In this document: positions 1-64,000 of the stretch, in pieces
Layout of the letters: the number at the start of each line of letters is the position of its first letter
Position numbering within the stretch: the first letter of the stretch is position 1
DNA from: a virus
Virus genome (UHGV): UHGV-0038498
DNA: 64,000 nt
Reading direction: 5' to 3' (one strand)
The notes under the pieces: generated by a model
Told to the model about the DNA's origin: nothing
The model's database searches: none
The model's input: only the letters and a program-made list of their open reading frames with translations
Position numbers and translations under genes: made by a program

Positions 1-168
1 AGTGGTGATCAGTTAATTCGTATTTCACCTCTTAAGAGCACTAGCGAGAAAATGACAGTTAATGCTACTTTAGCAAACAACAGCAATGAACGTTTCTGTA
101 TTGAAAATGATACTGAAACTTATACCGTAGAAGAGTTTTGGGAATTGAGCGTCGACTGCGACGATTAA
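1..168 (+). CDS. hypothetical protein, C-terminal fragment (gene begins upstream of window)
   Basis: Frame 1 is open from base 1 to TAA at 166-168; same orientation as the downstream early genes. Confidence 0.35.
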   Translation, partial: SGDQLIRISPLKSTSEKMTVNATLANNSNERFCIENDTETYTVEEFWELSVDCDD

Positions 169-228
169 TTTATCGGGCCGTATGTATTCATGCGGCCTTG
201 GAGTAGAAAATAATTAGAGGAAATTAAC

Positions 229-684
229 ATGAAATATATGACTGTTACTGATTTGAATAATGCAGGCGCAACTGTTATTGGTACAATCAAGGGCGGTGAA
301 TGGGTTTTTGGAACTCCGCATAAAGACATTTTGTCTAACCCTGGATTTTACTTTTTAGTGAGCAAATTTGGTGGTCCATTTGATAGTCCGTGTGTATCTG
401 CACGATTTTATGTAGGTAATCAGCGTTCTAAGCAAGGATTCAGTGCAGTTCTAAGTCATATTCGTCAGCGTCGGTCTCAGCTTGCGCGTACTATTGCAAA
501 TAACAATGTTCCATACACAGTATTTTATCTTCCTGCTTCTAAGATGAAACCTCTGACGACGGGATTTGGAAAAGGTCAGTTAGCTTTAGCGTTTACTCGT
601 AATCATCATTCTGAGTATCAAACACTTGAAGAAATGAACCGTATGTTGGCTGATAACTTTAAATTTGTTTTGCAGGCATATTAA
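229..684 (+). CDS. ndd: nucleoid disruption protein Ndd
   Basis: 151-aa ORF ([18 protein letters not shown]...) matching T4 Ndd in length and sequence as recalled; sits directly upstream of stp/ac/52 as in T4. Confidence 0.6.
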
Positions 685-764
685 TGAGTAATTTCCATAA
701 CGAACATGTGATGCAGTTCTATCGTAACAATCTTAAAACCAAAGGCGTCTTCGGACGCCAGTGA
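684..764 (+). CDS. stp: Stp peptide (26 aa; activator/modulator of host restriction and anticodon nuclease)
   Basis: Small ORF below the track cutoff, [26 protein letters not shown], matching T4 Stp as recalled; start overlaps ndd stop (TAATG). Confidence 0.7.
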
Positions 765-771
765 GGAAAAT

Positions 772-930
772 ATGAATATCGCAAAATTATTAGGAGTTAT
801 TTCATTTGTTTGTTGGATAGTAGCATGTGTTTTAACTATCTGTATCGATGCTAGCAGTGTGTTTTCACAAGCTTTAGCCCAGGGTATGTGTGCATATTTA
901 ACATTTGTGTTGTTATCTACTAATGATTAA
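772..930 (+). CDS. ac: small membrane protein, Ac-like (acridine sensitivity)
   Basis: 52-aa hydrophobic ORF MNIAKLLGVISFVCWIVACVLTICIDASS...; GAGGA RBS 6 nt upstream; position between stp and gene 52 as in T4. Confidence 0.45.
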   Translation: MNIAKLLGVISFVCWIVACVLTICIDASSVFSQALAQGMCAYLTFVLLSTND

Positions 931-1063
931 GAAAATCTTGGGCTATTCATTAGCCCTTGCTACTTTATTGGTAGCACTATATTATGGAGTAATGTTCGGA
1001 TTAATTCAAGTCGTGCTTTTCATTTCTGATGTTATTATGGCACTACATTCACTAGTATGGTAA
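923..1063 (+). CDS. small hydrophobic protein (46 aa)
   Basis: ATG overlaps the ac stop; single predicted transmembrane segment; ends 4 nt before the gene 52 ATG. Confidence 0.3.
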   Translation: MIKKILGYSLALATLLVALYYGVMFGLIQVVLFISDVIMALHSLVW

Positions 1064-1067
1064 ATTT

Positions 1068-2396
1068 ATGCAACTGAATAATCGCGATTTAAAAAGTATC
1101 ATTGATAATGAAGCATTGGCTTATGCTATGTACACGGTTGAAAATCGTGCTATCCCAAATATGATTGATGGATTTAAGCCAGTTCAACGATTTGTTATTG
1201 CTCGAGCTCTTGATTTGGCACGAGGAAATAAAGATAAGTTTCACAAACTCGCTTCTATTGCAGGCGGTGTAGCAGACCTTGGATATCATCATGGTGAAAA
1301 CTCTGCACAAGACGCGGGTGCTTTGATGGCTAACACTTGGAATAATAACTTTCCTTTGTTAGATGGTCAAGGAAATTTTGGTTCTCGTACCGTTCAAAAA
1401 GCAGCGGCAAGTCGTTATATTTTTGCTCGTGTAAGTAAAAATTTCTATAACGTATATAAAGATACTGAATATGCTCCGGTACATCAAGATAAAGAACACA
1501 TTCCGCCTGCTTTCTATTTGCCTATTATTCCTACTGTTCTTCTTAACGGTGTTTCCGGTATTGCAACTGGTTATGCAACTTACATTCTTCCTCATAGTGT
1601 TTCTTCTGTCAAGAAAGCTGTACTGCAAGCTCTTCAAGGAAAGAAAGTAACTAAACCGAAGGTAGAATTCCCAGAATTTCGCGGTGAAGTCGTTGAAATT
1701 GACGGTCAATATGAAATTCGTGGAACGTACAAGTTTACTTCACGAACTCAAATGAATATCACTGAGATTCCATATAAGTATGATCGTGAAACTTATGTGA
1801 GTAAAATCTTAGACCCGCTTGAAGATAAAGGCTTCATTACGTGGGATGATGCTTGTGGTGAGCATGGTTTTGGCTTTAAAGTTAAATTCCGTAAAGAATA
1901 TTCTTTGAGCGATAACGAAGAAGAACGCCATGCAAAAATTATGAAAGACTTCGGGTTGATTGAGCGTCGTTCCCAGAATATTACTGTTATTAATGAGAAA
2001 GGAAAGCTGCAAGTTTACGATAACGTAGTTGATTTAATCAAAGACTTCGTTGAAGTTCGTAAAACTTATGTCCAAAAACGAATTGATAACAAAATCAAAG
2101 AAACTGAATCGGCATTTCGTTTAGCCTTTGCCAAGGCGCATTTCATTAAGAAAGTAATTTCAGGTGAAATTGTTGTACAAGGTAAAACTCGTAAAGAACT
2201 GACCGAAGAACTTTCTAAAATTGATATGTATTCTTCTTATGTTGATAAACTAGTTGGAATGAACATTTTTCATATGACTTCCGACGAAGCAAAGAAACTT
2301 GCTGAAGAAGCTAAAGCTAAAAAAGAAGAAAACGAATATTGGAAAACTACTGATGTAGTTACCGAATACACTAAAGATTTAGAGGAAATCAAATGA
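1068..2396 (+). CDS. 52: DNA topoisomerase II medium subunit gp52
   Basis: 442-aa ORF, MQLNNRDLKSIIDNEALAYAMYTVENRAIPNMIDGFKPVQR..., matches T4 gp52 in length and sequence as recalled. Confidence 0.92.
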   Translation: MQLNNRDLKSIIDNEALAYAMYTVENRAIPNMIDGFKPVQRFVIARALDLARGNKDKFHKLASIAGGVADLGYHHGENSAQDAGALMANTWNNNFPLLDGQGNFGSRTVQKAAASRYIFARVSKNFYNVYKDTEYAPVHQDKEHIPPAFYLPIIPTVLLNGVSGIATGYATYILPHSVSSVKKAVLQALQGKKVTKPKVEFPEFRGEVVEIDGQYEIRGTYKFTSRTQMNITEIPYKYDRETYVSKILDPLEDKGFITWDDACGEHGFGFKVKFRKEYSLSDNEEERHAKIMKDFGLIERRSQNITVINEKGKLQVYDNVVDLIKDFVEVRKTYVQKRIDNKIKETESAFRLAFAKAHFIKKVISGEIVVQGKTRKELTEELSKIDMYSSYVDKLVGMNIFHMTSDEAKKLAEEAKAKKEENEYWKTTDVVTEYTKDLEEIK

Positions 2397-2542
2397 GTCC
2401 ATTCATTGGTATTACAAGCGCTGCATTAGTATCCGGTGGCATTTTACTGGCGGGTTTAGGTGTTGTTCCTGCCGTAGCAGGAGGTCTTCTTGCGTTCGGA
2501 ATTCAACGTGTTATCATGACAGTTATCACAGTCATGCAGTAA
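2393..2542 (+). CDS. small membrane protein (49 aa)
   Basis: ATGA overlap with the gene 52 stop; Gly/Ala-rich hydrophobic sequence; followed immediately by a terminator. Confidence 0.3.
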   Translation: MSPFIGITSAALVSGGILLAGLGVVPAVAGGLLAFGIQRVIMTVITVMQ

Positions 2543-2547
2543 TTTTA

Positions 2548-2574
2548 GGGAGAGCCGAGGCTCTCCCTTTTTTA
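2548..2574 (+). terminator. rho-independent terminator
   Basis: GGGAGAGC-cgag-GCTCTCCC hairpin followed by TTTTTT. Confidence 0.7.
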
Positions 2575-2638
2575 TTTCAAAAATTTTTTCACAAAACGGT
2601 TTACAACCAAAGCATACTGTGGTACTATACAACTATCA
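2568..2638 (+). repeat. terminator-proximal early-promoter cassette, copy A
   Basis: TTTTTTATTTCAAAAATTTTTTCACAAAACGGTTTACA...CTGTGGTACTATACAACTATCA, near-identical to 19937-20007 except the spacer. Confidence 0.7.
2599..2628 (+). promoter_or_regulatory. early promoter upstream of motA
   Basis: GTTTAC -35 at 2599-2604 with A/T-rich upstream tract; TACTAT -10 at 2623-2628, 18-bp spacer. Confidence 0.6.
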
Positions 2639-2669
2639 ACTACTGATACAGAATTACGGAGATTAGAAA

Positions 2670-3305
2670 ATGTCTAAAGTAACTTACATCATCAAAGCTT
2701 CTAACGATGTTCTGAATGAAAAAACTGCTGCGATTTTAATTACCATTGCTAAGAAAGATTTCATTACAGCTGCAGAAGTTCGTGAGGTGCATCCAGATTT
2801 AGGTAACGCAGTAGTTAATAGTAATATTGGGGTATTGATTAAAAAAGGCCTGGTGGAGAAATCTGGTGATGGATTAATCATTACAGGCGAAGCTCAGGAT
2901 ATTATTTCAAATGCAGCAACTTTATATGCGCAGGAAAATGCTCCTGAACTACTGAAAAAACGAGCAACTCGTAAAGCTCGTGAGATTACTTCCGATATGG
3001 AAGAAGATAAAGACTTCATGTTAAAACTTTTAGATGAAAATGGATTTGTTCTTAAAAAGGTTGAAACTTACCGCAGTAACTATCTTGCTATTTTAGAAAA
3101 ACGCACTCACGGAATTCGTAATTTTGAAATTAATAACAATGGAAATATGCGAATTTTTGGATACAAAATGATGGAACATCATATTCAGAAATTTACTGAT
3201 ATCGGAATGTCATGTAAAATCGCTAAAAACGGTAATGTGTATCTTGACATTAAACGCTCGGCAGAAAACATTGAAGCAGTAATCACCGTAGCATCTGAAC
3301 TGTGA
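2670..3305 (+). CDS. motA: middle-promoter transcription activator MotA
   Basis: 211-aa ORF MSKVTYIIKASNDVLNEKTAAIL... matching T4 MotA as recalled. Confidence 0.9.
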   Translation: MSKVTYIIKASNDVLNEKTAAILITIAKKDFITAAEVREVHPDLGNAVVNSNIGVLIKKGLVEKSGDGLIITGEAQDIISNAATLYAQENAPELLKKRATRKAREITSDMEEDKDFMLKLLDENGFVLKKVETYRSNYLAILEKRTHGIRNFEINNNGNMRIFGYKMMEHHIQKFTDIGMSCKIAKNGNVYLDIKRSAENIEAVITVASEL

Positions 3306-3315
3306 GGAATAAATA

Positions 3316-3645
3316 ATGAACAAGTTAGAAATTGTTAATGAACTTCGTCGTTGTGCAGAACCCACTCAAGAGGGGTGGGACATCTGGTACCATGGAGCTT
3401 ATCTTGGAACTATCGTAAAGATTAAGACTGGTAAATACATGATTATTCGTGAAAGTAAAGATGCTCCAGTAGGTATTCGCAATAATTTTATGGCGGCGAT
3501 AAGTTCCTTTACGGATTCAGCTTATGAAATTTACCTTGCTGATTATAAAGAATTCCAGGAATCTCAACCAGTTATTCGCTCAATTGGTGTTAACAAAGCT
3601 CAACAGAAAACTTTGTGGCAGCGTATTAAAGGATGGTTTAAATGA
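3316..3645 (+). CDS. hypothetical protein (motA.1-like position)
   Basis: 109-aa ORF with RBS, directly downstream of motA. Confidence 0.55.
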
Positions 3646-4103
3646 ACCCATTTATTAATCGTTTAAAAATGCTGAATGTTCCTTTATCTCGTGAAACTCC
3701 AGAAAGTCTTGTTGAAAAATTTAAAGCGCATGGTTATAAATGCACAGAAGAAGATATTCTGAAAGAAGTTCCTGAAATCTGTTGGCAGTCTGCATATTGG
3801 GACGAAAATCAAAAATATCAACGACGAATTGTTTGCGCAGCCAACCGTTTTAAATTAAAAGATGGACGAACTCTTGTTATTCCAGGTGCTCGTCATTATT
3901 CTAAAGATATGGCAGAAGTTTTAGATGTAGTTAAACCTCAATTAGTTACTCAACAAGTTTGTGATGATGACCAAGGGTTTATTGACCAATATAGTAATTA
4001 TTGGACCCGTGAAGAAGCAATGATTATTGCAACTTACGCTGGACAAGTACGTATTGAACGTGGTGGTAGTGAAAAAGAACTTTACTCTGAGGACCTTTAC
4101 TAA
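3642..4103 (+). CDS. hypothetical protein
   Basis: 153-aa ORF translationally coupled (ATGA overlap) to the upstream ORF. Confidence 0.55.
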
Positions 4104-4399
4104 TGAATATTAAAAAGTTTCAAATTGATGGAATTAAGAATCAAATCCAGGCACTGGAATATGCCAATAAAATGATGTCAACTAATTGGGGAATTTATGC
4201 CAATGAACCGGCATTTCAATTCTGTAATATGGAATTCACCAAAAAGCTCGTAGGAAAAGATTATGTATGTCCATTTAGTTCCCCAATAAATGGAATGCTA
4301 AAACCTGCTTTACGCGATCTTTATATTGCGATGAACGAAGAAATGATAAAAGAACTAAAACGTCAACTGAAGGTGATTCAATTTGGCCAGGGAAATTAA
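4103..4399 (+). CDS. hypothetical protein
   Basis: 98-aa ORF; start overlaps the upstream stop. Confidence 0.5.
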   Translation: MNIKKFQIDGIKNQIQALEYANKMMSTNWGIYANEPAFQFCNMEFTKKLVGKDYVCPFSSPINGMLKPALRDLYIAMNEEMIKELKRQLKVIQFGQGN

Positions 4400-4601
4400 T
4401 TCAAAATCCGATTATTTTAATTCTCTCAATGATAAAGATAAAAATCTAATACGGCATTTTATTGTTGAGATGGGATATACTGACACACGTGATTTAAGAG
4501 AACATATATTTGAATGTGGTGTAGCTAAAAAGTTTTCATTCACATGCAAATGTTTGAGAGAGGTAATTCAGCACTATGAACAATTTAGTCGCAAAACATA
4601 A
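4383..4601 (+). CDS. hypothetical protein
   Basis: 72-aa ORF overlapping the upstream ORF end. Confidence 0.4.
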   Translation: MAREINSKSDYFNSLNDKDKNLIRHFIVEMGYTDTRDLREHIFECGVAKKFSFTCKCLREVIQHYEQFSRKT

Positions 4602-4684
4602 TTTTAATAAAGCTTCTATCCATAAAGATAAGAAGAAAGCGTTTAAAGAATCTAATCGCAAACAGAAACATAAGGGGAAGGTCT

Positions 4685-4963
4685 ATGATTATTGATTCTC
4701 AGTCTGTGGTTCAATACACAATCAAAATTGATATTCTAGAAAAGCTATATAAGTTTCTACCAAATTTATACCACTCAATTGTTAATGAATTAGTTGAAGA
4801 ACTACATCTCGAGAATAATGATTTCTTGGTTGGAACTTATAAAGACCTCTCAAAAGCAGGATATTTTTACGTAATTCCAGCTCCAGGAAAAAGTATTGAT
4901 GATGTATTAAAAACTATAATGATTTATGTCCTTGATTATGAAATTGAAGATTATTTCGAATGA
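4685..4963 (+). CDS. arn: anti-restriction nuclease inhibitor Arn
   Basis: 92-aa ORF MIIDSQSVVQYTIKIDILEKLYKF... matching T4 Arn as recalled; upstream of asiA as in T4. Confidence 0.7.
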   Translation: MIIDSQSVVQYTIKIDILEKLYKFLPNLYHSIVNELVEELHLENNDFLVGTYKDLSKAGYFYVIPAPGKSIDDVLKTIMIYVLDYEIEDYFE

Positions 4964-5112
4964 GTCATAATCTTGAAAAAGTAATCGAGCATAATGTAGC
5001 TCAGGAACGTAAGTCGTTCAAGGAATTCGTAGAAAAAATTTTTGAAGAAAATACCACAGACCAGTTTACAAATCAAGCGTCTGATGATATTATAGTAAAG
5101 TCAACTAATTGA
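4960..5112 (+). CDS. small hypothetical protein (50 aa)
   Basis: ATGA overlap with arn stop; contains the asiA early promoter inside its coding sequence. Confidence 0.3.
   Translation: MSHNLEKVIEHNVAQERKSFKEFVEKIFEENTTDQFTNQASDDIIVKSTN
5064..5093 (+). promoter_or_regulatory. early promoter upstream of asiA
   Basis: GTTTAC at 5064-5069, 18-bp spacer, TATTAT at 5088-5093. Confidence 0.55.
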
Positions 5113-5124
5113 GTGGTATAGTTA

Positions 5125-5397
5125 ATGAATAAAAATATTGATACAGTTCGTGAAATTATTACTGTTGCGTCTATTTTAATTAAATTTTCCAGAGAAGATA
5201 TTGTTGAGAATCGTGCTAATTTTATTGCATTTCTGAATGAGATTGGAGTAACGCATGAAGGTAGAAAGTTGAATCAGAATTCATTCCGTAAAATTGTTTC
5301 TGAATTAACTCAAGAAGATAAGAAAACCCTCATCGACGAATTCAACGAGGGTTTTGAGGGTGTATATCGATATCTAGAGATGTATACGAACAAATAA
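5125..5397 (+). CDS. asiA: anti-sigma70 factor AsiA
   Basis: 90-aa ORF MNKNIDTVREIITVASILIKFSREDIVENRANFIAFL... matching T4 AsiA as recalled. Confidence 0.92.
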   Translation: MNKNIDTVREIITVASILIKFSREDIVENRANFIAFLNEIGVTHEGRKLNQNSFRKIVSELTQEDKKTLIDEFNEGFEGVYRYLEMYTNK

Positions 5398-6054
5398 TTA
5401 TTTAGCCCTTCCTAATATTCTGGCCGCCTGAGCACATATTGATTCAAGGCGGTCATTACTTATATGATCATTTCTATACCAGTACATGGTTATTGTTCCA
5501 GCATAGATATTATCCAAATTGAAATATGGACAACTGTACATGTAATTTATTTCGGGAGTAGGCTTTTTAGTCGGTAAAAAAGCAAATTTTGAGTTGGAAT
5601 AATAATGACGTCCATTTAAATGAACTGCATATTCATCCATAGTTTTATCAACAGGATATCCTCCAAGTGATTTTTCACTTATTGTTGAAGGTAATTTTCC
5701 TTCATATGCTATAATATCAACAAAATAGTTTAAGTTTTTAGGGCGGAAAGAATACACCGCACTAAAGTCTGCCTCAGATGATATATGAACTATCTGGAGT
5801 TGTTCCAGGGCGACAGATTCAAAGCGTGCATTTCTTTCCTTTTCAATAATTTCACTGTATGTTTCATACTTTGATTGCTTATAGTACTCAAAGAAACTAT
5901 CTCCCCTATACCAAACAATCGCCATTATAAACAAAAGAATTACGACAGCTACACGGGAAGCAAGAACTTTCCCGGTAGCGTTATCTTTGAACAAGCGATC
6001 TAGAACACCAAACAGAATATCAGAGGGCGAAAATGATATTCTAGGTGCTGCCAT
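5398..6054 (-). CDS. t: holin T (lysis timing, lysis-inhibition sensor)
   Basis: 218-aa ORF MAAPRISFSPSDILFGVLDRL... with one N-proximal transmembrane segment and large C-terminal domain; matches T4 T holin as recalled. Confidence 0.9.
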   Translation of the reverse strand: MAAPRISFSPSDILFGVLDRLFKDNATGKVLASRVAVVILLFIMAIVWYRGDSFFEYYKQSKYETYSEIIEKERNARFESVALEQLQIVHISSEADFSAVYSFRPKNLNYFVDIIAYEGKLPSTISEKSLGGYPVDKTMDEYAVHLNGRHYYSNSKFAFLPTKKPTPEINYMYSCPYFNLDNIYAGTITMYWYRNDHISNDRLESICAQAARILGRAK

Positions 6055-6085
6055 AGACCCTCCTTTTAAGGATATTTATTCAAAA

Positions 6086-6877
6086 TTATACTCTTGCACC
6101 ATATATTGTACCAACTTTAGTCCAAGTTGGAGCATTACCAGTAACAGCTTTACCTGCTGCGCCACCCGAGTGAACAGTTCCTCCAGTACCACCTTGAATA
6201 TATGAAGATTTGCCCGCAGCCCCCAAATCTCCACCATCTCCTCCATGGTGAACCCCAGAAACAGTACCTTTACCAGGAGCAGAAATTGTAGCGGCAGATG
6301 CTGCCGATGCGCTGCCGCCTGCTGCACCCGCTGCACCAAATGGACGACCTCCGCCGCCACCAAATATCATATCCATTTGGGGGAAAGGATGATATCTAGC
6401 ACCAGCGCCGCCACCACCGCCACCACCGATAATACCATTATTGTTTATTCTTAAACGAGTTCCAATTCCGTTATTTATTGCAGTTCCTCCTGCTCCACCA
6501 GCAGAGTTACTTCCGCCATTTCCTCCTCGACCCAATACATGAACACCACTATTAATATTTAAGGTAACATATGCATTAGTTAATGAGCTAGGAAAATCTA
6601 AGCATGGTTGACCTGTCGATGAAGAAACGATATTGCCTGTAATTGTAATAACAACAGGAGTACTTCCTTGGGCTTTTATCCAATTTATTAGTGTGTCTTT
6701 ATTATAAGAATTGCTAGCACCAATGCTGTAATATACTTCTTTAGATTGTCCGGCCATTGAGCTCATCCAACCAGGAACTGAAACACGAACTGCTTTCATT
6801 GCAGCATCCATCCAACGTTGTCCAGTTTCATTCACGGCAGATTCACCAATCCAGCCAGGAACACCTACAATTGCCAT
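6086..6877 (-). CDS. 38: long tail fibre tip adhesin gp38 (T2-type, glycine-rich motifs)
   Basis: 263-aa ORF immediately downstream of gp37; conserved N-terminal gp37-attachment region followed by poly-Gly blocks (GGNGGSNSAGGAGG, GGGGGGGAG, GGGGG, GAAGAAGG) separated by variable segments. Confidence 0.85.
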   Translation of the reverse strand: MAIVGVPGWIGESAVNETGQRWMDAAMKAVRVSVPGWMSSMAGQSKEVYYSIGASNSYNKDTLINWIKAQGSTPVVITITGNIVSSSTGQPCLDFPSSLTNAYVTLNINSGVHVLGRGGNGGSNSAGGAGGTAINNGIGTRLRINNNGIIGGGGGGGAGARYHPFPQMDMIFGGGGGRPFGAAGAAGGSASAASAATISAPGKGTVSGVHHGGDGGDLGAAGKSSYIQGGTGGTVHSGGAAGKAVTGNAPTWTKVGTIYGARV

Positions 6878-6888
6878 TAAAAATCCTT

Positions 6889-6906
6889 AGAGGGCCGAAG
6901 CCCTCT
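6889..6906 (-). other. intercistronic RNA hairpin between genes 37 and 38
   Basis: Perfect 7-bp stem with 4-nt loop (UUCG on the transcribed strand), sitting just upstream of the gp38 AAGGA RBS. Confidence 0.5.
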
Positions 6907-6907
6907 T

Positions 6908-9900
6908 TTACATAAGTTTAGATTCAAGTTCTTTTACACGAGAAGAAAGTGTTTTCACAGCTTCAACCAGAAGAGCAATCTGGGCTTGAGAAGAAACAGT
7001 GAGTATTTTATTACCCTTGCTATCTTCTGTTTCATGGACAGCTTCTGGTAAAACGTCTTGCAACGTTTGAGCTATAATACCCGCTTCGGTTTGAACAGGT
7101 TCACCGCCTATATATTCAGCTTTGTCATAGATTAAACCATCAAGTTGCTCAACCCTTTCGAGCGCATTTTTAATAGGTTTAAAATTAGATTTCAAGCGAA
7201 CATCAGAACGAATATAAACGTTAGGAGCATTGACGTTTTTCTCGGAATAAACTTCACTTGAGGTGAATCTAACAACTTTAACGTTGTTCGCCCACGCTTC
7301 TAAAAGCCCATCGCCTACTTGTCTAAAACCAGTATCGCTATCACCAATTGCAATGGAGTTACCACCCCAACCGTTGGAGGTATTTACACCAAATGCTCTC
7401 GCAGATCCGCATGATAGTATAGGAGCATAAAATGTTCCATCCATGTCAAAAGTCCAACGAGCCTGTTGCCCCGATGGGTTGTCGCCACGCATGCGAATAA
7501 TACCTTGACGCCAAGTACCAGAAACACCTAACCATCCAAATTCAAATGATTGACGATAGCCCGCGTCAGTTAAAAAACTGTATCCAGAAAATAGCGGGTA
7601 ATAAGCTTGACTTGTCTTGGAAATGCCACCCGTATTCGCTAAGAATGCAGAATTGTCGCGAGTCACATTTGAAATAGCAGAAAAGCTAACACTCCATTGT
7701 CCGGCAGCTTTAACTCGTGAATTAATGTTTCCATTAATAGTAATATCTTTATCAAAAGAAGTATTTTCGCCAAGACGAACAGTACCAGCAGTCATATCGA
7801 TTGAAAACGGTCGTTTTCCATTCCAATCGCCTTCAGTTGCTTTATTATCGCCGTCTGAAGAGTTTTTGTCAGTCAGTAAAATATAGAAGTTTCCACCGTC
7901 ATTTCGAAATAAAACGGAATTAGAACCTGATCTATCAGAATTACTTGTAATACGAATACCAGTTTGGTTATTAATAGCAATTTCTGACTCTGCTACATAA
8001 CGCTTAGGCCCGTTAGGCGTTTTTTGCAAGTTATTCAATATACTTGCAACTTGACCTTGAATTGCCGTCTCAGGAAGTTCAACTGCAGTTTCTGTGGCGC
8101 CGGATGAATCTGAAGCAAATATTTGATTAACATTAGCGTTCGGTGTGGCATAATATGAAACAGCCAACGCCTGGGCGTATGTACCTACATTCACATAGAT
8201 ATCATAAACATCGCCTGATGTATTAACAGTGGCAACGTTTTTAATACCTTGAGCAACATCCAACGACCAAACAACAGCATTAATGCCTTTAGGATTGTTG
8301 TTAGAAGTTCTTAAAACAATTTGCGAAATAACACACTGGTGAGGAGTGGAAACATTATACCCGTTCCCGCCTGAAATTTCAAATTTAATAGTTGAGGTTG
8401 ATTGCGGCATTGTCACCGTTGCTAATTTGTACCAACCGCCAGTACCTGAATAAGAAACCATTCGGGTATTGACTTTACGATCTAATGTCGAGTTCAAGTT
8501 AGCAAAGTTAGGTAATGAACCACCCGTGATATTACCATCAGTACCAATACGAACATTACCAGCACCTAATTTACCAGGAGAGTAAAAATCACCGTTTTTA
8601 TTAAATTCCCAACCTAAATCCTTTATAATCGCGCCAGTAGAACCGCCATCACCACCTTCATGATAATGAACTCTAAAATTACCACCGTTAATTAAAGTAC
8701 CAATAGAATAGCAACTATTATTTTGTACGTATCTCTGTTTAACAATTGGAACATACGTACTTGTATCTGTGCGATTAATATTCATATAGAACGGAGCACG
8801 AACGTTTTCATTATTTTGTGAAGCAAATGAACCAGCCCCCGCAGGTCTAACAGCATCAGTACATTCTACATCGATGTACGACGACTGACCTAACTGCATA
8901 CGGTAATTAGGAGAAATACGACTATGACTAGTAACAACAACAAGTTTATTATCGTTGTCTACAGTAATCATATTGCCGCCTCTGCCGTCATCGCCTAACG
9001 TGACAGAATGACGCATTTGTACCATACCATTATTAAGACTAATACTTAATGGGCGGAGATTACTTATTCCACCACTTTCACCAGCATCTTTAGGAGTCGG
9101 GATAATATGTAATGATGCTTCTGAACGACGGAAAATAGCACCATATTCAGCATTCCAAATTCTTAATGCATCTGCTGTTCCACCAAATTTAGCTTGTCCG
9201 TTTACAGATAATCCATTATTAACATTTAAAGAAGATTCAGTTGTAATAGAACCAGAAGCAACAATACTGCCTGAAGTTAATAAACCACCATTAACTCGAA
9301 ATTGAATAGGTCCGACAGTAGAACCTGATCCGGGAGCAACTCGCTGAGAATAAAAATGGTAACCTTGCCCATCTGATACTTCAAAAACTGTTTCACGGGA
9401 ACGATCGCCAGATGCGTTAAATGAATTACCCCACGCTTTAACAGTTACATAGCTTTTATTCTGCCCAGCACGAGTACCACCTTCCCACAAAATTTGCTTA
9501 GTGCCATCAACCGTAGTAGTTGGAGCGAATGTTAGCCCAGCAGTAGAATTATTAGCTGCTAAATATACACCATTATATATTGAAAGCTGCTTAGTGGATG
9601 TAATACCGCCATCAGCATAAAACATTACATTATTTGCACCGGTTACTATTTTAAGAATACCCGGGTTAACTTCCATGCCTTCTTGGGTATTAATATTAGT
9701 TTTGCCTTTACCACGGAAATAGTGGTTCATTTTTCCGCCTGAGTTATAGCCAATATGTGTCTGGCCGTCTCCAGCAGTGTTTTCATCAGCCTGTGTTTGA
9801 ACTGATAAAAATGCAACATTCGTTCCAGGCATAGTCCATGTTGTACCTTGATCTTCTGAGCGACCAAATATACCTTTACGAGTACTACGGAAACTATCAG

Positions 9901-10891
9901 GCGTAATAGATGCAACGGAATAACCTCCACCAACTAAATCATAAACACCTTGTTTAATATATTTCAGACCAGTTACAGTGTCACCGAGAACAAGATACTT
10001 ATCACCCATTACCCCAGTATTTCCATAATCACTAGACGGGAAACCCGTAGTGAATGTACCTAATGCAAGGCTATTACGGCCAGCTATTCGGCCATCATTA
10101 CGAATACCATATTGTTTAGATTGAGGAGTATTACCAGTCCACCATGACATTTCATCAGCTTGTCCAGTCTGAGCTGTACAGATTTCATGCCACATGGTTC
10201 CGCCTGATTTAGCACGAACTTTACGAAGATAGTTTACTCCGTTAGTTTCACCGGTTCCAGGATAAACATACTGAACCAATGATTGTGAATCGTATTGTCC
10301 AAAGGCTTTAGAATCATGATTAATTAAATTAACACTAATAGTTGGTGTACTAATAGAAGTTAAAGCAGTTAACTTGCGTGCCTGGAAAATACCACCATCA
10401 GTAGAAATGAAATGAAATTCTGAATTTTGAGCCCCTGCTGCGGTTCCTTGACGAACACGCATTGTGATTACGCCTTCATTTTCAGACTGTGGTTTTGAAT
10501 ATAAAACACCTCTCTCCGATCCATCTGTATTTTCAAACCAAAGATGGGCATTGGAAGTATCATTTGTTGCTCTTGCGTAAAATGACCCTCGCATAGATCT
10601 GAAAACTTTTGCAGTTATGCCATCAGTAGAACCAATAGGTCCATTTACGGTCATTCCACCTGTTTGTACATAATCGCCATTTAACCTCAAAAGACCATTG
10701 ATAGTTACATTTCCATCAATTTGACCGCCTTTAGCAATACCTAGATCAATAATATTTCCTGAATCATCTTTAGTAAAAATTGTTCTATCTTTTAAGTTTA
10801 TAGCCAATTCACCTTCGGCTAATACTGAAGCAGCAGGACGTGCACCTGCGGTTTTGCTTCTTTTAAATTGTATTTGTTTTAAAGTAGCCAT
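6908..10891 (-). CDS. 37: long tail fibre distal subunit gp37 (with C-terminal intramolecular-chaperone-like domain)
   Basis: 1327-aa ORF, N-terminus [33 protein letters not shown]... typical of gp37; position between 36 and 38. Confidence 0.9.
6911..7207 (-). other. C-terminal ~99-aa intramolecular chaperone / autoproteolytic domain of gp37 (S74-like)
   Basis: SDVRLK motif followed by a helical C-terminal tail ending ...VKELESKLM, resembling self-cleaving tail-fibre chaperone domains. Confidence 0.5.
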
Positions 10892-10899
10892 AAGTCCTC

Positions 10900-11565
10900 T
10901 TAATAATAGCCGAAATCTTGAACAGAATCCTTAATTACGATTTGGTCAAATCGCGGAACGTGTGAAGGTTGAGACGCAGGATTCTGCGAGAAAAAGTTTG
11001 GTGCGGTTAAGTTTCCAGTCATAGTGTCTCCTTTACGGAAAACTCTAGAATCCGCATTTGCCGTAACAGTATTTATTGCTCCATCAACATAGTCCTTTCT
11101 AGTAAGGTCATTCACTGCTATAGGAGCAGCCGCATCACTTCTTACTTGACCAGCTGCTGACACAACACCTTTTGTGTTAATATCACCATTACGTGTGTTA
11201 ATTACCACAGTTCGAGCTGCTGAACCTTGTGATGATTTAAAACCAATACCATACCATGAAACAATATCAATATTTGCTGTAGCAAAAGTTGCTGCATCGC
11301 CATTACCTGGATAAATACCGCACGGGTTTGTATTGTTTACAGCATATGGTACTTGAACACCAGCATTAAATGTTACCTTTGACGCAAAAGTACCACCATT
11401 AGCTTTAGAAACGAAATCGTTATCAACAGCTTGTGGTTTATTATATTCTGAATATATTTTAAATGATTTATAGAGTACATCGTCACCGGCTGGATTCAAT
11501 GGAAAATTTCCTTGATGCCAAATGACAGAGCCTCCAGTTGTTGAACCTACTTTTAAATCAGCCAT
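10900..11565 (-). CDS. 36: long tail fibre hinge connector gp36
   Basis: 221-aa ORF in conserved 34-35-36-37 order; length as T4 gp36. Confidence 0.85.
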
Positions 11566-11588
11566 TGTATGCCCCTTTATTTTAATAG

Positions 11589-11596
11589 TATTTATA
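11589..11596 (-). promoter_or_regulatory. late promoter (TATAAATA) for gene 36-37-38
   Basis: Exact TATAAATA on the - strand 24-31 nt upstream of the gene 36 ATG. Confidence 0.65.
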
Positions 11597-11622
11597 AAGA
11601 AAAAGGGAACCCGAAGGCTCCC
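11597..11622 (-). terminator. terminator/attenuator hairpin downstream of gene 35
   Basis: On the - strand transcript GGGAGCC-uucg-GGUUCCC pairs fully (one G-U), followed by a U-run; the + strand version has an A-C mismatch. Confidence 0.55.
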
Positions 11623-11627
11623 TCAAT

Positions 11628-12743
11628 TTATACTTCTCTAAATTCTTGCCCAAACACTTTACCAGTTTTAGACGATGCTTGCGTAGGAAGTACCATTATA
11701 TCCGGAGGTGAAGCAGATTCACAGATATAATTAACACGAATGCCATTGACGCCAAATTCAGCGGGTTTCGAAATACCTCCATTTCTTGACACTTCAGAAA
11801 AGCTTAAATTTCTCATGCCACCTTGACCAGCTTGTGCTGTTCTTTGTGCATATATCGTAAATCCTACAGCGTTTTCTGGAACAACTACATAATCTTCCTT
11901 TAATTCCCAAGACCCAGCTTGCCCGGTAAACTCAGCTTGCGTCGAGGAAATATATCCATTAGATGCGTTATAAAAACGGATGGATATATTTGTAGTTCCA
12001 AGAGCAAGTAAATCGGCATCAGCATATAACTGTGCTTTAAGATAAAGAACATCGCCAGGGATTAAATTATAGTCAGATAATTTACTTATAGCAGCCGAAG
12101 TCGGTAGACGTGCAATTTCGTTATTAGTTCCACCAACTGCCGACATAAATTGCTCAACGCTTTCGTATGTTCTTTTAGGAAATCCCGTAGCTCCAACGTC
12201 TTCTAAACTGTCAAATACAACATCTAAAATAGTTTGATAGTCATCTGTGCTTTTTCTATTACTTAGTTTAACATGCTCCAATGCAATAGCTCTTTTAGAA
12301 GAAGTGTAAAAAGCAGCATATGATACGTCAAATCTTGACAATATAGAATCAGATGGAAAAGCAGACGTTCCTGCGGTTCTCAACCAAGATACTACTTCAG
12401 GAGGAAAATTAACCTTTCCGCTAGTTAATATAGCAACAAGTCTGTTATTCGTCAAAGAATTCATGAAACTAACAAAAGCAGCCGATGTAGTATCATTTGA
12501 AGCCGAAAAAGCATATGACTTACTATCAACTAATGCTCCGGTGGAAGGGTCAAAAACTCTTAAATGAAGTCCTGCGCTAAATGTTTGACTTCCAACAGGA
12601 TTATCCTGAAATTTAACATATGGTCCTGCCGTAGAAAGCGGGCAAGAACCCGCTATACTTATTTTATATCTTACTGAATTACTTTCCGATAAAAATGGCG
12701 TTTGGACATATCCTTGTCCAAACTCTGCCATAAATTTTTCCAT
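11628..12743 (-). CDS. 35: long tail fibre proximal connector (kneecap) gp35
   Basis: 371-aa ORF; conserved position and length. Confidence 0.85.
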   Translation of the reverse strand: MEKFMAEFGQGYVQTPFLSESNSVRYKISIAGSCPLSTAGPYVKFQDNPVGSQTFSAGLHLRVFDPSTGALVDSKSYAFSASNDTTSAAFVSFMNSLTNNRLVAILTSGKVNFPPEVVSWLRTAGTSAFPSDSILSRFDVSYAAFYTSSKRAIALEHVKLSNRKSTDDYQTILDVVFDSLEDVGATGFPKRTYESVEQFMSAVGGTNNEIARLPTSAAISKLSDYNLIPGDVLYLKAQLYADADLLALGTTNISIRFYNASNGYISSTQAEFTGQAGSWELKEDYVVVPENAVGFTIYAQRTAQAGQGGMRNLSFSEVSRNGGISKPAEFGVNGIRVNYICESASPPDIMVLPTQASSKTGKVFGQEFREV

Positions 12744-12751
12744 AATACCTC

Positions 12752-15700
12752 TTATTCAATCCATTCAAATTTAACAGATTTATTCACTGGGTCAGGAATA
12801 ATGCGAACATTACCAATTCGTAAGAAATCACGAATAGTAAGATTCCCCATTGTAGCATTATCAGATGGTAAAGCACCGATATCAGACGGCTGAGGAGGGT
12901 TACCTCCATCAAATACCTGAACAAAACTCGACCAAGAGTTTTTGGTTTTCTGCCATGTACGCGTCCAGCGAGTGGTACGTGCTTCTGGAGTCGTTGGATA
13001 AGTAATCCAATCTTGGTAAAGCGAATCAAGTGTGTTACCAAACTGAGTCAATGTACCAGGAGATTTAACTTCTTCACCACGTTCTAAGTATGGAAGTCCA
13101 GTCACTTCATTAGTTTTTTCAACCATTTTAAAATAACCTGGGAACTGGTTATAAGTAGCTGAATCATTAATGTCAATTGACCAGAATCCTACAGTATCAG
13201 ATGTTGGCGCACGGGTATATAAGTCAGATGTTTTAGTGCCCTGAGAACGAATTCTCGAGTTAACAGTTAAACCACCTGAATTTATAGTAGCACCTTTGGC
13301 AATGATTAAGCTTTCACCAATCGTTACTTGACCGGATGCATTGTTAATAGCTAAAGGACGTAATCCATTAAATCCGCCAGTCTGATCACCCGATGCAGTA
13401 AGCATAAAATAGGTGTTAGCAGCATCATTACGAATAAAGAATCCATAGTCGCCATTTATTGCTCTGAAAGCATTTGCAGACTTGCTGATGAATTCACCAT
13501 TGGCTGTAACTGAACTACCAAATGTTGCAACGCCGTTCGCATTCAAAGAACCCGAAGCATTAACATTTATTGGCATTACAGTACCATTGATACTAAACGT
13601 TATATTCCCAGCTTTATTGCGTTGAGAATAAAAGTGATTAGACGTTTCATCACCAACTTCAAATACAGTAGAACGTGTTGTATCTGAACCGCCACCAAAC
13701 TGATTTCCCCAAACTCTGATAGTCATCGTCTGTACTGGGTTAGTTCCAGTTTGAGGTCCTTTCTCAAAAATCAGACGAGTTGCTGTTCCAGTATTAGAAA
13801 TAGTTAATGTGCTGTTTGCCGAAACTGATCCGCCAAACGTAGCAGTACTAGATGATACAAGAGGGGCACTCAGATTCGTTTGTTGGGTTAAGGTTAGTGA
13901 ACCATTAACCGTCTGTGCAATATCCCTACGAATGAATTGAGATGAATCTAGACCATCCAATAAATTTGTATCAGCAGCTTTTGCTTTTAATGGCAAATAA
14001 TTTGCTAATACACGGTTTAATTCGTATGGTGATACTGCATAGCTATTTTTCTCGTATAATTCTAATGACTGGGTTGAACCAACTGTATCATTACCAACGA
14101 ATGTAATTGAACCAGATGAAGTTTTAACAAAGCCTCTTATCGCAGTAGTAGCTGCCCAAGTAGGTTCACTCTGCACAATCCATTTTAAATTTTTTGGAGA
14201 TACAGCAGTATTTGCTGACGTTCCAGTAACAGTTTCAGACTGGGTTGCAACTTTAATAACACCTTCCTGCGCTTCAGTAGATTTAGTACCTAAAAGCTTT
14301 TTAGGAGTTATTAAAACATTATCTAATGTTCCTGCAGCAGCTTCAACTTGTGTAGCCACACGAAGTGTACCACGCTGTGTCTCATTTGCTTCAAGAATAT
14401 TAAGGGTATAATGGTCCCAGAGAGTTCCTGATTCAACTAATCCAGATAGAGCAACAACAGAAGTACGATCAGTACTATTAAATCTAGTTTTAATTTTTAA
14501 TGGTGTAGAGATACGAGTATCGTCGACGCCTGCGTCGAATTCAACTTGTGTAGCAATTTCAGCTATACCACTTAAACTTTCAGTTGCTCTACGGTCATTT
14601 AAAGTTTTAGGAGTGACTGCACGAGTATAATCAGTTCCTGTATTAACTTCACTTTGTGTAGCAATTTCAATTAAACCAATTCTTCCATCAGTTGATGTCT
14701 TTTTATGTAACGTTTCTGGCGTTACAACCGCATTTGCCCATCCTTCTTGACTCTGTCCAGCAATTACTTCACTTTCAACTGCTAAAATTACTGCACCTTG
14801 TTGCGTTGGAGTAGCTTTATACTGATCCAGAGCTTTAGGCGAAACAACTAAATTATTAGTGTTTTTATTATAAACGTTTGTACCATTTAATTCACGACTA
14901 GAAGCTGGAGTAGCTCCTGCGGTAGATACAAAGGTTACAATACCAGATAATGACTCAGAACCTTGACGAGCTTGAAGCTTTTTAGGAGTGATGATTGTAG
15001 TATCATCAGTACCTGCATTAGTTTCCTGTTGCGTAGCAATTTCAGCAACACCTCTACGAGTTTCTGTAGCAGTTCTTTCATTCAGCTTTTTAGGAGTGAT
15101 GATAATATCATCAGCAAAAGAGAATGTGGTGTTCTGATTCACTTGAGCAGTAGTTGCTATTCTTGCGATACCTCTACGAGTTTCTGTAGCAGTACGGTTA
15201 GCTAATGTTTCTGGAGTAATTGCTAATTCTTTTTGTGGAGAATTTTCTAAATCGACATTAGCTTGCGCTTGTGTAGCTAAAGCAATCACGCCTAATCTTG
15301 CTCTAGTAGAATCGTTTAAAGAATCAACTCTTTCTACGGTTGGAACGTTTTGTTGTACAACCCAGTATTTTCCATCAGAATCTTCTATATAAGCAAGTTG
15401 TAAAACTGGAACATAATTAGTTTCACCGTTAAAAACTAATTCTTGGACAGTCACCCATTCAGCTTCAGGTGGATACTCTGAACGTTTTGGGAATTGCAGC
15501 AATTGAACTGAAGAAGCAATTTTATCTTCACCGGCAGCTTTGATTTTAACTGTTTGTCCTTTTCTCATGTAATTCATGGAAATTTTAACAGTATCACCAA
15601 CAGAAATATTAGTTGGAAGCTGAAGCTCAATTGTTTGAGTTGTTCCGTTATTCGCACCAAATACCATAACTTCTTCATTTGGACGAATGTTTGAATTAGT

Positions 15701-16621
15701 CGTTATGATACGTAAACGTGCTTTACTGTCCCCGTCAAATAATCTCCACAATTTCTCATTATCATCATACATCAAGAAACCGTCAATCGATGTACGGCCT
15801 TCAATGGAATGAGTTCCATCTTCTTGCACTGATGTCGTTTCATCATATGTAGTAACAATTGTATGATAAAGAGGGTTTAATTTATCCAAATCGACGAAAT
15901 TAATAATATCGCCGTGATTAGCAAATCTCGGAAGTTTAATATTTATCGGTGCAGCAGAAGTAAATCTACGTACGATAAAATCGTTGGATTGTGCTTGATA
16001 AGTATTCGCTGGTGTTACAACTACAGCTTCTCTACTATAATCAGCTACATACATTTGCCACAGACGATTACTAAAAATTAAAACTAACTGTGACTTTGGA
16101 TGAGTCATTAGTACTGAACGTACTTGCTCGCCTCTGAAGTTTACAATACTTTGCACTGGAGCTACAATTAAAACTTGGTTAACTCCAGGTTTTCCTCCAA
16201 TATCTTGGAGAACTATAGTATCACCGTCAATTGGGGTAGATGGTAAAGTAAATGTAATATCATTACCAGCTGCAGTGTTAACCGAAATAGCTTCACCGGA
16301 TTTTAATTGATATGAACCAGATGAGACTGTAATCCAGTTAGCATCGGTACGTAATGCTCTCCAGCGTCCGCTATTAAAAGGTCCTGCCGGTTTTGGAATA
16401 TCATTTATAGCAGCCCAAAAGCGGTTATCATAAATGATTACAAAATCTTTTAAATATCCACGAGTTGGATCGTATTGTTGAACTGTGTTTTCTTGAATTA
16501 GGTAATCAACGTTAACACCGTCAGTTCCTACGGCACGATCAGCTAAAGCTACGTTGATTATTTTATCGCCACCTGCGTCCAGACCATCTTCTGCTCTGAA
16601 CTTTCTTTTAATCTCGGCCAT
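12752..16621 (-). CDS. 34: long tail fibre proximal subunit gp34
   Basis: 1289-aa ORF (same length as T4 gp34), MAEIKRKFRAEDGLDAGGDKIINVALADRAVGTDG...; internal ~27-aa tail-fibre repeats. Confidence 0.9.
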   Translation of the reverse strand: MAEIKRKFRAEDGLDAGGDKIINVALADRAVGTDGVNVDYLIQENTVQQYDPTRGYLKDFVIIYDNRFWAAINDIPKPAGPFNSGRWRALRTDANWITVSSGSYQLKSGEAISVNTAAGNDITFTLPSTPIDGDTIVLQDIGGKPGVNQVLIVAPVQSIVNFRGEQVRSVLMTHPKSQLVLIFSNRLWQMYVADYSREAVVVTPANTYQAQSNDFIVRRFTSAAPINIKLPRFANHGDIINFVDLDKLNPLYHTIVTTYDETTSVQEDGTHSIEGRTSIDGFLMYDDNEKLWRLFDGDSKARLRIITTNSNIRPNEEVMVFGANNGTTQTIELQLPTNISVGDTVKISMNYMRKGQTVKIKAAGEDKIASSVQLLQFPKRSEYPPEAEWVTVQELVFNGETNYVPVLQLAYIEDSDGKYWVVQQNVPTVERVDSLNDSTRARLGVIALATQAQANVDLENSPQKELAITPETLANRTATETRRGIARIATTAQVNQNTTFSFADDIIITPKKLNERTATETRRGVAEIATQQETNAGTDDTTIITPKKLQARQGSESLSGIVTFVSTAGATPASSRELNGTNVYNKNTNNLVVSPKALDQYKATPTQQGAVILAVESEVIAGQSQEGWANAVVTPETLHKKTSTDGRIGLIEIATQSEVNTGTDYTRAVTPKTLNDRRATESLSGIAEIATQVEFDAGVDDTRISTPLKIKTRFNSTDRTSVVALSGLVESGTLWDHYTLNILEANETQRGTLRVATQVEAAAGTLDNVLITPKKLLGTKSTEAQEGVIKVATQSETVTGTSANTAVSPKNLKWIVQSEPTWAATTAIRGFVKTSSGSITFVGNDTVGSTQSLELYEKNSYAVSPYELNRVLANYLPLKAKAADTNLLDGLDSSQFIRRDIAQTVNGSLTLTQQTNLSAPLVSSSTATFGGSVSANSTLTISNTGTATRLIFEKGPQTGTNPVQTMTIRVWGNQFGGGSDTTRSTVFEVGDETSNHFYSQRNKAGNITFSINGTVMPINVNASGSLNANGVATFGSSVTANGEFISKSANAFRAINGDYGFFIRNDAANTYFMLTASGDQTGGFNGLRPLAINNASGQVTIGESLIIAKGATINSGGLTVNSRIRSQGTKTSDLYTRAPTSDTVGFWSIDINDSATYNQFPGYFKMVEKTNEVTGLPYLERGEEVKSPGTLTQFGNTLDSLYQDWITYPTTPEARTTRWTRTWQKTKNSWSSFVQVFDGGNPPQPSDIGALPSDNATMGNLTIRDFLRIGNVRIIPDPVNKSVKFEWIE

Positions 16622-16655
16622 TCTCCCGGGCTCCTATTGTGTTTTCAATAATAAG

Positions 16656-16663
16656 TATTTATA
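16656..16663 (-). promoter_or_regulatory. late promoter (TATAAATA) for gene 34
   Basis: Exact TATAAATA on the - strand about 35 nt upstream of the gene 34 ATG. Confidence 0.65.
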
Positions 16664-16666
16664 CTT

Positions 16667-16696
16667 GTTTACTTTAAGATTCGGATGGTATATAAT
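16667..16696 (+). promoter_or_regulatory. early promoter for rnh (divergent from the gene 34 late promoter)
   Basis: GTTTAC at 16667-16672, TATAAT at 16691-16696. Confidence 0.6.
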
Positions 16697-16725
16697 AGAA
16701 ATCTCACTAATTGAACGAGGTTCAT

Positions 16726-17643
16726 ATGGATTTAGAAATGATGCTGGATGAAGATTACAAAGAAGGAATCTGCTTAATTGACTTTAGTCAAATTGCGCTT
16801 TCAACTGCTTTGGTAAACTTCCCAGATAAAGAAAAAATTAATTTATCAATGGTTCGTCATTTGATATTGAACTCAATTAAGTTTAATGTCAAAAAAGCAA
16901 AAACTCTTGGATACACTAAAATTGTACTGTGTATTGATAATGCGAAATCTGGATACTGGCGTCGTGATTTTGCTTATTATTATAAGAAAAACCGTGGAAA
17001 AGCACGAGAAGAATCTACTTGGGACTGGGAAGGTTATTTTGAATCCAGTCATAAAGTTATAGATGAATTGAAAGCTTATATGCCATACATTGTTATGGAT
17101 ATTGATAAGTATGAAGCAGATGACCATATTGCTGTTCTTGTTAAAAAGTTCTCTTTAGAAGGACATAAGATTTTAATCATTTCATCTGATGGTGACTTTA
17201 CTCAACTTCATAAATACCCAAATGTTAAGCAATGGTCACCGATGCACAAGAAATGGGTTAAAATTAAAAGCGGTTCTGCTGAAATTGACTGTATGACTAA
17301 AATCCTTAAAGGTGACAAAAAGGATAACGTTGCTTCAGTTAAAGTACGGTCTGACTTTTGGTTTACTAGAGTTGAAGGTGAACGAACTCCTTCAATGAAA
17401 ACCTCTATTGTCGAAGCTATTGCTAATGACCGCGAGCAAGCTAAGGTGCTTCTCACAGAATCTGAATATAATCGTTATAAAGAAAATTTAGTTCTAATTG
17501 ATTTTGATTATATTCCTGATAATATTGCTTCAAACATTGTGAATTACTATAATTCATATAAATTACCGCCGCGTGGCAAAATTTATTCATATTTTGTAAA
17601 AGCGGGACTTTCTAAATTAACTAATAGCATTAATGAATTTTGA
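16726..17643 (+). CDS. rnh: RNase H (5'-3' exonuclease, FEN family)
   Basis: ORF matching T4 RNase H from MDLEMMLDEDYKEGICLIDFSQIAL...; the track start at 16711 is a TTG, the ATG at 16726 fits the T4 N-terminus. Confidence 0.9.
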   Translation: MDLEMMLDEDYKEGICLIDFSQIALSTALVNFPDKEKINLSMVRHLILNSIKFNVKKAKTLGYTKIVLCIDNAKSGYWRRDFAYYYKKNRGKAREESTWDWEGYFESSHKVIDELKAYMPYIVMDIDKYEADDHIAVLVKKFSLEGHKILIISSDGDFTQLHKYPNVKQWSPMHKKWVKIKSGSAEIDCMTKILKGDKKDNVASVKVRSDFWFTRVEGERTPSMKTSIVEAIANDREQAKVLLTESEYNRYKENLVLIDFDYIPDNIASNIVNYYNSYKLPPRGKIYSYFVKAGLSKLTNSINEF

Positions 17644-17651
17644 GGTGAATA

Positions 17652-17921
17652 ATGGCTAAAAAAGAAATGGTTGAATTTGATGAAGCTATCCATGGCGAAG
17701 ACTTGGCTAAATTTATCAAAGAAGCATCTGATCATAAACTGAAAATTTCCGGTTATAATGAATTGATTAAAGACATTCGAATTCGTGCCAAAGATGAACT
17801 TGGTGTTGATGGCAAGATGTTTAATCGTCTATTAGCTTTGTATCATAAAGATAACCGTGATGTGTTTGAAGCTGAAACTGAAGAGGTAGTTGAACTTTAT
17901 GACACAGTTTTCTCTAAATGA
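17652..17921 (+). CDS. dsbA: dsDNA-binding protein DsbA
   Basis: 89-aa ORF MAKKEMVEFDEAIHGEDLAKFIKEASDHKLK... matching T4 DsbA as recalled. Confidence 0.85.
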   Translation: MAKKEMVEFDEAIHGEDLAKFIKEASDHKLKISGYNELIKDIRIRAKDELGVDGKMFNRLLALYHKDNRDVFEAETEEVVELYDTVFSK

Positions 17922-18237
17922 TATTCGTCCGGTCGATGAGACCGGTCTTTCAGAAAAAGAACTTTCAATTAAGAAAGAAAAGGATGAAATTGCAAAGCTT
18001 CTTGACCGCCAAGAAAATGGATTTATTATTGAAAAAATGGTAGAAGAGTTTGGAATGAGTTATCTTGAAGCTACAACAGCGTTCTTAGAAGAAAATTCTA
18101 TTCCTGAAACTCAATTTGCTAAATTTATTCCTTCGGGTATAATTGAAAAAATTCAGTCAGAAGCTATCGACGAAAATCTTTTACGTCCTTCTGTTGTTCG
18201 TTGTGAAAAAACTAATACATTAGATTTTCTACTATGA
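17899..18237 (+). CDS. 33: late transcription co-activator gp33
   Basis: 112 aa from MTQFSLNDIRPVDETGL... matching T4 gp33; track start 17890 is TTG, ATG at 17899. Confidence 0.85.
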   Translation: MTQFSLNDIRPVDETGLSEKELSIKKEKDEIAKLLDRQENGFIIEKMVEEFGMSYLEATTAFLEENSIPETQFAKFIPSGIIEKIQSEAIDENLLRPSVVRCEKTNTLDFLL

Positions 18238-18887
18238 TTAAACTCCGCATGCCTGCTGATGGTGAAAGATACATTGATGGTAAATCAGTTTATAAATTAT
18301 ACTTAATGATAAAACAGCATATGAATGGAAAGTATGATGTAATTAAGTATAATTGGTGCATGCGGGTGTCTGATGCCGCTTATCAAAAGCGAAGGGATAA
18401 GTATTTTTTCCAGAAGTTATCAGAAAAATATAAATTAAAGGAACTTGCTTTAATCTTTATAAGCAATCTGGTTGCTAACCAAGATGCTTGGATTGGTGAC
18501 ATCTCTGACGCTGATGCACTTGTGTTTTATCGTGAATATATCGGACGCTTAAAGCAAATTAAATTTAAGTTTGAAGAAGATATTCGCAACATTTATTATT
18601 TTAGTAAAAAAGTTGAAGTTTCTGCTTTTAAAGAAATCTTTGAGTATAATCCAAAAGTCCAATCGAGTTATATTTTTAAACTACTTCAATCGAATATAAT
18701 TTCGTTTGAGACGTTTATCCTGCTTGATTCGTTTTTAAATATAATCGATAAACATGATGAACAGACTGATAATTTAGTCTGGAATAATTATTCTATAAAG
18801 TTAAAGGCTTATAGAAAAATTTTAAATATTGATTCACAGAAAGCTAAAAGTGTTTTCATTGAAACTGTGAAATCTTGCAAGTATTAA
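18234..18887 (+). CDS. 59: helicase loader gp59
   Basis: 217-aa ORF MIKLRMPADGERYIDGKSVYKLYLMIKQH... matching T4 gp59. Confidence 0.9.
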   Translation: MIKLRMPADGERYIDGKSVYKLYLMIKQHMNGKYDVIKYNWCMRVSDAAYQKRRDKYFFQKLSEKYKLKELALIFISNLVANQDAWIGDISDADALVFYREYIGRLKQIKFKFEEDIRNIYYFSKKVEVSAFKEIFEYNPKVQSSYIFKLLQSNIISFETFILLDSFLNIIDKHDEQTDNLVWNNYSIKLKAYRKILNIDSQKAKSVFIETVKSCKY

Positions 18888-18895
18888 TTGCTTAT

Positions 18896-18903
18896 TATAA
18901 ATA
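18896..18903 (+). promoter_or_regulatory. late promoter (TATAAATA) upstream of gene 32
   Basis: Exact TATAAATA about 85 nt upstream of the gene 32 ATG. Confidence 0.55.
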
Positions 18904-18919
18904 GATTATAATTATCTCA

Positions 18920-18986
18920 CTGACCAGCTATGAGGTAAAGTGTCATAGCACCAACTGTTAATTAATTAAATCAAAAAGGAAATAAA
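18920..18986 (+). promoter_or_regulatory. gene 32 translational operator (hairpin/pseudoknot plus A/U-rich tract)
   Basis: 7-bp stem GCTATGA...TCATAGC (18927-18949) with loop able to pair downstream, then unstructured TTAATTAATTAAATCAAAAAGGAAATAAA leader up to the ATG. Confidence 0.55.
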
Positions 18987-19895
18987 ATGTTTAAACGTAA
19001 ATCTACTGCTGAACTCGCTGCACAAATGGCTAAACTGGCTGGAAATAAAGGTGGTTTTTCTTCTGAAGATAAAGGCGAGTGGAAACTGAAACTCGACAAT
19101 GCGGGTAACGGTCAAGCAGTAATTCGTTTTCTTCCGTCTAAAAATGATGAACAAGCACCATTTGCACTTCTTGTAAATCACGGTTTCAAGAAAAATGGTA
19201 AATGGTATATCGAAACATGCTCATCTACCTACGGTGATTACGATTCTTGTCCAGTATGTCAGTACATCAGTAAAAATGATTTGTATAACACTGACAATAA
19301 AGAGTACGGTCTTGTTAAACGTAAAACTTCTTACTGGGCTAACATTCTTGTAGTAAAAGACCCGGCTGCTCCAGAAAATGAAGGTAAAGTATTTAAATAC
19401 CGTTTCGGTAAGAAAATCTGGGATAAAATCAATGCAATGATTGCAGTTGATGTTGAAATGGGTGAAACTCCGGTTGATGTAACTTGTCCGTGGGAAGGTG
19501 CTAACTTTGTACTGAAAGTTAAACAAGTTTCTGGTTTTAGTAACTACGACGAATCTAAATTCCTGAATCAATCTGCGATTCCAAACATTGATGATGAATC
19601 TTTCCAGAAAGAACTGTTCGAACAAATGGTTGACCTTTCTGAAATGACTTCTAAAGATAAATTCAAATCGTTTGAAGAACTGAGCACTAAGTTCAGTCAA
19701 GTTATGGGAACTGCTGCTATGGGTGGTGCCGCAGCGACTGCCGCTAAGAAAGCTGATAAAGTTGCTGATGATTTGGATGCATTCAATGTTGATGACTTCA
19801 ATACAAAAACTGAAGATGATTTTATGAGCTCAAGCTCTGGCAGTTCATCTAGTGCTGATGACACGGACCTGGATGACCTTTTGAATGACCTTTAA
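18987..19895 (+). CDS. 32: single-stranded DNA-binding protein gp32
   Basis: 302-aa [55 protein letters not shown]... with acidic Ser/Asp-rich C-terminus; matches T4 gp32. Confidence 0.95.
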
Positions 19896-19917
19896 TAGAT
19901 TATATTACTAATTAATT

Positions 19918-19943
19918 GGGGACCCTAGAGGTCCCCTTTTTTT
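19918..19943 (+). terminator. rho-independent terminator after gene 32
   Basis: GGGGACC-ctaga-GGTCCCC hairpin followed by TTTTTTT. Confidence 0.75.
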
Positions 19944-20007
19944 ATTTCAAAATTTTTTCACAAAACGGTTTACATACCACAAGGACTGTGGTACTATACA
20001 ACTATCA
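19937..20007 (+). repeat. terminator-proximal early-promoter cassette, copy B
   Basis: Near-identical to 2568-2638; only the -35/-10 spacer differs. Confidence 0.7.
19968..19997 (+). promoter_or_regulatory. early promoter (copy of the motA-upstream cassette)
   Basis: GTTTAC at 19968-19973, TACTAT at 19992-19997; flanks near-identical to 2568-2638. Confidence 0.6.
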
Positions 20008-20040
20008 GCAATACTGCTGATGATTAAAGAGGAAAATAAT

Positions 20041-20268
20041 ATGGCTAAAGTTGATATTGACATCGTTGATTTTGAATATATTGAAGAAATTATTCGTAAT
20101 CGTTATCCTGAACTTAGTATCACAAGCGTGCAAGATTCTAAGTTTTGGAGTATTCAAATCGTTATTGAAGGTCCTCTTGAAGACCTCACCCGCTTTATGG
20201 CTAATGAATATTGTGATGGCATGGATTCTGAAGACGCAGAATTTTACATGGGACTGATTGAACAATAA
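20041..20268 (+). CDS. hypothetical protein (frd.3-like position)
   Basis: ATG at 20041 preceded by AAAGAGGA RBS; the track start 20020 is upstream of the RBS. Confidence 0.5.
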
Positions 20269-20275
20269 TTATCAA

Positions 20276-20293
20276 GGGGGCTATCAAGCCCCC
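20276..20293 (+). other. intercistronic RNA hairpin
   Basis: GGGGGC-tatcaa-GCCCCC stem-loop without a following T-run. Confidence 0.35.
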
Positions 20294-20313
20294 ATTAAAA
20301 TGAGGAAAATGCA

Positions 20314-20694
20314 ATGTATACTGGTAGAAAATATGAACTTGTTCCAAGACTTATTGATACATTTATTAATTATAGCCCACGTTCCAATTCATCAATAGTT
20401 AAAGCTATTCGAGATAATGGCGGATGGTTTGAAGTTAAAGAAGTTTCCGTCGCCAATGGATACAAAGCAGTAAAACACATTGAATGCGCAAATGGAAAGC
20501 ATTTTTATCTCAAAGATAGACTTTTAGAAATTTGTGAAGATGAATTTCATTGTTTTCGTGAGTATAAAGAATCGACTTCCGAAGAAGATGAAGTCGAAGA
20601 CAAGGTTTCTGGCGTAACAAAAATTCACTGCATTGTTGACGAAAATAATGTAGACGAAATCATTGAACTTTTGCGAAAAACTTTCAAAAAGTAG
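20314..20694 (+). CDS. hypothetical protein
   Basis: 126-aa ORF with GAGGA RBS. Confidence 0.55.
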   Translation: MYTGRKYELVPRLIDTFINYSPRSNSSIVKAIRDNGGWFEVKEVSVANGYKAVKHIECANGKHFYLKDRLLEICEDEFHCFREYKESTSEEDEVEDKVSGVTKIHCIVDENNVDEIIELLRKTFKK

Positions 20695-20723
20695 TTTACA
20701 GTAGGGTAGTAGTGTGATACTAT
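20694..20723 (+). promoter_or_regulatory. early promoter with flanking inverted repeat
   Basis: GTTTAC at 20694-20699 (G shared with the upstream stop), TACTAT at 20718-20723; AGGGTA/TACCCT arms around the -10. Confidence 0.55.
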
Positions 20724-20748
20724 TACCCTATCAACTAAGGAGAATAAA

Positions 20749-20991
20749 ATGAGATTACAACGTCAGAGCATTAAAGATTCAGAAGTTAGGGGTAAATGGT
20801 ATTTTAATATCATCGGTAAAGATTCTGAACTTGTTGAAAAAGCTGAACGTCTTTTGCGTGATATGGGATGGGAAGATGAATGCGATGGATGTCCTCTTTA
20901 TGAAGATGGAGAAAGCGCAGGATTCTGGATTTACCATTCTGATGTTGATCAGTTTAAAGCTGATTGGAAAACTGTGAAAAAGTCTGTTTGA
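20749..20991 (+). CDS. hypothetical protein
   Basis: 80-aa ORF with AAGGAG RBS. Confidence 0.5.
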   Translation: MRLQRQSIKDSEVRGKWYFNIIGKDSELVEKAERLLRDMGWEDECDGCPLYEDGESAGFWIYHSDVDQFKADWKTVKKSV

Positions 20992-21001
20992 GGAAAATAT
21001 T

Positions 21002-21334
21002 ATGTCTGACATTCATGTAACTGGAATTTCTCAAGTAAACATTCGCTGTCAATTTAAAACTGTACCTGGGGTGACTCATATTACTTTATCACATGACCCA
21101 TATTCTCGTGGAAGACAGTTAACTGGAGTAATTAAGTTTTTCGGTGGAATTGGCGGTAATGAATTTACTATAGGCGATGACGAAATTGTTGGCTGTAAAT
21201 TAAAAGTTCAGAAGGGTGTGCTAGAACTTTTTAATGATGAAGTTTTTGATGAAATCTCACAAGCAGTTAACAAAGGAATGGTAACATTAGTTAAAATGAT
21301 TAAAGCTAGTGGATATGTTCCTGATCCTTTTTAA
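21002..21334 (+). CDS. hypothetical protein
   Basis: 110-aa ORF with RBS. Confidence 0.5.
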   Translation: MSDIHVTGISQVNIRCQFKTVPGVTHITLSHDPYSRGRQLTGVIKFFGGIGGNEFTIGDDEIVGCKLKVQKGVLELFNDEVFDEISQAVNKGMVTLVKMIKASGYVPDPF

Positions 21335-21345
21335 TAGGAGATAAT

Positions 21346-22377
<1,032 letters not shown>

Positions 22378-22378
<1 letters not shown>

Positions 22379-23238
22379 TGAAACAATACCAATTTTTAAT
22401 TAAAGATATCCTGGAAAACGGTTATGAAACCGATGACCGAACAGGCACAGGAACAATTGCTTTGTTCGGTACTAAATTACGCTGGGATTTAACTAAAGGT
22501 TTTCCTGCAGTAACGACTAAGAAGCTCGCCTGGAAAGCTTGTATTGCTGAGCTAATATGGTTTTTATCGGGAAGCACGAATGTCAATGATTTACGATTAA
22601 TTCAACATGATTCATTAATTCAAGGTAAAACAGTTTGGGATGAAAATTACGAAAATCAAGCAAAAGATTTAGGATACCATAGCGGTGAACTTGGTCCAAT
22701 TTATGGAAAACAATGGCGCGATTTTGGTGGTGTAGACCAAATTATAGAAGTTGTTGATCGTATTAAAAAACTGCCAAATGATAGGCGTCAAATTGTTTCT
22801 GCATGGAATCCAGCTGAACTTAAATATATGGCATTACCGCCTTGTCATATGTTCTATCAATTTAACGTACGTAATGGCTATTTGGATTTGCAGTGGTATC
22901 AACGTTCGGTAGATGTTTTCCTCGGTCTTCCATTTAATATTGCATCATATGCTACGTTAGTTCATATTGTAGCTAAGATGTGTAATCTTATTCCAGGAGA
23001 TTTGATATTTTCTGGTGGTAATACTCATATCTATATGAATCACGTAGAACAATGTAAAGAACTTTTGCGTCGTGAACCTATGGATTTATGCGAATTACAA
23101 TTAAAATTTCCAGATGAATTTGATGAATGGGACACAGAATCACAGGTATTTTGGTTGAGTCAATTCGCAAAGCCACATAATTTTGTTCTTAACAACTACG
23201 TATCTCACCCGCCAATTAAAGGAAAGATGGCGGTGTAA
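22378..23238 (+). CDS. td: thymidylate synthase (uninterrupted, no intron)
   Basis: 286 aa from MKQYQFLIKDILENGYETDDRTGTGTIALFG..., active-site LPPCHMFYQF; continuous ORF across the position where T4 carries its group I intron. Confidence 0.92.
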
Positions 23239-23249
23239 TTTTAATTTAA

Positions 23250-23525
23250 TTGAGAGGATATATGATTTTACGATTTAAGGATACTTCTGGTGTCGTTCTT
23301 TTTACACTTCCTAATCCAAGTGAGTTAGAAGTTCCAGGACCAGAACAACCTATTATCATTTATGGTAAAAAATACTATACTCATAAAATGACTCGTGAGT
23401 ATTTTGATAATAAAATTTCTACAGTTAAAACTTCTTCTGATTGTTATTATGATATTACTGTTTTAACGGAACAACAATATGACGAATTATTACCGCGCGG
23501 GCCGTCTATGCCGGGTAGTGAATAA
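23250..23525 (+). CDS. hypothetical protein
   Basis: 91-aa ORF with AGAGGA RBS. Confidence 0.5.
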
Positions 23526-23805
23526 ATATAAATCCGACTTTGATGTTAATATTCACCGCGGTACATTTTGGGGAAATTACGTCGGTAAAGATGCTGGCAG
23601 CCGGGAGGCTGCCATTGAATTATTCAAAAAAGATTTTATACGTCGAATTAAATCCGGAGAAATAACTAAAGCACATTTAGAGCCTTTACGTGGAATGAGG
23701 CTAGGATGCACATGTAAACCAAAGCCGTGTCATGGTGATATAATAGCTCATATAGTTAACCGATTGTTTAAAGACGATTTTCAAGTTGAGGACTTATGCA
23801 ATTAA
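23479..23805 (+). CDS. hypothetical protein with C-terminal Cys/His motif (DUF4326-like)
   Basis: 108-aa ORF ...[19 protein letters not shown]...; start uncertain (47-nt overlap with upstream ORF). Confidence 0.4.
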
Positions 23806-26060
23806 TTAATGTTATCAAAAGTAGTGGTGTTTCTCAGAGCTTTGACCCGCAAAAAATTATTAAAGTTTTATCTTGGGCAGCTGAAGGAACATCTGTAGAT
23901 CCTTATGAATTATATGAAAATATTAAATCATATCTCCGTGATGGAATGACAACTGATGACATTCAGACTATTGTCATTAAGGCTGCTGCGAATTCTATTT
24001 CAGTTGAAGAGCCTGATTATCAATACGTAGCTGCACGCTGTTTAATGTTTGCTCTTCGTAAGCATGTTTATGGGCAGTATGAACCACGTTCATTTATTGA
24101 CCATATTTCTTACTGTGTAAATGAAGGTAAATATGACCCTGAATTGTTGTCAAAATATTCTGCCGAAGAAATTACATTTTTAGAATCAAAAATTAAGCAC
24201 GAGCGGGATATGGAATTTACTTATTCCGGGGCGATGCAATTAAAAGAAAAATATCTAGTTAAAGATAAAACCACTGGTCAAATTTATGAAACTCCGCAGT
24301 TTGCATTTATGACTATTGGAATGGCATTACATCAAGATGAACCTGTTGATAGATTAAAACATGTTATTCGTTTTTATGAAGCAGTATCTACTCGACAGAT
24401 TTCATTACCAACTCCTATTATGGCTGGTTGCCGTACTCCAACTCGGCAGTTTAGTTCATGCGTTGTTATTGAAGCAGGTGATTCATTAAAGTCTATCAAT
24501 AAGGCTTCCGCTTCAATTGTTGAATATATCTCCAAACGCGCTGGAATTGGTATTAACGTTGGTATGATTCGTGCCGAAGGTTCTAAGATTGGCACAGGTG
24601 AAGTGCGTCATACTGGCGTTATTCCTTTTTGGAAACATTTTCAGACTGCTGTTAAATCATGTTCACAAGGCGGAATTCGTGGCGGCGCTGCTACTGCTTA
24701 TTATCCTATTTGGCATTTGGAAGTTGAAAATCTTCTCGTTTTGAAAAATAACAAAGGCGTAGAAGAAAACCGCATCCGTCATATGGATTACGGTGTTCAA
24801 CTGAATGACCTAATGATGGAACGATTCGGAAAGAATGATTACATTACTTTGTTCAGTCCGCATGAAATGGGTGGCGAACTTTATTATTCTTATTTTAAAG
24901 ACCAAGACCGTTTCCGTGAATTATACGAAGCCGCAGAAAAAGACCCTAATATTCGTAAAAAGCGTATTAAAGCCCGTGAACTGTTTGAATTGCTCATGAC
25001 TGAACGCTCAGGAACAGCAAGGATTTATGTGCAGTTCATTGATAATACGAATAACTATACGCCATTTATTCGTGAAAAGGCACCTATTCGTCAGAGTAAC
25101 TTGTGTTGTGAAATTGCTATTCCAACAAATGACGTGAATAGTCCTGATGCTGAAATTGGATTGTGTACGTTATCTGCATTTGTGTTAGATAACTTTGATT
25201 GGCAAGACCAAGATAAAATTAACGAATTGGCAGAAGTCCAAGTTCGTGCTCTTGATAATCTTTTGGATTACCAAGGATATCCAGTTCCAGAAGCTTTAAA
25301 AGCTAAAAAGCGTCGAAACCTCGGTGTTGGTGTGACGAACTATGCAGCTTGGCTGGCAAGTAATTTTGCTTCTTATGAAGATGCTAACGATTTAACACAC
25401 GAACTATTTGAGAGATTACAGTATGGACTCATTAAAGCATCCATTAAGCTCGCCAAAGAAAAAGGACCTTGCGAATATTATTCAGACACTCGTTGGTCTC
25501 GAGGCGAATTACCTATCGACTGGTACAATAAAAAGATTGACCAAATCGCAGCTCCAAAATACGTTTGTGACTGGTCGTCGCTGCGGGAAGACCTTAAGCT
25601 CTTTGGCATCCGTAATAGCACATTATCAGCACTTATGCCATGTGAGTCATCTTCCCAAGTTTCTAACAGTACAAACGGTATCGAGCCTCCACGTGGACCA
25701 GTCTCTGTTAAAGAATCAAAAGAGGGTTCCTTTAATCAAGTCGTGCCCAATATTGAGCATAACATAGACCTCTATGATTATACGTGGAAATTAGCTAAGA
25801 AAGGTAATAAACCTTATCTTACGCAAGTAGCTATTATGTTGAAATGGGTATGTCAATCAGCTTCAGCGAATACATATTATGACCCGCAGATTTTTCCAAA
25901 AGGAAAGGTTCCAATGTCAATAATGATTGATGACCTTTTGTATTTTTGGTATTTTGGCGGAAAAAATTTCTATTATCATAATACACGTGACGGTTCTGGT
26001 ACTGATGATTATGAAATAGAAACTCCAAAAGCTGAAGATTGTTCATCCTGTAAATTATGA
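23796..26060 (+). CDS. nrdA: ribonucleoside-diphosphate reductase large subunit
   Basis: 754-aa [34 protein letters not shown]... matching T4 NrdA. Confidence 0.95.
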   Translation: MQLINVIKSSGVSQSFDPQKIIKVLSWAAEGTSVDPYELYENIKSYLRDGMTTDDIQTIVIKAAANSISVEEPDYQYVAARCLMFALRKHVYGQYEPRSFIDHISYCVNEGKYDPELLSKYSAEEITFLESKIKHERDMEFTYSGAMQLKEKYLVKDKTTGQIYETPQFAFMTIGMALHQDEPVDRLKHVIRFYEAVSTRQISLPTPIMAGCRTPTRQFSSCVVIEAGDSLKSINKASASIVEYISKRAGIGINVGMIRAEGSKIGTGEVRHTGVIPFWKHFQTAVKSCSQGGIRGGAATAYYPIWHLEVENLLVLKNNKGVEENRIRHMDYGVQLNDLMMERFGKNDYITLFSPHEMGGELYYSYFKDQDRFRELYEAAEKDPNIRKKRIKARELFELLMTERSGTARIYVQFIDNTNNYTPFIREKAPIRQSNLCCEIAIPTNDVNSPDAEIGLCTLSAFVLDNFDWQDQDKINELAEVQVRALDNLLDYQGYPVPEALKAKKRRNLGVGVTNYAAWLASNFASYEDANDLTHELFERLQYGLIKASIKLAKEKGPCEYYSDTRWSRGELPIDWYNKKIDQIAAPKYVCDWSSLREDLKLFGIRNSTLSALMPCESSSQVSNSTNGIEPPRGPVSVKESKEGSFNQVVPNIEHNIDLYDYTWKLAKKGNKPYLTQVAIMLKWVCQSASANTYYDPQIFPKGKVPMSIMIDDLLYFWYFGGKNFYYHNTRDGSGTDDYEIETPKAEDCSSCKL

Positions 26061-26103
26061 TATAATTTGACTCACGGACGAGTCACCAACAACGAGAAAT
26101 AAT

Positions 26104-26895
26104 ATGAAAGACCTACCTGCCATAACATATCCAGGTGCAAAACATAAGTATATGCCATTTATTAGACAATTTTCAAACCGCTTTGACGATAAGCCTGTTT
26201 TGGATGCTTTTTGTGGTGGTCTTGGATTTTCTATGAATTGTCAGAGAGATGTTATATGTAATGATATTAATACTCCTCTTATAGATATGTATAACAAGAT
26301 GAAATTATCTTCAATTAATGATATAGTTCAAATTATTGAAGACTTTAATTTGAATGACAAAGATTCAGCACCTTTTTATAATCTGTCAAAAGAATACGAT
26401 AAAACCAAAAACGGATTATATCTTTATGTTTTACATTTATTTTCATTCAGTTCGTTAATCCGATTTTCTAGTAATGGAAATTATAACGCGGCTTTCGCCA
26501 ATAGAGCCAAGTATTCCAGAACTTCTTTTAACAAGTCTCAACAGGATAAATTTTCTGAATTTAAAAATAGACAGCACCGATTTACATTTAGTAATAAATC
26601 ATTCAGAGATTTGGATTTTGAAAACAAAAATTTATTCATTGACCCACCATATCTTTCTACTAAATTTAAATATTCAGGCTGGGAAGAAAAGGATGAATTA
26701 GAATTATTAGACAAAATTAAACAATCAAAGTCTAAATTTATTATCACTAATAATCTATCAGACGATATTAACAATTATATTTTAAAAGATTGGGCACTTT
26801 CTAATAATTTCAAAATTGAATATTTTGAAACCATGTATAGGAAGCAAAAGAAAGGTGCATCATTTCAGACTGAAGTGCTTATACACAATATGTGA
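26104..26895 (+). CDS. DNA N6-adenine methyltransferase, Dam family (diverged T4-Dam-like)
   Basis: 263-aa ORF with YPGAKHK, LDAFCGGLGFSMN (SAM-binding FxGxG) and FIDPPY (catalytic DPPY); collinear with T4 Dam as recalled; AT-rich with many AGA Arg codons. Confidence 0.8.
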   Translation: MKDLPAITYPGAKHKYMPFIRQFSNRFDDKPVLDAFCGGLGFSMNCQRDVICNDINTPLIDMYNKMKLSSINDIVQIIEDFNLNDKDSAPFYNLSKEYDKTKNGLYLYVLHLFSFSSLIRFSSNGNYNAAFANRAKYSRTSFNKSQQDKFSEFKNRQHRFTFSNKSFRDLDFENKNLFIDPPYLSTKFKYSGWEEKDELELLDKIKQSKSKFIITNNLSDDINNYILKDWALSNNFKIEYFETMYRKQKKGASFQTEVLIHNM

Positions 26896-26930
26896 TTAAA
26901 TAATTTAAATCTATAATAAGCGAGAATAAT

Positions 26931-28100
26931 ATGTCTACAGTTTTTAATACAAATCCAGTTGATGTTTTAAAAGAACCTATGTTCTTCGGTTCAGGTCTTG
27001 GTATTGCGCGTTATGATATTCAACGCCATAAAGTTTTTGAAGATTTAACCGAAAAGCAATTATCATTTTTCTGGCGTCCTGAAGAAGTAAACTTAATGAT
27101 GGATGCTGCGCAATTTAACAAGCTTCCTCAGTATCAGCAAGATATTTTTACTAATAACTTGAAGTATCAATCACTTCTAGATAGCATTCAGGGTCGTGCA
27201 CCGTCTGCTGTACTTATGTCGTTAATTTCAGACCCAAGTCTTGATACATGGGTTGCTACATGGACTTTTAGTGAAACTATTCACAGCCGTTCATATACTC
27301 ATATCATGCGAAATCTTTATACTGATCCGTCAAAGGTATTTGATGAGATTGTATTAGATAAAGCTATTATGAAACGTGCCGAGTCCATTGGTCGCTATTA
27401 CGATGATGTTCTAGTTAAGACTCGTGAATACCAAAACGCGGTTGAAGATTATGAAGGAATTTTATCAGAAGGATTTCGTAAAGACGAATTAGGCAAAGTT
27501 GTTGAATGTACTAAACGAGCACTAATGAAATCTCTTTATCTTTGCCTTCATGTAATCAACGCGTTGGAAGCTATTCGTTTTTATGTATCTTTCGCATGTA
27601 CCTTTAACTTCCATAAGAACATGGAAATCATGGAAGGTAATGCCAAGATTATGAAGTTCATTGCACGTGATGAGCAGCTTCACCTTAAAGGCACTCAATA
27701 TATTATTCGTCAACTTCAACTTGGCACTGATGGCGATGAATGGGTTAAAATTGCTCAAGAGTGTGAACAAGAAGCAGTTGATATTTTCATGGAAGTTAAC
27801 CGTCAAGAAAAAGACTGGGCAGTTCATTTATTTAAAGATGGCGATGTTCCTGGATTAAATACAAATAGCATGTGGAGCTTTATTGATTACTTAACTGTAT
27901 CTCGTATGAAACAGTGCGGTCTTCCATGCCCAATTACTGATGCTCCGGTTAAACATCCGTATCCTTGGATTCGTGAATATCTTAATTCTGATAATGTTCA
28001 ATCCGCGCCACAAGAAGTAGAACTGTCATCTTACCTTGTAGCACAGATTGATAATGATGTTGATGATAAAGTTATGATGGGTTTTAAAAAATATTTTTAA
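26931..28100 (+). CDS. nrdB: ribonucleoside-diphosphate reductase small subunit (uninterrupted, no intron)
   Basis: 389-aa continuous ORF MSTVFNTNPVDVLKEPMFFGSGLGIARYDIQRHK... matching T4 NrdB. Confidence 0.93.
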   Translation: MSTVFNTNPVDVLKEPMFFGSGLGIARYDIQRHKVFEDLTEKQLSFFWRPEEVNLMMDAAQFNKLPQYQQDIFTNNLKYQSLLDSIQGRAPSAVLMSLISDPSLDTWVATWTFSETIHSRSYTHIMRNLYTDPSKVFDEIVLDKAIMKRAESIGRYYDDVLVKTREYQNAVEDYEGILSEGFRKDELGKVVECTKRALMKSLYLCLHVINALEAIRFYVSFACTFNFHKNMEIMEGNAKIMKFIARDEQLHLKGTQYIIRQLQLGTDGDEWVKIAQECEQEAVDIFMEVNRQEKDWAVHLFKDGDVPGLNTNSMWSFIDYLTVSRMKQCGLPCPITDAPVKHPYPWIREYLNSDNVQSAPQEVELSSYLVAQIDNDVDDKVMMGFKKYF

Positions 28101-28105
28101 GGAGT

Positions 28106-28119
28106 GGGCCGCAAGGCCC
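28106..28119 (+). other. hairpin between the RBS and start codon of denA
   Basis: GGGCC-gcaa-GGCCC lies between GGAG (28101-28104) and ATG 28128; folding would shorten the 23-nt linear spacing to about 9 nt. Confidence 0.45.
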
Positions 28120-28127
28120 ATTTTATT

Positions 28128-29715
<1,588 letters not shown>

Positions 29716-29718
29716 GCT

Positions 29719-29748
29719 GTTTACAAGTCCCTCGTGTTGTGTTACAGT
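29719..29748 (+). promoter_or_regulatory. early promoter in a promoter/stem-loop cassette upstream of alc
   Basis: GTTTAC at 29719-29724; candidate -10 TACAGT; long imperfect inverted repeat 29727-29773 spans the -10. Confidence 0.5.
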
Positions 29749-29772
29749 AGTCTTACTGACATAACATGAGGA
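29719..29772 (+). repeat. promoter/stem-loop cassette, copy 1
   Basis: 54 bp GTTTACAAGTCCCTCGTGTTGTGTTACAGTAGTCTTACTGACATAACATGAGGA, two mismatches versus copy 2. Confidence 0.75.
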
Positions 29773-29776
29773 CTTT

Positions 29777-30283
29777 ATGATGGATTTACAGCTTATTACT
29801 ACTGAAATGGTCGTTGAAGCATACGGTGATACCACGGATGGGATTTCTGTATTTAAAGGAAATCGTCGAGTTGGATATATCACCGATCTTAAGAAAGATT
29901 TAGCTAAGCAAGCAAAGCGGAAAACGACCATTAAAGAATATCGAAATCGTCGTCTTGAGCAAGCCCGTGATATGCTTCCCGATGCGGTTGAGGAGATGAA
30001 AGTCTTTTTAGAAAATCAGCTTGCGAAATATGATTGTGATGTGTTCATTAATCAGACTCAACCTAATGTTCATATTAATAACTGTAAATGCTATATCATC
30101 GTTAATCCTTTGACGGGAAAACATCGTCTTGGAATTAGTAATCCAAATCGTAGCGCATCGGATATGGCAGAAGATGTTGAGGCATGCTTTAAAATTTCTA
30201 AATCTCCTGCTGAACATCATATTTTAATTAACGGTCTTTCTCAAGACGATATTATAGAGGTTATTAAAACTTTATGCAATTAA
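29777..30283 (+). CDS. alc: Alc (inhibitor of host transcription on cytosine DNA)
   Basis: 168-aa ORF MMDLQLITTEMVVEAYGDTTDGISVFKGNRRVGYITD... matching T4 Alc as recalled. Confidence 0.8.
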   Translation: MMDLQLITTEMVVEAYGDTTDGISVFKGNRRVGYITDLKKDLAKQAKRKTTIKEYRNRRLEQARDMLPDAVEEMKVFLENQLAKYDCDVFINQTQPNVHINNCKCYIIVNPLTGKHRLGISNPNRSASDMAEDVEACFKISKSPAEHHILINGLSQDDIIEVIKTLCN

Positions 30284-30627
30284 GTAATACGACAGCAGGC
30301 TTGCTATTAATTGTAATTGCATTGGGCGGAACTTCTTTAATTTTAAAAAATAAAATTGAAAGATTAGAAACGTCTGTTGTAGAAATTACAAAAACGGCCA
30401 ATGAAAACGCTTTAGCATTAAATAATTTGCGAATTCAGTATAATTATATTGATGCGATGAATAATAAAAATCGTGAGGCAATTGCTGCTATTGAGCGTGA
30501 AAATGAAAAACTGCGCAAAGACGCAAAGAAGGCGGATGTGGTGGCTCATAAGCCAGGATTGGTTGAAAAACAAATCAACAACTCCTTCAACAAGTTCGCA
30601 GAAGACATCCAGGACCTTTCTAAATGA
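30274..30627 (+). CDS. inner-membrane spanin (PseT.3-like)
   Basis: 117-aa ORF with N-terminal transmembrane segment (TAGLLLIVIALGGTSLIL) then coiled-coil-like region. Confidence 0.7.
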   Translation: MQLSNTTAGLLLIVIALGGTSLILKNKIERLETSVVEITKTANENALALNNLRIQYNYIDAMNNKNREAIAAIERENEKLRKDAKKADVVAHKPGLVEKQINNSFNKFAEDIQDLSK

Positions 30628-30923
30628 TTAAACTATCAGCAGTAATATTATCTATTGGTCTTCTAGTTGGTTGTTCGACAAAGCCTCTAGAAGTAAAGAA
30701 AGAAACAGTTCATCCTAATTGGCCTGTACAAATAAAGTCATATGATGAAGCTAAACTATCCTGGCAAGTTAAAGTTATTGATGGCAAAGCTTGGGTCGGT
30801 ATGCCATTCGAAGATTCCCAGGAATTTCGTATTTGGCTTAATGATGTAAAACGATATGTACATGATCAGAAAACTATGATATGTTATTATCGCCAAGAGT
30901 TAAAAGAGGATAAATGCAAATGA
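30624..30923 (+). CDS. outer-membrane lipoprotein spanin (PseT.2-like)
   Basis: 99-aa ORF with signal peptide and lipobox LLVGC; coupled to the upstream spanin. Confidence 0.7.
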   Translation: MIKLSAVILSIGLLVGCSTKPLEVKKETVHPNWPVQIKSYDEAKLSWQVKVIDGKAWVGMPFEDSQEFRIWLNDVKRYVHDQKTMICYYRQELKEDKCK

Positions 30924-31144
30924 TTTCATGGCATCAATTTGAACATCTCAAAGGATTGATTTATGAATCCGAGATGGCTGCAATGATTTACGGACGCCAG
31001 ATTCAGCGGTTAGAATCTTTACCTCCAACTAATGATGTTTTATTAGCTCAATCTCGTGCTAATCTTAAAAATGAATACCAAAATAAGTGGGGTAAAGCAT
31101 CTAAAGACCTGCATGATTATATTCAATCATTGGTTGAGAAATAA
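30914..31144 (+). CDS. hypothetical protein (pseT.1-like position)
   Basis: 76-aa ORF overlapping the upstream stop. Confidence 0.5.
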   Translation: MQMISWHQFEHLKGLIYESEMAAMIYGRQIQRLESLPPTNDVLLAQSRANLKNEYQNKWGKASKDLHDYIQSLVEK

Positions 31145-31147
31145 TAA

Positions 31148-32562
<1,415 letters not shown>

Positions 32563-32570
<8 letters not shown>

Positions 32571-32763
32571 CATAGAAAAGATTTATCAACTTTGTGATAA
32601 AATTGAAAAAGAAAAGAAATATCTATTTTGTTTATGGCCTATTGTTGATGGAAGAGTAGGCTTAGATGTTCTTGATTATGAAACAGAAGACAGAGTAGAT
32701 GGTTCAACTTTTGATAATGCGTTGGATGTTATTGATTGGCTTGAAGAAAATTATGTGAGGTAA
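32563..32763 (+). CDS. hypothetical protein
   Basis: 66-aa acidic ORF. Confidence 0.45.
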
Positions 32764-32765
32764 AT

Positions 32766-33041
32766 ATGTTTCCGACTTATTCTAAAATCGTAGAAGTAGT
32801 GTTTAGTCAAATTATTGCTAATAATATGTTTGAAAAGCTTGATAACGCAGCTGAGCTTCGAATTCATGCTCAAGTGACTCATGTATTGAACACTTTGCTT
32901 CCAGACCAGGTGGATTCTATTGCCATTACGCTGTATCCAGGTTCTGCGCATATCATTGTCGTATTTGGTCTTGATGCTGAGCTAGTCATCAAAGGCGATA
33001 TTCGCTTTGAATCACAGACATCAGAATTCAAAGCAATTTAA
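32766..33041 (+). CDS. hypothetical protein
   Basis: 91-aa ORF. Confidence 0.5.
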   Translation: MFPTYSKIVEVVFSQIIANNMFEKLDNAAELRIHAQVTHVLNTLLPDQVDSIAITLYPGSAHIIVVFGLDAELVIKGDIRFESQTSEFKAI

Positions 33042-33043
33042 TA

Positions 33044-33073
33044 GTTTACTTTACGGTAGAGTTGTGATATTAT
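33044..33073 (+). promoter_or_regulatory. early promoter with inverted repeat around the -10
   Basis: GTTTAC at 33044-33049, TATTAT at 33068-33073; arms GGTAGAG (33055-33061) and CTCTACC (33076-33082). Confidence 0.55.
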
Positions 33074-33103
33074 AGCTCTACCAAAGCAAATGAGGAAATT
33101 GAA

Positions 33104-33634
33104 ATGAGCGAATGGTTTGAAGAAGATAAGGTTTATCGCTTTAAAGCTGGGTATAAAGATATTTTTAATGAAACATGCGGGGCTAATAAACGAATTGCTC
33201 AATTTATTGGGGAAAATTCATTTAAAGTAAAAATAGATCCTGCGAAAAATGTTATTAGCATTAAACGCGAAATTGATGACTGTTGGTATAAAGCTGTTGA
33301 TGTAATGGGCGAATCCTATAAAGTTAGCCCGTTATTTTCAATTGCTTATATGTTAGAATATTCTTTTTTCGAAGAAGTTCAAAAAGATGATTCTGTCAGT
33401 AAATTTGAAATTAAAACTGATAAAGAAATTAAGTGGAAAGTAGTAGGTATTACCGGTGGTTGCATGTTTTATATCTATGCTCAAACTGATACGAAGGAAG
33501 AAGCTAAAAAGAAAGCTCTAGAATATCTTGAAGAGTATGAAGAAGGCCCGGTAATGATTACCCAAGATGCCGAATTAGTTTCTGTCAAATTAGTTAAAAA
33601 CGTTGAAAGTAAGGAGCTGGGATCAACATGCTAA
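33104..33634 (+). CDS. hypothetical protein
   Basis: 176-aa ORF with GAGGAAAT RBS. Confidence 0.55.
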   Translation: MSEWFEEDKVYRFKAGYKDIFNETCGANKRIAQFIGENSFKVKIDPAKNVISIKREIDDCWYKAVDVMGESYKVSPLFSIAYMLEYSFFEEVQKDDSVSKFEIKTDKEIKWKVVGITGGCMFYIYAQTDTKEEAKKKALEYLEEYEEGPVMITQDAELVSVKLVKNVESKELGSTC

Positions 33635-33863
33635 GTGAAAACCAATTACTGTTAAAGAATTCCAAGAAAAAGTTAAACTATTTGCTCAGGAATTGGTAAA
33701 TAAGGTTTCTGAACGATTTCCAGAAACATCGGTTCGTGTTATTACCGAAACTCCTCGTTCAGTATTAGTAATTGTGAATCCAGGTGATGGTGACCAAATA
33801 ACACATCTCAAATTGGATTTTGATGGATTAGTTGAAGCACAAAGGGTGTATGGCGTACTATGA
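33628..33863 (+). pseudogene. small gene disrupted by a frameshift at an A-run (or expressed by slippage)
   Basis: ATG 33628 with AAGGAG RBS opens a 23-codon frame; a protein-like 74-codon frame (33639-33863) has no ATG; one extra A in the A4 run at 33638-33641 would fuse them. Confidence 0.4.
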
Positions 33864-34198
33864 TGAATTTAACTGATATAATTGATAATTGTCTTGAAAA
33901 TGATACTGGCGATCATAGAGCGCTTGACTCTGAAACAGCTCAGTTCATTAGAATAACTTTAATGAACGATACTCTAGTGAATAGTATTCATCCTTCTGTG
34001 TATGATGCTATTATTGTGACGAAGTATCCGGTTGAGCTTCACAAAAAGATTGTTGGCGCAATTTTTATTGATAAGAAAAACCGCTTTAAAGATGGGCAGA
34101 ATATAATTAGTTCTGTTATTAAAAGTATAACTAAACTTCGTCACGAAATTTATCGTGTTGAAACTGCTAAATCTGCTTATCTGGTGATTATGAAATGA
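33860..34198 (+). CDS. hypothetical protein
   Basis: 112-aa ORF; ATGA overlap with cd start. Confidence 0.5.
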   Translation: MMNLTDIIDNCLENDTGDHRALDSETAQFIRITLMNDTLVNSIHPSVYDAIIVTKYPVELHKKIVGAIFIDKKNRFKDGQNIISSVIKSITKLRHEIYRVETAKSAYLVIMK

Positions 34199-34776
34199 AA
34201 GCGAGTACAGTACTTCAAATTGCATATTTAGTATCACAAGAATCAAAATGTTGCTCCTGGAAGGTAGGAGCAGTAATTGAAAAGAATGGACGTATTATTT
34301 CTACCGGATATAATGGTTCACCTGCCGGGGGTGTGAACTGCTGCGATTATGCTGCTGAGCAAGGTTGGTTGCTGAATAAGCCTAAACATACTATCATTCA
34401 AGGCCATAAGCCCGAATGCGTATCATTTGGTTCAACTGATCGTTTTGTCTTGACGAAAGAACATCGTAGCGCGCACTCTGAATGGTCGTCTAAAAATGAA
34501 ATTCATGCTGAACTAAATGCGATTTTGTTTGCTGCGCGAAATGGTTCTTCAATTGAAGGTGCTACTATGTATGTAACACTTTCTCCTTGCCCAGATTGTG
34601 CAAAAGCAATAGCTCAATCTGGAATTAAAAAGCTGGTTTATTGCGAAACATACGATAAAAATAAACCTGGCTGGGATGATATTCTGCGAAATGCAGGTAT
34701 TGAAGTGTTTAATGTTCCTAAGAAAAACTTGAATAAGTTAAACTGGGAAAATATCAACGAATTCTGTGGTGAATAA
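34195..34776 (+). CDS. cd: dCMP deaminase
   Basis: 193-aa ORF with zinc-binding HAELNA and PCPDCA; matches T4 Cd. Confidence 0.92.
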   Translation: MKASTVLQIAYLVSQESKCCSWKVGAVIEKNGRIISTGYNGSPAGGVNCCDYAAEQGWLLNKPKHTIIQGHKPECVSFGSTDRFVLTKEHRSAHSEWSSKNEIHAELNAILFAARNGSSIEGATMYVTLSPCPDCAKAIAQSGIKKLVYCETYDKNKPGWDDILRNAGIEVFNVPKKNLNKLNWENINEFCGE

Positions 34777-35012
34777 TGAAATTTCGTTTGGTACAGCTCA
34801 CAGCAATTAGTTCTTATTCTAACGAGAACATTTCATTTGCTGTAGAGTATAAGAAGTATTTTTTCTCTAGGTGGAAACAGTATTATAAGTCAGAATGGGT
34901 TTGTATTGATAGGCCGTATAGTTGGAAATCTGATTTAGAAAAATGCCAAAAGTTGCTTTCCACTCTTAAAGAACGTGGAACAACTCATATTAAAACTGTA
35001 ATAGGTAAATAA
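34776..35012 (+). CDS. hypothetical protein
   Basis: 78-aa ORF. Confidence 0.5.
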   Translation: MKFRLVQLTAISSYSNENISFAVEYKKYFFSRWKQYYKSEWVCIDRPYSWKSDLEKCQKLLSTLKERGTTHIKTVIGK

Positions 35013-35321
35013 ATGAAATTGACGACTGAACAAAAAGTAGCAATTCGTGAAATTTTGAAAACTAAATTGTCCATGGGTATTTCAAACGTAGTTTTTGAAA
35101 AGTCTGATGGTACTATTCGTACTATGAAAGGTACTCGTGATGCAGACTTTATGCCAACCATGCAAACCGGTAAATTGACTGAATCTGCTCGGAAAGAATC
35201 TACTGATATGATTCCAGTATTTGATGTTGAGCTTGGTGCATGGCGAGGTTTTTCTATTGACAAATTGATTTCCGTTAATGGTATGAAAGTTGAGCATTTG
35301 CTTCAATTTATTGGTAAATAA
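35013..35321 (+). CDS. hypothetical protein
   Basis: 102-aa ORF. Confidence 0.5.
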   Translation: MKLTTEQKVAIREILKTKLSMGISNVVFEKSDGTIRTMKGTRDADFMPTMQTGKLTESARKESTDMIPVFDVELGAWRGFSIDKLISVNGMKVEHLLQFIGK

Positions 35322-35347
35322 ATGCTTTAAGAATTATTTGTTATTAT
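35321..35347 (+). promoter_or_regulatory. candidate MotA-dependent middle promoter for gene 31
   Basis: MotA-box-like AAATGCTTTAA (TGCTT at 35323-35327) and TATTAT at 35342-35347, 14 nt apart. Confidence 0.4.
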
Positions 35348-35378
35348 TAATTCATCTGTTAACAAAAAGGAAAAAACG

Positions 35379-35714
35379 ATGTCTGAAGTACAACAGCTAC
35401 CAATTCGTGCTGTCGGTGAATATGTTATTTTAGTTTCTGAACCTGCACAAGCCGGTGATGAAGAAGTTACAGAATCAGGACTTATTATCGGTAAACGTGT
35501 TCAAGGTGAAGTTCCTGAACTGTGTGTAATTCACTCTGTTGGTCCTGATGTTCCTGAAGGTTTCTGTGAAGTTGGTGATTTGACTTCTCTTCCAGTTGGT
35601 CAAATTCGAAACGTTCCGCATCCTTTTGTAGCTTTGGGTCTTAAGCAGCCAAAAGAAATTAAACAAAAATTCGTTACCTGTCACTATAAAGCTATTCCGT
35701 GTCTTTATAAGTGA
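35379..35714 (+). CDS. 31: co-chaperonin gp31 (GroES analogue for capsid folding)
   Basis: 111-aa [41 protein letters not shown]... matching T4 gp31. Confidence 0.9.
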
Positions 35715-35722
35715 TATAAATA
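35715..35722 (+). promoter_or_regulatory. late promoter (TATAAATA) downstream of gene 31, upstream of rIII
   Basis: Exact TATAAATA immediately after the gene 31 stop. Confidence 0.5.
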
Positions 35723-35840
35723 ATAATATGAATTGGGTTTCAATTCTATGTGGTAGTCTACAACTGAGAGATCTGTCGAAAGAAGATGAAATTCAGAAGA
35801 ACGTGACTACCGAGTTTTAATCTCTAACGAGAATTTTTAA

Positions 35841-36089
35841 ATGATTAAACAATTACAACACGCTCTTGAACTGCAACGAAACGCATGGAATAATGGTCAC
35901 GAAAACTATGGCGCATCTATTGATGTTGAAGCCGAAGCTCTTGAAATCCTGCGTTATTTCAAACATCTGAATCCTGCTCAAACTGCATTAGCTGCTGAGC
36001 TTCAGGAAAAAGATGAACTTAAATATGCTAAGCCTCTGGCTTCTGCCGCACGAAAAGCAGTTCGTCACTTTGTGGTAACACTGAAGTAA
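35841..36089 (+). CDS. rIII: lysis inhibition accessory protein rIII
   Basis: 82-aa ORF MIKQLQHALELQRNAWNNGHENYGASIDVEAEALEIL... matching T4 rIII as recalled. Confidence 0.85.
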   Translation: MIKQLQHALELQRNAWNNGHENYGASIDVEAEALEILRYFKHLNPAQTALAAELQEKDELKYAKPLASAARKAVRHFVVTLK

Positions 36090-36208
36090 TTATGTTGACG
36101 AGGTTTATGGTTATCCTGTCGGTAAATATTCAAAACCTAAGTACCCCTTGAGGGCTTTCGCAGGCAATGCCAATAAGTCCTGCATTTTCATTTAAAAGAG
36201 AATTTATA

Positions 36209-36385
36209 ATGGCAAAACAAGCTAAAGCAAAGAAAGCAGTTGAAAAGAAAGTTGGTGATTCTAAACGCGCTGGTTACAAGCGTGGGTCGAACTCTCGTAT
36301 CAATCAAACTGTTGAGAAGATCATGCGCCGAGCACGTGCGGTTCTTCGAGATGATGCTTCTCGTTTTGGTAAGCAGAAAGCATAA
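36209..36385 (+). CDS. small basic hypothetical protein (30.9-like position)
   Basis: ATG at 36209 (MAKQAKAKKAVEKKVGDSKR...) within the track ORF 36167; followed by a strong terminator. Confidence 0.45.
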   Translation: MAKQAKAKKAVEKKVGDSKRAGYKRGSNSRINQTVEKIMRRARAVLRDDASRFGKQKA

Positions 36386-36389
36386 GTTG

Positions 36390-36415
36390 AGGACTCCTTC
36401 GGGAGTCCTTTTTTA
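36390..36415 (+). terminator. rho-independent terminator
   Basis: AGGACTCC-ttcg-GGAGTCCT hairpin followed by a T-run. Confidence 0.75.
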
Positions 36416-36438
36416 TTTTCCAAAGATTGCATAAAGTT

Positions 36439-36468
36439 GTTTACAGTATAGTTCCTTTGTGATAGTAT
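36439..36468 (+). promoter_or_regulatory. early promoter
   Basis: GTTTAC at 36439-36444, TAGTAT at 36463-36468; imperfect inverted repeat flanks the -10. Confidence 0.55.
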
Positions 36469-36495
36469 TATCTTACACAAACAAAGGAGAATAAA

Positions 36496-36864
36496 ATGAA
36501 AATCAATCTTAACTCATACATCAAAGGTAAAGATCACGACGGCTATAAAGCTATCGAAACTAAAGAACTTCAGTGGCATTTATATAAAGAACAATTTGAA
36601 TTCGTAGATTGTATGACTCCTGAAGGTCCTTCTGATGATTTCTCTTGGAAAATAATGTTAACTAACTTTTTTACTGGAGATACATACGAATTAAAAACTT
36701 TGATTCTTGGTAAAATTCGCTGTGAGACTTATGAAGATAAAGAAACTGGTTACTCTGAAGATGTTACATGGTATCAAAATGGTCGTATTACCGCTGACCT
36801 CTTGATTGAAAAAATGAAAGCCAAAGGTGAATTAAATTTAGATAATTGGATTAAAGTTGCATAA
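36496..36864 (+). CDS. hypothetical protein (30.8-like position)
   Basis: 122-aa ORF with AAGGAG RBS. Confidence 0.55.
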   Translation: MKINLNSYIKGKDHDGYKAIETKELQWHLYKEQFEFVDCMTPEGPSDDFSWKIMLTNFFTGDTYELKTLILGKIRCETYEDKETGYSEDVTWYQNGRITADLLIEKMKAKGELNLDNWIKVA

Positions 36865-36868
36865 AATA

Positions 36869-36897
36869 GTTTACTTTGGTACAGGATATGATATTAT
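36869..36897 (+). promoter_or_regulatory. early promoter with perfect 8-bp inverted repeat around the -10
   Basis: GTTTAC at 36869-36874, TATTAT at 36892-36897; arms GGTACAGG (36878-36885) and CCTGTACC (36901-36908). Confidence 0.55.
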
Positions 36898-36934
36898 ATA
36901 CCTGTACCGCAATTAAACATCTTGGAGAATAAAA

Positions 36935-37300
36935 ATGAACTACATCAACTTTGAACGTAAATATGTTTCTAATGGTATTGCAGGTTCTATTGATACTATC
37001 TGCCTTTGGAAACATCAAAATGGATCAGTATGCGAAATTGAACAGTATATGACTCCTAACTACGTTTATATGCGATTTGAAAATGGCATCACGGTTTCAA
37101 TCACAATGGAAGGTTCCAACTTCAAAATTGCTTTGGATGATGATTTTCGTCAACGCGATTTAGGGACTCATCCTTGCTGGAATGGCGTTAATCGCAAGCT
37201 TCTGGTTAAAACTTGGATTCGTCATATTCTGAGTAACAGAGCTAAACCTGAGCATCTTGAAGCAATCTTTGATGTAGTTCTTAACGAATTTGATATTTAA
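36935..37300 (+). CDS. hypothetical protein (30.7-like position)
   Basis: 121-aa ORF with GGAGAAT RBS. Confidence 0.55.
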   Translation: MNYINFERKYVSNGIAGSIDTICLWKHQNGSVCEIEQYMTPNYVYMRFENGITVSITMEGSNFKIALDDDFRQRDLGTHPCWNGVNRKLLVKTWIRHILSNRAKPEHLEAIFDVVLNEFDI

Positions 37301-37308
37301 AATAAAAT

Positions 37309-37326
37309 GAGGGGCTTCGGCCCCTT
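37309..37326 (+). other. intercistronic RNA hairpin (weak terminator/stabiliser)
   Basis: GAGGGGC-ttcg-GCCCCTT stem-loop with UUCG loop, no clear T-run. Confidence 0.4.
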
Positions 37327-37341
37327 ACTGAGGAAAATACT

Positions 37342-37629
37342 ATGTTTATGACTACTTATTTTGATACCCGCAAAAATTTCTGTGAAGTGGTTTTCTCTAA
37401 GGCGCCTAAAGACCTTCCTGCTCATTTGCAACCTACCAGCGAATCGATTAAAAACTACGTTAATGTAGTATGTCCTTTAGAGTTCCGTACTGTAAATGGG
37501 CGCGATACTTTAGCTATCACTAAACTCAATCGTGAAATTGACATTGACCCTTCAATTGCGCGTGAAATTAACATTTCTGATATTGGCGGCGGTAATGTTA
37601 AATCGCATGGCTTTCAGATGAGATTTTAA
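37342..37629 (+). CDS. hypothetical protein
   Basis: 95-aa ORF with GAGGAAAA RBS. Confidence 0.5.
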   Translation: MFMTTYFDTRKNFCEVVFSKAPKDLPAHLQPTSESIKNYVNVVCPLEFRTVNGRDTLAITKLNREIDIDPSIAREINISDIGGGNVKSHGFQMRF

Positions 37630-37633
37630 TAAA

Positions 37634-37849
37634 ATGTTTAAGAAATTAATTCAGAAATTATTAGGTACGGAAATGGTTGAAGTTACTTATCGTGTGACTG
37701 ACGTTTCTCCTCTCACAGAAGACCATTTAGAGCCATATATTATGACAATTAAAATGCTTAAATATGATGGCGGATTATCTATTGAAGACCGTTTACCGGG
37801 TTACGGTCATTGGGCTGATGTTGAAATTATAAGTATTAAAGATGTCTGA
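37634..37849 (+). CDS. hypothetical protein
   Basis: 71-aa ORF. Confidence 0.5.
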   Translation: MFKKLIQKLLGTEMVEVTYRVTDVSPLTEDHLEPYIMTIKMLKYDGGLSIEDRLPGYGHWADVEIISIKDV

Positions 37850-38300
37850 ATTAGAGATTAGAAGCAATTTTAAATGGCCATCATGTGCATTAAGTAATTT
37901 CGCCCAATGGCCTTTCGTTATGGATGGCATTCAATTTGGAGGTCTCGAAGGATTCCTCCAAGGGTGTAAGGTGAAAAATGTTGAACAGCAAAGACGTATA
38001 TTTGGGTTATCCGGGCTTGCCGCCCAACAAGCTGGAAGGTCTTATGCTAGAGCTCAGGACCGTGGGACGTTGTTCTGGCTTGGAGTTCCGTTTTCAAGAT
38101 ACTCTCCGGCGTGGAAAGAATTATACACAAATGCATATTTTGAAGCAGCGTTCCAAAACAAAGGCTTTCGCGATGCATTACAAGCCTCGAAAGGAAAAGT
38201 TTTGAAGCACAGCATGGCTAGTGGTCTAACAAAAGATGATACAATACTAACCGAAGCTGAATTTATTGATGTGTTAAACCTATTAAGAGACTCTCTATGA
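37842..38300 (+). CDS. NADAR/YbiA-like protein (candidate ADP-ribose-processing hydrolase)
   Basis: 152-aa ORF; LSNFAQWPFVMDGIQFGGLEGFLQGCKV resembles the YbiA/NADAR core (FSNFAAWP...DG...EHYFQAQKF) as recalled. Confidence 0.5.
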   Translation: MSELEIRSNFKWPSCALSNFAQWPFVMDGIQFGGLEGFLQGCKVKNVEQQRRIFGLSGLAAQQAGRSYARAQDRGTLFWLGVPFSRYSPAWKELYTNAYFEAAFQNKGFRDALQASKGKVLKHSMASGLTKDDTILTEAEFIDVLNLLRDSL

Positions 38301-39160
38301 AGCCTACTATTTTAACTGATATTGATGGAGTATGTTTAAGCTGGCAATCAGGTCTTCCTTATTTTGCTCAGAAATATAATCTTCCGTTAGAACATATTTT
38401 AAAAATGATCCAAGATGAGAAATTTATTTCTCCAGGTAAACTCTTTAATTGTGATGAAGAACTCGGTGTCAAGCTAATTGAAAAATACAATCGATCAGAT
38501 TTTATTCGTTACTTGTCTCCATATAAAGATGCCCTGTGTGTAATTAACAAATTAAAAGAAGATTATAATTTTGTAGCTGTTACAGCATTGGGTGATTCTA
38601 TTGACGCTCTGCTGAATCGTCAATTTAATTTGAATGCTCTTTTTCCTGGTGCCTTCTCAGAAGTAATGATGTGTGGTCATGATTCTTCAAAAGAAGAGTT
38701 ATTCAAAAAGGCAAAAGAGAAATATAACGTAATTTGTTATATTGACGATCTTGCTCACCACTGCGATCATGCGAGTGAAATATTAAATGTTCCGGTTTAT
38801 TGGATGGCTCGAGGAGAGCGTGACAATATTCCAAAAACTGCGCAGCGAGTTTATACATGGAATGATGTAGAAAATAAGCTTTTTTCACCGAAGGAAAATA
38901 AAGAAAGTTTTGATAGTGAAAAAGCTATAAAAGATGTAATTGAGAAGATGGTTAAAAACGATTCTTTTCGTTGGAACACTACCTGGAGAACTCCTGGATT
39001 TAATCCGTATAATCCATATTATACACATCCATATAATCCATATTATACACACCCGTATCATATGAATCCATTCCATACGTGGAGTTATACTAAGCCTGGT
39101 GATGCAGGGTATTTTAATAGATTTACTAGTGGTGATAATATTTTCCAAGGAGCATTCTAA
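38297..39160 (+). CDS. HAD-superfamily hydrolase-like protein (possible nucleotidase) with P/Y-rich repeat tail
   Basis: 287-aa ORF beginning MKPTILTDIDGVCLSW (HAD motif I DxDGV); C-terminal PYNPYYTH tandem repeats. Confidence 0.5.
   Translation: MKPTILTDIDGVCLSWQSGLPYFAQKYNLPLEHILKMIQDEKFISPGKLFNCDEELGVKLIEKYNRSDFIRYLSPYKDALCVINKLKEDYNFVAVTALGDSIDALLNRQFNLNALFPGAFSEVMMCGHDSSKEELFKKAKEKYNVICYIDDLAHHCDHASEILNVPVYWMARGERDNIPKTAQRVYTWNDVENKLFSPKENKESFDSEKAIKDVIEKMVKNDSFRWNTTWRTPGFNPYNPYYTHPYNPYYTHPYHMNPFHTWSYTKPGDAGYFNRFTSGDNIFQGAF
39005..39076 (+). repeat. 24-bp tandem repeat (2 copies plus a degenerate third) inside the HAD-like ORF
   Basis: CCGTATAATCCATATTATACACAT / CCATATAATCCATATTATACACAC / CCGTATCATATGAATCCATTCCAT, encoding PYNPYYTH repeats. 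Confidence 0.7.
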
Positions 39161-39429
39161 TGTTTGTCGTTCACACTATTTATGAAAATGAAGGTAATAC
39201 TACACGCGATTACGGTCACGTGAATCAATTTTTTAGATGCAATCCAGAATTCCGAGCTCAAAAAGACGAACGAATTTTTAAAAAATGTGTAGAGCAAGGT
39301 TTCATTTATATCAAGCACTGGATGCAAGGAAATAAAGTTAGAACTACATATCATAGGTCTTTAACTGAGCTTAATGATGAATTGATTTATAATAGAGCTG
39401 TAAATCAAACTCTGAAGGATGAACAATGA
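39160..39429 (+). CDS. hypothetical protein (30.1-like position)
   Basis: 89-aa ORF; ATGA overlap with the DNA ligase start. Confidence 0.5.
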   Translation: MFVVHTIYENEGNTTRDYGHVNQFFRCNPEFRAQKDERIFKKCVEQGFIYIKHWMQGNKVRTTYHRSLTELNDELIYNRAVNQTLKDEQ

Positions 39430-40889
39430 TTCTTAAAATTCTGAATGAAATAGCATCTATTGGATCAACTAAGCAGAAGCAAGCAATTCTTGAAAAGAAT
39501 AAAGATAATGAATTGCTTAAACGAGTATATCGTCTGACTTATTCTCGTGGGTTACAGTATTATATCAAGAAATGGCCTAAGCCTGGTATTGCTACCCAGA
39601 GTTTTGGAATGCTGACTATTACCGATATGCTTGACTTCATTGAATTCACGTTAGCTACTCGGAAATTGACCGGAAATGCTGCAATTGAGGAATTGACTGG
39701 ATATATCACCGATGGTAAAAAGGATGATGTTGAAGTTTTGCGTCGAGTGATGATGCGAGACCTTGAATGCGGTGCTTCAGTATCTATTGCAAACAAAGTT
39801 TGGCCAGGTTTAATTCCCGAACAACCTCAAATGCTGGCAAGTTCTTATGATGAAAAAGGCATCAGTAAGAATATCAAATTTCCAGCTTTTGCACAGTTAA
39901 AAGCAGATGGAGCTCGGTGTTTTGCTGAAGTCCGAGGTGATGAATTAGATGATGTTCGTCTTTTATCACGAGCTGGTAATGAATATCTAGGATTAGATCT
40001 TCTTAAGGAAGAGTTAATCAAAATGACTGCTGAAGCCCGCCAGATTCATCCAGAAGGTGTGTTAATTGATGGCGAATTGGTATACCACGAGCAAGTTAAA
40101 AAGGAACCAGAAGGCCTAGATTTTCTTTTTGATGCTTATCCTGAAATTAGTAAAGCTAAAGAATTCGCCGAAGTAGCGGAATCTCGTACTGCTTCTAATG
40201 GAATCGCCAATAAATCCTTAAAAGGAACCATTTCCGAAAAAGAAGCTCAATGCATGAAGTTTCAGGTCTGGGATTATGTCCCGTTGGTAGAAATATACGG
40301 TCTTCCGGCGTTTCGTTTAAAATATGATGTACGTTTTTCTAAACTAGAACAAATGACATCAGGATATGATAAAGTAATTTTAATTGAAAACCAGGTAGTA
40401 AATAACCTAGATGAAGCTAAGGTAATTTATAAAAAGTATATTGACCAAGGTCTTGAAGGTATTATTCTCAAAAATATCGATGGATTATGGGAAAATGCTC
40501 GTTCAAAAAATCTCTATAAATTTAAAGAAGTAATTGATGTTGATTTAAAAATTGTAGGAATTTATCCTCACCGTAAAGACCCTACTAAAGCAGGTGGATT
40601 TATTCTTGAATCAGAGTGTGGAAAAATTAAAGTAAATGCTGGTTCAGGCTTAAAAGATAAAGCCGGTGTAAAATCACATGAACTTGACCGTACTCGCATT
40701 ATGGAAAACCAAAATTATTATATTGGAAAAATTCTAGAGTGCGAATGCAACGGTTGGCTAAAATCTGATGGCCGCACTGATTACGTTAAATTATTTCTTC
40801 CGATTGCGATTCGTTTACGTGAAGATAAAACTAAAGCTAATACATTCGAGGATGTATTTGGTGATTTTCATGAGGTAACTGGTCTATGA
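39426..40889 (+). CDS. 30: ATP-dependent DNA ligase gp30
   Basis: 487-aa ORF MILKILNEIASIGSTKQKQAILEKNKDNELLKRVYRL..., adenylation motif KADGARC; matches T4 gp30. Confidence 0.93.
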   Translation: MILKILNEIASIGSTKQKQAILEKNKDNELLKRVYRLTYSRGLQYYIKKWPKPGIATQSFGMLTITDMLDFIEFTLATRKLTGNAAIEELTGYITDGKKDDVEVLRRVMMRDLECGASVSIANKVWPGLIPEQPQMLASSYDEKGISKNIKFPAFAQLKADGARCFAEVRGDELDDVRLLSRAGNEYLGLDLLKEELIKMTAEARQIHPEGVLIDGELVYHEQVKKEPEGLDFLFDAYPEISKAKEFAEVAESRTASNGIANKSLKGTISEKEAQCMKFQVWDYVPLVEIYGLPAFRLKYDVRFSKLEQMTSGYDKVILIENQVVNNLDEAKVIYKKYIDQGLEGIILKNIDGLWENARSKNLYKFKEVIDVDLKIVGIYPHRKDPTKAGGFILESECGKIKVNAGSGLKDKAGVKSHELDRTRIMENQNYYIGKILECECNGWLKSDGRTDYVKLFLPIAIRLREDKTKANTFEDVFGDFHEVTGL

Positions 40890-41074
40890 AAGCTTACTTA
40901 GAAACAATTGTCGTTGCTCAAAAAGAAGGTGAAGATGTTTCTACTTCTGTATCACAAATTATGATTGAATTTATAGATGCATATGCTTATAATAAATTCA
41001 CAGAAACATTTGATGCCTATGAAAAAGGTCCAAAGTTTGAAATATATCGTACTCTCTTACCAATAGATTATTAA
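40886..41074 (+). CDS. hypothetical protein
   Basis: 62-aa ORF overlapping the ligase stop. Confidence 0.45.
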   Translation: MKAYLETIVVAQKEGEDVSTSVSQIMIEFIDAYAYNKFTETFDAYEKGPKFEIYRTLLPIDY

Positions 41075-41095
41075 AGGCCTTCGGGCCTTTAATTT
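41073..41095 (+). terminator. rho-independent terminator
   Basis: AAAGGCC-ttcg-GGCCTTT hairpin followed by AATTTT. Confidence 0.65.
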
Positions 41096-41103
41096 TATAA
41101 ATA
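41096..41103 (+). promoter_or_regulatory. late promoter (TATAAATA) for alt
   Basis: Exact TATAAATA 21 nt upstream of the alt ATG, right after the terminator. Confidence 0.65.
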
Positions 41104-41123
41104 GAATAAACACTAGAGAGGAT

Positions 41124-43220
41124 ATGATGGAACTCATTACAGAATTATTTGACGAAGATACTACTCTTCCGATTACAAACTTAAATCCAAAGAAGAAAAT
41201 ACCGCAAATTTTTTCAGTTCATGTTGATGACGCAATTGAACAACCAGGATTTCGTTTATGTACCTATACATCTGGAGGTGATACTAATCGCGATTTAAAG
41301 ATGGGCGATAAAATGATGCATATTGTTCCTTTTACATTAACTGCTAAAGGTTCAATTGCTAAATTAAAAGGTCTCGGTCCAAGCCCAATTAATTATATCA
41401 ATTCAGTTTTTACTGTTGCGATGCAGACGATGCGTCAGTATAAAATTGATGCATGTATGCTCCGTATTCTTAAGTCTAAAACTGCTGGTCAAGCTCGTCA
41501 AATTCAACTTATTGCTGATAGACTTATCCGTAGTCGCTCAGGTGGCAGATACGTCCTTCTTAAGGAACTCTGGGATTACGATAAAAAGTATGCATATATT
41601 CTTATACATCGCAAAAATGTATCATTAGAAGACATTCCAGGAGTTCCTGAAATTAGTACCGAGCTCTTTACTAAAGTTGAATCGAAGGTCGGTGATGTTT
41701 ATATCAATAAAGATACTGGAGCTCAAGTAACTAAAAATGAGGCAATTGCAGCATCTATTGCGCAAGAAAACGATAAACGTTCTGACCAAGCTGTAATCGT
41801 TAAAGTTAAAATTTCCCGTAGAGCAATTGCACAAAGTCAGTCATTGGAATCTTCTAGATTTGAAAGTGAATTATTCCAGAAGTATGAATCTACTGCAGCT
41901 AATTTCAATAAACCTGCTACCGCTCCTTTAATTCCCGAAGCGGAAGAAATGAAACTTGGAATTAATTCACTAGCTTCTAAAACTAAGGCAGCAAAAATCA
42001 TTGCCGAAGGAACTGCAGATGAACTTCACTATGATTATAAATTCTTTTCAAAAAGTGAGGTTAATGAAGTTTCTGAAAAAATTAAAGATGTAATTCTTAA
42101 TGCGATTAAAAATGAACCAACTACTTCAATAAAATGTTTAGAGAAATACGCAGCAGCTATTAATAAATTCTTTGAAGAATACAAAGATACTTGGCTTGAT
42201 AAACATAATAAAACCCGTAAAGGACAGCCAGATGAAGTTTGGGAAGAAATAACTAAAAATTCCTGGAACGCAGCAAAAACTAAATTCCTCAAACGAATGA
42301 TTTATAGCTTTTCTGGAATTGGTGCAGGTCCAATGATTGATATTACTATTGCCCGTGATGGTTCGAAATATACTCCATCACAAAAGCGCGGCATTAGAGA
42401 GTATTGTGGTTCAGGATATACTGACATCAATAATCTTCTTTTAGGACGCTACAATCCAGAACGATATGATGTAATGAGTGAAAAAGAAATTGAATCTGCT
42501 ATAAATAACTTAGATTCAGCTTTTGAAAATGGTGACCGTATACCGGAAGGCATTACAGTTTATCGTGCTCAAAGTATGACTGCTCCTATATACGAAGCAT
42601 TAGTTAAAAATAAAGTGTTCTATTTCAGAAATTTTGTATCTACTTCTTTAACTCCTATCATTTTTGGACGTTTTGGAATTACACATGCTGGTATTGGTCT
42701 TTTAGAACCAGAAGCTCGTAATGAATTAACAGTTGATAAAAATGAAGAAGGAATAACTATTAATCCAAACGAAATAAGAGCGTATAAAGAAAATCCTGAA
42801 TACGTTAAAGTTCAAATAGGATGGGCAATTGATGGAGCTCATAAAGTTAATGTTGTATATCCAGGAAGTCTCGGAATAGCAACCGAAGCTGAAGTTATTC
42901 TACCACGCGGATTGATGGTCAAAGTTAATAAAATAACTGATGCTTCTAATAATGACGGAACAACATCTAATAATACAAAACTCATTCAAGCTGAAGTTAT
43001 GACTACGGAAGAACTCACCGAATCAGTAATTTATGACGGTGACCGTCTAATGGAAACCGGCGAAGTAGTTGCAATGACAGGTGATATTGAAATAGAAGAC
43101 AGAGTTGACTTTGCATCATTTGTTTCATCAAATGTTAAACAAAAAGTAGAATCATCTCTTGGAATTATTGCGTCTTGCATAGATATTACAAACATGCCTT
43201 ACAAGTTCGTTCAAGGATAA
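41124..43220 (+). CDS. alt: ADP-ribosyltransferase Alt (head-packaged)
   Basis: 698-aa ORF; N-terminus MELITELFD..., PGFRLCTYTSGGDTN, R-S-E candidates TVYRAQ / FVSTSL / EAEVILPRG; late promoter upstream. Confidence 0.85.
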   Translation: MMELITELFDEDTTLPITNLNPKKKIPQIFSVHVDDAIEQPGFRLCTYTSGGDTNRDLKMGDKMMHIVPFTLTAKGSIAKLKGLGPSPINYINSVFTVAMQTMRQYKIDACMLRILKSKTAGQARQIQLIADRLIRSRSGGRYVLLKELWDYDKKYAYILIHRKNVSLEDIPGVPEISTELFTKVESKVGDVYINKDTGAQVTKNEAIAASIAQENDKRSDQAVIVKVKISRRAIAQSQSLESSRFESELFQKYESTAANFNKPATAPLIPEAEEMKLGINSLASKTKAAKIIAEGTADELHYDYKFFSKSEVNEVSEKIKDVILNAIKNEPTTSIKCLEKYAAAINKFFEEYKDTWLDKHNKTRKGQPDEVWEEITKNSWNAAKTKFLKRMIYSFSGIGAGPMIDITIARDGSKYTPSQKRGIREYCGSGYTDINNLLLGRYNPERYDVMSEKEIESAINNLDSAFENGDRIPEGITVYRAQSMTAPIYEALVKNKVFYFRNFVSTSLTPIIFGRFGITHAGIGLLEPEARNELTVDKNEEGITINPNEIRAYKENPEYVKVQIGWAIDGAHKVNVVYPGSLGIATEAEVILPRGLMVKVNKITDASNNDGTTSNNTKLIQAEVMTTEELTESVIYDGDRLMETGEVVAMTGDIEIEDRVDFASFVSSNVKQKVESSLGIIASCIDITNMPYKFVQG

Positions 43221-43223
43221 ATC

Positions 43224-45281
43224 ATGGAACTTATTACAGAATTATTTGACGGCGCTTCGGCGCCGGTTGTTAACTTAAATCCTAAGCATAAAATACCTCA
43301 AATTTTTGCTATTCAAGCCGGCGAAGAAAGTGTGCTTCCTGGATTTAGATTTTGTACATACACCTCTGGCGGTGATACAAATAAAAACGTTAAGCCAGGC
43401 GATAAAATGATGCATATCGTAATGATAGGTGTTAATGAGAAACTATCATTAGTTAAACTTAAAAACTTGGGTGGAAATCCAATTGGTGTCATTAATGCCG
43501 TTTTTGATACTGCTCTTCAAACAATGAAACAGTATAAAATTGACGCATGCTTATTCCGCGTACTAAAAAGTAAAACAAATGGCGCAGCTCGTCAAATGCA
43601 AGTTATTGCTGACCGTTTAGTACGTACTAAAGGAGCAGGTCGATATGTTCTTTTAAAGGAAATCTGGGATTATGATAAAAAGTATGCATATATTATGGTT
43701 TACCGTAAAAATGCCAATTTAGAAGACATTCCAGGTGTACCTCCTATTTCAACTGAGTTATTCACAAAAGTTGAATCAAAGGTTGGTGATGTGTATGTAG
43801 ATGTTAAAACAGGTAATGCTGTTCCTAAAGCTGTTGCTGTTGCTGCTTCTATTGCCTTAGAAAATGATAAGCGCACGGATCAAGCTGTTATTCAGAAAAC
43901 TAAAATTAGTCGTCGATTAGCAGCGCAAGCTCAATATTCTACTGTCGATGCTTCACTACAGAGTGATAGCTTCGCTGCCAAGAAATATCAAGAGTTTGAA
44001 TCTAAAGTTCCGGTACATAAAGCAGAAGGACCAATGAACTCTGGCGTTATTCAGATTGGTTCAAACTTCGGCAAAGGAGCTATCGGTGGTATGAGAAGTG
44101 CTTCTCGTTTTAAATCTAACGATTATGAACTAGAAAGCTTCCGAAATCATATTGCATTGGCCCATGCACGTTTACGTGATCCATCTATCAAGCTGCAGAG
44201 CGATATAACATATCAAGGTTCTCAAGAATATTTAAAGAATAAAGAATTTTTTGATTATAAAACCGATAAAATTTTGAGCGATCTCGCTGACATTAATATT
44301 TCTAATAGCTTTGATGTTATTAAGAAAATTATCAATGATTTAGTTAAAGGTTCTAAAGCTACGCCAGACGAAAAGGTAGCTATTATTCAATTTGTCATGA
44401 ATGGCATTTATAAATTGATTAATGAATCTGCTGCCCAGGCGTATGAATACGCAAGCACCGAAGTAACTCCAAAAGGACTGACTCAGGCTGAGTCTGATGT
44501 AATTGAAGATTATTGTGCAGATTCATATGTTGAAATGAACTCGTTCCTCTTGGGTAAACCAGATTCTACCCGTGAAGAATACATGGAACGAGCTATTAAA
44601 CACATCGAGACAATGGATTCTGCCTTTGCCAAAGGTTCAGTTCTTCCTCCAGGAACTACGCTTTATCGTGGACAAGAAGTTACTTTTAAAACTTTACGCC
44701 ATAATATTGAAAATAAAATGTTCTATTTCAAGAACTTCGTATCAACATCGCTTAAACCAAATATCTTCGGTGAGCATGGTAAAAACTATATGGCTCTAGA
44801 TGATTCCGGCGCAGTATTTTCTGGTGAAGGAGAAGGTTCTGTTGATGCTGAAGATTTAATGCATATGGGTAGTCATTCTGCTTATGCGAATGAAGATGCT
44901 GAAACTAGCGTAGGTATGGTAATTAAAGGGGCTGAGCGAATCAAAGTTATCGTTCCAGGTCATTTATCAGGATTTCCATCAGAAGCTGAAGTTATTCTAC
45001 CGCGTGGAATTTTGTTGAAGATTAATAAAGTAAGCACGTACATGATGAAAGAAACTGCTTATAACAAGTATCTAATCGAAGGCACAATCGTTCCTCCTTC
45101 TGAACAATTAGAAGAATCGGTATATGATGGCGATCATCTAATGGAAACTGGTGAAGTTCGTCCAATGGCTGGGTTTAATCAATTCCTTGTAGAAGAATCA
45201 AAAGAAGAGGAAAACGAAGTTTCTCAAATCTTGGCTTCTTTGGTTAACATCAACGGAATGTCTAAAAAGTTCAAGATGTAG
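43224..45281 (+). CDS. second Alt-family ADP-ribosyltransferase paralogue
   Basis: 685-aa ORF 3 nt downstream of alt; N-terminal ~230 aa collinear with alt, catalytic motifs TLYRGQ / FVSTSL / EAEVILPRG retained, central region divergent. Confidence 0.8.
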   Translation: MELITELFDGASAPVVNLNPKHKIPQIFAIQAGEESVLPGFRFCTYTSGGDTNKNVKPGDKMMHIVMIGVNEKLSLVKLKNLGGNPIGVINAVFDTALQTMKQYKIDACLFRVLKSKTNGAARQMQVIADRLVRTKGAGRYVLLKEIWDYDKKYAYIMVYRKNANLEDIPGVPPISTELFTKVESKVGDVYVDVKTGNAVPKAVAVAASIALENDKRTDQAVIQKTKISRRLAAQAQYSTVDASLQSDSFAAKKYQEFESKVPVHKAEGPMNSGVIQIGSNFGKGAIGGMRSASRFKSNDYELESFRNHIALAHARLRDPSIKLQSDITYQGSQEYLKNKEFFDYKTDKILSDLADINISNSFDVIKKIINDLVKGSKATPDEKVAIIQFVMNGIYKLINESAAQAYEYASTEVTPKGLTQAESDVIEDYCADSYVEMNSFLLGKPDSTREEYMERAIKHIETMDSAFAKGSVLPPGTTLYRGQEVTFKTLRHNIENKMFYFKNFVSTSLKPNIFGEHGKNYMALDDSGAVFSGEGEGSVDAEDLMHMGSHSAYANEDAETSVGMVIKGAERIKVIVPGHLSGFPSEAEVILPRGILLKINKVSTYMMKETAYNKYLIEGTIVPPSEQLEESVYDGDHLMETGEVRPMAGFNQFLVEESKEEENEVSQILASLVNINGMSKKFKM

Positions 45282-45310
45282 TTTACAAGTCCCTCGTGTT
45301 GTGTTATAGT
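45281..45310 (+). promoter_or_regulatory. early promoter in a promoter/stem-loop cassette (second copy)
   Basis: GTTTAC at 45281-45286 (G shared with the upstream TAG); 54-bp near-identical copy of 29719-29772. Confidence 0.5.
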
Positions 45311-45334
45311 AGTTTTACTGACATAACATGAGGA
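45281..45334 (+). repeat. promoter/stem-loop cassette, copy 2
   Basis: 54 bp GTTTACAAGTCCCTCGTGTTGTGTTATAGTAGTTTTACTGACATAACATGAGGA. Confidence 0.75.
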
Positions 45335-45341
45335 ACACAAA

Positions 45342-45632
45342 ATGAAATCTTCTTTACGCTTTTTAGGTCAAGAACTTGTAGTTGAAGGCGTTATTCCTGC
45401 TGATAACGCTTTTAATGAAGCAGTTTATGATGAATTTATCAAAATTTTTGGAACAGATAAAAAGTTCGGAATTTTTCCTTCTGAAAATTTTTCAAAGCCA
45501 GAGCAGACTGAAAGCATTTTCCAAGGTGTAGTAACAGGTAAATTTGAGTCAGAAGCTCCGGTAAAAATTGAAGTTTACATTGAAGACAGTTTAGTTGCTT
45601 CAGTTGCTGCTTTTATTTCATTCCGTAAATAA
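45342..45632 (+). CDS. hypothetical protein
   Basis: 96-aa ORF between the promoter cassette and a bidirectional terminator. Confidence 0.5.
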   Translation: MKSSLRFLGQELVVEGVIPADNAFNEAVYDEFIKIFGTDKKFGIFPSENFSKPEQTESIFQGVVTGKFESEAPVKIEVYIEDSLVASVAAFISFRK

Positions 45633-45636
45633 AAAT

Positions 45637-45658
45637 ATGGGGACCTTTCGGTCCCCAT
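45637..45658. terminator. bidirectional terminator hairpin between convergent genes
   Basis: Palindrome ATGGGGACC-tttc-GGTCCCCAT between the + strand ORF end (45632) and gene 54 end (45661). Confidence 0.65.
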
Positions 45659-45660
45659 TG

Positions 45661-46626
45661 TTATATTGCTCCTAATATCTTACTTTGCGAGTTGACAATT
45701 CCCGTCATAGTATTAATGTTGGAAATGCTTCCAGCAGTTCCCCCTAATCTACTAAGTCGTGAAAGCGAATTAGATAATCCAGTAACACCTCCACTATTTC
45801 CGAGAACGCTTTGAATGCCATTTATAGCAGCAGATTCAAGCCACTCAAGCGCAGCTTGTCTATCAACCGACCCAGCCTGCATGACTCTATACGCAAAAGT
45901 AACATCAAATGTAGTTATTTGGTTATCTCCATCATATGATAACTCAGGAGCGCTCACTGACACTGGAATGCATCCGGTGAACATCACCGCAGTATGAGGT
46001 AATCCATTACGAGCATGAAGATTAACCTGAATATCTGCCTCGACATCTTGTGGCAAAGCACGCAGTCCAGTTACTGGGTCTTGAACAGCGTTAACCCAGT
46101 CTTGCATCGCACGATAGTTACAAGCTTCTGAATCCATTCTAAATGAAATAACCAAAGGGTCTAATTCTCTCCCAGTTATACGAATATTAGGAGAATTATA
46201 GTTCCAGTCAGTTTCATAGGATAATCTATTCTCTGGCATTTTTACAGAATATATCATCAATCCAGATGAGTTATATGCCATGTTAAAGAAGTCAATTAAA
46301 TATGTACCAACTGTAAATGAGCCCAATAAACTTTGAACTGTACGTTGACTCATGGCACCAATAAGATATTTACTAACCCCTGATTTTCTTATCAGTTTTT
46401 GTGTGCCAGCGGTAATTAGCGTGGTAATTCCCTGATTAATATCGCCTTGAGTCAATCCTAACCAATCTGAATTTAGACCCAAGTTATTATAAGAAAAGTT
46501 GCTAATTGAACTTATCAACGAAGAGCTTTTAGTTGATGGAGTTGTCGCAAAAACGCAGCTAAACATATTATTACGTTGGAAATCTGCGTTTATTGCTTGA
46601 TTATTAAATTCCTCTAAAGAATACAT
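45661..46626 (-). CDS. 54: baseplate tail-tube initiator gp54
   Basis: 321-aa ORF; conserved order 51-27-28-29-48-54 and length. Confidence 0.85.
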   Translation of the reverse strand: MYSLEEFNNQAINADFQRNNMFSCVFATTPSTKSSSLISSISNFSYNNLGLNSDWLGLTQGDINQGITTLITAGTQKLIRKSGVSKYLIGAMSQRTVQSLLGSFTVGTYLIDFFNMAYNSSGLMIYSVKMPENRLSYETDWNYNSPNIRITGRELDPLVISFRMDSEACNYRAMQDWVNAVQDPVTGLRALPQDVEADIQVNLHARNGLPHTAVMFTGCIPVSVSAPELSYDGDNQITTFDVTFAYRVMQAGSVDRQAALEWLESAAINGIQSVLGNSGGVTGLSNSLSRLSRLGGTAGSISNINTMTGIVNSQSKILGAI

Positions 46627-47720
46627 TAAAAAGTCCCCGCATATAAAGAAGCACGGTTTAACGTGATAATTTCTCTCATAGTAATCTCAAGAGTAAATGT
46701 ACTAGGGAGGTTTGGAGCAATAGCTAATCCATTAAAGTTACCATTAGGTGTTTTATCAAATCTGATGCTCTGTATTTGGCATGGACCAAATATTTCCGTT
46801 TTTCCATCAAACTTAGACGTTGCACCAAAGTTTTTCACCATCCAAATTGTCGGGTTTGAAACTACTAGAACGTTAGTTAAACTCGATGTCATTTTCTCAA
46901 ATAGTGTTTTATTTTTAGCTGCATCTTCCGGAGATAAAGGTTCAATTAACGTAGAACGATACCAATCATCTAAATACCCCTTTATTTCAGCAGCATATTG
47001 AGATTTACCCGTTTCACCATAAGAAAAATAGTTAAAATATTGATAGATATTAATAATAGCCATTAAATCTTCTGTGGAACGTGGAGTCAAATCCCATGTA
47101 AACACTTTAGTTCTATTCTCAGCACCGCCATACATACTTCTGGCTGTCGTATAAATCTGTTCATTATTATCAGCCATTATACCCTGTGTTATACTTTCCA
47201 GTGCCCCAAATACTGCAGTTGAAGCAATATTACTTAACACACCAGTAGCAGTACCTCCGCCTCTGCTGATAAGACTTTCTTGAACATCATTAAATCTGTG
47301 TGATGATGTATCAACATCAGATTTAGATCTCGGTAAAAGAATGTTTGCGACAGGAGCTTTACTTATTGTTCCTGAATTGTTATTTGATATTAATCCATTT
47401 GATAGTTTTGATACTGTACTACTAATAGTGTTTCTAGCTGTACTTAAAATACTCGAAGATGAAGAAGAGTAGTTAGATCTCATCGATCTAAGACTTCCAG
47501 AATCCCTAGATGACATATTGTATGCAGTAAATAATAATCCATTCTTATATAGATCTGTTACCTGGAAGTCCCCTGTAGTGTCATTACCACTAGCACGCCC
47601 AGTTGGAAACTGGGCAGTGTATGTTTTAGTTGCTACTTCTGATTTAGTACTCTGTCCGGCTGAAATTTTCTCACCGGACTTTTTAATTAAATCAGCAGTT
47701 ATTTCTTTAACAATTGCCAT
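46626..47720 (-). CDS. 48: baseplate tail-tube cap gp48
   Basis: 364-aa ORF (same length as T4 gp48); conserved position. Confidence 0.85.
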   Translation of the reverse strand: MAIVKEITADLIKKSGEKISAGQSTKSEVATKTYTAQFPTGRASGNDTTGDFQVTDLYKNGLLFTAYNMSSRDSGSLRSMRSNYSSSSSSILSTARNTISSTVSKLSNGLISNNNSGTISKAPVANILLPRSKSDVDTSSHRFNDVQESLISRGGGTATGVLSNIASTAVFGALESITQGIMADNNEQIYTTARSMYGGAENRTKVFTWDLTPRSTEDLMAIINIYQYFNYFSYGETGKSQYAAEIKGYLDDWYRSTLIEPLSPEDAAKNKTLFEKMTSSLTNVLVVSNPTIWMVKNFGATSKFDGKTEIFGPCQIQSIRFDKTPNGNFNGLAIAPNLPSTFTLEITMREIITLNRASLYAGTF

Positions 47721-47728
47721 ATTATTCC

Positions 47729-49501
47729 TTAATTAACTCCAGTCGCATCAAATACACCAGGAGCAGTCGTGCTCGTTACGGGTGTCATATTATGAACGAC
47801 AGTATTTTTCTTAATAACATTATTAGTATTATTGATCGAAGGAGATGCTTGTTGAACAGGAGCTTGCTGTGCTTTGTTCTTTTCTATTACCTGGACTTGT
47901 TTTGCTTCTGGCGATTTAGCAGAAGTTTCAGGTTTGGCATTAGGCTGATTTTTCTTGAGCTCTTGATAAGTAGCATCAATTTTAGAAAATCTAGCAGCAA
48001 GTTCTTTTTTAACTGCCGGTGAATTATTTAAATCCGGGTCATCCATTCGTTTTTTAAGGTCTTCATAGGCAGCTTCAACTGATTTAACCGTTGAGTCTTT
48101 ACTCATATCAGCTGAATCAGCATATTTTTCAAAACGAATCATCGCGGCACGTGCTTCATTAGCCTTCATTAAAGCATTTTTTCTTTCTTCAGGTGAAAGT
48201 TGCTTTAATTTTTCTTCTTCTGCTGCGCGTTCTTCATCGGTTGTCAATGCTTCTTTATTATCAACACCACGAATCCAATTAGATGCACGGGTTTTCCAAT
48301 TAGCAATTTTATCTAATCCTTTTGCTATCGGACCAAGGTCTCCGTTCATTCGTTTATCTTGATAATTTGCAACTTTTTCTTGATCTTCTTTATTGAGAGA
48401 TGCTCCAGTAGAATTTTGGAAATTTTCTAGTGCTCTTCCTTCTACTTCATCAGCAGTATCCTTCATGCCAGGAATGACTCGAAGAATTGCGGCAGATAAT
48501 TTAGCCATTCCAAGCTGAATAAGTTCTCCTAAATTATAAAGAACCTTTCCAAGCCCTTCTACAATAGCTACCGTCAAACCGCCCCAATCTCCCGCTTCCC
48601 AGAATTTTTTAATTTCATCAATAGAACTAAAGATGCTCTGTAATAAAGGACCCCATGTTCCGGTTTCGCTAGAGAATTTAGTAAAGTCTGTACTAAACAA
48701 ATCCCAAGCCTGCGAAAATTTATCTGACCAATATTTGAAATGAACCATCAGCAGATCTATTCCAACAACAACAGCCAATATCATTGCAGTCATTTTAGCA
48801 GCTTCAATAGCAGCACTGACGGTATACTTAAATAGCATGCTTGATATTTTATCAGTAATTGAAATAGATTTCTTAAATCCGAAATCAACAGTCTTTGTTA
48901 ATTTATCTAAAGCTTGAGATAATTTTAAGTTAAATGCGTCTTTTTTCTGTTTTTCTTCTGGCGATTCTTGTTTAGGTTCAACTGGCTGAGGGGTAGGGAA
49001 AAAATCAGCATCAGGATCATTATTAACTGCTTCAGGAGCTGGTAATAAAGGACCCACGGATTCAGCTGTATCGTCCTCAACAACTTTAACAGGAATAGCG
49101 CTTTCAACCGTAGCTAAACTAGTTCCTGTTTGTTGAATTCCGGCTGTCTGGATTTTTTGCTCGAGTAAACTCGTTAATTTATCTAATTTACTTCCGAGCG
49201 ATTCACCGATTTCTTTATTAATATTATTGCCAATTTCGACAGTTTCAGCAATTAACTCAGAACCAGCAGTAGTATCACTCACTGCGCTTTCTACATTGTC
49301 AATTGCTCCAATTATTTCATTCGATTTTTCTTCGACAGTTTGAGCAATTAATTCAGAAGCAGCTTGAGCATCATCCAATTTCGTAGATATATCGTTAAGT
49401 CCAGATAAAGTGTTGGAAGCGGATTTAGCCGCTTCCTGTGTTGGTTTATTATCTGAAATAACTTTTCTACGCATCGTTTGCATTTCTTGTGGCTTTTTCA
49501 T
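47729..49501 (-). CDS. 29: baseplate hub / tail-length determinant gp29
   Basis: 590-aa ORF (same length as T4 gp29); coiled-coil-rich. Confidence 0.85.
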   Translation of the reverse strand: MKKPQEMQTMRRKVISDNKPTQEAAKSASNTLSGLNDISTKLDDAQAASELIAQTVEEKSNEIIGAIDNVESAVSDTTAGSELIAETVEIGNNINKEIGESLGSKLDKLTSLLEQKIQTAGIQQTGTSLATVESAIPVKVVEDDTAESVGPLLPAPEAVNNDPDADFFPTPQPVEPKQESPEEKQKKDAFNLKLSQALDKLTKTVDFGFKKSISITDKISSMLFKYTVSAAIEAAKMTAMILAVVVGIDLLMVHFKYWSDKFSQAWDLFSTDFTKFSSETGTWGPLLQSIFSSIDEIKKFWEAGDWGGLTVAIVEGLGKVLYNLGELIQLGMAKLSAAILRVIPGMKDTADEVEGRALENFQNSTGASLNKEDQEKVANYQDKRMNGDLGPIAKGLDKIANWKTRASNWIRGVDNKEALTTDEERAAEEEKLKQLSPEERKNALMKANEARAAMIRFEKYADSADMSKDSTVKSVEAAYEDLKKRMDDPDLNNSPAVKKELAARFSKIDATYQELKKNQPNAKPETSAKSPEAKQVQVIEKNKAQQAPVQQASPSINNTNNVIKKNTVVHNMTPVTSTTAPGVFDATGVN

Positions 49502-50031
49502 TCAAATAATCCAATAATATTGCCAATTCCGGTTATTGGACCATTAGGGCCAGGAATTGCTAAAGTTGTAAAAATATCATTTGCCCATTTTAAAACGAAT
49601 GCTGGCATCTCAAGAAAATTAATTTCTTTAACTTCATCATTGACCTTAAGCAAGCATTTGGATAACATATCGCTCACCGTTAAAAATTGTTCAAATTTTC
49701 CAGGAGGTCTAAAATAAAATGTATTTCCTTGGTATTGAAATTCTAATCTTTGGCATACATAAACATCATTAATGTCATAAGTATAACCATCTATTTCTTT
49801 ACGAGATTTAATCTTTCCATTAAATTCCAATAAATGAATGGAAACGAAATCAACTTCTGCTGGTGATAAATTCGGGCAAATAGAATCAATAAGAAGTTTT
49901 AAATTTTCATCAGGACCTTTAACATCTTTTAAAATGTTATAATGTTTAAGACCCATTTTAGGAATAGAAACTTCTTTATTGCTTATTGGAAGAACTACTT
50001 TCTTCAGTGGTAGTATCAGATTTAAATTCAT
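49498..50031 (-). CDS. 28: baseplate hub distal subunit gp28
   Basis: 177-aa ORF; ATGA coupling to gp29. Confidence 0.8.
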
Positions 50032-51151
50032 TTTTAACCTTAACTGGGTCTATTGTTTCCAGTTTCGTTGCATTAGTGAACATATATAGATGAGTTACTG
50101 AATTATTATTGGATAATTCATGGATAACTTCATCAACGTAAAATTCTGTTTTAAATTGGTTTTTACTATCATTAAAAATAATTTTAACGCCAGGAGTCAA
50201 GTTAAAATTACCGACAGTAGAACATTTAGCATAGCCATCGTATTGTGCCATAGTTTGAAGACGAATAGCTTCTTCATATCCATTCCTATAAGTCATTTCA
50301 GAATAAGCACCTGACCTTGATACTACAATAGAGTTTTCTCCCTTTCCTGTAGTAATCATTGGCAATGAAGAGTCTAAAAATGAATGCGCATAGATAGTAG
50401 CGTTTTTCATTGGGTCACGTTTGTGAGGATTTGATTTAGTCAACCAAACGAAATCATACGCTAATGGATATTTTAATTCTTGGATGAATTGACCTATTAA
50501 AGATGGCTCACCGACAATCATTGGATATGGTTCTTGATTTATCATCATATCATAGTCCATCATGTTAACTCCCATGATGTCTTGCCACACAAATACAAAT
50601 TTGTCACTTCCTACAGCTAGAGCAACTTCTCTGACATATGACAAATAATTTTCAAATGTGCTGGTCCATGGAATATCAGGAACATAAGCATTTATTGCAT
50701 TTATTGCTGGAGTTAATAACGTGCGATCCTGATAAATGACACCAAGCATTTCCTTTATAGATTCACCTGCATCAGAGAAAAACGGTCTGCCAAATTTAAG
50801 ATTTTCTATAGAATGAATAGTTCCCAATTCAATAGCAATGATGTTATCACCCTTTGAATCTACTGACACTGAAAAATGCTTACATCCATAAATTCGTGTT
50901 TTAACATTATTAATATCGTTTGCATTAGCTACAGAAATCTGAATTATTTCATTTCCATCCATTTTTGTATGGATATTTTTAGAATCATAAAACTGCAGCA
51001 TTCCTTCATTTCGGCCATAAAGAGAATCCCGCATAGTTAATGTGGTAATAGTAGCAGCTAATTCAACAAATCTATTATTACTCCAAGCGTCGTAGCTATC
51101 AAATAATTTAACGCTGAGATTTGGATATCCTGGGCGTTGCAACATACTCAT
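49976..51151 (-). CDS. 27: baseplate hub subunit gp27
   Basis: 391-aa ORF (same length as T4 gp27). Confidence 0.85.
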
Positions 51152-51900
51152 TATTGTTTATCCTTCTCAATCAGTTTTAATACGAATCCGCGCTCAGCAG
51201 GAATCATTTTCATTATTGAATTTAAGCTATAATTACTTTTTACAAGTGTGTGATTAATTTGATAAAAAGTAAATATTTCATCTGGGTTAACTAATAGCTT
51301 AAACACATCTACTATATCAGTGTATTTTTTTACATACTTATTACAACATGACATATGCAATGTTAAATTAATAGGATTCATTGCATCGAGAATTTTTTCT
51401 AATGTTTCTATCTCGATGGCATCAACAAGTTCTATTTGACTTGATTCACTAATTTCCTTCCAATCATACCATATTTCATCTACTTGAACAGAATGAATAT
51501 TTTCAGTAATCATCTTTGCTTTATTTTCATAAAACTCAGAAGGAAACTTTAATTTAATTTTAACATTAGCTACATCAAAAACAGGCTCCTTTAATTCTTT
51601 TTGATATATTTCAAATGGAACTGTCTTTTCTTTTTTACATTTTGGACATACAAATGTGACCGGTACTTTAGTTTTACCTATTGACCCTACAAATACCTGC
51701 AAAAATATAAATGGTTGCCAAGTCTTCGGATAGTCTCCAAAATAATCGGCAATTAAATCAGCAATTATTTCTTTTTGTTCTTGTGGTGACCGATGTTCTA
51801 TATCGTTTCGAACTAACAAAAAATCTCGATAATCTTCTACCGTAAATGGTTTAAAACGATGAACACCATCTGGTAATTTACAACGAATAATGTTTGCCAT
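51151..51900 (-). CDS. 51: baseplate hub assembly catalyst gp51
   Basis: 249-aa ORF (same length as T4 gp51); first gene of the - strand hub operon. Confidence 0.85.
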
Positions 51901-51917
51901 AGATGCTCCTTTTATTC

Positions 51918-51925
51918 TATTTATA
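51918..51925 (-). promoter_or_regulatory. late promoter (TATAAATA) for the 51-27-28-29-48-54 operon
   Basis: Exact TATAAATA on the - strand 18-25 nt upstream of the gene 51 ATG. Confidence 0.6.
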
Positions 51926-51929
51926 AATA
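51922..51929 (+). promoter_or_regulatory. late promoter (TATAAATA) for genes 26-25
   Basis: Exact TATAAATA on the + strand 22 nt upstream of the gene 26 ATG; overlaps the divergent gene 51 promoter by 4 bp. Confidence 0.6.
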
Positions 51930-51950
51930 TGATAAATAAAGGAGCTAAAT

Positions 51951-52577
51951 ATGTATGAATACAAATTTGACGTGAGAGTTGGTTCTAAAATAATCAACTG
52001 TCGCGCATTTACTCTTAAAGAATATCTAGAACTTATTACTACTAAAAAGAACGGTTCAGTAGAAGAGATCGTTAAAAAGCTAATCAAAGACTGTACAAAT
52101 GCAAAAGATTTAAACCGTCAAGAATCAGAACTACTGCTGATTCATTTATGGGCACATTCTCTTGGAGAAGTTAATCACGAAAACTCCTGGAAGTGCATCT
52201 GTGGAACTGAAATACCAACCCATATAAATCTATTACATACACAAATAGATGCACCAGAAGACCTCTGGTATACACTGGGTGACATTAAAATTAAGTTCCA
52301 TTACCCTAAAATTTTTGATGATAAAAATATAGCCCACATGATAGTATCATGTATAGAAACGATTCATGCTAACGGTGAAAGCATTCCAGTTGAAGACTTA
52401 AATGAAAAAGAATTGGAAGATTTATATTCTATCATCACAGAGTCAGATATTGTAGCTATAAAAGATATGCTTTTAAAGCCTACTGTTTATTTGGCTGTTC
52501 CAATTAAGTGTCCAGAGTGTGGAAAAACTCACGCTCATGTAATAAGAGGACTCAAAGAATTCTTTGAGCTATTGTAA
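51951..52577 (+). CDS. 26: baseplate hub subunit gp26
   Basis: 208-aa ORF (same length as T4 gp26). Confidence 0.85.
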
Positions 52578-52975
52578 TGGCAAATATTAATAAGCTTTAT
52601 TCTGACATTGACCCAGAAATGAAAATGGATTGGGACAAAGACGTTTCCAGATCTCTTGGATTAAGGTCAATTAAAAATAGCCTTTTAGGAATTATTACAA
52701 CCAGGAAAGGGTCAAGGCCATTTGACCCGGAATTTGGATGTGATTTATCTGACCAGCTTTTTGAGAATATGACTCCTCTTACTGCTGATACTGTTGAGCG
52801 TAACATTGAAAGCGCAGTAAGAAACTACGAGCCTCGTATTGATAAATTAGCAGTTAATGTAATACCAGTTTATGATGATTATACTCTGATAGTAGAAATA
52901 CGCTTTTCAGTCATCGATAACCCTGATGATATTGAGCAGATAAAACTGCAACTGGCTTCCAGTAACAGAGTATAA
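52577..52975 (+). CDS. 25: baseplate wedge / sheath-initiator protein gp25
   Basis: 132-aa [32 protein letters not shown]... matching T4 gp25. Confidence 0.9.
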   Translation: MANINKLYSDIDPEMKMDWDKDVSRSLGLRSIKNSLLGIITTRKGSRPFDPEFGCDLSDQLFENMTPLTADTVERNIESAVRNYEPRIDKLAVNVIPVYDDYTLIVEIRFSVIDNPDDIEQIKLQLASSNRV

Positions 52976-53001
52976 TGCTTCACGTATAAACGTGGTATAA
53001 T
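52973..53001 (+). promoter_or_regulatory. candidate MotA-dependent middle promoter for uvsY
   Basis: MotA-box-like ATAATGCTTCA (TGCTT 52976-52980) and TATAAT at 52996-53001, 15 nt apart. Confidence 0.45.
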
Positions 53002-53041
53002 GAATCTAAGTCCATCCAATAACAATTGAATAGAGAACAAT

Positions 53042-53455
53042 ATGAAATTAGAAGATCTTCAAGAAGAATTGAAGAAAGATGTGTTTATAGATTCGACTAA
53101 ATTACAGTATGAAGCAGCTAATAATGTGATGTTATATAGTAAATGGCTTAATAAGCATTCAAGTATTAAAAAGGAAATGCTTAGAATTGAAGCACAGAAA
53201 AAAGTTGCTCTTAAAGCTAGATTAGACTACTACTCGGGACGAGGAGATGGTGATGAATTTAGTATGGACCGTTATGAGAAATCAGAAATGAAGACAGTTC
53301 TATCAGCTGATAAGGATGTTTTAAAAGTTGATACTTCATTGCAATATTGGGGAATTTTATTGGATTTCTGTAGCGGAGCTCTTGATGCTATTAAATCACG
53401 CGGATTTGCTATTAAGCATATTCAAGACATGCGAGCATTTGAGGCTGGAAAATAA
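53042..53455 (+). CDS. uvsY: recombination mediator UvsY
   Basis: 137-aa ORF MKLEDLQEELKKDVFIDSTKLQYEAANNVMLYSKWL... matching T4 UvsY. Confidence 0.9.
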   Translation: MKLEDLQEELKKDVFIDSTKLQYEAANNVMLYSKWLNKHSSIKKEMLRIEAQKKVALKARLDYYSGRGDGDEFSMDRYEKSEMKTVLSADKDVLKVDTSLQYWGILLDFCSGALDAIKSRGFAIKHIQDMRAFEAGK

Positions 53456-53679
53456 TGAAATATAGCATTGATGATGCTTTTAATTATGAAGAAGAATTCG
53501 AAACGGAAATTCAATTCTTAATGAAAAAGTATAATCTCAAGCGTCAGGATATTCGTATCCTGGCCGACCACCCATGCGGTGAAGATGTACTTTATGTTAA
53601 AGGAAAATTTGCCGGATATCTCGATGAATATTTTTATTCTAAAGATATGGGCATTGATATGCATATGAGAGTTATATAA
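53455..53679 (+). CDS. hypothetical protein (uvsY.-1-like)
   Basis: 74-aa ORF; ATGA overlap with uvsY stop. Confidence 0.55.
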   Translation: MKYSIDDAFNYEEEFETEIQFLMKKYNLKRQDIRILADHPCGEDVLYVKGKFAGYLDEYFYSKDMGIDMHMRVI

Positions 53680-53682
53680 ATA
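53675..53682 (+). promoter_or_regulatory. late promoter (TATAAATA)
   Basis: Exact TATAAATA overlapping the upstream stop, 26 nt before the next ATG. Confidence 0.5.
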
Positions 53683-53707
53683 GATATATAATTTAGAGGA
53701 GACAATC

Positions 53708-53875
53708 ATGTCAGATAAGATTTGCGTTGTCTGTAAAACTCCAATCGATTCTGCATTGGTTGTTGAAACAGACAAAGGTCCTGTGCATCCTGGGCCTTGT
53801 TATAATTACATTAAAGAACTACCAGTTTCAGAAAGTTCGGAAGAACAATTAAATGAAACACAACTTTTGCTATAG
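53708..53875 (+). CDS. small Cys-containing protein (uvsY.-2-like, possible zinc ribbon)
   Basis: 55-aa ORF below the track cutoff, MSDKICVVCKTPIDS...PGPCYNY, with GAGGAG RBS. Confidence 0.45.
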   Translation: MSDKICVVCKTPIDSALVVETDKGPVHPGPCYNYIKELPVSESSEEQLNETQLLL

Positions 53876-53898
53876 TGTGACCTTTAGTCTATAGTTTT

Positions 53899-53927
53899 GG
53901 CCCTTCCTTTTTGGTTGGGCCTTTTTT
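53899..53927 (+). terminator. weak rho-independent terminator
   Basis: GGCCC...GGGCC 5-bp GC stem with 13-nt loop followed by TTTTTT. Confidence 0.4.
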
Positions 53928-53930
53928 AAT

Positions 53931-54161
53931 TTAAAAGCTTTCTTCTACTTCATCGTCTGAATCTTCTAATTCAGCTCTTTTTCCTGCCAAAGCATCTCTC
54001 ACAGAGATGTCATCAGTATCTTTTAATTCAGTTTCTTTAACTCTTTTCTTGTAATAAGCTTCAAGTTCTTCTAGACCTTCTATCGTTTGACAAGAGGCAA
54101 TTTTACCCATAAATTCATCAATAGAAGCTTCATAAAGAAATTGTTTAAATTCTAGTAACAT
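53931..54161 (-). CDS. uvsW.1: UvsW.1
   Basis: 76 aa from MLLEFKQFLYEASIDEFMGKIASCQTIEGLEE...; track start 54173 is TTG, ATG at 54161 follows GGAG RBS. Confidence 0.75.
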   Translation of the reverse strand: MLLEFKQFLYEASIDEFMGKIASCQTIEGLEELEAYYKKRVKETELKDTDDISVRDALAGKRAELEDSDDEVEESF

Positions 54162-54172
54162 CTTTTTCTCCA

Positions 54173-54188
54173 AAGGGCCGAAGCCCTT
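54173..54188 (-). other. intercistronic RNA hairpin between uvsW and uvsW.1
   Basis: AAGGGC-uucg-GCCCUU on the - strand transcript, overlapping the uvsW stop. Confidence 0.4.
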
Positions 54189-55695
54189 ATAAATTAACTG
54201 TTTTCATTACGTAATTAAATTTTTCATCTGCGTAGCGCTGAATACGATCAATGCCGTGTTTTAAAAGATAGTTCAAATGAACATATTTCTTTTTCGTATT
54301 AGCAGATTTTGGCTTAACACCACAATCATCGATGAGATCCCAGACTGTTGCGATTGTTTTAGAACCATGCTTACGTAATACGCGACCTATTGTTTGCAAT
54401 ACGATAATTTTAGATTTAACACCGTGTGCTAAAACAACGTGATGCAGATTTTTAACTGAAATACCAGTAGAAAATACACCATAACTAGCTACTATAATTA
54501 TTCCTTTACCGTTTTCAGCTAAGGTTTTCATTACGTTGCGGGTTTCGGTATCAACTTCTCCTGATACGTAATAAACTTTATCGTATTCATTTTTAATTAA
54601 ATCGAAAATAGCTTTACCGTGCGATACATGTTTAAACATGACAAAAGCGTTTTCATCTTTTTGCGCAAGCTTAATAGCTAATTTAGCGATCCATTTATTT
54701 CTTTTACTGAGTCCAGTAATAATTTTTATTTCTTCTTGGTAAGTTTTTCCCTTTAATTTAGTAGTGAACTCATCGGGATAGCGAAGAAAAATACTATTAA
54801 TTTTTAACTCAGTTACTTGTCCATCTTCCATTAATTTAGAAGTCGTTACTGGCTTAAATATTTCACCAAACATTCCAACATACTGCATGATATTAGCTTT
54901 GCCATCACGTAATGAACCAGATAAACCGAATTTGAACATGCAGTTATTTAAACCTGATATGATAGATGAAATACTTTTTCCTGTAGCAAGATGGCATTCA
55001 TCATTCATCATCATTCCAAACTGTGAGAACCATTCTTTTGGCTGTTTTACTACAGTTTGCCATGTACCAACAACGACTGGTGCATCATTTTTATATTTAT
55101 CATCTTTTGATGCTCCACCGCCGATTTTCTTTATCATTGCATGGCTGAATAAACGATAGTCAACAAAGTCATCAGCCATCTGAGTTGTCAGAGCAGTTGT
55201 TGGAACAATGATAAGAATTTTACCTTCATAATTTTCCAAATAATACCGAGCGAGCAAAGCTTGAATTAAAGATTTACCTGCGGATGTTGGAAGATTAAGA
55301 ATTCTACGACGATTAACTAATCCTTCGAACACTGCATCTTTTTGATACCAATGCGGTTCAATTCTTTTATTTCCTGAATAGATTTCTAATTTAGAAAGCC
55401 ATTCATCAAAATCTTTTCTTGATAATTCTTCTTTTTCGTTAATCTGTGGGTCAATCCAGGCTTTATAGCCAAAGTTATCGCAGAACTTTTTAATTTGCCC
55501 GACTAAACCAAACGGAAGAAGGCGATTATAATCTAATAGACGGATTCGTCCATCCCAGTTGCCATATCTGAAGCGAGGATTAAACCTATATCCATCGGCC
55601 TCAAACGAAAAGAAATCTCTTAATTCGTGGAACGTGCTCTCTTCACAATCGATGCGTACATGACTGAAGTCGTGAAAATGTACTTTAATATCCAT
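54187..55695 (-). CDS. uvsW: SF2 DNA helicase UvsW
   Basis: 502-aa ORF with Walker A NLPTSAGKS and DECH box (MMNDECHLATG); matches T4 UvsW. Confidence 0.9.
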   Translation of the reverse strand: MDIKVHFHDFSHVRIDCEESTFHELRDFFSFEADGYRFNPRFRYGNWDGRIRLLDYNRLLPFGLVGQIKKFCDNFGYKAWIDPQINEKEELSRKDFDEWLSKLEIYSGNKRIEPHWYQKDAVFEGLVNRRRILNLPTSAGKSLIQALLARYYLENYEGKILIIVPTTALTTQMADDFVDYRLFSHAMIKKIGGGASKDDKYKNDAPVVVGTWQTVVKQPKEWFSQFGMMMNDECHLATGKSISSIISGLNNCMFKFGLSGSLRDGKANIMQYVGMFGEIFKPVTTSKLMEDGQVTELKINSIFLRYPDEFTTKLKGKTYQEEIKIITGLSKRNKWIAKLAIKLAQKDENAFVMFKHVSHGKAIFDLIKNEYDKVYYVSGEVDTETRNVMKTLAENGKGIIIVASYGVFSTGISVKNLHHVVLAHGVKSKIIVLQTIGRVLRKHGSKTIATVWDLIDDCGVKPKSANTKKKYVHLNYLLKHGIDRIQRYADEKFNYVMKTVNL

Positions 55696-55697
55696 AA

Positions 55698-56315
55698 TTA
55701 TGCCTTACTAAATTTGCCTTTAGAGTCTCTTTTCATGAGACGACCTTTAATAAATCCGTCGGGAATAATACCGTCTGGTTGTATTAATTTATTTATTACG
55801 CCATTATTGACCCAAAAAGTTCCTGTAGTAGTCGGTTTAACTTTACATCCTTTTCTAGACTTTCTATTAGGATGAACCATTCCTTTTACAAATCCTTCTG
55901 GAATAAGTTCTCCAGGTTTAATAAAAATATTTTTAGTTCCATTAGTGTAACAAGTTGTACCTAATACCGTGCCCGGTGAGTTTTCAAATCTCTTAGCGGA
56001 AGATTCTTTCATCTTTGCTATAACCTCTGTAGTCATAACAATTCCACCAATTCCACCAGGTTTCATATTATAATAATTTTTGCTTTTTATTAGTTCAGGA
56101 GTTATAATTTCTTCTTCATACATGTACGCTTCTTCTGAAGTTTTAAACTCTTTTAGTATTTTTCTAGAGAAATTGTTTTCACCATATTTCTTTATAGCCT
56201 GCTGAATTGCCTTACCGGAACCAAGGTAGCCATCATTCAAGTCGTCAGTAGAGTGCTTTCCTATATACTTTTTACCATTTATTAGATTTGTTGTTTCATA
56301 TACAAAGTGGTACAT
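55698..56315 (-). CDS. segE: GIY-YIG homing endonuclease (SegE-like)
   Basis: 205-aa ORF with N-terminal GIY-YIG module (MYHFVYETTNLINGKKYIGKHS...) and C-terminal repeated IPxGFxKG motifs; between uvsW and inh, the T4 segE locus. Confidence 0.7.
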   Translation of the reverse strand: MYHFVYETTNLINGKKYIGKHSTDDLNDGYLGSGKAIQQAIKKYGENNFSRKILKEFKTSEEAYMYEEEIITPELIKSKNYYNMKPGGIGGIVMTTEVIAKMKESSAKRFENSPGTVLGTTCYTNGTKNIFIKPGELIPEGFVKGMVHPNRKSRKGCKVKPTTTGTFWVNNGVINKLIQPDGIIPDGFIKGRLMKRDSKGKFSKA

Positions 56316-56343
56316 ACTATTTTCCGAGTAATAAATATATCTA

Positions 56344-56351
56344 TATTTATA
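56344..56351 (-). promoter_or_regulatory. late promoter (TATAAATA) upstream of the seg-like gene
   Basis: Exact TATAAATA on the - strand 29-36 nt upstream of the endonuclease ATG. Confidence 0.5.
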
Positions 56352-56364
56352 CTGAGGAAATATT

Positions 56365-57045
56365 ATGATAGATAAAGATTATATTGCAGAGCTGAAGGCT
56401 CTTGATGATAATAAAGAAGCTAAAGCTAAATTAGCTGAATATGCTGAACAGTTTGGTATAAAGGTCAAAAAGAATAAATCTTTTGATAATATCGTTAATG
56501 ATATTGAAGAAGCCCTCCAGAAGCTCGCTAGTGAACCTATGCCAGAGACTGATGGGTTATCTATTAAAGACTTAATTAATGCTGCTGATGCTGCAGAGGG
56601 ATTAAAATATGACGATGAAGAAGTCAATCCAGAAGCAGCACTTCTGATTGATTCTCCGGTTAAATCTGATATTAAAATTGAAGTAGTCGAAACGGATAAA
56701 ATTCCTGAAAATACCGATGTTTTAATTGAAGATACTCCTTTTGTTGAAGAAAAATTCGAACAGGCTGTAACTGAGATTATTGAATCTGAAAAGCCGTCTG
56801 TATTTACTCTTCCGGAAAACTTTAGTCCGAATCTTCAGTTGATTGGAAAAAATCCAGGATTCTGCACTGTTCCTTGGTGGATTTATCAATGGATTGCTGA
56901 AACCCCAGATTGGAAATCTCACCCAACTAGTTTTGAACACGCGTCGGCACACCAAACTTTGTTTAGCTTAATTTATTACATTAATCGCGACGGATCAGTT
57001 CTAATTCGTGAAACACGTAATTCTTCTTTCGTAACATTAAAATAA
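56365..57045 (+). CDS. inh: inhibitor of prohead protease (Inh)
   Basis: 226-aa ORF MIDKDYIAELKALDDNKEAKAKLAEYAEQFGIK... matching T4 Inh as recalled. Confidence 0.75.
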   Translation: MIDKDYIAELKALDDNKEAKAKLAEYAEQFGIKVKKNKSFDNIVNDIEEALQKLASEPMPETDGLSIKDLINAADAAEGLKYDDEEVNPEAALLIDSPVKSDIKIEVVETDKIPENTDVLIEDTPFVEEKFEQAVTEIIESEKPSVFTLPENFSPNLQLIGKNPGFCTVPWWIYQWIAETPDWKSHPTSFEHASAHQTLFSLIYYINRDGSVLIRETRNSSFVTLK

Positions 57046-57054
57046 GGATAACTT

Positions 57055-57903
57055 ATGGCTTTTACAGTTGATATAACTCCTAAAACACCTACTGGAGTTA
57101 TAGATCAGACTCAGCAGTTTACTGCTACACCCAGTGGTCAAACTGGAGATGGACCTATTACATATGCCTGGACTGTAGACGACGCTCCACAGGAAGAAAC
57201 GTCAGCAACTTTTAGTTATGTACTAAAAGGACCTGCCGGTCAAAAAACTATTAAAGTAGTTGCAACAAACCCAGTTCCAGAAGCTGAAGCTGAAACAGCT
57301 ACAGTTACTACAACTATTACAGTTCAAAATAAGACACAGACGACTACATTAGCCGTAACTCCTGCTACTCCTCCGGAAGGAGTAATCGGAACAGCCGTTG
57401 AATTTACCGCTGCCTTAGCTTCACAGCCACCAAGTGCATCTGCTACATATCAATGGTACGTTGACGGTTCTCCTGTTAGTGAAGCAACTTCTGCTACATT
57501 CAATTACACTCCTTCGACAAGCGGAGTTAAAACAATTAAGTGTGTAGCTCAAGTAACTGCGGCAGATTATGATAGCAAAACTATCACAGCAGAAGGTCAA
57601 GTTCAGGTAACTGATAAAGTTGCTCCAGAACCAGAAGGTGAATTGCCTTATGTTCATCCTCTTCCACATCGTACTTCAGCTTATATCTGGTGCGGTTGGT
57701 GGGTTATGGATGAAATCCAAAAAATGACTGAAGAAGGTAAAGATTGGAAAACTGACGACCCAGATAGTAAGTACTACTTGCATCGTTACACTCTTCAGAA
57801 GATGATGAAAGACTATCCAGAAGTTGATGTTCAAGAATCACGTAATGGATACATCATTCATAAAACTGCTTTAGAAACTGGTATCATCTATACCTATCCA
57901 TAA
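57055..57903 (+). CDS. hoc: outer capsid decoration protein Hoc (short, two Ig-like repeats)
   Basis: 282-aa ORF; two ~90-aa Thr/Ser-rich Ig-like repeats (ITYAWTVDDAPQEETSATFSYV / ATYQWYVDGSPVSEATSATFNYT) plus conserved C-terminal capsid-binding region. Confidence 0.75.
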   Translation: MAFTVDITPKTPTGVIDQTQQFTATPSGQTGDGPITYAWTVDDAPQEETSATFSYVLKGPAGQKTIKVVATNPVPEAEAETATVTTTITVQNKTQTTTLAVTPATPPEGVIGTAVEFTAALASQPPSASATYQWYVDGSPVSEATSATFNYTPSTSGVKTIKCVAQVTAADYDSKTITAEGQVQVTDKVAPEPEGELPYVHPLPHRTSAYIWCGWWVMDEIQKMTEEGKDWKTDDPDSKYYLHRYTLQKMMKDYPEVDVQESRNGYIIHKTALETGIIYTYP

Positions 57904-57907
57904 TCAT

Positions 57908-57930
57908 AAGGGGCTTCGGCCCCTTTCTTC
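57908..57930 (+). terminator. rho-independent terminator after hoc
   Basis: AAGGGGC-ttcg-GCCCCTT hairpin followed by T-rich tract. Confidence 0.6.
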
Positions 57931-57992
57931 ATTTTGAAAGCACACAAAACACAATCAGAAAATGATGTATATAATGGCACCAACTCGATAAC

Positions 57993-58208
57993 ATGAGATT
58001 GATTATGAGAACTGAGGTTGTGGTGTTTACTCTTCATGAGTCTGGAAAGTCATTCATTGAAATTGCTCGTGAATTGAACTTACAGGCAAAGGAAGTGGCT
58101 GTATTATGGGCTCGAGCTATGACTGCTAAGAATAAATTTGAAACTCGAGAAAAAGTTGTCTATAGAAAAAGACATATTAATAAAAAGGTGAAAAATGGAA
58201 CAGTATGA
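57993..58208 (+). CDS. hypothetical protein (24.3-like position)
   Basis: 71-aa ORF. Confidence 0.5.
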   Translation: MRLIMRTEVVVFTLHESGKSFIEIARELNLQAKEVAVLWARAMTAKNKFETREKVVYRKRHINKKVKNGTV

Positions 58209-58473
58209 TCTTTATGAAAATGAATCTTTTGCTAATCGATTACGCGAAAAAGCACTTAAAAGTAAACAGTTTAAGCTAGAGTGTTTTATTAAAGATTTTT
58301 CGGAACTTGCTAATAAAGCAGCTGAACAAGGTAAAACATATTTTAGTTATTATTGTACTGCTCGCGATAAATTGATTACTGAAGAAATTGGTGATTGGCT
58401 GAGAAAAGAAGGATTTAGCTTTAAAGTCAATAGTGATCAGCGTGATGGTGATTGGTTAGAAATTACATTTTGA
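58195..58473 (+). CDS. hypothetical protein (24.2-like position)
   Basis: 92-aa ORF overlapping the upstream ORF. Confidence 0.5.
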   Translation: MEQYDLYENESFANRLREKALKSKQFKLECFIKDFSELANKAAEQGKTYFSYYCTARDKLITEEIGDWLRKEGFSFKVNSDQRDGDWLEITF

Positions 58474-58482
58474 GGATTAATT

Positions 58483-59487
58483 ATGTTTAAAAAGTATAGC
58501 AGTCTTGAAAATCATTACAATTCTAAATTCATTGAAAAACTTTACAGTTTAGGATTGACTGGCGGCGAATGGGTAGCTCGTGAAAAGATTCATGGTACAA
58601 ACTTTTCATTGATTATTGAGCGTGATAAAGTAATTTGTGCTAAACGTACTGGTCCTATTCTTCCTGCTGAAGATTTCTTTGGGTATGAAATTATTTTGAA
58701 GAATTACGCTGATTCCATTAAAGCAGTACAAGATATTATGGAAACTTCAGCGGTTGTATCTTATCAAGTCTTTGGCGAATTCGCTGGACCTGGCATTCAG
58801 AAGAATGTCGATTATGGCGATAAAGATTTTTATGTATTTGACATTATTGTTACTACAGAAAGTGGTGATGTGACTTATGTCGATGATTATATGATGGAAT
58901 CATTCTGCAATACATTTAAATTTAAAATGGCTCCACTTTTAGGTCGCGGTAAATTTGAAGAGCTTATTAAATTGCCAAATGATTTAGATTCTGTCGTCCA
59001 AGATTATAATTTTACAGTAGACCATGCTGGATTAGTTGATGCAAATAAATGCGTTTGGAATGCTGAAGCAAAAGGCGAAGTATTTACCGCTGAAGGATAT
59101 GTATTGAAACCTTGTTATCCTTCTTGGATGCCTAATGGCAATCGCGTAGCTATCAAATGCAAGAACTCTAAATTTAGTGAAAAGAAAAAGTCTGATAAGC
59201 CTATTAAAGCTAAAGTTGAACTGTCAGAAGCTGATAACAAATTGGTTGGAATTTTAGCTTGCTACGTTACACTGAACCGAGTAAATAACGTTATTTCTAA
59301 AATTGGCGAAATTGGTCCAAAAGATTTTGGAAAGGTGATGGGACTAACTGTTCAAGATATTTTGGAAGAAACTTCTCGTGAAGGTATTACTTTAGCTCAA
59401 GCGGATAATCCTTCTTTGATTAAGAAGGAATTAGTTAAAATGGTACAAGATGTACTTCGTCCGGCTTGGATTGAATTGGTAAGTTAA
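58483..59487 (+). CDS. rnlB: RNA ligase 2
   Basis: 334-aa ORF with adenylation motif KIHGTN; matches T4 Rnl2. Confidence 0.9.
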
Positions 59488-59491
59488 ATAA

Positions 59492-59513
59492 AAAGGGACC
59501 TTTCGGTCCCTTT
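59492..59513. terminator. bidirectional terminator between rnlB and gene 24
   Basis: AAAGGGACC-tttc-GGTCCCTTT palindrome flanked by A-run and T-run. Confidence 0.65.
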
Positions 59514-59516
59514 GTT

Positions 59517-60800
59517 TTATTCATCAACGATAATTTTTGGTAGCTTAACACCTAATAAAACAGACAAATCTGAACGACCCGCCATTTTATCCATGTCTCC
59601 ACCATCAATTACTCTTGCTTCTTTTTCATCTTTTGCTACAGTGTAAGGATTTGCAGATAAAGCATATCTAACTAATAAACCGATAGATGGCTGCAAACTT
59701 TCTGGATCAACTACAACTTTAAATGCACCTACATGTTCAGGGTCATCTAAGTCAAGACCTTCTGTATACGGAGCATAGAAAATTGACCCAACAATTTCTT
59801 TTTCACCAATATTTTCTACTACGCCAACGATTACATAATCTAATGGGCTGTTGGTATCGCAATAAAGCGGTAAACCATTAGCTAAGAACCCATAGGCATT
59901 TTGTGAAAGATATTTATCATCTTCTGGTTTATGTTTTAACCAACCTGATGCAGCAAGAATCGCAGCAGCACGAGCTGAAGCAACACAGAACGTTGCAGTA
60001 TAAGTTGATTCTTTTTGGATATGCGAAACCATTTCACATACCATTCGGTATAATGAACGACCAGCTTCAGGTGCAGATGCATAACTCAAATCAATGAATC
60101 CAGTATCAGTAATTCCTGTAACTTTATAGCGTTTTGATACTGTAATCAAAGACTGCAGAATATCTTTATTGATTTCATCCGCCATTTCAGTTGCAAGCAA
60201 ATCTTCCAAGAAATTAGGAGCATCGAATCCGTTTGCTTCTAAATCTTGTGCTAATTCAACTGTGATGCCAGTTTTAAGTTTACGAGATTTAACTGCGGTT
60301 TGCCATTTATTAATCTGGAATCTAGCATCCGCAATTTCACTATCAGAGCTTTCAAATTTGCTTGTTACTGCAGCATCAGAAAATAGACGAACCTTTAAAA
60401 GAACGATTGCAATCTGAAGAGCTAATTCTAAATCGCTTTCTTCAATATCAGCAAATGGTGTATCTTCTAATACTTTATAAACGATATTATTATATTTGAA
60501 TAAATCGCCTTTATTGAGAGTTAATTTAGACTCTTCTGTTAATTCTGTGATTTGTTCTCGGTCTACGTATCCAGCTTCGCCAGCGTAAGTAGCACCAGTT
60601 TTAAATGTAAATTCGTTATCTGGGTTAAGGTATTTGATACCGTAAAAAGCAGCAACAGGTTGATTAGTTCTTTGCGTTGCTACAATGTCAGAATATATTA
60701 ATTTAGTGGTAGCGCGAGTCAAAGCAACGAGATTTGGGCGACCGATTGAGTTGCTATTCGTTGTGGTTGATTCGCGCAGAAGTTCGTTGATTTTAGCCAT
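59517..60800 (-). CDS. 24: capsid vertex protein gp24
   Basis: 427-aa ORF (same length as T4 gp24); sequence related to gp23. Confidence 0.9.
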   Translation of the reverse strand: MAKINELLRESTTTNSNSIGRPNLVALTRATTKLIYSDIVATQRTNQPVAAFYGIKYLNPDNEFTFKTGATYAGEAGYVDREQITELTEESKLTLNKGDLFKYNNIVYKVLEDTPFADIEESDLELALQIAIVLLKVRLFSDAAVTSKFESSDSEIADARFQINKWQTAVKSRKLKTGITVELAQDLEANGFDAPNFLEDLLATEMADEINKDILQSLITVSKRYKVTGITDTGFIDLSYASAPEAGRSLYRMVCEMVSHIQKESTYTATFCVASARAAAILAASGWLKHKPEDDKYLSQNAYGFLANGLPLYCDTNSPLDYVIVGVVENIGEKEIVGSIFYAPYTEGLDLDDPEHVGAFKVVVDPESLQPSIGLLVRYALSANPYTVAKDEKEARVIDGGDMDKMAGRSDLSVLLGVKLPKIIVDE

Positions 60801-60827
60801 TGCGCTTTCCTTTTGGTTTATATGATT

Positions 60828-60835
60828 TATTTATA
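60828..60835 (-). promoter_or_regulatory. late promoter (TATAAATA) for gene 24
   Basis: Exact TATAAATA on the - strand 28-35 nt upstream of the gene 24 ATG. Confidence 0.65.
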
Positions 60836-60850
60836 CCATAAAAACAACTA

Positions 60851-60870
60851 AAGGGACCCGAAGGTCCCTT
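60851..60870 (-). terminator. terminator hairpin downstream of gene 23
   Basis: AAGGGACC-uucg-GGUCCCUU perfect hairpin between gene 23 stop and the gene 24 promoter. Confidence 0.6.
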
Positions 60871-60883
60871 AAATCGTCAAAGA

Positions 60884-62449
60884 TTAGATACCTTTAACAT
60901 ATACACGGCGGAAGTAAGCGTTTTTACCAAGGCTATTCAGAATAGAAGGCATACCGCTCTGGATGCGAGAAGCCGGAGCCTGAGCAGCGGATTCTGCAAA
61001 TGGGTTGATACCGATACCGTAACGAGTTTTGAATCCCATTACTGGTTGGAAGTTCTTCGGATCGGAACCACGCAGCGGAGTCAGAGCTACATATGGAGCG
61101 TAGTAAATACCAGCATCCATTTCGTTCGGACCTTTATAACCTACAGTGAAATAATCCTGTTTAGCATACTGGTCGATATATACACGGTATTTACCACCCA
61201 GAACACCAGCAAATACTGACTTGGTAGTATCAGTGTTAAAGCCGGTAGCCAGACCCTGTGCAGCATAAGAAATGCCAGTATCAACTGAAGCCAGAACGTT
61301 AACTACGTTACGGGAAGCGATAATGAAGTTACCTTCACCGCGACCGGTCTGACGAGCAATTTCAACTGCTTCTTTGTCAATCTGGAACAACAGAGCTTTA
61401 AAGGATTCACCCGCCCAGCGAGCACCACGAATATCAATCGGATCCTGGAAGTCAAATACACCAGCTTTAGAACCCGGAGTCAGGGTCATACCAGATTTAC
61501 CAACCTGAGCTGAGTAGTTAATCCAATCAACAACTTCGCGGTTGATTTCCAGCATGATTTCGGTAGCCAGAATACCAGACAGTTCAGCATCAGCATCCAT
61601 ACCGTGAACAGCGCGGAGGTCTTGTGCTAATTCGATAGAGTAAGCAGCTTTCAGCTGACGAGATTTAGCTTCAATAACTTGTTTATCGATACGGAAGCCC
61701 ATTTCATTCCATGGGTTATCGGTAGAACCGTTGAAACCTTCCTGAAGTTCAGCGATAGAAGTAGCCATACCTTCAGCGATTTCTACCAGTGCACCAGCTT
61801 CCATTTGTTTCTTAATTTCAGCATCTAATTTAGCTGCATCATCTGCAGTAGAACTAATTGTTACTTGAGCAGAAGCTTGCAGATACACAGTACCAGTGTC
61901 CTGGAAGAAGTGAGTATAGATATCACCTACTGTAGTTTGTGTGCTAGCAGCCAGAGCTGGGAATTTCTTAGCAGCACCCTGACCAGAGAACATTGCATCT
62001 GGACCATACATTGGGTGGAATGCTTCTTTAGCACCGGCAGCGATTGGGTCTTTACCATATACTGCGCGCAGTGCGAATACCTGGCCAGTCGGGCTGTTCA
62101 TCGGCTGAACACCGCAAATATCGAAAGCAATCAGGTTAGGAATAGCACGACGTACCATACCCATAACAGCTGGGCCAATCTGAGTTACTGCGCCAGAAGT
62201 CTGACCAGCAGCGATGTTAGTAGCGTTGTAACCGTGGTCACCACCGATTTCAGCTTCTGTTAAGAAAGAACCGAACGCCTGAGCGATTTTTTCGTCTTTG
62301 TATTCTGGAGCTGTCTGGAAATCTTTTTCCTGGTTTTCAAAGATTTTAGCGATAATCGCTTGTTTGCTATTAGCAATTTCCGGTAAACCTTCACCTTCCA
62401 GTAATGGCTTCCATTTGTTCAAAAGTTCAGCTTTAGTTTTGATAGTCAT
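60884..62449 (-). CDS. 23: major capsid protein gp23
   Basis: 521-aa ORF MTIKTKAELLNKWKPLLEGEGLPEIANSKQAIIAKIFENQEKDF... matching T4 gp23. Confidence 0.95.
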   Translation of the reverse strand: MTIKTKAELLNKWKPLLEGEGLPEIANSKQAIIAKIFENQEKDFQTAPEYKDEKIAQAFGSFLTEAEIGGDHGYNATNIAAGQTSGAVTQIGPAVMGMVRRAIPNLIAFDICGVQPMNSPTGQVFALRAVYGKDPIAAGAKEAFHPMYGPDAMFSGQGAAKKFPALAASTQTTVGDIYTHFFQDTGTVYLQASAQVTISSTADDAAKLDAEIKKQMEAGALVEIAEGMATSIAELQEGFNGSTDNPWNEMGFRIDKQVIEAKSRQLKAAYSIELAQDLRAVHGMDADAELSGILATEIMLEINREVVDWINYSAQVGKSGMTLTPGSKAGVFDFQDPIDIRGARWAGESFKALLFQIDKEAVEIARQTGRGEGNFIIASRNVVNVLASVDTGISYAAQGLATGFNTDTTKSVFAGVLGGKYRVYIDQYAKQDYFTVGYKGPNEMDAGIYYAPYVALTPLRGSDPKNFQPVMGFKTRYGIGINPFAESAAQAPASRIQSGMPSILNSLGKNAYFRRVYVKGI

Positions 62450-62467
62450 TTGTGTTAACCTTTAAAA

Positions 62468-63277
62468 TTAGAAACGAGATGCGACTTTCGCATATACACT
62501 TACAATATCTTCTGCACCAGGTGCAGCTTTATCTTCTACAGCTTCAGTGACGAAATTCAGTCCGGCTGCTTCAGTATCAGGAGTATTTATACCCTCAGTA
62601 ATAGTGCTTTCATCTTTATTAGACTTCTTCACCATTTCTACGATGGCACTCAATTTACTTGAGAATTCATCTGAATAATCCATACCTTCGACCAGAGCAG
62701 AGACTTTTTCTTTTTGAGACTCAGTCAGATCTTTAGTACTTTCGCTCAATGCCACTTCACGCTGCACATAATTGATATATGCGTCGCGCATATTGAGTTC
62801 TTCGAACAGACGAGCTGATTCTTCTTTATGTTCTTGCAGCTCTTCTTCCATTTCAGCTACAACATCAACTGATTCTTCTGGAACAACAACGTTGTGTTCA
62901 ACAAAGAGCTCTTTTAATCCACCAAGCATGGATTCAAACAGTTCGGCTTTGATGCCTTTATCAACTGCTAATTTATTTTCAGCGAGCCATTCTTTTGCAA
63001 GATGGTCGATGAATTTAGAAGCTTGCTCAGCGATTTTCTTCTCAGCTTTTTCTTCGGCTTCTTCTTTATTTTTTTCTACTTCTTCTTCTGCTTTTTCAGC
63101 AATTTTAGCGATATGAGATTCAGCTAATTTAACGGCGTGCTGCTTGACGGTAGCTTCGAATACAGTGCCGAAAGTTTCTTTTGCTTCCGGAGAAATATTA
63201 ACTGATTCGAAAATACTATCAAGAGCAACGGAAGCATCAATTTTTTGCGCTTCAGCAATCAGTTGTTCTTTAAGCAT
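62468..63277 (-). CDS. 22: prohead core scaffold protein gp22
   Basis: 269-aa acidic coiled-coil ORF (same length as T4 gp22). Confidence 0.9.
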   Translation of the reverse strand: MLKEQLIAEAQKIDASVALDSIFESVNISPEAKETFGTVFEATVKQHAVKLAESHIAKIAEKAEEEVEKNKEEAEEKAEKKIAEQASKFIDHLAKEWLAENKLAVDKGIKAELFESMLGGLKELFVEHNVVVPEESVDVVAEMEEELQEHKEESARLFEELNMRDAYINYVQREVALSESTKDLTESQKEKVSALVEGMDYSDEFSSKLSAIVEMVKKSNKDESTITEGINTPDTEAAGLNFVTEAVEDKAAPGAEDIVSVYAKVASRF

Positions 63278-63304
63278 TTTGTAGTCCTGTTGTTTAGATA
63301 ATAA

Positions 63305-63312
63305 TATTTATA
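63305..63312 (-). promoter_or_regulatory. late promoter (TATAAATA) for gene 22
   Basis: Exact TATAAATA on the - strand overlapping the gene 21 stop, 28-35 nt upstream of the gene 22 ATG. Confidence 0.55.
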
Positions 63313-63946
63313 ACGCTTTTTTCATGGCCTCTGCGAGAGCCATATAGGCGTCATCGGCACTTGTATCGGCTTCCGCCGTCTGTGATTCGGTAATTTCCTT
63401 AGGAGTTACCCATGCATCTGGAGCACTTGGACCCCATACTGCATCAACACCTACAGTTAATTTGAATCCTTCGTTTACGATACGATAACCTTTATTTGTG
63501 TCAGTCAATGAACCTAATCCACGAGAAGAAACTCCTGGAATCCATCCGGCACGAATATTAGCTGCTAATTTATCTCCAGGACCATGGTCACCTTCAATAA
63601 CACGAGCTCGTCCGTATACGTCATTTCCTTTCCACCACATATCTTCTATAATGATAGCGGCTTGCATTGGGTCAACATTAGCGCGTGGAGGATGATTTAA
63701 TTCTCCGAGAGCTTGTTTAGTTAAAACTTGCTCATTGATATAGTCTTTTACCGCTTTTTCTAATATGCGTTTTGGATAAAGACGTTTATTTCTATTGACG
63801 ACTTCCGCTTGCATGAATATTCCTTCGATGTATAAACCGGGTTTTAAACCGAGGTCTTTTCCATCATGAGATTCAAGCATTGGCACGCCATCAATAATTT
63901 CGCCAGGTTGACCCCAAGTTTCAATTAGTAATTGGGGTTCATTCAT
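63308..63946 (-). CDS. 21: prohead core protease gp21
   Basis: 212-aa ORF MNEPQLLIETWGQPGEIIDGVPMLESHDGKDLGLKPGLYIEG... matching T4 gp21. Confidence 0.92.
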   Translation of the reverse strand: MNEPQLLIETWGQPGEIIDGVPMLESHDGKDLGLKPGLYIEGIFMQAEVVNRNKRLYPKRILEKAVKDYINEQVLTKQALGELNHPPRANVDPMQAAIIIEDMWWKGNDVYGRARVIEGDHGPGDKLAANIRAGWIPGVSSRGLGSLTDTNKGYRIVNEGFKLTVGVDAVWGPSAPDAWVTPKEITESQTAEADTSADDAYMALAEAMKKAL

Positions 63947-64000
63947 TAGCTTAATCCTAATGCTTTACGGCGTTTAAGAGCTTTTTTACGCTTACGCTGA
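63946..64000 (-). CDS. 68: prohead core protein gp68, C-terminal fragment (gene continues beyond window)
   Basis: Open - strand frame ending ...QRKRKKALKRRKALGLS with stop overlapping the gene 21 start (TAATG); position as T4 gene 68. Confidence 0.45.
   Translation of the reverse strand, partial: QRKRKKALKRRKALGLS

Follow-up and report, generated by a model that had tools for sequence, protein, structure and literature searches.

A D12-class adenine methyltransferase gene predicted between nrdA and nrdB of a T4-like phage, on a cassette exchanged among relatives

T4 Dam (M.EcoT4Dam; PDB 1YFJ, 1YFL, 1Q0S) is a solitary phage methylase of 259 aa without a partner nuclease, and shares its class with Escherichia coli Dam (EcoDam; PDB 2G1P) and DpnM (PDB 2DPM). 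On the T4 map, genes 56 and 61 enclose dam, and the spacer between nrdA and nrdB holds mobE and nrdB.1. An earlier, sequence-only reading of the DNA studied here had likewise put mobE in this spacer and dam elsewhere. This spacer is a slot for homing endonuclease genes (mobE of T4 and hef of T4-related phages), which are patchy in their presence and rely on transcripts that start upstream of nrdA (PMC2988022). Phage orphan methyltransferases ('moron'-like) are a further point of comparison. They are single, AT-rich methylase genes with no cognate restriction gene and a patchy distribution, typically have clear bacterial or prophage cousins, and are presumed to serve in the evasion of host restriction.

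The DNA analysed here is a stretch of 64,000 nucleotides from the virus genome UHGV-0038498 (the window). In it, a methylase ORF of 263 aa (26104..26895 including the stop codon, + strand) is located between nrdA (23796..26060, +), which flanks it upstream and provides the left recombination arm, and nrdB (26931..28100, +), which has no intron, flanks it downstream, and provides the right arm. The ORF represents an ordinary enzyme type in an unusual place and is rare in T4-like phages. We consider it likely, with a probability of roughly 0.75, that it encodes a functional solitary Dam-family methylase carried on a cassette that is spreading among T4-like phages and adds Dam-type methylation.

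The sequence-only reading had described a 263-aa ORF between nrdA and nrdB with four D12 signatures and a diverged, collinear likeness to T4 Dam, and each of these points was borne out. The signatures are all present in the translation, as YPGAKHK (aa 9-15), LDAFCGGLGFSMN (aa 33-45), CNDINTPLIDMY (aa 52-63), and FIDPPY (aa 178-183). The only Pfam domain detected in the ORF is D12 (PF02086), which is matched at 84 bits (cut-off 22; E=1.8e-23) over profile positions 1-251 of 253. The ORF product and T4 Dam align collinearly along their entire length with 33% identity (E=3e-37), and T4 Dam is also the closest solved relative by sequence, by a wide margin (E=2e-36). In the annotation of a few relatives, the product is already labelled as a methylase.

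The residues expected of such an enzyme are in place. The FCGGLG codons (aa 36-41; 26209..26226, +) correspond to the AdoMet-binding motif I (FxGxG), of which F36 and G38 are invariant in T4Dam, EcoDam, and the clade in the alignment, and the N-terminal G-x-K of the product is intact. The DPPY codons (aa 180-183; 26641..26652, +) form catalytic motif IV, in which the D is found in 150 of 150 homologues and PPY in at least 142 of the 150. Between motifs I and IV lie the codons of the DNA-recognition hairpin (aa 115-134; 26446..26505, +). The AlphaFold model of the product has a pLDDT of 87.3 and a pTM of 0.86, with low confidence (pLDDT 62) solely in an insertion that follows this hairpin. The top Foldseek matches of the model are all T4Dam (TM 0.82-0.88), followed by EcoDam (TM 0.71-0.75) and DpnM (TM 0.72). 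The last two share the class, the fold, DPPY, and FxGxG with the ORF product, but differ from it in sequence (about 21% identity; phmmer E 3e-6 and 3e-5). By profile, motifs, and predicted fold, the ORF is classified as an intact D12-class (alpha group) N6-adenine DNA methyltransferase.

T4 dam is non-essential, which would fit an inactive remnant here, or a methylase-like protein retained for another use such as DNA binding. This explanation is extremely improbable, given that no catalytic or cofactor motif is disrupted and that a full-length methyltransferase fold is predicted with confidence. In addition, all nine cassette copies examined keep a full-length reading frame without frameshifts, and dN/dS between methylase alleles is 0.06-0.17, which indicates strong purifying selection on the methylase.

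With regard to T4 dam itself, the likeness extends to the D12/alpha-class fold, the order of the motifs, the similar size, the AT-rich composition, and the solitary state of the gene. A gene for a cognate restriction endonuclease was not found beside the methylase, which is flanked by nrdA and nrdB in all carriers. However, T4 Dam easily passes the curated cut-off (114.85 bits) of the NCBIfam Dam model TIGR00571 with 239.5 bits, whereas the ORF product (92.4 bits) does not. Two further alleles of the methylase, B and C (the window's being allele A), score 70.2 and 87.4 bits, respectively. Dam proteins of Tequatrovirus share 95-100% identity, and against this yardstick the ORF, with 33% identity and a different locus, is judged from its sequence and position not to be an orthologue of T4 dam.

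Canonical Dam, with 90% identity or more to T4 Dam, was found in 182 records of relatives. In ECO07P2, the closest carrier of the cassette, about 40 bp stand in place of T4 dam and canonical dam is absent. BGP has canonical dam and the cassette methylase together, and because the two coexist there, they are not alleles of one gene. By tblastn, eight of the nine carrier records gave a single place, or in PhiKpNIH-6 a second one, and BGP is the only carrier shown to have canonical dam. Judging from these relatives, since the window covers only part of the genome, the methylase is probably the sole Dam-family gene of the phage. The possibility raised earlier that the ORF might simply be the phage's canonical dam therefore receives a divided answer, as it is not the orthologue, though it is probably the only Dam-family gene present. 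An association between the cassette and a missing canonical dam was also considered. It is not significant because canonical dam is rare overall, being present in only about 182 of ~800 comparable records.

The recognition hairpin bears on the target of the enzyme. The dam-h mutation of T4 dam, which causes hypermethylation, is said to be P126S, and R130 of T4Dam is a residue that we take to be the reader of an outer G:C pair. The alignment equates F115/S116 of the ORF product with T4Dam F111/S112, L118 with M114, R120 with R116, A130 with P126, F131 with F127, and R134 with R130. Thus the F-S intercalating pair, F127, and the pair of Arg residues presumed to read the outer G:C pairs (R116 and R130) are shared with T4Dam. 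The first base pair would probably be read by the Arg equivalent to T4Dam R130, and not by the K9/Y138 arrangement that is reportedly found in EcoDam. The column of T4Dam R116 is that of EcoDam R124, so that E. coli Dam has this Arg in common with the ORF product, and it was reported that EcoDam R124 reads a G of GATC and that EcoDam P134 contacts the inner A:T pairs (PMC4417163). At the position of this Pro (P126 in T4Dam), alleles A and C have Ala and allele B has Ser. Allele B also has Lys at the position of T4Dam R116. A further difference from T4Dam is an insertion of 6 aa directly after the hairpin, following the equivalent of R130.

On these residues, the predicted target is most likely GATC-like, and relaxed specificity is a possible prediction. 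The replacement of Pro by Ala or Ser, together with the Lys of allele B, suggests that the target may not be plain GATC, a possibility that the sequence-only reading had raised. An enzyme of the same fold, on the same cassette, could be Dam-h-like (GATC plus GAY-type sites) or could recognize a different short site. Besides the substitution at the position that contacts the inner pairs and the Lys for R116 in allele B, this alternative draws on the insertion after the hairpin, on the family scores below the TIGR00571 cut-off, and on the coexistence with canonical dam in BGP. A target of this kind would widen the protection against restriction and would account for the retention of both genes in BGP. 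On the other hand, the window's allele keeps both Arg residues, the F-S pair, and F127, and each of the three solved D12 structures nearest in fold belongs to an enzyme that targets GATC. Among 150 distant homologues, whose specificities are not known, the P126 column contains P in 79, S in 26, A in 17, and T in 15, so that Ser, Ala, or Thr occurs in 58 of the 150 and is not diagnostic of specificity. We regard a target other than strict GATC as possible but less likely. The Durham-collection paper on NR1 and BGP appears to report cytosine modifications only.

The cassette itself was delimited by comparison with the empty spacer of Shigella phage Shfl2, from which about 0.82 kb (26087..26909) is absent, with both junctions aligned. 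It comprises a translation start region of its own, followed by the ORF and a trailer of 14 nt. Neither a target-site duplication nor terminal inverted repeats were found at the cassette junctions, and the cassette, with a single ORF and the D12 domain only, encodes no nuclease, transposase, or integrase. A transposon-like element was ruled out on these grounds, as both repeats and a mobility gene are missing. The homing endonuclease genes resemble the cassette in their identical nrdA-nrdB slot and patchy presence, but they encode a nuclease and the cassette does not; it is therefore unable to home by itself, and its spread must come about through general recombination, by selection, or through breaks that other elements make. 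In comparison with phage orphan methyltransferases, the cassette is likewise a lone methylase gene of patchy occurrence, but it is limited to one insertion site across several genera.

Carriers amount to 8 of the 826 T4-like records that contain the region, together with one Klebsiella phage and three metagenome contigs; the arrangement is thus not standard among relatives, and the phage record closest to the window (97.6%) is without the cassette. All close relatives of the methylase, in phage records and metagenome contigs alike, are placed between nrdA and nrdB. The three alleles are 20-28% apart in nucleotides and sit in backgrounds whose nrd flanks are discordant with them, which establishes that the cassette has been swapped horizontally among T4-like phages. 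Between EP02SG and the window, the methylase is 97.6% identical, compared with 78.3% for nrdA and 80.2% for nrdB. BGP and CF-SP2 (Gelderlandvirus) share 91.5% in the methylase and 79.4% in nrdA, and the nrdA of BGP is 95.8% identical to that of the window. L010 and L011 have identical methylase genes (100%) with nrdA at 93.6%.

The limits of the exchange can be placed closely. In EP02SG, the breakpoints fall at 26028 and 26947, no more than 35 nt from the ends of the flanking genes. The mismatch map, identity matrices, and sliding identity define an exchanged tract (26028..26947), about 97.6% common to EP02SG, that runs from the final 11 codons of nrdA through the spacer and the methylase gene into the initial 6 codons of nrdB. 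Carriers have TCT as codon 2 of nrdB, where the empty site has AGC. Within Tequatrovirus, dS is 0.014 for the cassette and 0.142 for nrdA, and near-identical backgrounds have allele A, allele B, or an empty spacer. Recent spread inside Tequatrovirus is supported by the fact that the cassettes of carriers are far more alike than their flanks.

These data also bear on the idea that the methylase is an ancient resident of the spacer, passed on by vertical descent, with separate losses in most T4-like lineages. Every member is found at one locus, the between-genus dS of the methylase is of the same order as that of the nrd flanks, and the window compared with fDHCT2, CF-SP2, and L010 gives 72-78% nucleotide identity for the methylase and 70-81% for nrdA/nrdB, all of which would be expected from such a history. 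However, the three incongruences between cassette and flanks, the sharp breakpoints, and the near-identical Tequatrovirus backgrounds with allele A, B, or nothing speak against it, as does a Marfavirus-type contig in which third-position GC is 0.20 in the cassette and 0.36-0.38 in the flanks. For recent history, long vertical residence is already contradicted, and as an overall account it is improbable.

The base composition of the ORF is unusual in part. Among the 74 genes of the window, only one has a lower GC content than its 28.4% (z = -2.0), and of its 10 Arg codons 7 are AGA/AGG, compared with 24% window-wide (Fisher p = 0.003). The AT-richness and the AGA codons had been noted in the sequence-only reading and are real, but they are not evidence for the recent acquisition that it took them to suggest. 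The low GC stems from codon positions 1 and 2, third-position GC is ordinary (23.6% against a window mean of 25.0%, z = -0.34), and T4 dam is similar, with a GC content of 27.7% and AGR in 4 of 7 Arg codons. Because third-position GC is normal and T4 dam is alike, the composition is no proof of recent import.

A recent capture, whether from a host bacterium or from an unrelated phage, would draw on this composition, and on the nearest relative outside the T4-like phages, an Alcaligenes phage Dam at 40% identity. The database searches argue in the opposite direction. No relative above 40% identity was found at other sites in 50,697 phage records, or outside T4-like phages in 5.8 billion 90% clusters and 1.84 billion 50% representatives, and the IMG/VR viral contigs yielded no relative with either the protein or the clade alignment as a query. 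In this respect, the cassette methylase, without relatives above 40% away from its site, differs from typical orphan methylases and their bacterial or prophage cousins. T4Dam stands out as the closest solved relative, and the distance of 20-28% between the three alleles implies long residence in T4-like phages, so that recent capture is very improbable.

The spreading-cassette interpretation that we favour can be put together as follows. An orphan methylase of the T4Dam structural type would have lodged in the spacer that holds mobE in T4. The gene has a likely ribosome-binding site of its own yet no convincing promoter or terminator, from which co-transcription with the prereplicative frd-td-nrdA-nrdB genes appears most likely, and the enzyme would then be made early, a timing that would be useful for a DNA-modifying enzyme. 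Most likely, the adenine of GATC or of a close variant would be flipped and methylated in the phage DNA, and the methylation would give extra protection from host nucleases that cut unmethylated sites. As the sole Dam-family gene in the nearest carriers, the methylase would add a Dam-type methylation that is otherwise missing. Some points weigh against this account: any benefit of methylation is less certain where the cytosines of the phage DNA are already hypermodified, T4 itself can do without dam, and BGP has canonical dam as well, which would be odd if both enzymes act alike. The spread across several T4-like genera may have proceeded by homologous recombination in mixed infection via the codons at the end of nrdA and the start of nrdB, and, more speculatively, double-strand breaks by homing endonucleases that target the neighbourhood may help.

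A bolder and rather unlikely proposal is that the enzyme is a natural counterpart of Dam-h, lacking the hairpin Pro and methylating GATC together with non-canonical sites, and that its gene hitch-hikes on the repair of breaks made by homing endonucleases. If so, broad protection from restriction would be conferred, and the cassette would be a rival of mobE and hef for the slot. More generally, the locus offers a natural example of a non-nuclease cargo gene that occupies and moves through a homing-endonuclease slot, with three alleles and mapped breakpoints. The methylase also forms part of a small Dam-family branch that stands isolated, with a recognition hairpin unlike those of the solved GATC enzymes at the P126 position. 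With a relaxed or new target, it would serve to explain how hairpins of the Dam type recognize DNA and would count as a further phage counter-defence to weigh in the choice of T4-like phages for therapy; with plain GATC as its target, the finding would be a minor annotation point.

With regard to expression, the sequence GAGAAA (26094..26099, +) ends 4 nt before the ATG and, from reading the sequence, is a likely Shine-Dalgarno element; this start region resembles that of nrdB in the carriers (GCGAGAATAATATG). Upstream of it, a TATAAT (26061..26066, +) follows directly after the nrdA stop codon, and a hairpin with a 6-bp stem and a 6-nt loop (TGACTC-ACGGAC-GAGTCA; 26068..26085, +) comes next. 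The sequence-only reading had both elements preceding the gene, and both are there, but they are not the gene's own signals. They lie in the ancestral spacer outside the insert, and occur in the empty site of Shfl2 as well as in every allele A or B carrier examined. The hairpin is absent from T4 and from Marfavirus-type loci.

The TATAAT was rejected as a demonstrated promoter, having no acceptable -35 partner and not being used by any of the sigma-70 matches, whose number (28, against 22.7 +/- 5 expected) is not above chance. Within the ORF, a promoter-like 11/12 match (26354-26382) is kept in allele A only and was therefore not considered functional. The hairpin was ruled out as an intrinsic terminator, with no U tract after the stem and no entry in the terminator scan, which returned no terminator-like site in 24700-28600. 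It has no match to an Rfam family, its pattern by itself is within chance, arising at least once in 13 of 100 shuffles, and the stability of the local fold does not exceed that of shuffled sequences (z = -0.48). Transcripts reading into the cassette are probably supplied from the nrdA side. Farther along, denA occurs downstream of nrdB in phages with or without the cassette.

The methylase gene (26104..26895, + strand, 263 codons) lies in a T4-like (Tequatrovirus) genome, with the plus-strand order frd, td, nrdA, methylase ORF, nrdB, denA, and rnlA. The sequence-only reading had proposed a diverged Dam-like D12 methyltransferase between nrdA (23796..26060) and nrdB (26931..28100), which was confirmed here: Pfam placed the ORF among D12-class N6-adenine DNA methyltransferases (E=1.8e-23, almost the full profile covered), T4 Dam aligned with it end to end (33% identity, E=3e-37), and the four motif strings originally quoted were all found in its translation. 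PHROGs assigned it as 'DNA methyltransferase'. The ORF retains an intact FxGxG cofactor motif (aa 36-41), catalytic DPPY motif (aa 180-183), and N-terminal G-x-K, in alignment columns that vary little or not at all among 150 distant homologues. By sequence, the closest solved structure is T4Dam by a wide margin (E=2e-36, compared with 3e-6 for E. coli Dam (EcoDam)), and when the AlphaFold model (pLDDT 87.3, pTM 0.86) was searched with Foldseek, the nine best matches were all T4Dam chains (TM 0.79-0.88), followed by EcoDam and DpnM. The product is a D12-class member of the T4Dam structural type; the gene is not part of a restriction-modification pair, a homing endonuclease gene, or a transposon. 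GenBank records of relatives already label it 'DNA adenine methylase' or 'putative methylase'. [quoted passage not shown] What is new here is modest: an isolated clade tied to one locus, three alleles exchanged across genera, and a recognition hairpin without the conserved proline.

Relatives were sought in 50,697 phage records and, at the protein level, among 5.8 billion clusters and 1.84 billion cluster representatives. Only nine phage records and four protein clusters held close relatives (at least 75% identity), and IMG/VR held none; the next matches were at 40% (an Alcaligenes phage) and 33-38%, with nothing in between. The gene is present in 8 of the 826 phage records matching the nrdA-nrdB region, in most of which nrdA and nrdB are about 50 bp apart. 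Every close relative with readable surroundings is located directly 3′ of nrdA, and 5′ of nrdB wherever the DNA continues, in Tequatrovirus, Gelderlandvirus (CF-SP2), Marfavirus (PhiKpNIH-6), two unclassified phages, and three metagenome contigs. It is thus a rare cassette fixed to one site.

An alignment of both junctions to Shigella phage Shfl2, whose site is empty, places the insert at about 26087-26909: a leader of 17 nt containing a GAG Shine-Dalgarno element, then the ORF, then a trailer of 14 nt. No target duplication or terminal inverted repeat was observed at the junctions, and no second ORF inside. The TATAAT (26061-26066) and the hairpin (26068-26085) noted ahead of the gene are not signals of its own: both are outside the insert and occur in the empty site as well as in every examined allele A or allele B carrier. 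The hairpin has no U tract, matches no Rfam family, and is locally no more stable than shuffled sequence. In the promoter scan, no -35 partner was found for the TATAAT, and the region held no more promoter-like matches than expected by chance. Inside the ORF (26354-26382), facing nrdB, there is an 11-of-12 match to the sigma-70 consensus (ATGACA-17 nt-TATAAT), which allele A (window, EP02SG) retains and alleles B and C lack.

The three alleles of the cassette share 72-80% nucleotide identity with one another: allele A (window, ECO07P2, T4_ev240, NR1, 236Ecol005PP, and EP02SG), allele B (BGP, contig L012, fDHCT2, and CF-SP2), and allele C (L010, L011, and PhiKpNIH-6). Disagreement between cassette and flanks in three cases shows horizontal exchange between phages. 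EP02SG is 97.6% identical to the window in the methylase gene versus 78.3% in nrdA and 80.2% in nrdB; BGP, whose nrdA is of Tequatrovirus type (95.8% to the window), is 91.5% identical to the Gelderlandvirus CF-SP2 in the methylase gene and 79.4% in nrdA; and L010 and L011 have identical methylase genes and 93.6% identical nrdA. The mismatch map of EP02SG delimits a shared tract from 26028 to 26947, that is, from the last 11 nrdA codons through the sixth nrdB codon. Because the exchanged tract reaches this far, the second nrdB codon is the serine codon TCT in all carriers but AGC in the empty site. Within Tequatrovirus, dS is 0.014 for the cassette and 0.142 for adjoining nrdA, so allele A has spread recently into already diverged backgrounds. 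With dN/dS of 0.06-0.17 between alleles and every copy full length, the protein is under purifying selection.

Given the absence of a mobility function, exchange probably occurs by ordinary homologous recombination in mixed infections; more speculatively, homing endonucleases cutting nearby may have a part. It has been reported that mobE and I-TevIII target nrdB (PMC2988022), and an intron endonuclease is present in BGP nrdB. In 236Ecol005PP (393-3561 of its sequence), a 'putative mobile endonuclease' gene (1872-2582) divides nrdA into two ORFs, similar to the arrangement described for mobE in Aeromonas phage Aeh1, and the cassette follows directly 3′ of the split gene. Inside nrdB, a patch at 27350-27500 of the window is only 63-72% identical in T4_ev240, NR1, BGP, L012, and EP02SG, whereas the surrounding nrdB in Tequatrovirus backgrounds is far more similar (mostly 84-100%); nrdB of EP02SG is divergent throughout. 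The patch, which may be a co-conversion or nuclease-resistance patch, coincides with a 3-codon difference in nrdB length (389 vs 392 aa) and lies 110-260 bp upstream of the position at which BGP nrdB has its intron with the endonuclease gene. Unlike in T4, td (22366-23238) and nrdB of the window are uninterrupted and have no group I introns.

With regard to composition, the reported AT-richness and AGA usage stood, but they do not show the recent acquisition that they had suggested. The GC content of the ORF (28.4%) is the second lowest of 74 window genes, and AGA/AGG account for 7 of its 10 arginine codons versus 24% overall (p = 0.003). However, its third-position GC is ordinary (z = -0.34), and the low GC at codon positions 1 and 2 (0.33 and 0.28, compared with 0.49 and 0.37 in nrdA) arises because the protein is rich in Asn, Lys, Phe, and Ser. 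T4 dam is alike (27.7% GC, 4 of 7 arginine codons AGR), and mobE has 7 of 11; the ORF has the look of weakly expressed T4 accessory genes beside codon-biased nrd genes. The exception is the Marfavirus-type background, whose GC is higher: there, the third-position GC of the cassette (0.20 vs 0.36-0.38) sets it apart, consistent with its import from a T4-like phage richer in AT.

The curated NCBIfam Dam model (cut-off 114.85 bits) sets the ORF family apart from T4 Dam, scoring T4 Dam at 239.5, the window ORF at 92.4, and the other alleles at 70-87 bits; by this curated model, the ORF is therefore not assigned to the Dam subfamily. As the sequence-only reading had stated, the T4 map places dam elsewhere, between gene 56 and primase gene 61, and the nrdA-nrdB spacer is occupied by mobE and nrdB.1 (PMC2988022). 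Orthology with T4 dam was rejected on synteny (nrdA-nrdB, versus 56-61 in T4). With T4 Dam as query, no second match was found in the window, as expected, since it stops short of the 56-61 region. The phage collection has no exact match to the window (best 97.6%). The closest carrier, ECO07P2 (99% identity across 2 kb), lacks dam at that locus: ~40 bp take the place of the roughly 920 bp, dam included, seen in T4, which is a clean absence and not a decayed gene. These ~40 bp are unrelated sequence, accompanied by a small annotated opposite-strand ORF (7259-7459, within 7207-7459 of ECO07P2). Canonical dam at no less than 90% identity is limited to about 182 phage records; most T4-like coliphages are therefore without it. 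At a tblastn threshold low enough to detect T4-type Dam, the ORF query matched a single place in all other carriers but BGP and PhiKpNIH-6. PhiKpNIH-6 gave a second place. In BGP, a canonical dam occupies the normal locus in addition to the nrdA-nrdB gene; two Dam-family genes were identified in no other carrier. Directly 5′ of the canonical dam of BGP is a 561-nt gene (region 3404-4743 of BGP), described as restriction-enzyme-like and present only in BGP, Geo, and EL (PMC13390438).

EcoDam reads GATC by a beta-hairpin, in which Y119 intercalates, N120 hydrogen-bonds, L122 and P134 contact the inner pairs, and R124 reads a G, while K9 and Y138 handle the first pair (PMC4417163). In the window protein, F115-S116 aligns with T4Dam F111-S112, L118 with T4Dam M114 and EcoDam L122, R120 with T4Dam R116 and EcoDam R124, F131 with T4Dam F127, and R134 with T4Dam R130. 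The latter arginine reads the first G in T4Dam. Six extra residues after R134 are the only poorly modelled part of the hairpin. From these residues, the predicted target is most likely centred on GATC. A relaxed or different specificity is less likely, although coexistence with canonical dam in BGP leans toward it. The position of T4Dam P126 (EcoDam P134) is Ala in the window and Ser in allele B, which also has Lys at the T4Dam R116 position, and P126S is the T4 dam-h mutation that relaxes specificity. Because Ser, Ala, or Thr is often found here in distant homologues whose specificity is uncharacterized, this residue is not decisive by itself.

The gene shares its strand with its neighbours, 43 nt from nrdA upstream and 35 nt from nrdB downstream, and no terminator-like site was found between them in the scan. 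It is likely to share the transcripts of these prereplicative genes and to use its own start region for translation, and the enzyme would act on replicating phage DNA, with the presumed benefit of shielding the remaining target sites from host nucleases. Across the window (1-64000) there are 70 GATC sites versus about 214 expected under a second-order Markov model; this ratio (0.33) is the lowest of the sixteen 4-bp palindromes (CTAG 0.69, CATG 0.70), and only two sites are in nrdA-nrdB and none in the methylase gene.

Follow-up and report, generated by a model that had tools for sequence, protein, structure and literature searches.

A 54-bp promoter and hairpin cassette of T4-like phages as a predicted translational gate for alc and alt.-3

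The stretch of viral DNA analyzed here (the window; 64,000 nt of virus genome UHGV-0038498) is a Tequatrovirus (T4-like) genome segment in early-gene orientation, with flanks that are 95-99% identical to many T4-like phages. It contains two near-identical 54-bp cassettes, each of which combines a predicted early promoter with an RNA hairpin that reaches the Shine-Dalgarno (SD) sequence of the gene downstream. The best-supported function of the cassette, given a probability of roughly 0.6, is that of a predicted translational gate set by the point at which a transcript starts. RNA made from the cassette's own promoter would start inside the hairpin and lack its 5' arm, leaving the ribosome-binding site open. 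Read-through RNA would contain both arms, fold and hide the SD. The sources of such read-through RNA would be the nrd/denA/rnlA units at the first copy and the late-transcribed alt genes at the second. The immediate-early transcripts of alc and alt.-3 themselves would then be the source of Alc and Alt.-3, and the longer middle or late RNAs that express the upstream genes would yield neither protein. Two parts of this scheme are what we infer: that the promoter fires at the predicted +1, from its sequence, and that the hairpin lowers translation in vivo, from the computed folding.

The two cassettes and their promoters

The cassettes are located as follows.

29719-29772, + strand: 54-bp cassette copy A, flanked by the stop codon of rnlA and by alc
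45281-45334, + strand: 54-bp cassette copy B, flanked by the stop codon of the second alt paralogue and by the alt.-3 homologue

The original prediction described these as near-identical 54-bp copies, and the comparison confirms that they differ at only 2 of 54 bases. Both differences are C in copy A and T in copy B; the first (29745/45307) is the third base of the -10 hexamer and the second (29752/45314) is located in the hairpin loop. Similarity drops off sharply at both edges of the two copies. The gene neighbors are likewise as claimed. At copy A the order is rnlA, cassette and alc, and at copy B it is two tandem alt paralogues, the cassette, the alt.-3 homologue, a bidirectional terminator and the convergent gene 54. 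PHROGs gives no function for Alt.-3 (phrog_1739). The description of GTTTAC as lying exactly at or overlapping the upstream stop codon is correct for copy B, where the final base of the second alt paralogue's TAG stop (45279-45281) doubles as the cassette's first G, but is slightly loose for copy A, which begins 3 nt beyond the TAA stop (29713-29715) of rnlA (gene 63).

A search of the window for further copies at three or fewer mismatches returns these two cassettes only, and returns none in 100 shuffles. With blastn the cassette is found in 500 phage records at 999 places, which gives about 500 Tequatrovirus genomes with exactly two copies each. T4 itself carries both cassettes at the same sites.

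Each cassette contains the following promoter elements, with the transcription starts placed by consensus geometry.

29719-29724, + strand: copy A -35 element GTTTAC in its T4 early-promoter form (the sigma-70 hexamer TTTACA is 29720-29725)
29740-29748, + strand: copy A extended -10, with TG at 29740-29741, one base, and TACAGT at 29743-29748; the spacer is 17 nt
29755, + strand: copy A predicted transcription start, an A located 7 nt past the -10, where the 3' arm of the hairpin begins
45281-45286, + strand: copy B -35 element GTTTAC, whose G is the last base of the TAG stop
45302-45310, + strand: copy B extended -10, with TG at 45302-45303, one base, and TATAGT at 45305-45310; 10/12 matches
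45317, + strand: copy B predicted transcription start, an A

Read as sigma-70 promoters, both copies are TTTACA-N17-TAYAGT with a TGn extended -10. They also have the T4 early-promoter spacing as cited in PMC9161530, with GTTTAC at -36 to -31 and the -10 hexamer, here TAnnnT, at -12 to -7. The copy A hexamer is TATAGT in T4 as against TACAGT in the window. By arithmetic, the predicted starts at 29755 and 45317 correspond to approximately 136,300 and 123,057 on the minus strand of T4. Near the expected A-rich UP region (-42/-52), an AAAAA is present at about -53 to -49 in copy B; the corresponding part of copy A is coding sequence that lacks a clear A-tract. The cassette site is annotated as a predicted early promoter in the record of one relative. 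Taken together, the consensus elements and their positions make a T4-type early (sigma-70) promoter very probable at each copy. The accessible literature yielded neither an experimental 5'-end map nor a translation assay for either site.

The window contains 11 sites of the form GTTTAC-N16/17-TAnnnT, all of which are located on the + strand, the early-gene strand. Copies A and B share 52 of 54 positions, and the next-best pair among these 11 promoters shares only 35 of 54 (median 25 of 54). The identity of A and B therefore far exceeds what a shared promoter consensus would lead one to expect.

The original prediction assigned the repeat to the PeSL cassettes of T4-type phages and linked it to modular shuffling. 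A PeSL consists of an early sigma-70-like promoter and a stem-loop in an intergenic position, between a stop codon and the SD/ATG that follows (Arbiol et al., 2010, PMC2839356). Under a PeSL explanation in the full sense, the stem-loop terminates or attenuates upstream transcription, which begins anew at the promoter, and neighboring genes are shuffled by homologous recombination at the conserved cassette, a portable site. The descriptive anatomy fits this explanation, as does an extra short alc-like ORF that is located exactly at the rnlA-alc junction in Gaprivervirus. The arrangement of the copies does not, because near-identical cassettes occur at exactly two loci per genome and recombination between A and B would cost the genome 15.5 kb, with ligase, pseT, cd and gene 31 among the genes lost. 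No cassette-mediated rearrangement is seen at either site, which leaves the proposal of modular shuffling unsupported. The sole rearrangement beside copy B is the T4-type alt.-1/alt.-2 rearrangement, a 1.7-kb deletion between 9-bp CTAAAAAGT repeats (43562-43570 and 45262-45270), of which the nearer lies 11-19 bp outside cassette B. The T4 alt.-2 deletion was considered as a cassette-mediated event and rejected, since its breakpoints fall in these outside repeats.

The hairpin in upstream-initiated RNA

The hairpins and the SD sequences that they include are as follows.

29725-29775, + strand: RNA hairpin A, 22 bp, with its 5' arm at 29725-29749, loop at 29750-29753 and 3' arm at 29754-29775
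45289-45336, + strand: RNA hairpin B, 20 bp, with three G.U pairs
29768-29772, + strand: SD of alc, GAGGA, fully paired in read-through RNA; the alc start codons are 29777 and 29780
45330-45334, + strand: SD of alt.-3, GAGGA, of which GAGG is fully paired in read-through RNA; the start codon is 45342

An imperfect inverted repeat of about 18 bp with G-T pairs across the -10 region had been proposed from the sequence. The repeat is real and is longer than that (22 bp in A, 20 bp in B, with 2-3 G.U pairs per stem), and it extends past the -10 into the SD of the downstream gene, a point absent from the earlier description. The 5' arm is formed by the promoter spacer and the -10 and includes the anti-SD (29728-29733 in copy A), and the 3' arm runs from about +1 through to the GAGGA of the downstream gene. 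In cassette numbering, the 5' arm occupies positions 7-31 and the predicted +1 is position 37. Since the 5' arm precedes the predicted start and the 3' arm follows it, both arms are present only in RNA that comes from upstream.

Hairpin A has a folding energy of -25.7 kcal/mol (z = -5.4) and hairpin B one of -23.0 kcal/mol (z = -4.8), each compared with dinucleotide shuffles. The hairpin folds in the same way when 160-510 nt of context is supplied, and the SD in such read-through RNA has an unpaired probability of about 0. The computed cost of opening the SD is 7.8-11.5 kcal/mol in read-through RNA versus 0.9-3.7 kcal/mol in the transcript from the cassette's own promoter, and the cost of opening the region from the SD through the AUG is 10.6-13.2 versus 1.9-4.2 kcal/mol. 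The SD unpaired probability in the own-promoter transcript is variable, and in that of copy B the SD is still weakly paired with coding sequence (3-4 kcal/mol). None of the Rfam 15 covariance models overlaps either cassette, even at E-values up to 1.

These hairpins also bear on the termination half of the PeSL explanation. The stem-loop of an RB49 PeSL was reported to lower lacZ expression to the same degree as a strong terminator (PMC2839356), which is a precedent for terminator-like behavior. Neither hairpin is scored as terminator-like by the terminator scan, however, and a T-run is missing downstream of the hairpin in every lineage; on its 3' side the hairpin is flanked by CUUUAUG in copy A and by ACACAAAAUG in copy B. 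The same scan does detect a true terminator 300 bp downstream.

45637-45658, bidirectional: intrinsic terminator identified by the terminator scan, which ends the alt.-3 transcription unit before the convergent gene 54

In addition, the stems are not of the G/C-tract type found in RB49. Together with the evidence on rearrangement, these observations make the full PeSL explanation unlikely.

The translational gate, by comparison, would be expected to operate where genes of different timing adjoin. In time-resolved omics data for T4, alc and alt.-3 are early as RNA and early as protein, rnlA is early as RNA and late as protein, and alt is middle as RNA and late as protein (PMC9697503 supplement). 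Because rnlA RNA is early in these data, read-through would not be limited to late times. The T4 middle promoters PnrdB and PI-TevIII map upstream of rnlA on the same strand, and none is listed closer (PMC2988021, Table 1). For copy B, a late-promoter motif precedes the alt genes.

41096-41103, + strand: late-promoter motif TATAAATA, located 28 nt upstream of the first alt gene

This motif is a likely source of late read-through RNA into cassette B, and the scan finds no terminator between the two. From the omics data and this layout of promoters and terminators, both cassettes are placed at terminator-free junctions, downstream of a gene that is needed late and upstream of a same-strand gene whose product is made early.

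The same junctions can be examined for translational coupling, in which a ribosome that ends at the upstream stop codon would melt the base of the stem and expose the SD, so that translation from read-through RNA would be proportional to that of the upstream gene. In nearly all lineages GTTTAC adjoins or overlaps the stop codon, the 5' arm follows that codon at 0-9 nt, and the annotated alt.-2 frame of T4 enters cassette B and ends at 123065 within the 5' arm, all of which would suit coupling. The anti-SD, however, starts 13 nt (copy A) or 9 nt (copy B) past the stop, distances at the limit of what a terminating ribosome usually covers or past it, and a 20-bp stem would re-form quickly. Moreover, the T4 proteins encoded upstream are late and those encoded downstream are early, which is the opposite of coupled expression. 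Coupling is accordingly judged a very improbable role for the hairpin.

If the translational gate is correct, the 54 bp that give a gene its early message would also silence that gene on all longer messages. The cassette would in this way be a compact insulator between genes that share one strand and have no terminator between them but belong to different temporal classes, and it would be a natural part for phage engineering wherever expression is meant to depend on transcript origin. A gate of this kind would be a concrete contribution to an early-protein shut-off in T4 that is partly unexplained in the literature. The more general proposal, that anti-SD hairpins in early promoters are a widespread and as yet unlisted device by which T4-like phages limit the synthesis of selected early proteins (among them Alc, Alt.-3 and gp30.8) to the opening minutes of infection, is speculative and on balance doubtful. 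Were it true, later read-through RNA would be translationally silent across such genes, and the module would spread between loci by conversion across the shared -35 and SD motifs. It would also help to explain the persistence of early-protein shut-off in the absence of ModA or AsiA, which the review by Hinton calls unexplained (PMC2988021).

Conservation and the origin of the second copy

The repeats are confined to two loci per genome, yet their structure is strongly conserved in relatives. To describe this conservation, alc-upstream regions were compared in annotated phages of seven other genera and in 38 viral contigs. Almost everywhere the gap between rnlA and alc measures about 55-65 bp and opens with GTTTACA right behind the stop codon. 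Among 31 distinct alc-proximal cassettes, 23 have the SD paired with cassette positions 8-14, directly 3' of the -35 hexamer; the SD unpaired probability is at most 0.25 in these 23 and is 0.00 in 20 of them. The lineages that mask the SD in this way include Tequatro-, Gelderland-, Karam-, Jiaoda-, Dhaka- and Winklervirus (at least six genera) along with further lineages. The remaining 8 of 31, from Mosigvirus and others, do not mask the SD, which has an unpaired probability of 0.26-0.85. In Mosigvirus and a few lineages the promoter instead has a short hairpin confined to the spacer, or a hairpin that spans the -10 with the SD free. The gate is therefore not indispensable.

The stems are maintained even though their sequences vary by lineage, for example TCTCCATTTGGTTG/TAACCAAATGGAGA, TCCTCATCAG/CTGATGAGGA and AACCTCTCATTTTTA/TGAAAATGAGAGGTT. 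In an alignment-free test, 5' arms pair with their own 3' arms over a mean of 12.0 contiguous bp (-20.2 kcal/mol), compared with 6.6 bp (-10.5 kcal/mol) when the 3' arms are taken from other lineages. In an alignment of 17 distinct sequences, 91.2% of cells are paired, versus 35-51% when the partners are slid by 1-3 columns, and compensatory changes on both sides occur in 10 of 14 pairs. The covariation score is 0.557, compared with 0.07-0.20 for slid partners, and is reached by none of 500 shuffles. This alignment anchors the 3' arms by one fitted offset per sequence, which somewhat favors structure, but the slid controls argue that the fitted offset is not the main effect behind the covariation. 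A plain MAFFT alignment of the whole cassette leaves the 3' arms out of register. An alignment with Dhakavirus was dropped because a gap broke the pairing register, and Dhakavirus is covered by the alignment-free arm test instead. Conservation of the hairpin is thus highly likely, and at the alc site the comparisons indicate a structure that is old and has been maintained by compensatory change. If the gate is correct, the cassette would also show that the spacer of a strong promoter can hold a second, RNA-level code that is kept by compensatory evolution across genera.

What is conserved bears on each of the other explanations. The covariation specifically keeps the pairing of the SD, which a generic terminator of the PeSL kind would not need. 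It is similarly unpredicted by a role in RNA processing or stability, in which a duplex of about 20 bp would be cut by RNase III or would protect the 3' ends of rnlA and alt mRNA, thereby splitting messages. The stem of 20-22 bp is nearly continuous and lies within the size range of RNase III substrates, and the hairpin is positioned exactly at the boundary between temporal gene classes. In other genera, however, the helix has only 9-15 contiguous bp, a length on the short side for RNase III; what does not vary is that the SD is included, and no support for processing was found in the literature. Processing or stabilization is consequently considered quite unlikely.

The comparison of strands addresses the further proposal that the inverted repeat at the -10 functions as DNA, either as a protein site or as a modulator of cruciform or open-complex formation that tunes the promoter, with the RNA fold being incidental. 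In Tequatrovirus the sense RNA is 6-9 kcal/mol more stable than the antisense owing to its 2-3 G.U pairs, which would be mismatches in DNA, and the 3' arm consistently finishes at the SD and is not symmetric about the -10. Both observations count against a DNA palindrome. Inverted repeats that span the -10 but do not include an SD are nevertheless present at other early promoters (20694, 33044, 36869 and 16139), and the stems outside Tequatrovirus are Watson-Crick and equally stable on either strand. A clear stability advantage of the sense over the antisense RNA is confined to Tequatrovirus (11 of 24 overall), and strand asymmetry was rejected as a general argument for function at the RNA level. 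For the same reason, the covariation outside Tequatrovirus fits a palindrome acting in DNA or in antisense RNA equally well. A DNA palindrome as the main function of the repeat is most unlikely.

The alt.-3 site has a different history. In six genomes of other genera (Dhaka-, Karam-, Gelderland-, Mosig-, Marfa- and Kanagawavirus), GTTTACA-N17-TAnnnT is found immediately past the alt stop, and the promoter carries a short hairpin within the spacer (e.g. CACCACA-AGGA-TGTGGT) with the SD unpaired. The alc-site and alt.-3-site cassettes of the same genome were also compared, with the alt.-3 loci anchored by the C-terminus of gp54, as the Alt.-3 protein alignment is too divergent to seed a scan. 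They share 50-54 of 54 positions in the three Tequatrovirus genomes examined and 19-34 of 54 in 23 genomes of other genera, the latter being ordinary promoter-to-promoter similarity. These within-genome identities, together with the short hairpins elsewhere, show the long hairpin to be the ancestral state at alc and a Tequatrovirus peculiarity at alt.-3.

The alc cassette was thus probably copied onto a resident alt.-3 promoter in an ancestor of Tequatrovirus, with the direction of copying, from alc to alt.-3, assigned as probable by parsimony only. The tract of homology spans exactly from the -35 motif to the SD motif, and the alt.-3 promoters of other genera already share the ends of this tract; that of RB69 begins with GTTTACAAG and finishes with AACATGAGGAA. 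In Dhakavirus VR5, the 3' 32 nt are identical between its two cassettes, and other Dhakavirus genomes differ at the alc site, which is a second sign of exchange between alc and alt.-3. The apparent exchange in Tequatrovirus and the VR5 identity are also points in favor of the portability that the PeSL explanation assumes.

Exact 17-mer scans of viral and metagenome contigs return mostly chance matches, along with 21 true cassettes (11 at alc and 10 at alt.-3). The commonest haplotype is the same at both sites, differences within a genome amount to 0-2 nt, and none is fixed by site; C27 is seen at alc only and G32A is seen at both loci. This pattern would fit either homogenization or strong constraint, the sample being too small to separate the two.

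Comparison with known systems

The cassette resembles a PeSL in being a compact intergenic unit of promoter and stable stem-loop bounded by a stop codon and an SD/ATG, in having G-T pairs in its stems, and in the exchange of its sequence between loci. Its promoter departs from the T4/PST PeSL consensus TTTACW-N17-TAYWAT (Comeau et al., 2014, PMC4122927) at a single position (TAYAGT versus TAYWAT). Stem-loops across the -10 are a common feature of the 11 early-type promoters in the window, such that a loose PeSL-like family does exist. [quoted passage not shown] The cassette also differs from a PeSL in having no terminator features and only two near-identical copies, from the RB49 PeSL in the absence of G/C-tract stems, and from the PeSL concept as a whole in that the selected feature is SD pairing. 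The original assignment to this class therefore stands for the descriptive anatomy and for movement of the cassette between two loci, and does not stand for terminator features, stem-loop position or gene shuffling. Some promoter-plus-stem-loop cassettes appear to be kept for translational gating and not for termination or recombination, which would refine the PeSL concept.

Compared with T4 early promoters in general (the Pe class; Hinton, 2010, PMC2988021), the cassettes have the same GTTTAC at -36 to -31, TGn and TAnnnT elements, the same location on the early strand and downstream genes that are likewise early. They differ in that the A-rich UP region is largely taken up by the coding sequence of the preceding gene and in that the -10 elements TACAGT and TATAGT depart from TATAAT. 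The defining extra feature of the cassette is the embedded hairpin.

The closest functional parallels are the SD-masking helices of the T4 genes e (lysozyme), soc, 49 and I-TevI, for which only the short transcript is translated, with an effect of about 100-fold for e (PMC3014915). Neither alc nor alt.-3 is listed among the known SD-masking cases in that review, and no earlier description of the cassette hairpin was found in the accessible literature. As in the e, soc, 49 and I-TevI systems, the SD is contained in a helix whose 5' strand is located at or upstream of the gene-proximal promoter, the proximal transcript is predicted from the geometry to lack that strand, the SD is computed to be sequestered in upstream-initiated RNA, and the design is conserved in related phages. 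The known cases all embed a late promoter (TATAAATA), and their gate serves to delay expression. The cassettes described here differ by having an early sigma-70-type promoter with the anti-SD in its -35/-10 spacer, and by a predicted confinement of expression to the early transcript. The embedded early promoter therefore makes the cassette a variant of the e/soc/49/I-TevI design and not a member of that set. An early-promoter version of transcript-specific SD masking would be a mirror image of a design already established in T4.

Early-type promoters with inverted repeats

All 11 of the GTTTAC promoters found in the window lie on the + strand. Besides the two cassettes, one further promoter of this set, located by motif upstream of the 30.8 homologue, has a spacer (TTCCTTTGTG) that is complementary to the Shine-Dalgarno (SD) region (CAAAGGAG) of the gene downstream, which begins with the ATG at 36496. 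The SD of this homologue has a predicted unpaired probability of 0.01 in the read-through RNA versus 0.99 in the transcript initiated at its own promoter. The logic is the same as that of the alc cassette, although the sequences are unrelated. Inverted repeats, located either across the -10 element or within the spacer, are also present at the early-type promoters at 16139, 19968, 20694, 33044 and 36869 (coordinates give the first G of GTTTAC), and the SD is involved in none of these five repeats.

36439-36498, + strand, early-type promoter GTTTACA-N17-TAGTAT before the 30.8 homologue
Promoter at 19968, + strand, spacer-internal inverted repeat CCACA-AGGAC-TGTGG
Promoter at 33044, + strand, -10-spanning inverted repeat GGTAGAG...CTCTACC
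Promoter at 36869, + strand, -10-spanning inverted repeat GGTACAGG...CCTGTACC

The alt region and its T4 counterpart

41124-43220, first alt paralogue, full-length, in tandem with the second
43224-45281, second alt paralogue, full-length
43562-43570 and 45262-45270, pair of CTAAAAAGT repeats within the second paralogue
45637-45658, perfect 9-bp GC-rich hairpin ATGGGGACC-TTTC-GGTCCCCAT between the convergent alt.-3 and gene 54

The alt.-1/alt.-2 remnant of T4 (5566-5951 of L003, the T4 alt/alt.-3 locus) is the second paralogue minus 1.7 kb lost internally between the two CTAAAAAGT repeats, and approximately 100 of 500 related records have the T4-type arrangement. The annotated alt.-2 ORF of T4, frameshifted by this deletion, enters the cassette at the alt.-3 site by about 28 nucleotides (L003 5566-5594, corresponding to T4 123065-123093) and ends within the 5' arm of its hairpin. 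Ribosomes translating alt.-2 could thus open this hairpin in T4, but not in the window. The hairpin following alt.-3 has T-runs on both strands, the weaker ones on the plus strand, and is a probable bidirectional terminator.

Cassette variants and replacements in related phages

In Gaprivervirus (the VR7 group), an additional 77-amino-acid ORF similar to the N-terminal part of Alc is located between rnlA and alc (loci L007 86-400, L158, L159 and L184). Upstream of this ORF, the GTTTAC cassette is replaced by a hairpin that is GC-rich and terminator-like (GGGGTG...GCCCC), with a T-rich stretch behind it. Short Alc-like proteins form their own PHROGs family, phrog_17715.

In Dhakavirus VR5, the 3' 32 nucleotides (ACCTTACACAAACATGAGGAGAACATTATGAA) are the same in the alc-site and alt.-3-site cassettes (L010 355-403 versus L012 355-403) and the spacers are not; the 3' half of the alc-site cassette in other Dhakavirus genomes differs from that of VR5. 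The VR5 cassettes look like the product of partial conversion between the alc and alt.-3 loci in a genus besides Tequatrovirus.

One Tequatrovirus contig (L187, IMGVR_UViG_2974787500_000001) carries at alt.-3 a cassette variant with C12A, which weakens the anti-SD, G29A, which creates a perfect TATAAT, and G32A (numbered within the 54-bp cassette). The exact-pattern scans did not recover this variant, and the population sample of cassette copies is therefore biased toward intact 5' arms.

Pairing of the alt.-3 SD with a short segment between the -10 element and +1 is found in some non-Tequatrovirus genera, as in the Winklervirus cassette (L205), where GTTCCT pairs with GAGGAAC. Compared with the Tequatrovirus cassettes, this arrangement is predicted to provide another route to masking the SD in read-through RNA only.

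Follow-up and report, generated by a model that had tools for sequence, protein, structure and literature searches.

A one-base frameshift near the start of the early gene cd.2 in a T4-like phage is probably a recent loss-of-function allele

Results

A cd.2 gene with one A missing

The window, a 64,000-nucleotide stretch of virus genome UHGV-0038498, carries a copy of the T4 early gene cd.2 in which a run of five A residues (A5) has been reduced to four (A4), so that the start codon is out of frame with the body of the gene. The most likely reading is that a homopolymer hot spot has recently undergone a genuine frameshift, with loss of function of an accessory gene that the phage can dispense with. 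The base appears to be missing in the phage DNA itself and not just in the assembly. The original prediction had offered three options for the locus, namely a frameshift in a genuine gene, a sequencing error or expression that depends on slippage. The first was supported, as the gene is intact and constrained in relatives, where the run is A5; sequencing error is the less likely account, and expression by slippage found no support.

The layout that had been read from the letters alone was confirmed in the sequence. An ATG at 33628, 11 nt after AAGGAG (33611-33616), opens a frame of 23 codons (MLSENQLLLKNSKKKLNYLLRNW) that ends in a TAA at 33697-33699. A second frame, from 33639 (directly after an in-frame TGA, 33636-33638), is open to a TGA at 33861-33863. 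This frame begins and ends KPITVKEFQEK...RVYGVL (KPITVKEFQEKVKLFAQELVNKVSERFPETSVRVITETPRSVLVIVNPGDGDQITHLKLDFDGLVEAQRVYGVL in full), and its stop overlaps the next ATG (33860) as ATGA. Four As make up the run at 33638-33641; the addition of one more joins the two frames into a single 78-aa ORF. As written, the window has no uninterrupted ORF from the MLSE start, because A4 puts that start out of frame with residues 5-78. The features of the locus are collected in Table 1.

Table 1. Features at and around the cd.2 locus (window coordinates).
Feature	Position	Strand	Remarks
Sigma-70-like promoter match, TTTACT-17-TATTAT with TG	33045..33073	+	Pattern scan; upstream of the 176-aa gene
176-aa RB32ORF214c-like gene, phrog_3710	33104..33634	+	Sequence, homology
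Shine-Dalgarno (SD) AAGGAG of cd.2	33611..33616	+	11 nt before the ATG; same layout in relatives with intact cd.2
cd.2 start and 23-codon out-of-frame stub	33628..33699	+	Only the first four residues (MLSE) are native
A4 run, site of the 1-nt deletion	33638..33641	+	A5 in relatives, codons GAA AAA = Glu4 Lys5
cd.2 body, residues 5-78 and stop	33639..33863	+	Out of frame with the start; protein 100% identical to ime09 Cd.2
G_AAA_AAG in the stub frame	33666..33672	+	Sole motif where a -1 slip could rejoin the cd.2 frame
TTG-initiated 56-aa ORF	33693..33863	+	Predicted; open to the native stop; exactly the same ORF is annotated in HY03
cd.1, 112 aa	33860..34198	+	ATGA overlap with cd.2

The repaired ORF encodes a conserved T4 early protein

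The downstream frame had been thought to read like a genuine protein, and this was upheld. The repaired protein matched Pfam PF24005 (DUF7320) at 117.1 bits (cut-off 27; E 3.4e-34) over residues 1-77 of 78, and phrog_1504 at E 4e-40. In a large protein collection it was letter for letter the commonest Cd.2 allele, found on 768 contigs. Since the repaired protein is both a full-length DUF7320 and identical to the 768-contig protein, the match is far beyond chance. The locus is therefore the same gene as T4 cd.2 (Cd.2, PF24005 DUF7320, phrog_1504), at the same position in the early cluster. Unlike the T4 cd.2 family, however, the ORF in the window is broken at codon 5 by a 1-nt deletion and is not an intact member as written.

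The Cd.2 family comprises 28 clusters at 90% identity, and all of its named members come from T4-like phages. Pairwise dN/dS for cd.2 was 0.03-0.17, with a median of 0.13 (108 pairs), and the family is under purifying selection. At the N-terminus, MLSExPIT, the residues M-L-S-E are nearly invariant and P-I-T are invariant even among members that share as little as 62% identity, which marks the ATG frame as the functional frame of the ancestor. An AlphaFold2 model was confident (pLDDT 90.5); in it, a single long helix (residues 5-26 of the 74-aa query) precedes four strands. A literature search on cd.2 returned nothing relevant.

Comparison with orthologous loci, which had been proposed as a check, confirmed the missing base: the first four relatives fetched read GTGAAAAACC (A5), where the window reads GTGAAAACC (A4). 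When a 111-nt junction segment was searched, all of the records listed (60/60) spanned 112 nt, and there were no ungapped matches. Apart from the A4 phages HY03 and BYEP01, described below, the relatives that were inspected or listed have A5 and an intact ORF of 78-79 aa. Between the repaired cd.2 and its closest A5 relatives there are 0-3 substitutions, almost all of them synonymous, which suggests that the lesion is either very recent or an artefact.

Genome and gene order

The window belongs to a Tequatrovirus (T4-like phage). Over 20 kb, phage ime09 was the closest match, at 97.4% identity, and no identical record was found. Most of the other window proteins are 98-100% identical to those of ime09, whereas gp37 and gp38 (long tail fibre tip; 69% and 72% identity) and hoc (60% identity over a partial match) are strongly diverged (window 6089-10891 and 57064-57900); these three are the usual host-range and decoration mosaic modules. 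The window has no counterpart of ime09 gp242 or of the 57-aa ORF beside ac.

The local gene order is pseT, cd.5, cd.4, cd.3, the 176-aa RB32ORF214c-like gene, cd.2, cd.1, cd (dCMP deaminase), 31.2, 31.1 and 31. The position of cd.2, between cd.3 (or ORF214c) and cd.1/cd, is the same in ime09, UGKSEcP1, pSs-1 and T4. In ime09, UGKSEcP1 and pSs-1 the counterpart is an intact 237-bp CDS, which is called cd.2 in ime09.

The RB32ORF214c-like gene is present between cd.3 and cd.2 in about 300 of 498 related records and is thus a presence/absence polymorphism. T4, HY03, BYEP01 and BYEP02 are without it and have an intergenic region in its place, which in T4 holds an annotated early promoter. In the window, the TAA of this gene (33632-33634) overlaps the cd.2 start as ATGCTAA, and an overlap of its stop with the cd.2 ATG is seen wherever the gene is present. 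The gene, phrog_3710, also gave a weak match to the goF mRNA-metabolism-modulator PHROG (E 0.003). Both T4 and GiZh have an early promoter (Pe133295) annotated between cd.3 and cd.2, and the sigma-70-like match of the window (33045..33073) is found at the corresponding position, where it is a putative early promoter.

The same A4 allele is present in HY03 and BYEP01

To search for the allele itself, we used a 50-nt query with 23-nt flanks, such that every megablast seed was forced across the A4 run. Only three records were retrieved, representing two phages, HY03 (KR269718/NC_031047) and BYEP01 (OR757453). The A4 allele of cd.2 is thus already in public records, where it has gone unremarked. 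Both phages resemble the window in their junction (ATGCTAAGTGAAAACCAATT), in the 23-codon stub and in the intact downstream frame. They differ from it in that the 176-aa gene is absent, so that their cd.2 follows the intergenic promoter region and has a different SD. BYEP01 was sequenced on the Illumina NovaSeq platform (PE150) and assembled with SPAdes (PMC12951479). Illumina chemistry is not prone to indels at runs of five, and the BYEP01 record therefore shows that the A4 allele exists in nature.

No difference separates the window from BYEP01 between the cd.2 start codon (33628) and 33927. The same 286-bp haplotype also occurs, at 100% identity, in 15 further records, none of which was retrieved by the A4-specific search; the deletion may therefore equally well have arisen afresh on a common background as have been inherited from a shared ancestor. 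Inheritance would also require recombination in the 10-nt interval from the ORF214c boundary to the run, or else that ORF214c was gained or lost in an A4 lineage. With an A6 query, whose left flank was too long for allele specificity, an exact A6 match was found in no record. Scans of IMG/VR and the JGI metagenomes with an A4 30-mer gave 0 matches, and the A5 pattern itself gave just 2 and 3 matches there.

A real allele or an error of sequencing

The likeliest rival account of the lesion is an error of sequencing or assembly, in which the phage DNA would still have A5, with cd.2 intact, and one A would have dropped out during base-calling or consensus polishing. Repair yields exactly the commonest allele and the remaining ORF is undamaged, as an artefact would look, and homopolymers are the typical place for indel errors. 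Probable single-base errors are also present in other records (the extra G in cd.2 of the T4 reference and the split of ime09 rnh at an A-run, both described below), and one uncorrected indel in 64 kb fits an otherwise clean assembly.

Against this, a tblastn search of about 95 ime09 proteins against the window showed cd.2 to be the only frameshifted gene; scattered homopolymer frameshifts elsewhere in the same assembly were not found among these proteins. The two discrepancies at other runs (window 16833 in rnh and 32706 in cd.4) are disruptions in ime09, and the window is intact at both. A/T runs in the window number 321 of length 5, 65 of length 6 and 4 of length 7, and the 69 of at least 6 nt would be expected to fail before a run of 5.

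As a control, the -1 change was simulated at 112 other exact coding 5-runs whose flanks are conserved in ime09. An unspaced composite of the segments proved invalid, as 27-mers gained a chance base from the adjoining segment and seeded on wild-type genomes. The N-spaced version was noisy, in that variants with a substitution at the run edge (e.g. A5 -> A4G) align with a gap; these were recognised by the wild-type span of the record. Five affected or known segments were dropped, which left 107 sites. In this clean run, matches at gp51 and nrdA were of wild-type length and so were not -1 alleles, and the match at gp22 was a gapped alignment over two overlapping segments and likewise not a -1 allele. 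At none of these 107 control 5-runs was a true -1 allele found in about 500 deposited genomes, a number that is effectively below 500 per site since the 28-mer seed needs conserved flanks, and one that is to be read with the caveat that submitters may correct frameshifts sooner in well-known genes than in small hypothetical ones. In the clean control run, the cd.2 segment again retrieved HY03 and BYEP01, with ungapped spans.

The -1 allele at the cd.2 run amounts to about 0.4% of genomes. Because -1 calls at 5-runs are otherwise very rare, this frequency suggests that a real allele is much likelier than an error in the window. The identical A4 allele in two independent genomes, one of them sequenced by Illumina, points the same way. 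On balance we consider an error unlikely, and a genuine deletion in the phage the better supported reading.

A heritable homopolymer allele of this kind has a precedent in the same phage group. Across all 112 control 5-runs there was one true -1 allele, at an A5 run inside an Alt paralogue, which produces the alt.-2 split. In the window this A5 (43383-43387) is found within a 685-aa Alt paralogue (43224-45278), which is one uninterrupted long ORF both here and in ime09. T4, T4T, RB55, RB59, ESh30, ESh36 and others have A4 at this site, and the T4-lineage records listed show the -1 span. The T4 reference and T4T annotate alt.-1 and alt.-2 there, and the split is reproduced in all of the re-sequenced T4 genomes listed. 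The alt.-1/alt.-2 pair is clearly a heritable -1 homopolymer allele. Homopolymer frameshifts of the Streisinger type, at the rII hot spots of T4, are the textbook comparison. Both cases are like cd.2 in that a single base is lost in a short A-run and a non-essential gene is inactivated. The alt split differs in its age and in its fixation within a lineage, the cd.2 lesion being recent and sporadic.

Recoding is highly improbable

Slippage-dependent expression, as raised in the original prediction, would mean that Cd.2 is made from the A4 template, either because ribosomes shift by -1 in a programmed manner (e.g. at G_AAA_AAG, 33666-33672) or because RNA polymerase slips on the A-run. The claim was not supported, in view of a run of 4 nt that is not conserved, the lack of a slippery heptamer and the lack of a standout RNA structure. 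The A4 allele does recur in three genomes, and AAA_AAG is a shift-prone pair of lysine codons in E. coli, as at dnaX-type sites. Programmed -1 sites, such as A_AAA_AAG of dnaX and the G/GT site of the tail chaperone, share with the present locus an A-rich sequence near the frame change, with a G_AAA_AAG motif 28 nt downstream. Unlike those sites, cd.2 has no conserved two-frame layout, is without a stimulatory element and has no canonical heptamer where the frame changes, and its relatives are in frame.

Cd.2 is encoded in one frame in hundreds of related records, and 19 of 19 IMG/VR cd.2 loci begin in a single frame at the 5' end. A two-frame arrangement in relatives was confined to the A4 junction of the three HY03 and BYEP01 records, the relatives inspected or listed being A5. 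Residue 5 is K, Q, N or T in the family, with CAA, AAC or ACC codons in diverged homologues, and the A-run is therefore not conserved.

The junction itself, U_GAA_AAC, is not an X_XXY_YYZ slippery heptamer. The nearest near-match is the G_AAA_AAG, which is non-canonical in the P site and appears incidental, as it consists of the wild-type Q-E-K-V codons read in another frame. No SD-like motif was found in the sequence upstream of this heptamer, and folding compared with shuffled sequences gave no excess structure (z -0.93 for 33673-33760 and z +1.37 for 33600-33720). Spontaneous -1 slips at G_AAA_AAG are conceivable at a low level, but a recoded product would carry 13 foreign N-terminal residues instead of the conserved motif.

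Tracts that support transcriptional slippage or phase variation are typically homopolymers of 7-9 nt or more. A4 is far shorter than the tracts that support slippage of RNA polymerase, and there is no long conserved homopolymer at this site (4 nt here, 5 in relatives). Recoding is thus highly improbable, and the loss-of-function frameshift remains our preferred explanation. For annotation, we suggest that the locus be labelled as a frameshifted cd.2 (DUF7320), and not as a 23-aa or 56-aa 'hypothetical protein' or as a recoding candidate.

Predicted consequences of the lesion

In the wild type, ribosomes would load at the AAGGAG/ATG (33628), make the 78-aa Cd.2, predicted to be an N-terminal helix packed on a four-stranded sheet, and pass to cd.1 via the ATGA. 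The one-base deletion in codons 4-5, from A5 to A4, would have arisen by classic replication slippage at a short homopolymer. Ribosomes would then stop after 23 codons, so that full-length Cd.2 would not be made. What remained would at most be traces of protein made when ribosomes slip by -1 spontaneously, or a 56-aa fragment without the helix, reinitiated at TTG 33693. The A4 allele thus appears to be null and cd.2 to be dispensable. The phage would tolerate the lesion owing to the accessory nature of this early gene, and knock-outs of cd.2, by this lesion or by others, are present in several related phages. The absence of any further accumulated damage suggests that the lesion is very recent.

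A partly functional allele would result if ribosomes ending at the TAA (33697) reinitiated at TTG 33693 to make a 56-aa truncated Cd.2 with some activity. The TTG would be reachable by reinitiation because the stub stops only 4 nt later; its ORF is open to the native stop, and gene callers chose this 56-aa ORF in HY03. In the BYEP01 annotation, however, nothing is called there, and the TTG is preceded only by a poorly spaced AGGA, at 2 nt. The product would also be without 14 of the 22 residues of the single sheet-packing helix and without the conserved N-terminal motif, and would therefore probably be unstable. We regard such a hypomorph as very unlikely, and favour a null allele.

The lesion may also affect the next gene. 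The cd.2/cd.1 and cd.1/cd pairs are both joined by ATGA, and upstream of cd.1 there is only a weak, distant purine-rich stretch. The loss of cd.2 translation may therefore lower the expression of cd.1, through a loss of ribosome flow from upstream (polarity).

Other lesions of cd.2 in related phages

Independent disruptions of cd.2, of other kinds, were found in other genomes. BYEP02 has a 77-nt out-of-frame tandem duplication within cd.2, in which CAAGAAAAAG...CGTGT occurs twice. In a 167-kb metagenome scaffold (ENA YOKO23-1 scaffold_14, 1501-1662), an extra T at about codon 46 changes GTATTAG to GTATTTAG. In IMGVR_UViG_2974741249_000001 (589-800), a more distant T4-like genome, a deletion fuses cd.2 at about residue 64 to the interior of cd.1 and removes the cd.2/cd.1 junction. 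Genuinely truncated clusters numbered 3 of 28 for cd.2 and 1 of 10 for cd.3; cd.2 is disrupted at least as often as cd.3, with numbers too small to claim an excess. The lesion in the window adds a small data point for cd.2 as a dispensable gene that natural T4-like phages have repeatedly lost by knock-out.

E. coli BYEC05 (pig farm, China) was the isolation host of both BYEP01 (A5 -> A4) and BYEP02 (77-nt duplication), two different phages whose knock-outs of cd.2 are not the same. This pattern could reflect host-specific selection against Cd.2, or chance. A broader proposal is that loss of cd.2 is not neutral but is favoured time and again on certain hosts, for instance if a host defence senses Cd.2 or if Cd.2 makes the phage sensitive to one, with the A5 run acting as a mutational switch. 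The hint for it is this pair of knock-outs on one host strain, set against cd.2 lesions of any kind in only a handful of about 500 related genomes; we hold the proposal to be speculative and distinctly unlikely. If the host-specific pattern were true, it could give a first handle on the function of Cd.2, an uncharacterised T4 early protein.

Single-base differences in reference records

In the T4 reference NC_000866.4, cd.2 (17532-17800, corresponding to window 33628-33670) is given as 231 bp from a GTG, encoding 76 aa that begin VKNRLLLKEFQ. The GTG is annotated because an extra G (AAAGGAATTCC) closes the SD-proximal ATG frame after 17 codons. In an allele-specific search this G was found only in AF158101/NC_000866 and was absent from 11 re-sequenced T4/T4T genomes, RB55 and RB59. 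We had considered it as a natural class of cd.2 allele and rejected it on the grounds that it is private to AF158101/NC_000866; it is therefore most likely a reference error or a private change. T4 Cd.2 is thus likely to have 79 aa, starting MLLSEKPITVKEFQ, and the annotation in the reference is likely to be an error.

Two differences of one nucleotide were also noted in ime09. Its rnh has one A fewer at window position 16833 and is split into two CDSs (264 aa and 45 aa), which probably reflects an error or a mutation on the ime09 side; the window rnh (16711-17643) is one intact RNase H ORF. In ime09 cd.4 there is a 1-nt indel at window position 32706, where the window matches the other relatives (66 aa).

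Follow-up and report, generated by a model that had tools for sequence, protein, structure and literature searches.

An intact adfN (gene 30.3) allele in a T4-like phage genome and its predicted role against the DarTG1 defence

One question raised by the virus genome UHGV-0038498 is what is encoded by the small open reading frame (ORF) situated between genes 30.4 and 30.2. In an earlier note, made from the letters of this DNA, the ORF was taken for a NADAR/YbiA-like ADP-ribose hydrolase, which would either oppose DNA ADP-ribosylation by DarT-type toxins of the host or regulate the phage's own modifications. The window discussed below is the whole stretch of DNA that was analysed (64,000 nucleotides), and the genes and residues located in it lie on the + strand. 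The analysis indicates that the ORF is very probably an intact T-even allele of adfN, specifying a small N-glycosidase that consists of a single NADAR-fold domain and counters DarTG1. The first of the two suggestions therefore coincides with the published function of the near-identical T4 gp30.3 (AdfN); the function of the gene is already known from the literature, and no new biology is added to it here. For the window allele the assignment is based upon its near-identity to T4, the fold, the conservation of Glu36, Lys43, and His123, and the C-terminal helix, while the activity data are those of the T4/T2 protein.

In the raw sequence, as in the ORF list, the reading frame runs from an ATG at 37842 to a TGA at 38298-38300 (37842..38300, +; 152 amino acids plus stop), exactly as it had been described before, with LSNFAQWPFVMDGIQFGGLEGFLQGCKV at residues 17-44 and ELYTNAYFEAAFQNKGFRDALQ at residues 93-114. 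It is read here as adfN (T4 gene 30.3), the coding sequence of a predicted NADAR-fold DNA ADP-ribosylglycohydrolase. Alignment with T4 gp30.3, which is of equal length, is gap-free and reveals 149 of 152 residues to be identical (98%). The three substitutions (K11R, F104I, and M125I in T4) fall at variable columns of the family alignment, where Met125 is the family-majority residue, and Escherichia phage A6-6 possesses a copy that is 100% identical to the window protein (tblastn). The Pfam family PF08010 (Phage_30_3) is matched over profile positions 1-138 of 138 with E=1.3e-69 and 232.8 bits against a cut-off of 36, which places the match far beyond chance. All of the defining features tested here were found, and the ORF is assigned to the gp30.3/AdfN family.

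Homologues were located by tblastn in 1511 phage records, mostly those of T4-like phages of enterobacteria, Klebsiella, Aeromonas, Acinetobacter, and Vibrio. PHROG 652, which matches the window protein, carries the label "unknown function"; its profile has 296 positions, of which 126-272 are matched, and the family members P0030 and P0031 (201 amino acids) possess an N-terminal extension of ~55 residues or more ahead of the NADAR domain. Neither a search of NCBIfam nor a single-sequence phmmer search of the PDB returned a match to the window protein. In most records, hundreds of those of T4-like phages among them, the gene is labelled "hypothetical protein," for which the proper annotation is adfN, a characterised anti-defence enzyme.

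The genome in the window is T4-like (Tequatrovirus). For the 2 kb surrounding adfN there are matches in 695 phage records, the identity reaching 96.7% in Shigella phage SH-2. The genes run in the order gp31, rIII, 30.9 ... 30.3, 30.2, 30.1, DNA ligase, as they do in T4 (NC_000866), which bears out the earlier placement of the ORF in the early 30.x cluster. The stop of 30.4 and the start of adfN share an overlap of 8 nt (ATGTCTGA; 37842..37849, +), which is also found in T4 and probably reflects co-transcription and translational coupling; the stop of adfN in turn overlaps the ATG of 30.2 (ATGA). No terminator-like site was seen on the + strand from 36410 to the ligase gene, and a scan for promoters and terminators gave 26 sites versus 21.9 ± 6.3 in shuffled sequences, that is, no enrichment. 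The early genes 30.4, 30.2, 30.1, and ligase, which are co-directional and overlapping, are presumably co-transcribed with adfN.

Directly upstream of adfN there is a mosaic junction. Gene 30.4 of the window (37634..37849, +; 71 amino acids; PHROG 2042) is an RB69-type allele, the product of which is 75% identical to RB69 gp30.4 and 50% identical to T4 gp30.4, and the 30.5 gene of T4 is absent. DNA homology to T4 breaks over 37635..37802 and resumes ~40 nt before the adfN start, with T4's 30.5 and most of its 30.4 being replaced in the window by the single 71-residue ORF. A further ORF, 30.3′ (37978..38205, +), is situated within adfN in another frame; the T4 annotation lists it as a CDS, and a separate PHROG exists for it. 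Comparison of the window with T4 reveals 10 amino-acid changes in its 75 residues versus one in the overlapping adfN frame, which implies that selection acts on adfN and that 30.3′ is probably not a real gene.

A second question is how firmly the protein can be tied to the NADAR superfamily. The YbiA motif given in the earlier note is accurate, since the E. coli K-12 protein reads FSNFAAWPIKVDGKTWPTSEHYFQAQKF. In a pairwise BLASTP the window protein and YbiA align over the catalytic motif with E=9e-6; hhalign comparison of the family profile with YbiA gives a probability of 93.9% (E=1.5e-7, 91 columns); and a PDB search with the family profile returned YbiA (2B3W) as the sole match at E<=1 (E=0.0037). 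At the Pfam level the expectation held only in part: the link to YbiA is significant, but PF08719 (NADAR) did not match the window protein directly at E<=1, because gp30.3 sits in a Pfam family of its own, PF08010. A distant bridging member (P0082) is hit by PF08010 and also by PF08719, in the second case at 1.5e-7 with 32.3 bits, which is below the cut-off of 35.1, and YbiA conversely shows a weak match to PF08010. The link between the window protein and NADARs is remote at the level of sequence and becomes clear only at that of structure; the alpha+beta fold of NADARs is present, and despite missing the PF08719 threshold the protein belongs structurally to the superfamily.

The family alignment contained 62 gp30.3-family members with identities down to 35%, and the S18-N19-F20 motif, like Glu36, Lys43, and His123, is invariant in it. 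The catalytic glutamate, Glu36 (codon GAA, 37947..37949, +; 62/62), corresponds to E48 of YbiA, E43 of the Phytophthora NADAR, and E88 of E. coli C7 DarG1. Lys43 (codon AAG, 37968..37970, +; 62/62), the phosphate/adenine-coordinating lysine, corresponds to YbiA K55, Phytophthora K50, and C7 K95, the role of the latter two having been described (PMC11543638); the Glu/Lys pair seven residues apart that is seen in the Phytophthora (E43/K50) and C7 (E88/K95) proteins is thus present as E36/K43. Arg66 aligns with R79 of both YbiA and the Phytophthora enzyme. The last-strand catalytic position is occupied by His123 (codon CAC, 38208..38210, +; 62/62), which falls on E125 of YbiA and of the Phytophthora protein in a register that extends one residue beyond the end of the hhalign match to YbiA. 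Phage NADARs have His at this position, a residue that marks the gp30.3 subfamily, YbiA has Glu125, and DarG1 has Asp (PMC11125620, PMC11543638). Both points on which the earlier note had made its assignment depend, a significant profile hit to YbiA and conserved catalytic residues in a proper alignment, consequently came out in its favour. The C-terminal helix (residues 138-152, EAEFIDVLNLLRDSL; 38253..38297, +) is likewise intact, with residues 138-151 helical in the structure model. With all of the known catalytic and structural requirements in place, the window allele is complete.

The function of the T4 protein has been established by Johannesman, Awasthi, Carlson, and LeRoux (Nat Commun 2025), who renamed T4 30.3 adfN, for anti-DarT factor NADAR (PMC11825919). 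Recombination between T2/T4 and RB69 mapped T-even phages' resistance to DarTG1 to 30.3, and AdfN, which has a NADAR fold, proved necessary and sufficient for it (PMC11825919). T4 and T2 deleted for adfN no longer form plaques on DarTG1 hosts, ectopic adfN-T4 restores RB69 on DarTG1, E36A and K43A weaken AdfN-T4, and the purified protein strips ADP-ribose from DarT1-modified DNA in vitro (PMC11825919). RB69 is sensitive to DarTG1 because the insertion of a T at nt 411 of its gene cuts off the last 15 residues, and C-terminal truncation of AdfN lowers activity (PMC11825919). This insertion, with a stop after TILT, was recovered here in RB69 30.3; the window and T4 alleles are without it. NADARs are guanine-ADPr hydrolases (Schuller et al. 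2023; PMC11543638), and in vitro the T4 enzyme hydrolysed guanine-ADPr and not thymine-ADPr (2024 Toxins paper; PMC11125620). Transposon sequencing in the 2025 HIDEN-SEQ preprint found 30.3/adfN to be dispensable on K-12 and lost on DarTG1, where its Data S6 give a log2FC of -7.25 with an adjusted p = 0 (10.1101/2025.11.20.689424).

By orthology, we infer that the window allele would have the same activity as T4 AdfN, including the requirement for it during growth on DarTG1 hosts. No functional difference from T4 AdfN is expected to arise from the three substitutions or from the RB69-type upstream cassette; AdfN-T4 is functional in RB69, which has the RB69-type 30.4 and no 30.5. Whether a T-even phage can grow on DarTG1-carrying E. 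coli is predicted by its adfN being intact, as in the window, or frameshifted, as it is in RB69, which is of use in phage therapy and host-range prediction.

The mechanism, established for T4 and extended to the window allele on account of the 98% identity, would be as follows. The DarT1 toxin of host DarTG1 would ADP-ribosylate guanines in phage DNA, whereupon replication is blocked; AdfN would cut the guanine-ADP-ribose bond, releasing ADP-ribose and restoring the template, and would in this sense be a phage-carried "orphan antitoxin." Because AdfN acts on guanine adducts and not on those of thymine, the thymine-specific DarTG2 is not countered by the T4 protein; in T4 the latter is handled by the macrodomain protein Tk.4/AdfM. 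The T4 enzyme gave no rescue from DarT1 in uninfected cells (PMC11125620) and AdfN-T4 rescues T5 and Bas25 only weakly, from which it follows that a simple "enzyme removes adduct" scheme is not the whole mechanism. The construct described in Methods 4.2 of PMC11125620 is "gp30.3; residues: 1-208," versus the 152 amino acids of T4 gp30.3. The figure of 208 is either a misprint or a length that includes a tag, or else it belongs to a different homologue, and the discrepancy bears on how far the in vivo result of that paper can be relied upon for T4 AdfN.

Some insight into this dependence on the T-even context may be offered by residue 62. Gln62 of the window protein (codon CAA, 38025..38027, +) occupies the position of DarG1 K115 and Phytophthora K75, in a register fixed three residues before the invariant Gly65 and with the equivalence of K115 and K75 taken from PMC11543638. 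K115 of C7 DarG1 is dispensable for catalysis but essential for in vivo rescue from DarT1, and this type of lysine is conserved in DarT1-associated NADARs (PMC11543638). Gln62 is shared by the window, T4, and RB69 alleles. All eight T-even-clade sequences (at least 57% identity) have Q, H, or M at the position, whereas Lys is found in 52 of the 54 more distant members, a pattern which is a correlation confounded by phylogeny; the mean net charge of the loop formed by residues 55-76 is +2.6 in the T-even clade versus +6.4 in the rest of the family. YbiA has Ala at the equivalent position and likewise gives no in vivo rescue (PMC11125620). The DarG1-type structure 8BAT was not retrieved in a search with the gp30.3-family profile, and tblastn with YbiA reached neither AdfN-Bas32 and AdfN-Bas60 nor DarG1. 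Residue 62 is not mentioned in the AdfN paper (PMC11825919), and the observation of Gln/His/Met62 in T-even phages appears to be unpublished.

A tentative and, on balance, doubtful explanation is that the T-even AdfN clade specifically lost the K115-equivalent lysine together with most of the surrounding basic loop and so became active only in T-even infection. Given that K115 is dispensable for catalysis and essential in vivo, loss of the lysine could explain why AdfN-T4 fails as a stand-alone antitoxin and in T5 and Bas25. If this were so, T-even AdfN would need a T-even-specific factor to reach its DNA substrate; since the T4 transposon screen revealed no other non-essential gene to be needed except 30.4, such a factor would probably have to be sought among the essential proteins of replication or recombination. 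Furthermore, uninfected cells would then be rescued from DarT1 by a Q62K substitution, by grafting in a loop rich in Lys, or by a homologue of the Lys62 type taken from a phage of Klebsiella, Acinetobacter, or Vibrio. The clade-specific loss of this lysine is the sole possibly new element of the analysis, a small testable lead which, if confirmed, would offer a simple structural way into the question of why AdfN-T4 is confined to its own phage context.

The exception just mentioned, gene 30.4, has a log2FC of -1.79 (adjusted p 0.014) on DarTG1 in Extended Data Table 6 and Data S6 of the HIDEN-SEQ preprint, 30.3 and 30.4 being the only two significant DarTG1 genes genome-wide (10.1101/2025.11.20.689424); 30.4 is not mentioned in the main text of that preprint. 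Relatives of the Met62 type have a 30.5-like ORF in place of 30.4. A polar or dosage effect on adfN is more likely than a helper function, because 30.4 overlaps the adfN start, is conserved to 50% in comparison with 98% for AdfN, and is replaced in these relatives.

On the other side of adfN lies gene 30.2 (38297..39160, +), annotated only as "hypothetical," the product of which is recognised from conserved motifs, AF2 modelling, and Foldseek as a phosphatase of the HAD fold that resembles 5′(3′)-deoxyribonucleotidases and ends in a disordered tail with repeats. Alignment shows the HAD motif residues D8, D10, K132, D150, and D151 to be invariant and T96 to be at least 90% conserved. The AF2 model has pLDDT >90 over residues 1-200, followed by the disordered tail, and the best size-normalised Foldseek matches are 5′(3′)-deoxyribonucleotidases (2JAO, 3BWV, and 2I7D). 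The C-terminal tail contains two copies of the repeat NPYNPYYTHPY, and its length varies among homologues. Gene 30.2 immediately follows 30.3 in an Acinetobacter phage, as it does in a metagenomic relative that is intermediate, and in Klebsiella Slopekvirus it comes a few genes after it; in Vibrio phage QD01 (PV785814, 3507..4461) a clear NT5C-family HAD 5′(3′)-deoxyribonucleotidase (PF06941, E=4.7e-12) comes after the 30.3 homologue, which it overlaps by 20 nt. The pairing of a NADAR with a succeeding HAD nucleotidase is one that recurs across distant T4-like phages. The role of a required T-even co-factor was considered for gp30.2 and rejected because T4 insertions are neutral on DarTG1 (71 sites, log2FC -0.12, p=0.61; HIDEN-SEQ); in addition, 30.2 shows no linkage to 30.3 outside the Straboviridae.

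Could the substrate be something other than DNA? Before experiments were available, it was put forward, on the basis of context, that phage NADARs act on soluble ADP-ribose-derived molecules, that is, immune signals or by-products of RNA repair. The poor performance of AdfN-T4 as an antitoxin outside T-even infection would fit such a role, as would the reduced charge of the T-even loop, which elsewhere in the family is basic and possibly DNA-binding. Against this stand the in vitro removal of ADPr from DNA by AdfN-T4 and the specific sensitivity to DarTG1 that T4 and T2 acquire when it is lost, which leaves a soluble substrate quite unlikely and the hydrolysis of guanine adducts in DNA the favoured reading.

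The statement that this phage also encodes ADP-ribosyltransferases is correct: two tandem full-length Alt-type genes (41124..43220 and 43224..45281, +; 698 and 685 amino acids; both PF03496) are located 2.8-7 kb downstream of adfN in the same orientation. Their products share 42% identity. The first gene is the orthologue of T4 alt, and the second stands in place of the T4 remnants alt.-1/alt.-2, described in the T4 annotation as an "old duplication"; as it is full-length where T4 has remnants, the phage keeps an intact second Alt paralogue. Between the ligase gene and alt lies alt.1 (40886..41074, +; 62 amino acids), which is hypothetical in T4 and matches PF24647 ("Phage blade protein") at E=1e-27. 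The presence of the Alt genes might suggest that AdfN regulates or erases the phage's own ADP-ribosylation, at the targets of Alt, ModA, and ModB, as the earlier note had also proposed. However, closeness to alt is ordinary T4 synteny, and no interaction with DarTG1 was seen for alt, modA, or modB. It is guanine-ADPr, as opposed to thymine-ADPr, that is hydrolysed by the NADARs tested so far, for which no protein substrate is known, and T4 adfN is non-essential without DarTG1, insertions having been obtained at 27 of its 28 TA sites. This second suggestion found no support and is highly improbable.

A metabolic role of the YbiA type, as an N-glycosidase acting on intermediates of the riboflavin pathway, might be considered in that, among the relatives with a solved structure, YbiA is the nearest in sequence; it is hardly credible for a protein with ~20% identity to YbiA, belonging to a family in which E125 is replaced by His123 in all members, and for which the direct experimental function is anti-DarTG1. 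That the allele is inactive or decaying, as is suggested by the RB69 frameshift and by the frequency of truncated or split 30.3 products in the databases (e.g., entries of 83-126 amino acids), has next to no likelihood for an ORF that is full length, keeps all invariant residues, differs from T4 at variable columns, and specifies a protein found identical in a second phage.

Setting the anti-DarTG1 enzyme beside known systems, the window protein shares with T4 AdfN E36, K43, the C-terminal helix, and its place between 30.4 and 30.2 upstream of DNA ligase, the differences being the three substitutions and the upstream cassette, which in the window is of the RB69 type (diverged 30.4, no 30.5). 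DarG1 (BC4488 subfamily; E. coli C7 and Geobacter lovleyi 8BAT; PMC11543638) performs the same chemistry on the same adduct, but is DarT1-adjacent, whereas window AdfN is a phage-carried orphan with no DarT beside it; the neighbours of adfN are 30.4 and the HAD-like 30.2, and the nearest ARTs are the Alt-type PF03496 genes ~3 kb downstream. DarG1 is also longer (219 versus 152 amino acids), has a last-strand Asp (C7 D171) where window AdfN has His123, and has a lysine (C7 K115) where the latter has Gln62; in uninfected cells AdfN-T4 cannot replace it. The members of the YbiA subfamily, YbiA (2B3W) and the Phytophthora NADAR (8BAU), show ~18-20% identity to the window protein and have Glu125 opposite His123, and YbiA, unlike the phage protein, is a housekeeping N-glycosidase encoded in a host operon. 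Owing to the His at the last-strand position, the lack of an adjacent DarT, and the lack of a K115-equivalent lysine, window AdfN is neither of the DarG1 nor of the YbiA type.

AdfN-Bas32 and AdfN-Bas60, from T5-like and rV5-like phages, are likewise orphan NADARs carried by phages, and they act against DarTG1 but not against DarTG2. They were acquired independently from other branches of the NADARs and, unlike AdfN-T4, neutralise DarT1 without phage infection. AdfM (T4 Tk.4) follows the same strategy, a phage mimic of an antitoxin enzyme that erases DNA ADP-ribosylation (HIDEN-SEQ preprint, 10.1101/2025.11.20.689424), but does so with an unrelated macrodomain fold, upon thymine-ADPr, and from a different locus.

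Follow-up and report, generated by a model that had tools for sequence, protein, structure and literature searches.

The Alt protein of phage T4 ADP-ribosylates host proteins, RNA polymerase α among others, in an NAD-dependent manner. Each head contains 40 copies of it (PMC5694885, PMC9026906), and it is ejected into the host; its cleavage sites ITE-6 and LTE-619 have been mapped by mass spectrometry (PMC5694885). Duplications giving alt paralogues in T4-like phages have also been described already (Nolan et al. 2006, PMC1524935). T4 has a single intact alt, as a preliminary description of the present locus had stated. T2 and T6 have the same pair of 697 and 685 aa as reported here, and the same arrangement of alt with a second copy, named 'alt.-2', is found in ime09, RB32 and RB51. 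In Bas37 (Escherichia phage KarlGJung), where the second copy is named 'Alt2', bas37_0033 ('Alt') and bas37_0032 ('Alt2') share 99.1% and 99.6% identity with the proteins studied here; gene order and the 3-nt junction match as well, and so do the lengths (697 and 685 aa), with no difference of substance.

In the window (the whole 64,000-nt stretch of virus genome UHGV-0038498), alt and alt2 are two intact tandem ORFs on the + strand, separated by a 3-nt spacer (ATC, 43221–43223) and arranged in the gene order 30–alt.1–alt–alt2–alt.-3–54:

41127..43220, + strand: alt (copy 1, T2-type allele), 697 aa, 99% identical to Bas37_0033 'Alt'
43224..45281, + strand: alt2 (copy 2), 685 aa, 99.6% identical to Bas37_0032 'ADP-ribosyltransferase Alt2'

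An upstream in-frame ATG at 41124 extends copy 1 to a 698-aa ORF (41124..43220), and it is in this form that the preliminary description had given the two ORFs, 698 and 685 aa and 3 nt apart, as indeed they are. We favour the second ATG, at 41127, as the alt start because a GAGAGG Shine-Dalgarno sequence lies at 41116–41121; it is also the annotated start in related records. The place of the pair, between gene 30/alt.1 and alt.-3/gene 54 with a late promoter in front, is that expected of the Alt family. The novelty implied for the pair does not hold, since reference T-even genomes routinely carry both paralogues, the very finding that by the description's own terms would make it conserved rather than novel. 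Besides T2 and T6, the alt2 catalytic half was found in 402 of ~499 Tequatrovirus records (499 being those with the ligase, and alt2 being counted at ≥ 90% nucleotide identity), and all 402 cover it in full at that identity. The pair is present in ~80% of sequenced Tequatrovirus genomes, T2 and T6 included, with the alt2 ORF intact in every genome inspected, and is annotated variously as 'Alt-like ... (x2)', 'alt_1/alt_2', 'alt.-2' and 'Alt/Alt2'. It is the ordinary alt/alt2 locus, already known.

By their profile matches, both genes encode full-length Alt-family ADP-ribosyltransferases, as first assigned: each matched PF03496 (E 1.7e-37 for copy 1, 2.9e-20 for copy 2) and, end to end, phrog_802 (E 4.7e-272 over residues 1–696 of copy 1; E 1.7e-255 over residues 1–685 of copy 2). 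Homologues carry precomputed PF26846 (Tevenvirinae_ADPRT) and PF03496 assignments; the N-domain family was seen only as this precomputed PF26846, the Pfam set searched here being one without that family, and an NCBIfam search of the pair gave no matches. The R, S and E residues proposed earlier as catalytic are all present in both copies, as R / S-T-S / E-x-E:

42564..42893, + strand: copy 1 catalytic core, with R480 (42564–42566), S505-T-S507 (42639–42647) and E587-A-E589 (42885–42893)
44667..44990, + strand: copy 2 catalytic core, with R482 (44667–44669), S507-T-S509 (44742–44750) and E587-A-E589 (44982–44990)

R480 lies in YRAQ and R482 in YRGQ, and EAEVILPRG occupies residues 587–595 in both. 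The same set is retained in T4 Alt, and among 25 homologues the R, both S of S-T-S and the E-x-E are invariant, the middle S-T-S residue varying in two. Loss of the catalytic Arg or Glu, suggested beforehand as a test, was seen in neither copy. The R and E-x-E of the Alt copies also align with the catalytic Arg and E-x-E of CDTa. A phmmer search of Alt2 against PDB sequences gave no match at E ≤ 0.01, and CDTa/Iota were reached weakly, only by a three-sequence profile and copy 1. In an AF2 model of copy 2 (pLDDT 75 overall, 80–93 in blocks over residues ~250–510, which comprise the helical region and early ART domain), the catalytic domain is predicted to adopt the ART fold; Foldseek matched it with probability 1.00 (E from 1e-7 to 1e-5) to Vis, C3bot, CDTa and VIP2, and there was also a match to Iota. 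By analogy, the E-x-E motif points to arginine as the acceptor residue. For the N-domain, weak and no more than suggestive similarity in fold was seen to large multi-domain phage proteins.

The two copies are 42% identical over their full length (BLASTP, E = 2e-158), and in 30-residue windows identity was 53–83% over residues 1–238 but 10–30% over residues ~240–460, with islands at 40–57% around the catalytic motifs, in line with the shared N-termini and diverged centre described initially. At the DNA level, direct-repeat islands occur ~2.1 kb apart across the pair. Recent gene conversion between the copies was ruled out, given a nucleotide identity of only 59–78% in the shared N-domain. The ~240–460 helical region, the segment that follows S-T-S and the loop preceding E-x-E (GIATEAE in copy 1, GFPSEAE in copy 2, APSNEME in T4) are unrecognizable between copies yet conserved within each orthologue set, and both genes are under strong purifying selection, with dN/dS values of 0.015–0.048 for alt and 0.045–0.070 for alt2. 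Because the paralogues have diverged beyond recognition in regions that each conserves among its own orthologues, Alt and Alt2 most likely act on different host targets.

If Alt2 were instead a redundant back-up or dosage copy acting on the targets of Alt (for example Arg265 of RNA polymerase α), its divergence would be neutral drift confined to regions that are not critical. Both copies do have the Arg-specific E-x-E with flanking VILPRG, T4 Alt is known to be promiscuous (RNA polymerase, MazEF), and T4-type phages manage without Alt2 just as hybrid-only phages (see below) manage without the Alt body. However, regions at 10–30% identity between paralogues that are tightly conserved among orthologues (dN/dS ~0.05) do not resemble drift, and T4 Alt and Bas37 Alt, which are closer relatives, are already not interchangeable, T4 Alt aiding evasion of Mokosh type I with no substitute in Bas37 Alt (HIDEN-SEQ preprint, 10.1101/2025.11.20.689424), a protein 99% identical to copy 1. 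Moreover, the fitness classes of the two genes differ in Bas37, Alt2 being 'Intermediate' (116/164 sites hit) and Alt 'Non-essential' (HIDEN-SEQ supplement, 10.1101/2025.11.20.689424). We therefore regard redundancy as unlikely and retain distinct targets as the preferred reading.

Signals that could direct expression of the pair lie ahead of alt and at the alt/alt2 junction:

41073..41090, + strand: GC-rich hairpin AAAGGCC-TTCG-GGCCTTT, read from the sequence, right behind the alt.1 stop codon
41096..41103, + strand: T4-type late promoter octamer TATAAATA, an exact match 23 nt ahead of the ATG at 41127
43213..43217, + strand: AAGGA ribosome-binding site (Shine-Dalgarno) for alt2, overlapping the final alt codons

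The hairpin, identical in T4, T2, T6, ime09 and Bas37, is terminator-like and would set alt and alt2 apart from the ligase/alt.1 unit upstream; its T-run is interrupted, and it consequently went unflagged in our terminator scan. The octamer is exactly where the preliminary description had placed a late promoter, a function that we assume for it from what is known of T4 late promoters. Over the whole window TATAAATA is not enriched (13 observed against 8.9 expected), so the significance of the copy at 41096 rests on its position upstream of alt being common to T4, T2, T6, ime09 and Bas37. Another TATAAATA, within alt at 42500–42507, is conserved and could provide a separate transcript for alt2. 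No terminator-like site was found by the scan between alt and alt2, consistent with the co-transcription suggested for them, and their junction is identical in five phages. The only terminator-like sites that it flagged (four against 2.7 expected) were a weak pair inside the genes on the other strand and the hairpin after alt.-3, and a sigma-70 promoter scan showed no excess (17 sites against 17.6 in shuffled sequence).

At positions that align with one another and with those cleaved in T4 Alt, both copies have putative sites for the prohead protease gp21 at both termini:

41136..41144, + strand: copy 1 N-terminal gp21 site I4-T5-E6, motif identical to T4 Alt ITE-6
43014..43022, + strand: copy 1 C-terminal gp21 site L630-T-E632, LTE motif as at T4 Alt LTE-619
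43233..43241, + strand: copy 2 N-terminal gp21 site I4-T5-E6, by motif; pLDDT < 50 over residues 1–10
45108..45116, + strand: copy 2 C-terminal gp21-type site L629-E-E631, aligned with T4 LTE-619

The C-terminal sites are followed by acidic propeptides of 65 aa in copy 1 and 54 aa in copy 2, and the copy 2 model is disordered (pLDDT < 50) from residue 629 to the C-terminus. A literature search found no virion proteomics, transcript map, enzyme assay or functional study of Alt2, and virion mass spectrometry of a Klebsiella T4-like phage reported one Alt homologue only; it is from its motifs that we infer Alt2 to be expressed, packaged, processed and active.

Taken together, we consider it probable that this conserved Tequatrovirus locus arose long ago by tandem duplication of Alt, a head-packaged, Arg-specific ADP-ribosyltransferase, and works as follows. 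Both genes would be transcribed late from TATAAATA at 41096, with alt2 translated off the same mRNA via its own AAGGA site. The shared MELITE N-terminal peptide, and perhaps the basic ~240-aa N-domain, would direct Alt and Alt2 alike to the prohead core, and gp21 would trim six N-terminal residues (at ITE-6) and the acidic C-terminal tail (at LTE-632 in Alt and LEE-631 in Alt2) to yield mature enzymes of ~70 and ~69 kDa respectively. Ejected with the DNA, these would modify arginines in host proteins by ADP-ribosylation as soon as infection begins, with RNA polymerase, translation factors and toxin or defence proteins (MazF, Mokosh-related targets) as candidates, and would form a small injected arsenal whose members are each dispensable alone. 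The preliminary suggestion that both may be packaged, possibly with different substrates, is a reasonable one. That neither enzyme is essential follows from 91 records without Alt2 and a few isolates with only a hybrid. A very improbable alternative is that Alt2 is unpackaged and acts late in the producing cell, or that, irrespective of catalysis, it serves the head core as a structural or scaffolding protein. The internal octamer at 42500 could let it be expressed independently of alt, and conservation across the family is indeed highest in the non-catalytic N-domain, but the MELITELFD N-terminus with ITE-6 is identical in the two copies, LxE is kept where T4 Alt is cleaved, the catalytic residues are invariant, and viable Alt::Alt2 hybrids argue for interchangeable N-modules.

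Comparison with T4 showed what has become of alt2 there:

43563..45270, + strand: segment lost in T4 by a 1,699-bp deletion, with CTAAAAAGT repeats at 43563–43571 and 45262–45270

The alt.-1 and alt.-2 ORFs of T4 correspond to the initial 348 nt of alt2, frameshifted by 1 nt in an A-run inside the string beginning at 43371, after which comes the deletion. The T4 record itself labels them as a duplication of alt, and the Alt.-1 and Alt.-2 PHROGs match alt2 better than alt. T4 is the derived state, with alt2 deleted bar a stub. The deletion junction is contiguous in 91 records (T4 and 90 others), and one common junction among 91 remnants points to one event, not recurrent decay. Such frameshifted, truncated remnants might be expected were copy 2 a decaying duplicate heading for loss as in T4, but this is effectively refuted by the 402 full-coverage records, the intact ORF wherever inspected, the low dN/dS of alt2 and the tracing of all remnants to that single junction.

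T4 Alt has the same locus, promoter, catalytic motifs and both gp21 sites as copy 1, and the two are 70% identical overall in a mosaic pattern: the N-domain (residues 1–245) is 97–100% and the C-terminal tail ~97% identical, whereas the central/ART region of T4 Alt is that of another allele (10–40% over ~270–400 and 60–73% over ~400–520). T2-type and T4-type alt alleles are, in this sense, mosaic.

Some natural phages (a few isolates) carry a single Alt::Alt2 hybrid gene, with the Alt N-terminus joined to the Alt2 body at at least four different points and the isolates viable. The same architecture in two isolate genomes led us to reject assembly artefacts. Joins at such varied points argue that the N-modules are interchangeable.

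More tentatively, and with confidence just short of even, we view Alt2 as a second packaged, gp21-processed and injected Arg ADP-ribosyltransferase with targets of its own, possibly in counter-defence, and the alt locus as a modular cargo system. If so, free recombination of a conserved N-terminal delivery domain swaps, adds or drops catalytic cassettes, as the T2-type/T4-type mosaics and natural hybrids show, and the textbook trio of Alt, ModA and ModB, because T4 deleted alt2, omits an effector injected by ~80% of T-even phages. T4, the model for nearly all Alt biology, is atypical here, being without Alt2 and having an alt allele unlike the commoner T2-type. Recent transposon data show that one Alt allele cannot stand in for another against a defence system and that disrupting Alt2 is measurably costly in Bas37, and biochemistry or proteomics of Alt2 in T2, T6 or Bas37 would be cheap and informative for work on host takeover and counter-defence. 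As a discovery the pair has little weight, being annotated in hundreds of genomes, with the duplication in the literature since 2003–2006.

Among more distant systems, no Pfam match to the MuF (Phage_Mu_F) head domain was found in either protein, which places neither with MuF-fused effectors or polyvalent proteins, and the N-terminal pseudo-ART adaptor by which binary-toxin A components (VIP2, Iota Ia, CDTa) engage a pore-forming B component was likewise not found. Vis, C3bot, CDTa, Iota Ia and VIP2 nevertheless share with the Alt copies the predicted ART fold and the R / S-T-S / E-x-E layout. Tandem Alt paralogues that are independent or ancient occur in other genera of Straboviridae: 'altA/altB' of JS98 and JS10 and the alt duplicates of 44RR, RB49 and Aeromonas phages (PMC1524935) are all much more diverged, JS98 AltB being 48% identical to copy 2.

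The window is a segment of a T4-type (Tequatrovirus) genome, and its coordinates confirm the two adjacent ORFs of the preliminary description, 698 and 685 aa long and 3 nt apart, in the following arrangement:

39426-40889, gene 30 DNA ligase
40886-41074, alt.1
41124-43220, + strand, alt (copy 1, ORF 1), 698 aa, or 697 aa if counted from the second ATG (41127)
43224-45281, + strand, alt2 (copy 2, ORF 2), 685 aa, 3 nt 3' of ORF 1
45342-45632, alt.-3

Other records annotate the ATG at 41127 as the start, and its distance from the GAGAGG ribosome-binding site is the more favourable one. Beyond alt.-3 lie genes 54, 48 and 29 on the opposite strand. An early-type promoter (GTTTACA, 17 nt, TATAGT with TG) begins directly after the alt2 stop (45282-45310) and serves alt.-3, which therefore falls outside the late alt unit; T4 can escape CmdTAC, a defence system, when its Alt.-3 carries C-terminal extensions (PMC11618068). 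Between the convergent alt.-3 and 54, a hairpin at 45637-45658 with a strong 9-bp stem (ATGGGGACC TTTC GGTCCCCAT) scored as terminator-like on both strands. The gene 30.2 homologue (38297-39160) has a short tandem peptide repeat (NPYNPYYTHPYNPYYTHPYHMNPF) at its C-terminus, its ORF encoding 287 aa compared with an 837-bp CDS (about 278 aa) in T4.

The two copies are clearly paralogues, with 42% identity (BLASTP, E 2e-158). Every sequence motif originally quoted is present, and the identity profile from their pairwise alignment agrees with the shared N-termini and non-alignable centre first described by eye: identity is 53-83% over residues 1-238, falls to 10-30% over residues ~240-460, which are essentially unalignable, recovers to islands of 40-57% around the catalytic Arg, S-T-S and E-x-E, and is again very poor (7-27%) between S-T-S and E-x-E. 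Assignment of both to the Alt family of ADP-ribosyltransferases was borne out by matches to PF03496 (ADP-ribosyltransferase exoenzyme, Pfam; E 1.7e-37 for copy 1 and 2.9e-20 for copy 2) and, from first to last residue, to PHROG 802 ('Alt-like RNA polymerase ADP-ribosyltransferase'; E 4.7e-272 and 1.7e-255 respectively), while homologues in a large protein collection carry precomputed PF26846 ('Tevenvirinae_ADPRT', N-terminal domain) and PF03496 annotations. Copy 1, copy 2 and T4 Alt agree in the Arg, the S-T-S and the two Glu of E-x-E; among 25 family members the Arg, both Ser and both Glu are invariant, with two members differing at the middle residue of S-T-S. In a profile built from copy 1, copy 2 and T4 Alt, the Arg and E-x-E align with the catalytic residues of C. 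difficile CDTa. The AlphaFold model of copy 2 averages pLDDT 75 and reaches 80-93 in blocks spread over ~250-510, which comprises the helical region and the beginning of the ART domain; among known structures, its ART domain matches those of Vis, C3bot, CDTa, VIP2 and Iota toxin (probability 1.00, E 1e-7 to 1e-5). The catalytic machinery has thus been lost in neither copy, and both would be arginine-specific (E-x-E) ADP-ribosyltransferases.

This pair is the ordinary, already annotated and already known alt/alt2 of T-even phages, so that the novelty implied in the preliminary description does not hold. In megablast with the whole 4.4-kb region, 279 phage records, out of 542 with any match, cover at least 80%, with 97.5-98.4% identity among the matches listed, and most covering records are annotated 'Alt-like RNA polymerase ADP-ribosyltransferase (x2)', 'alt_1/alt_2' or 'alt + alt.-2'. 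Taking the 499 records with the adjacent ligase gene as denominator, 402 contain the copy-2-specific catalytic half at full length and at least 90% identity, T2, T6, RB32 and RB51 included. T2 and T6 have exactly the 697-aa plus 685-aa arrangement of the window, and the T6 record remarks on an 'apparent insertion in alt.-2; also similar to alt'.

T4 itself has been described with a single alt gene, and its second copy indeed survives there just as a frameshifted, deleted alt2 remnant. With 70% identity to copy 1 versus 42% to copy 2, T4 Alt (682 aa) is by sequence the orthologue of copy 1, not of copy 2. On its downstream side T4 alt is adjoined by alt.-1 and alt.-2, described in the T4 record as 'an old duplication of the first part of gene alt', whose PHROGs copy 2 matches far better than copy 1. 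Aligned to the window, they correspond to the first 348 nt of alt2 followed by a jump to its last few codons; a 1-nt deletion in an A-run shifts the frame and splits the remnant into two small ORFs. The jump falls within a 9-bp repeat, CTAAAAAGT, present in the window at 43563-43571 and 45262-45270, and amounts to a 1,699-bp deletion. An uninterrupted T4-type junction occurs in 91 records (T4 isolates, RB55, RB59, SG1 and others) which, with the 402 with intact alt2, make about 493 of ~499. It follows that T4 is a derived minority state arising from one deletion event, and not the ancestral single-copy state.

Variation extends to alt itself. Compared with T4 Alt, copy 1 is nearly unchanged at residues 1-245 (97-100% identity), drops to 10-40% at ~270-400, rises to 60-73% in the ART core (~400-520), falls again to about 23% at ~525-555 and returns to about 97% for the final ~40 residues; judged by this profile, the two are mosaic relative to each other. 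In window coordinates, the allelic difference from T4 alt is placed at 41860-42900. The window has the T2 allele (X69893). T2-type alt occurs in 340 phage records and T4-type in 175, a number exceeding the 91 with the T4 junction, so T4-type alt also occurs with intact alt2, as in SHFML-26. Either allele can be combined with intact alt2, in what looks like cassette-style allelic replacement. In the isolates ECML-134 and Yersinia phage PST and in several metagenome contigs, one gene of 684-686 aa, flanked by alt.1 and alt.-3, takes the place of the pair, and in it a copy-1-type N-terminus is joined to the Alt2 body; vB_EcoM_SCS4, from the same megablast match, probably carries such a hybrid too:

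3501-5561 of locus L008 (ECML-134), hybrid alt gene
3501-5561 of locus L009 (Yersinia phage PST), hybrid alt gene
4001-6061 of loci L006 and L007 (metagenome contigs), hybrid alt gene

The breakpoints lie at different positions of the shared N-domain, at residues 99-103 in PST, at 148-159 in ECML-134, and before or beyond these in the metagenome proteins (P0003-P0007). The hybrids hence look like independent unequal crossovers within this domain that deleted the copy-1 body, at least four events being implied, and they argue for interchangeable N-modules.

The exact late promoter claimed upstream of copy 1, TATAAATA, was found at 41096-41103 and, like the hairpin upstream of it, is identical in T4, T2, T6, ime09 and Bas37 (Escherichia phage KarlGJung). 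A terminator scan found no terminator-like site between alt and alt2, and alt2 has its own ribosome-binding site (AAGGA). The same octamer recurs exactly within alt (42500-42507, +), in the codons for S-A-I-N-N; this second TATAAATA is kept in ime09, T2, T6 and Bas37, and could be an internal late promoter for alt2 or simply reflect coding constraint. About 40 copies of T4 Alt reside in the prohead core, and the prohead protease gp21 cleaves it at ITE-6 and, by mass spectrometry, LTE-619, yielding the 68-kDa form ejected together with the DNA (PMC5694885, PMC9026906). Fitting this picture, both window copies start with MELITELFD, and at the position aligned to the C-terminal T4 site they have an L-x-E (copy 1, LTE-632; copy 2, LEE-631). 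In the Alt2 model, long stretches of low confidence occur only outside these gp21-type sites, at 1-10 and 629-685. Predicted mature masses are 70.2 kDa (copy 1) and 69.1 kDa (copy 2), the N-domains being basic (pI ~9.6) and the predicted removed tails acidic. These shared sites, N-termini and expression signals suggest that both copies would be synthesised late and then packaged, trimmed and injected.

Three regions are extremely diverged between copies and conserved within the orthologues of each: the helical region preceding the ART core, the segment that follows S-T-S, and the loop ahead of E-x-E (GIATEAE in copy 1, GFPSEAE in copy 2, APSNEME in T4). Pairwise Nei-Gojobori estimates among the window, ime09, T2 and T6, based on 23-80 synonymous and 4-15 non-synonymous differences, put dN/dS at 0.015-0.048 in alt and 0.045-0.070 in alt2, indicating strong purifying selection on both genes, even where the copies differ from each other. 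Bas37, a BASEL phage, is annotated with 'ADP-ribosyltransferase Alt' (bas37_0033) and 'ADP-ribosyltransferase Alt2' (bas37_0032); these proteins are 99.1% and 99.6% identical to copies 1 and 2 respectively, its Alt being the copy-1 allele of the window. T4 evades Mokosh type I with the help of its Alt, for which Bas37 Alt is no substitute (HIDEN-SEQ preprint, 10.1101/2025.11.20.689424); in its supplement, for E. coli K-12, Bas37 Alt is 'Non-essential' (164/179 sites hit, mean count 203.6) and Alt2 'Intermediate' (116/164 sites hit, mean count 44.5), so disruption of Alt2 may cost Bas37 more fitness than that of Alt. From the divergence between copies, the conservation among orthologues and these data, we infer that Alt and Alt2 have different targets.

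Our literature search found no functional study of Alt2, and the interest that remains lies in this protein and in T4 being unrepresentative at this locus. Alt paralogues arising by duplication are known among T4-like phages from Nolan et al. (2006; PMC1524935), and JS98 carries 'altb'.
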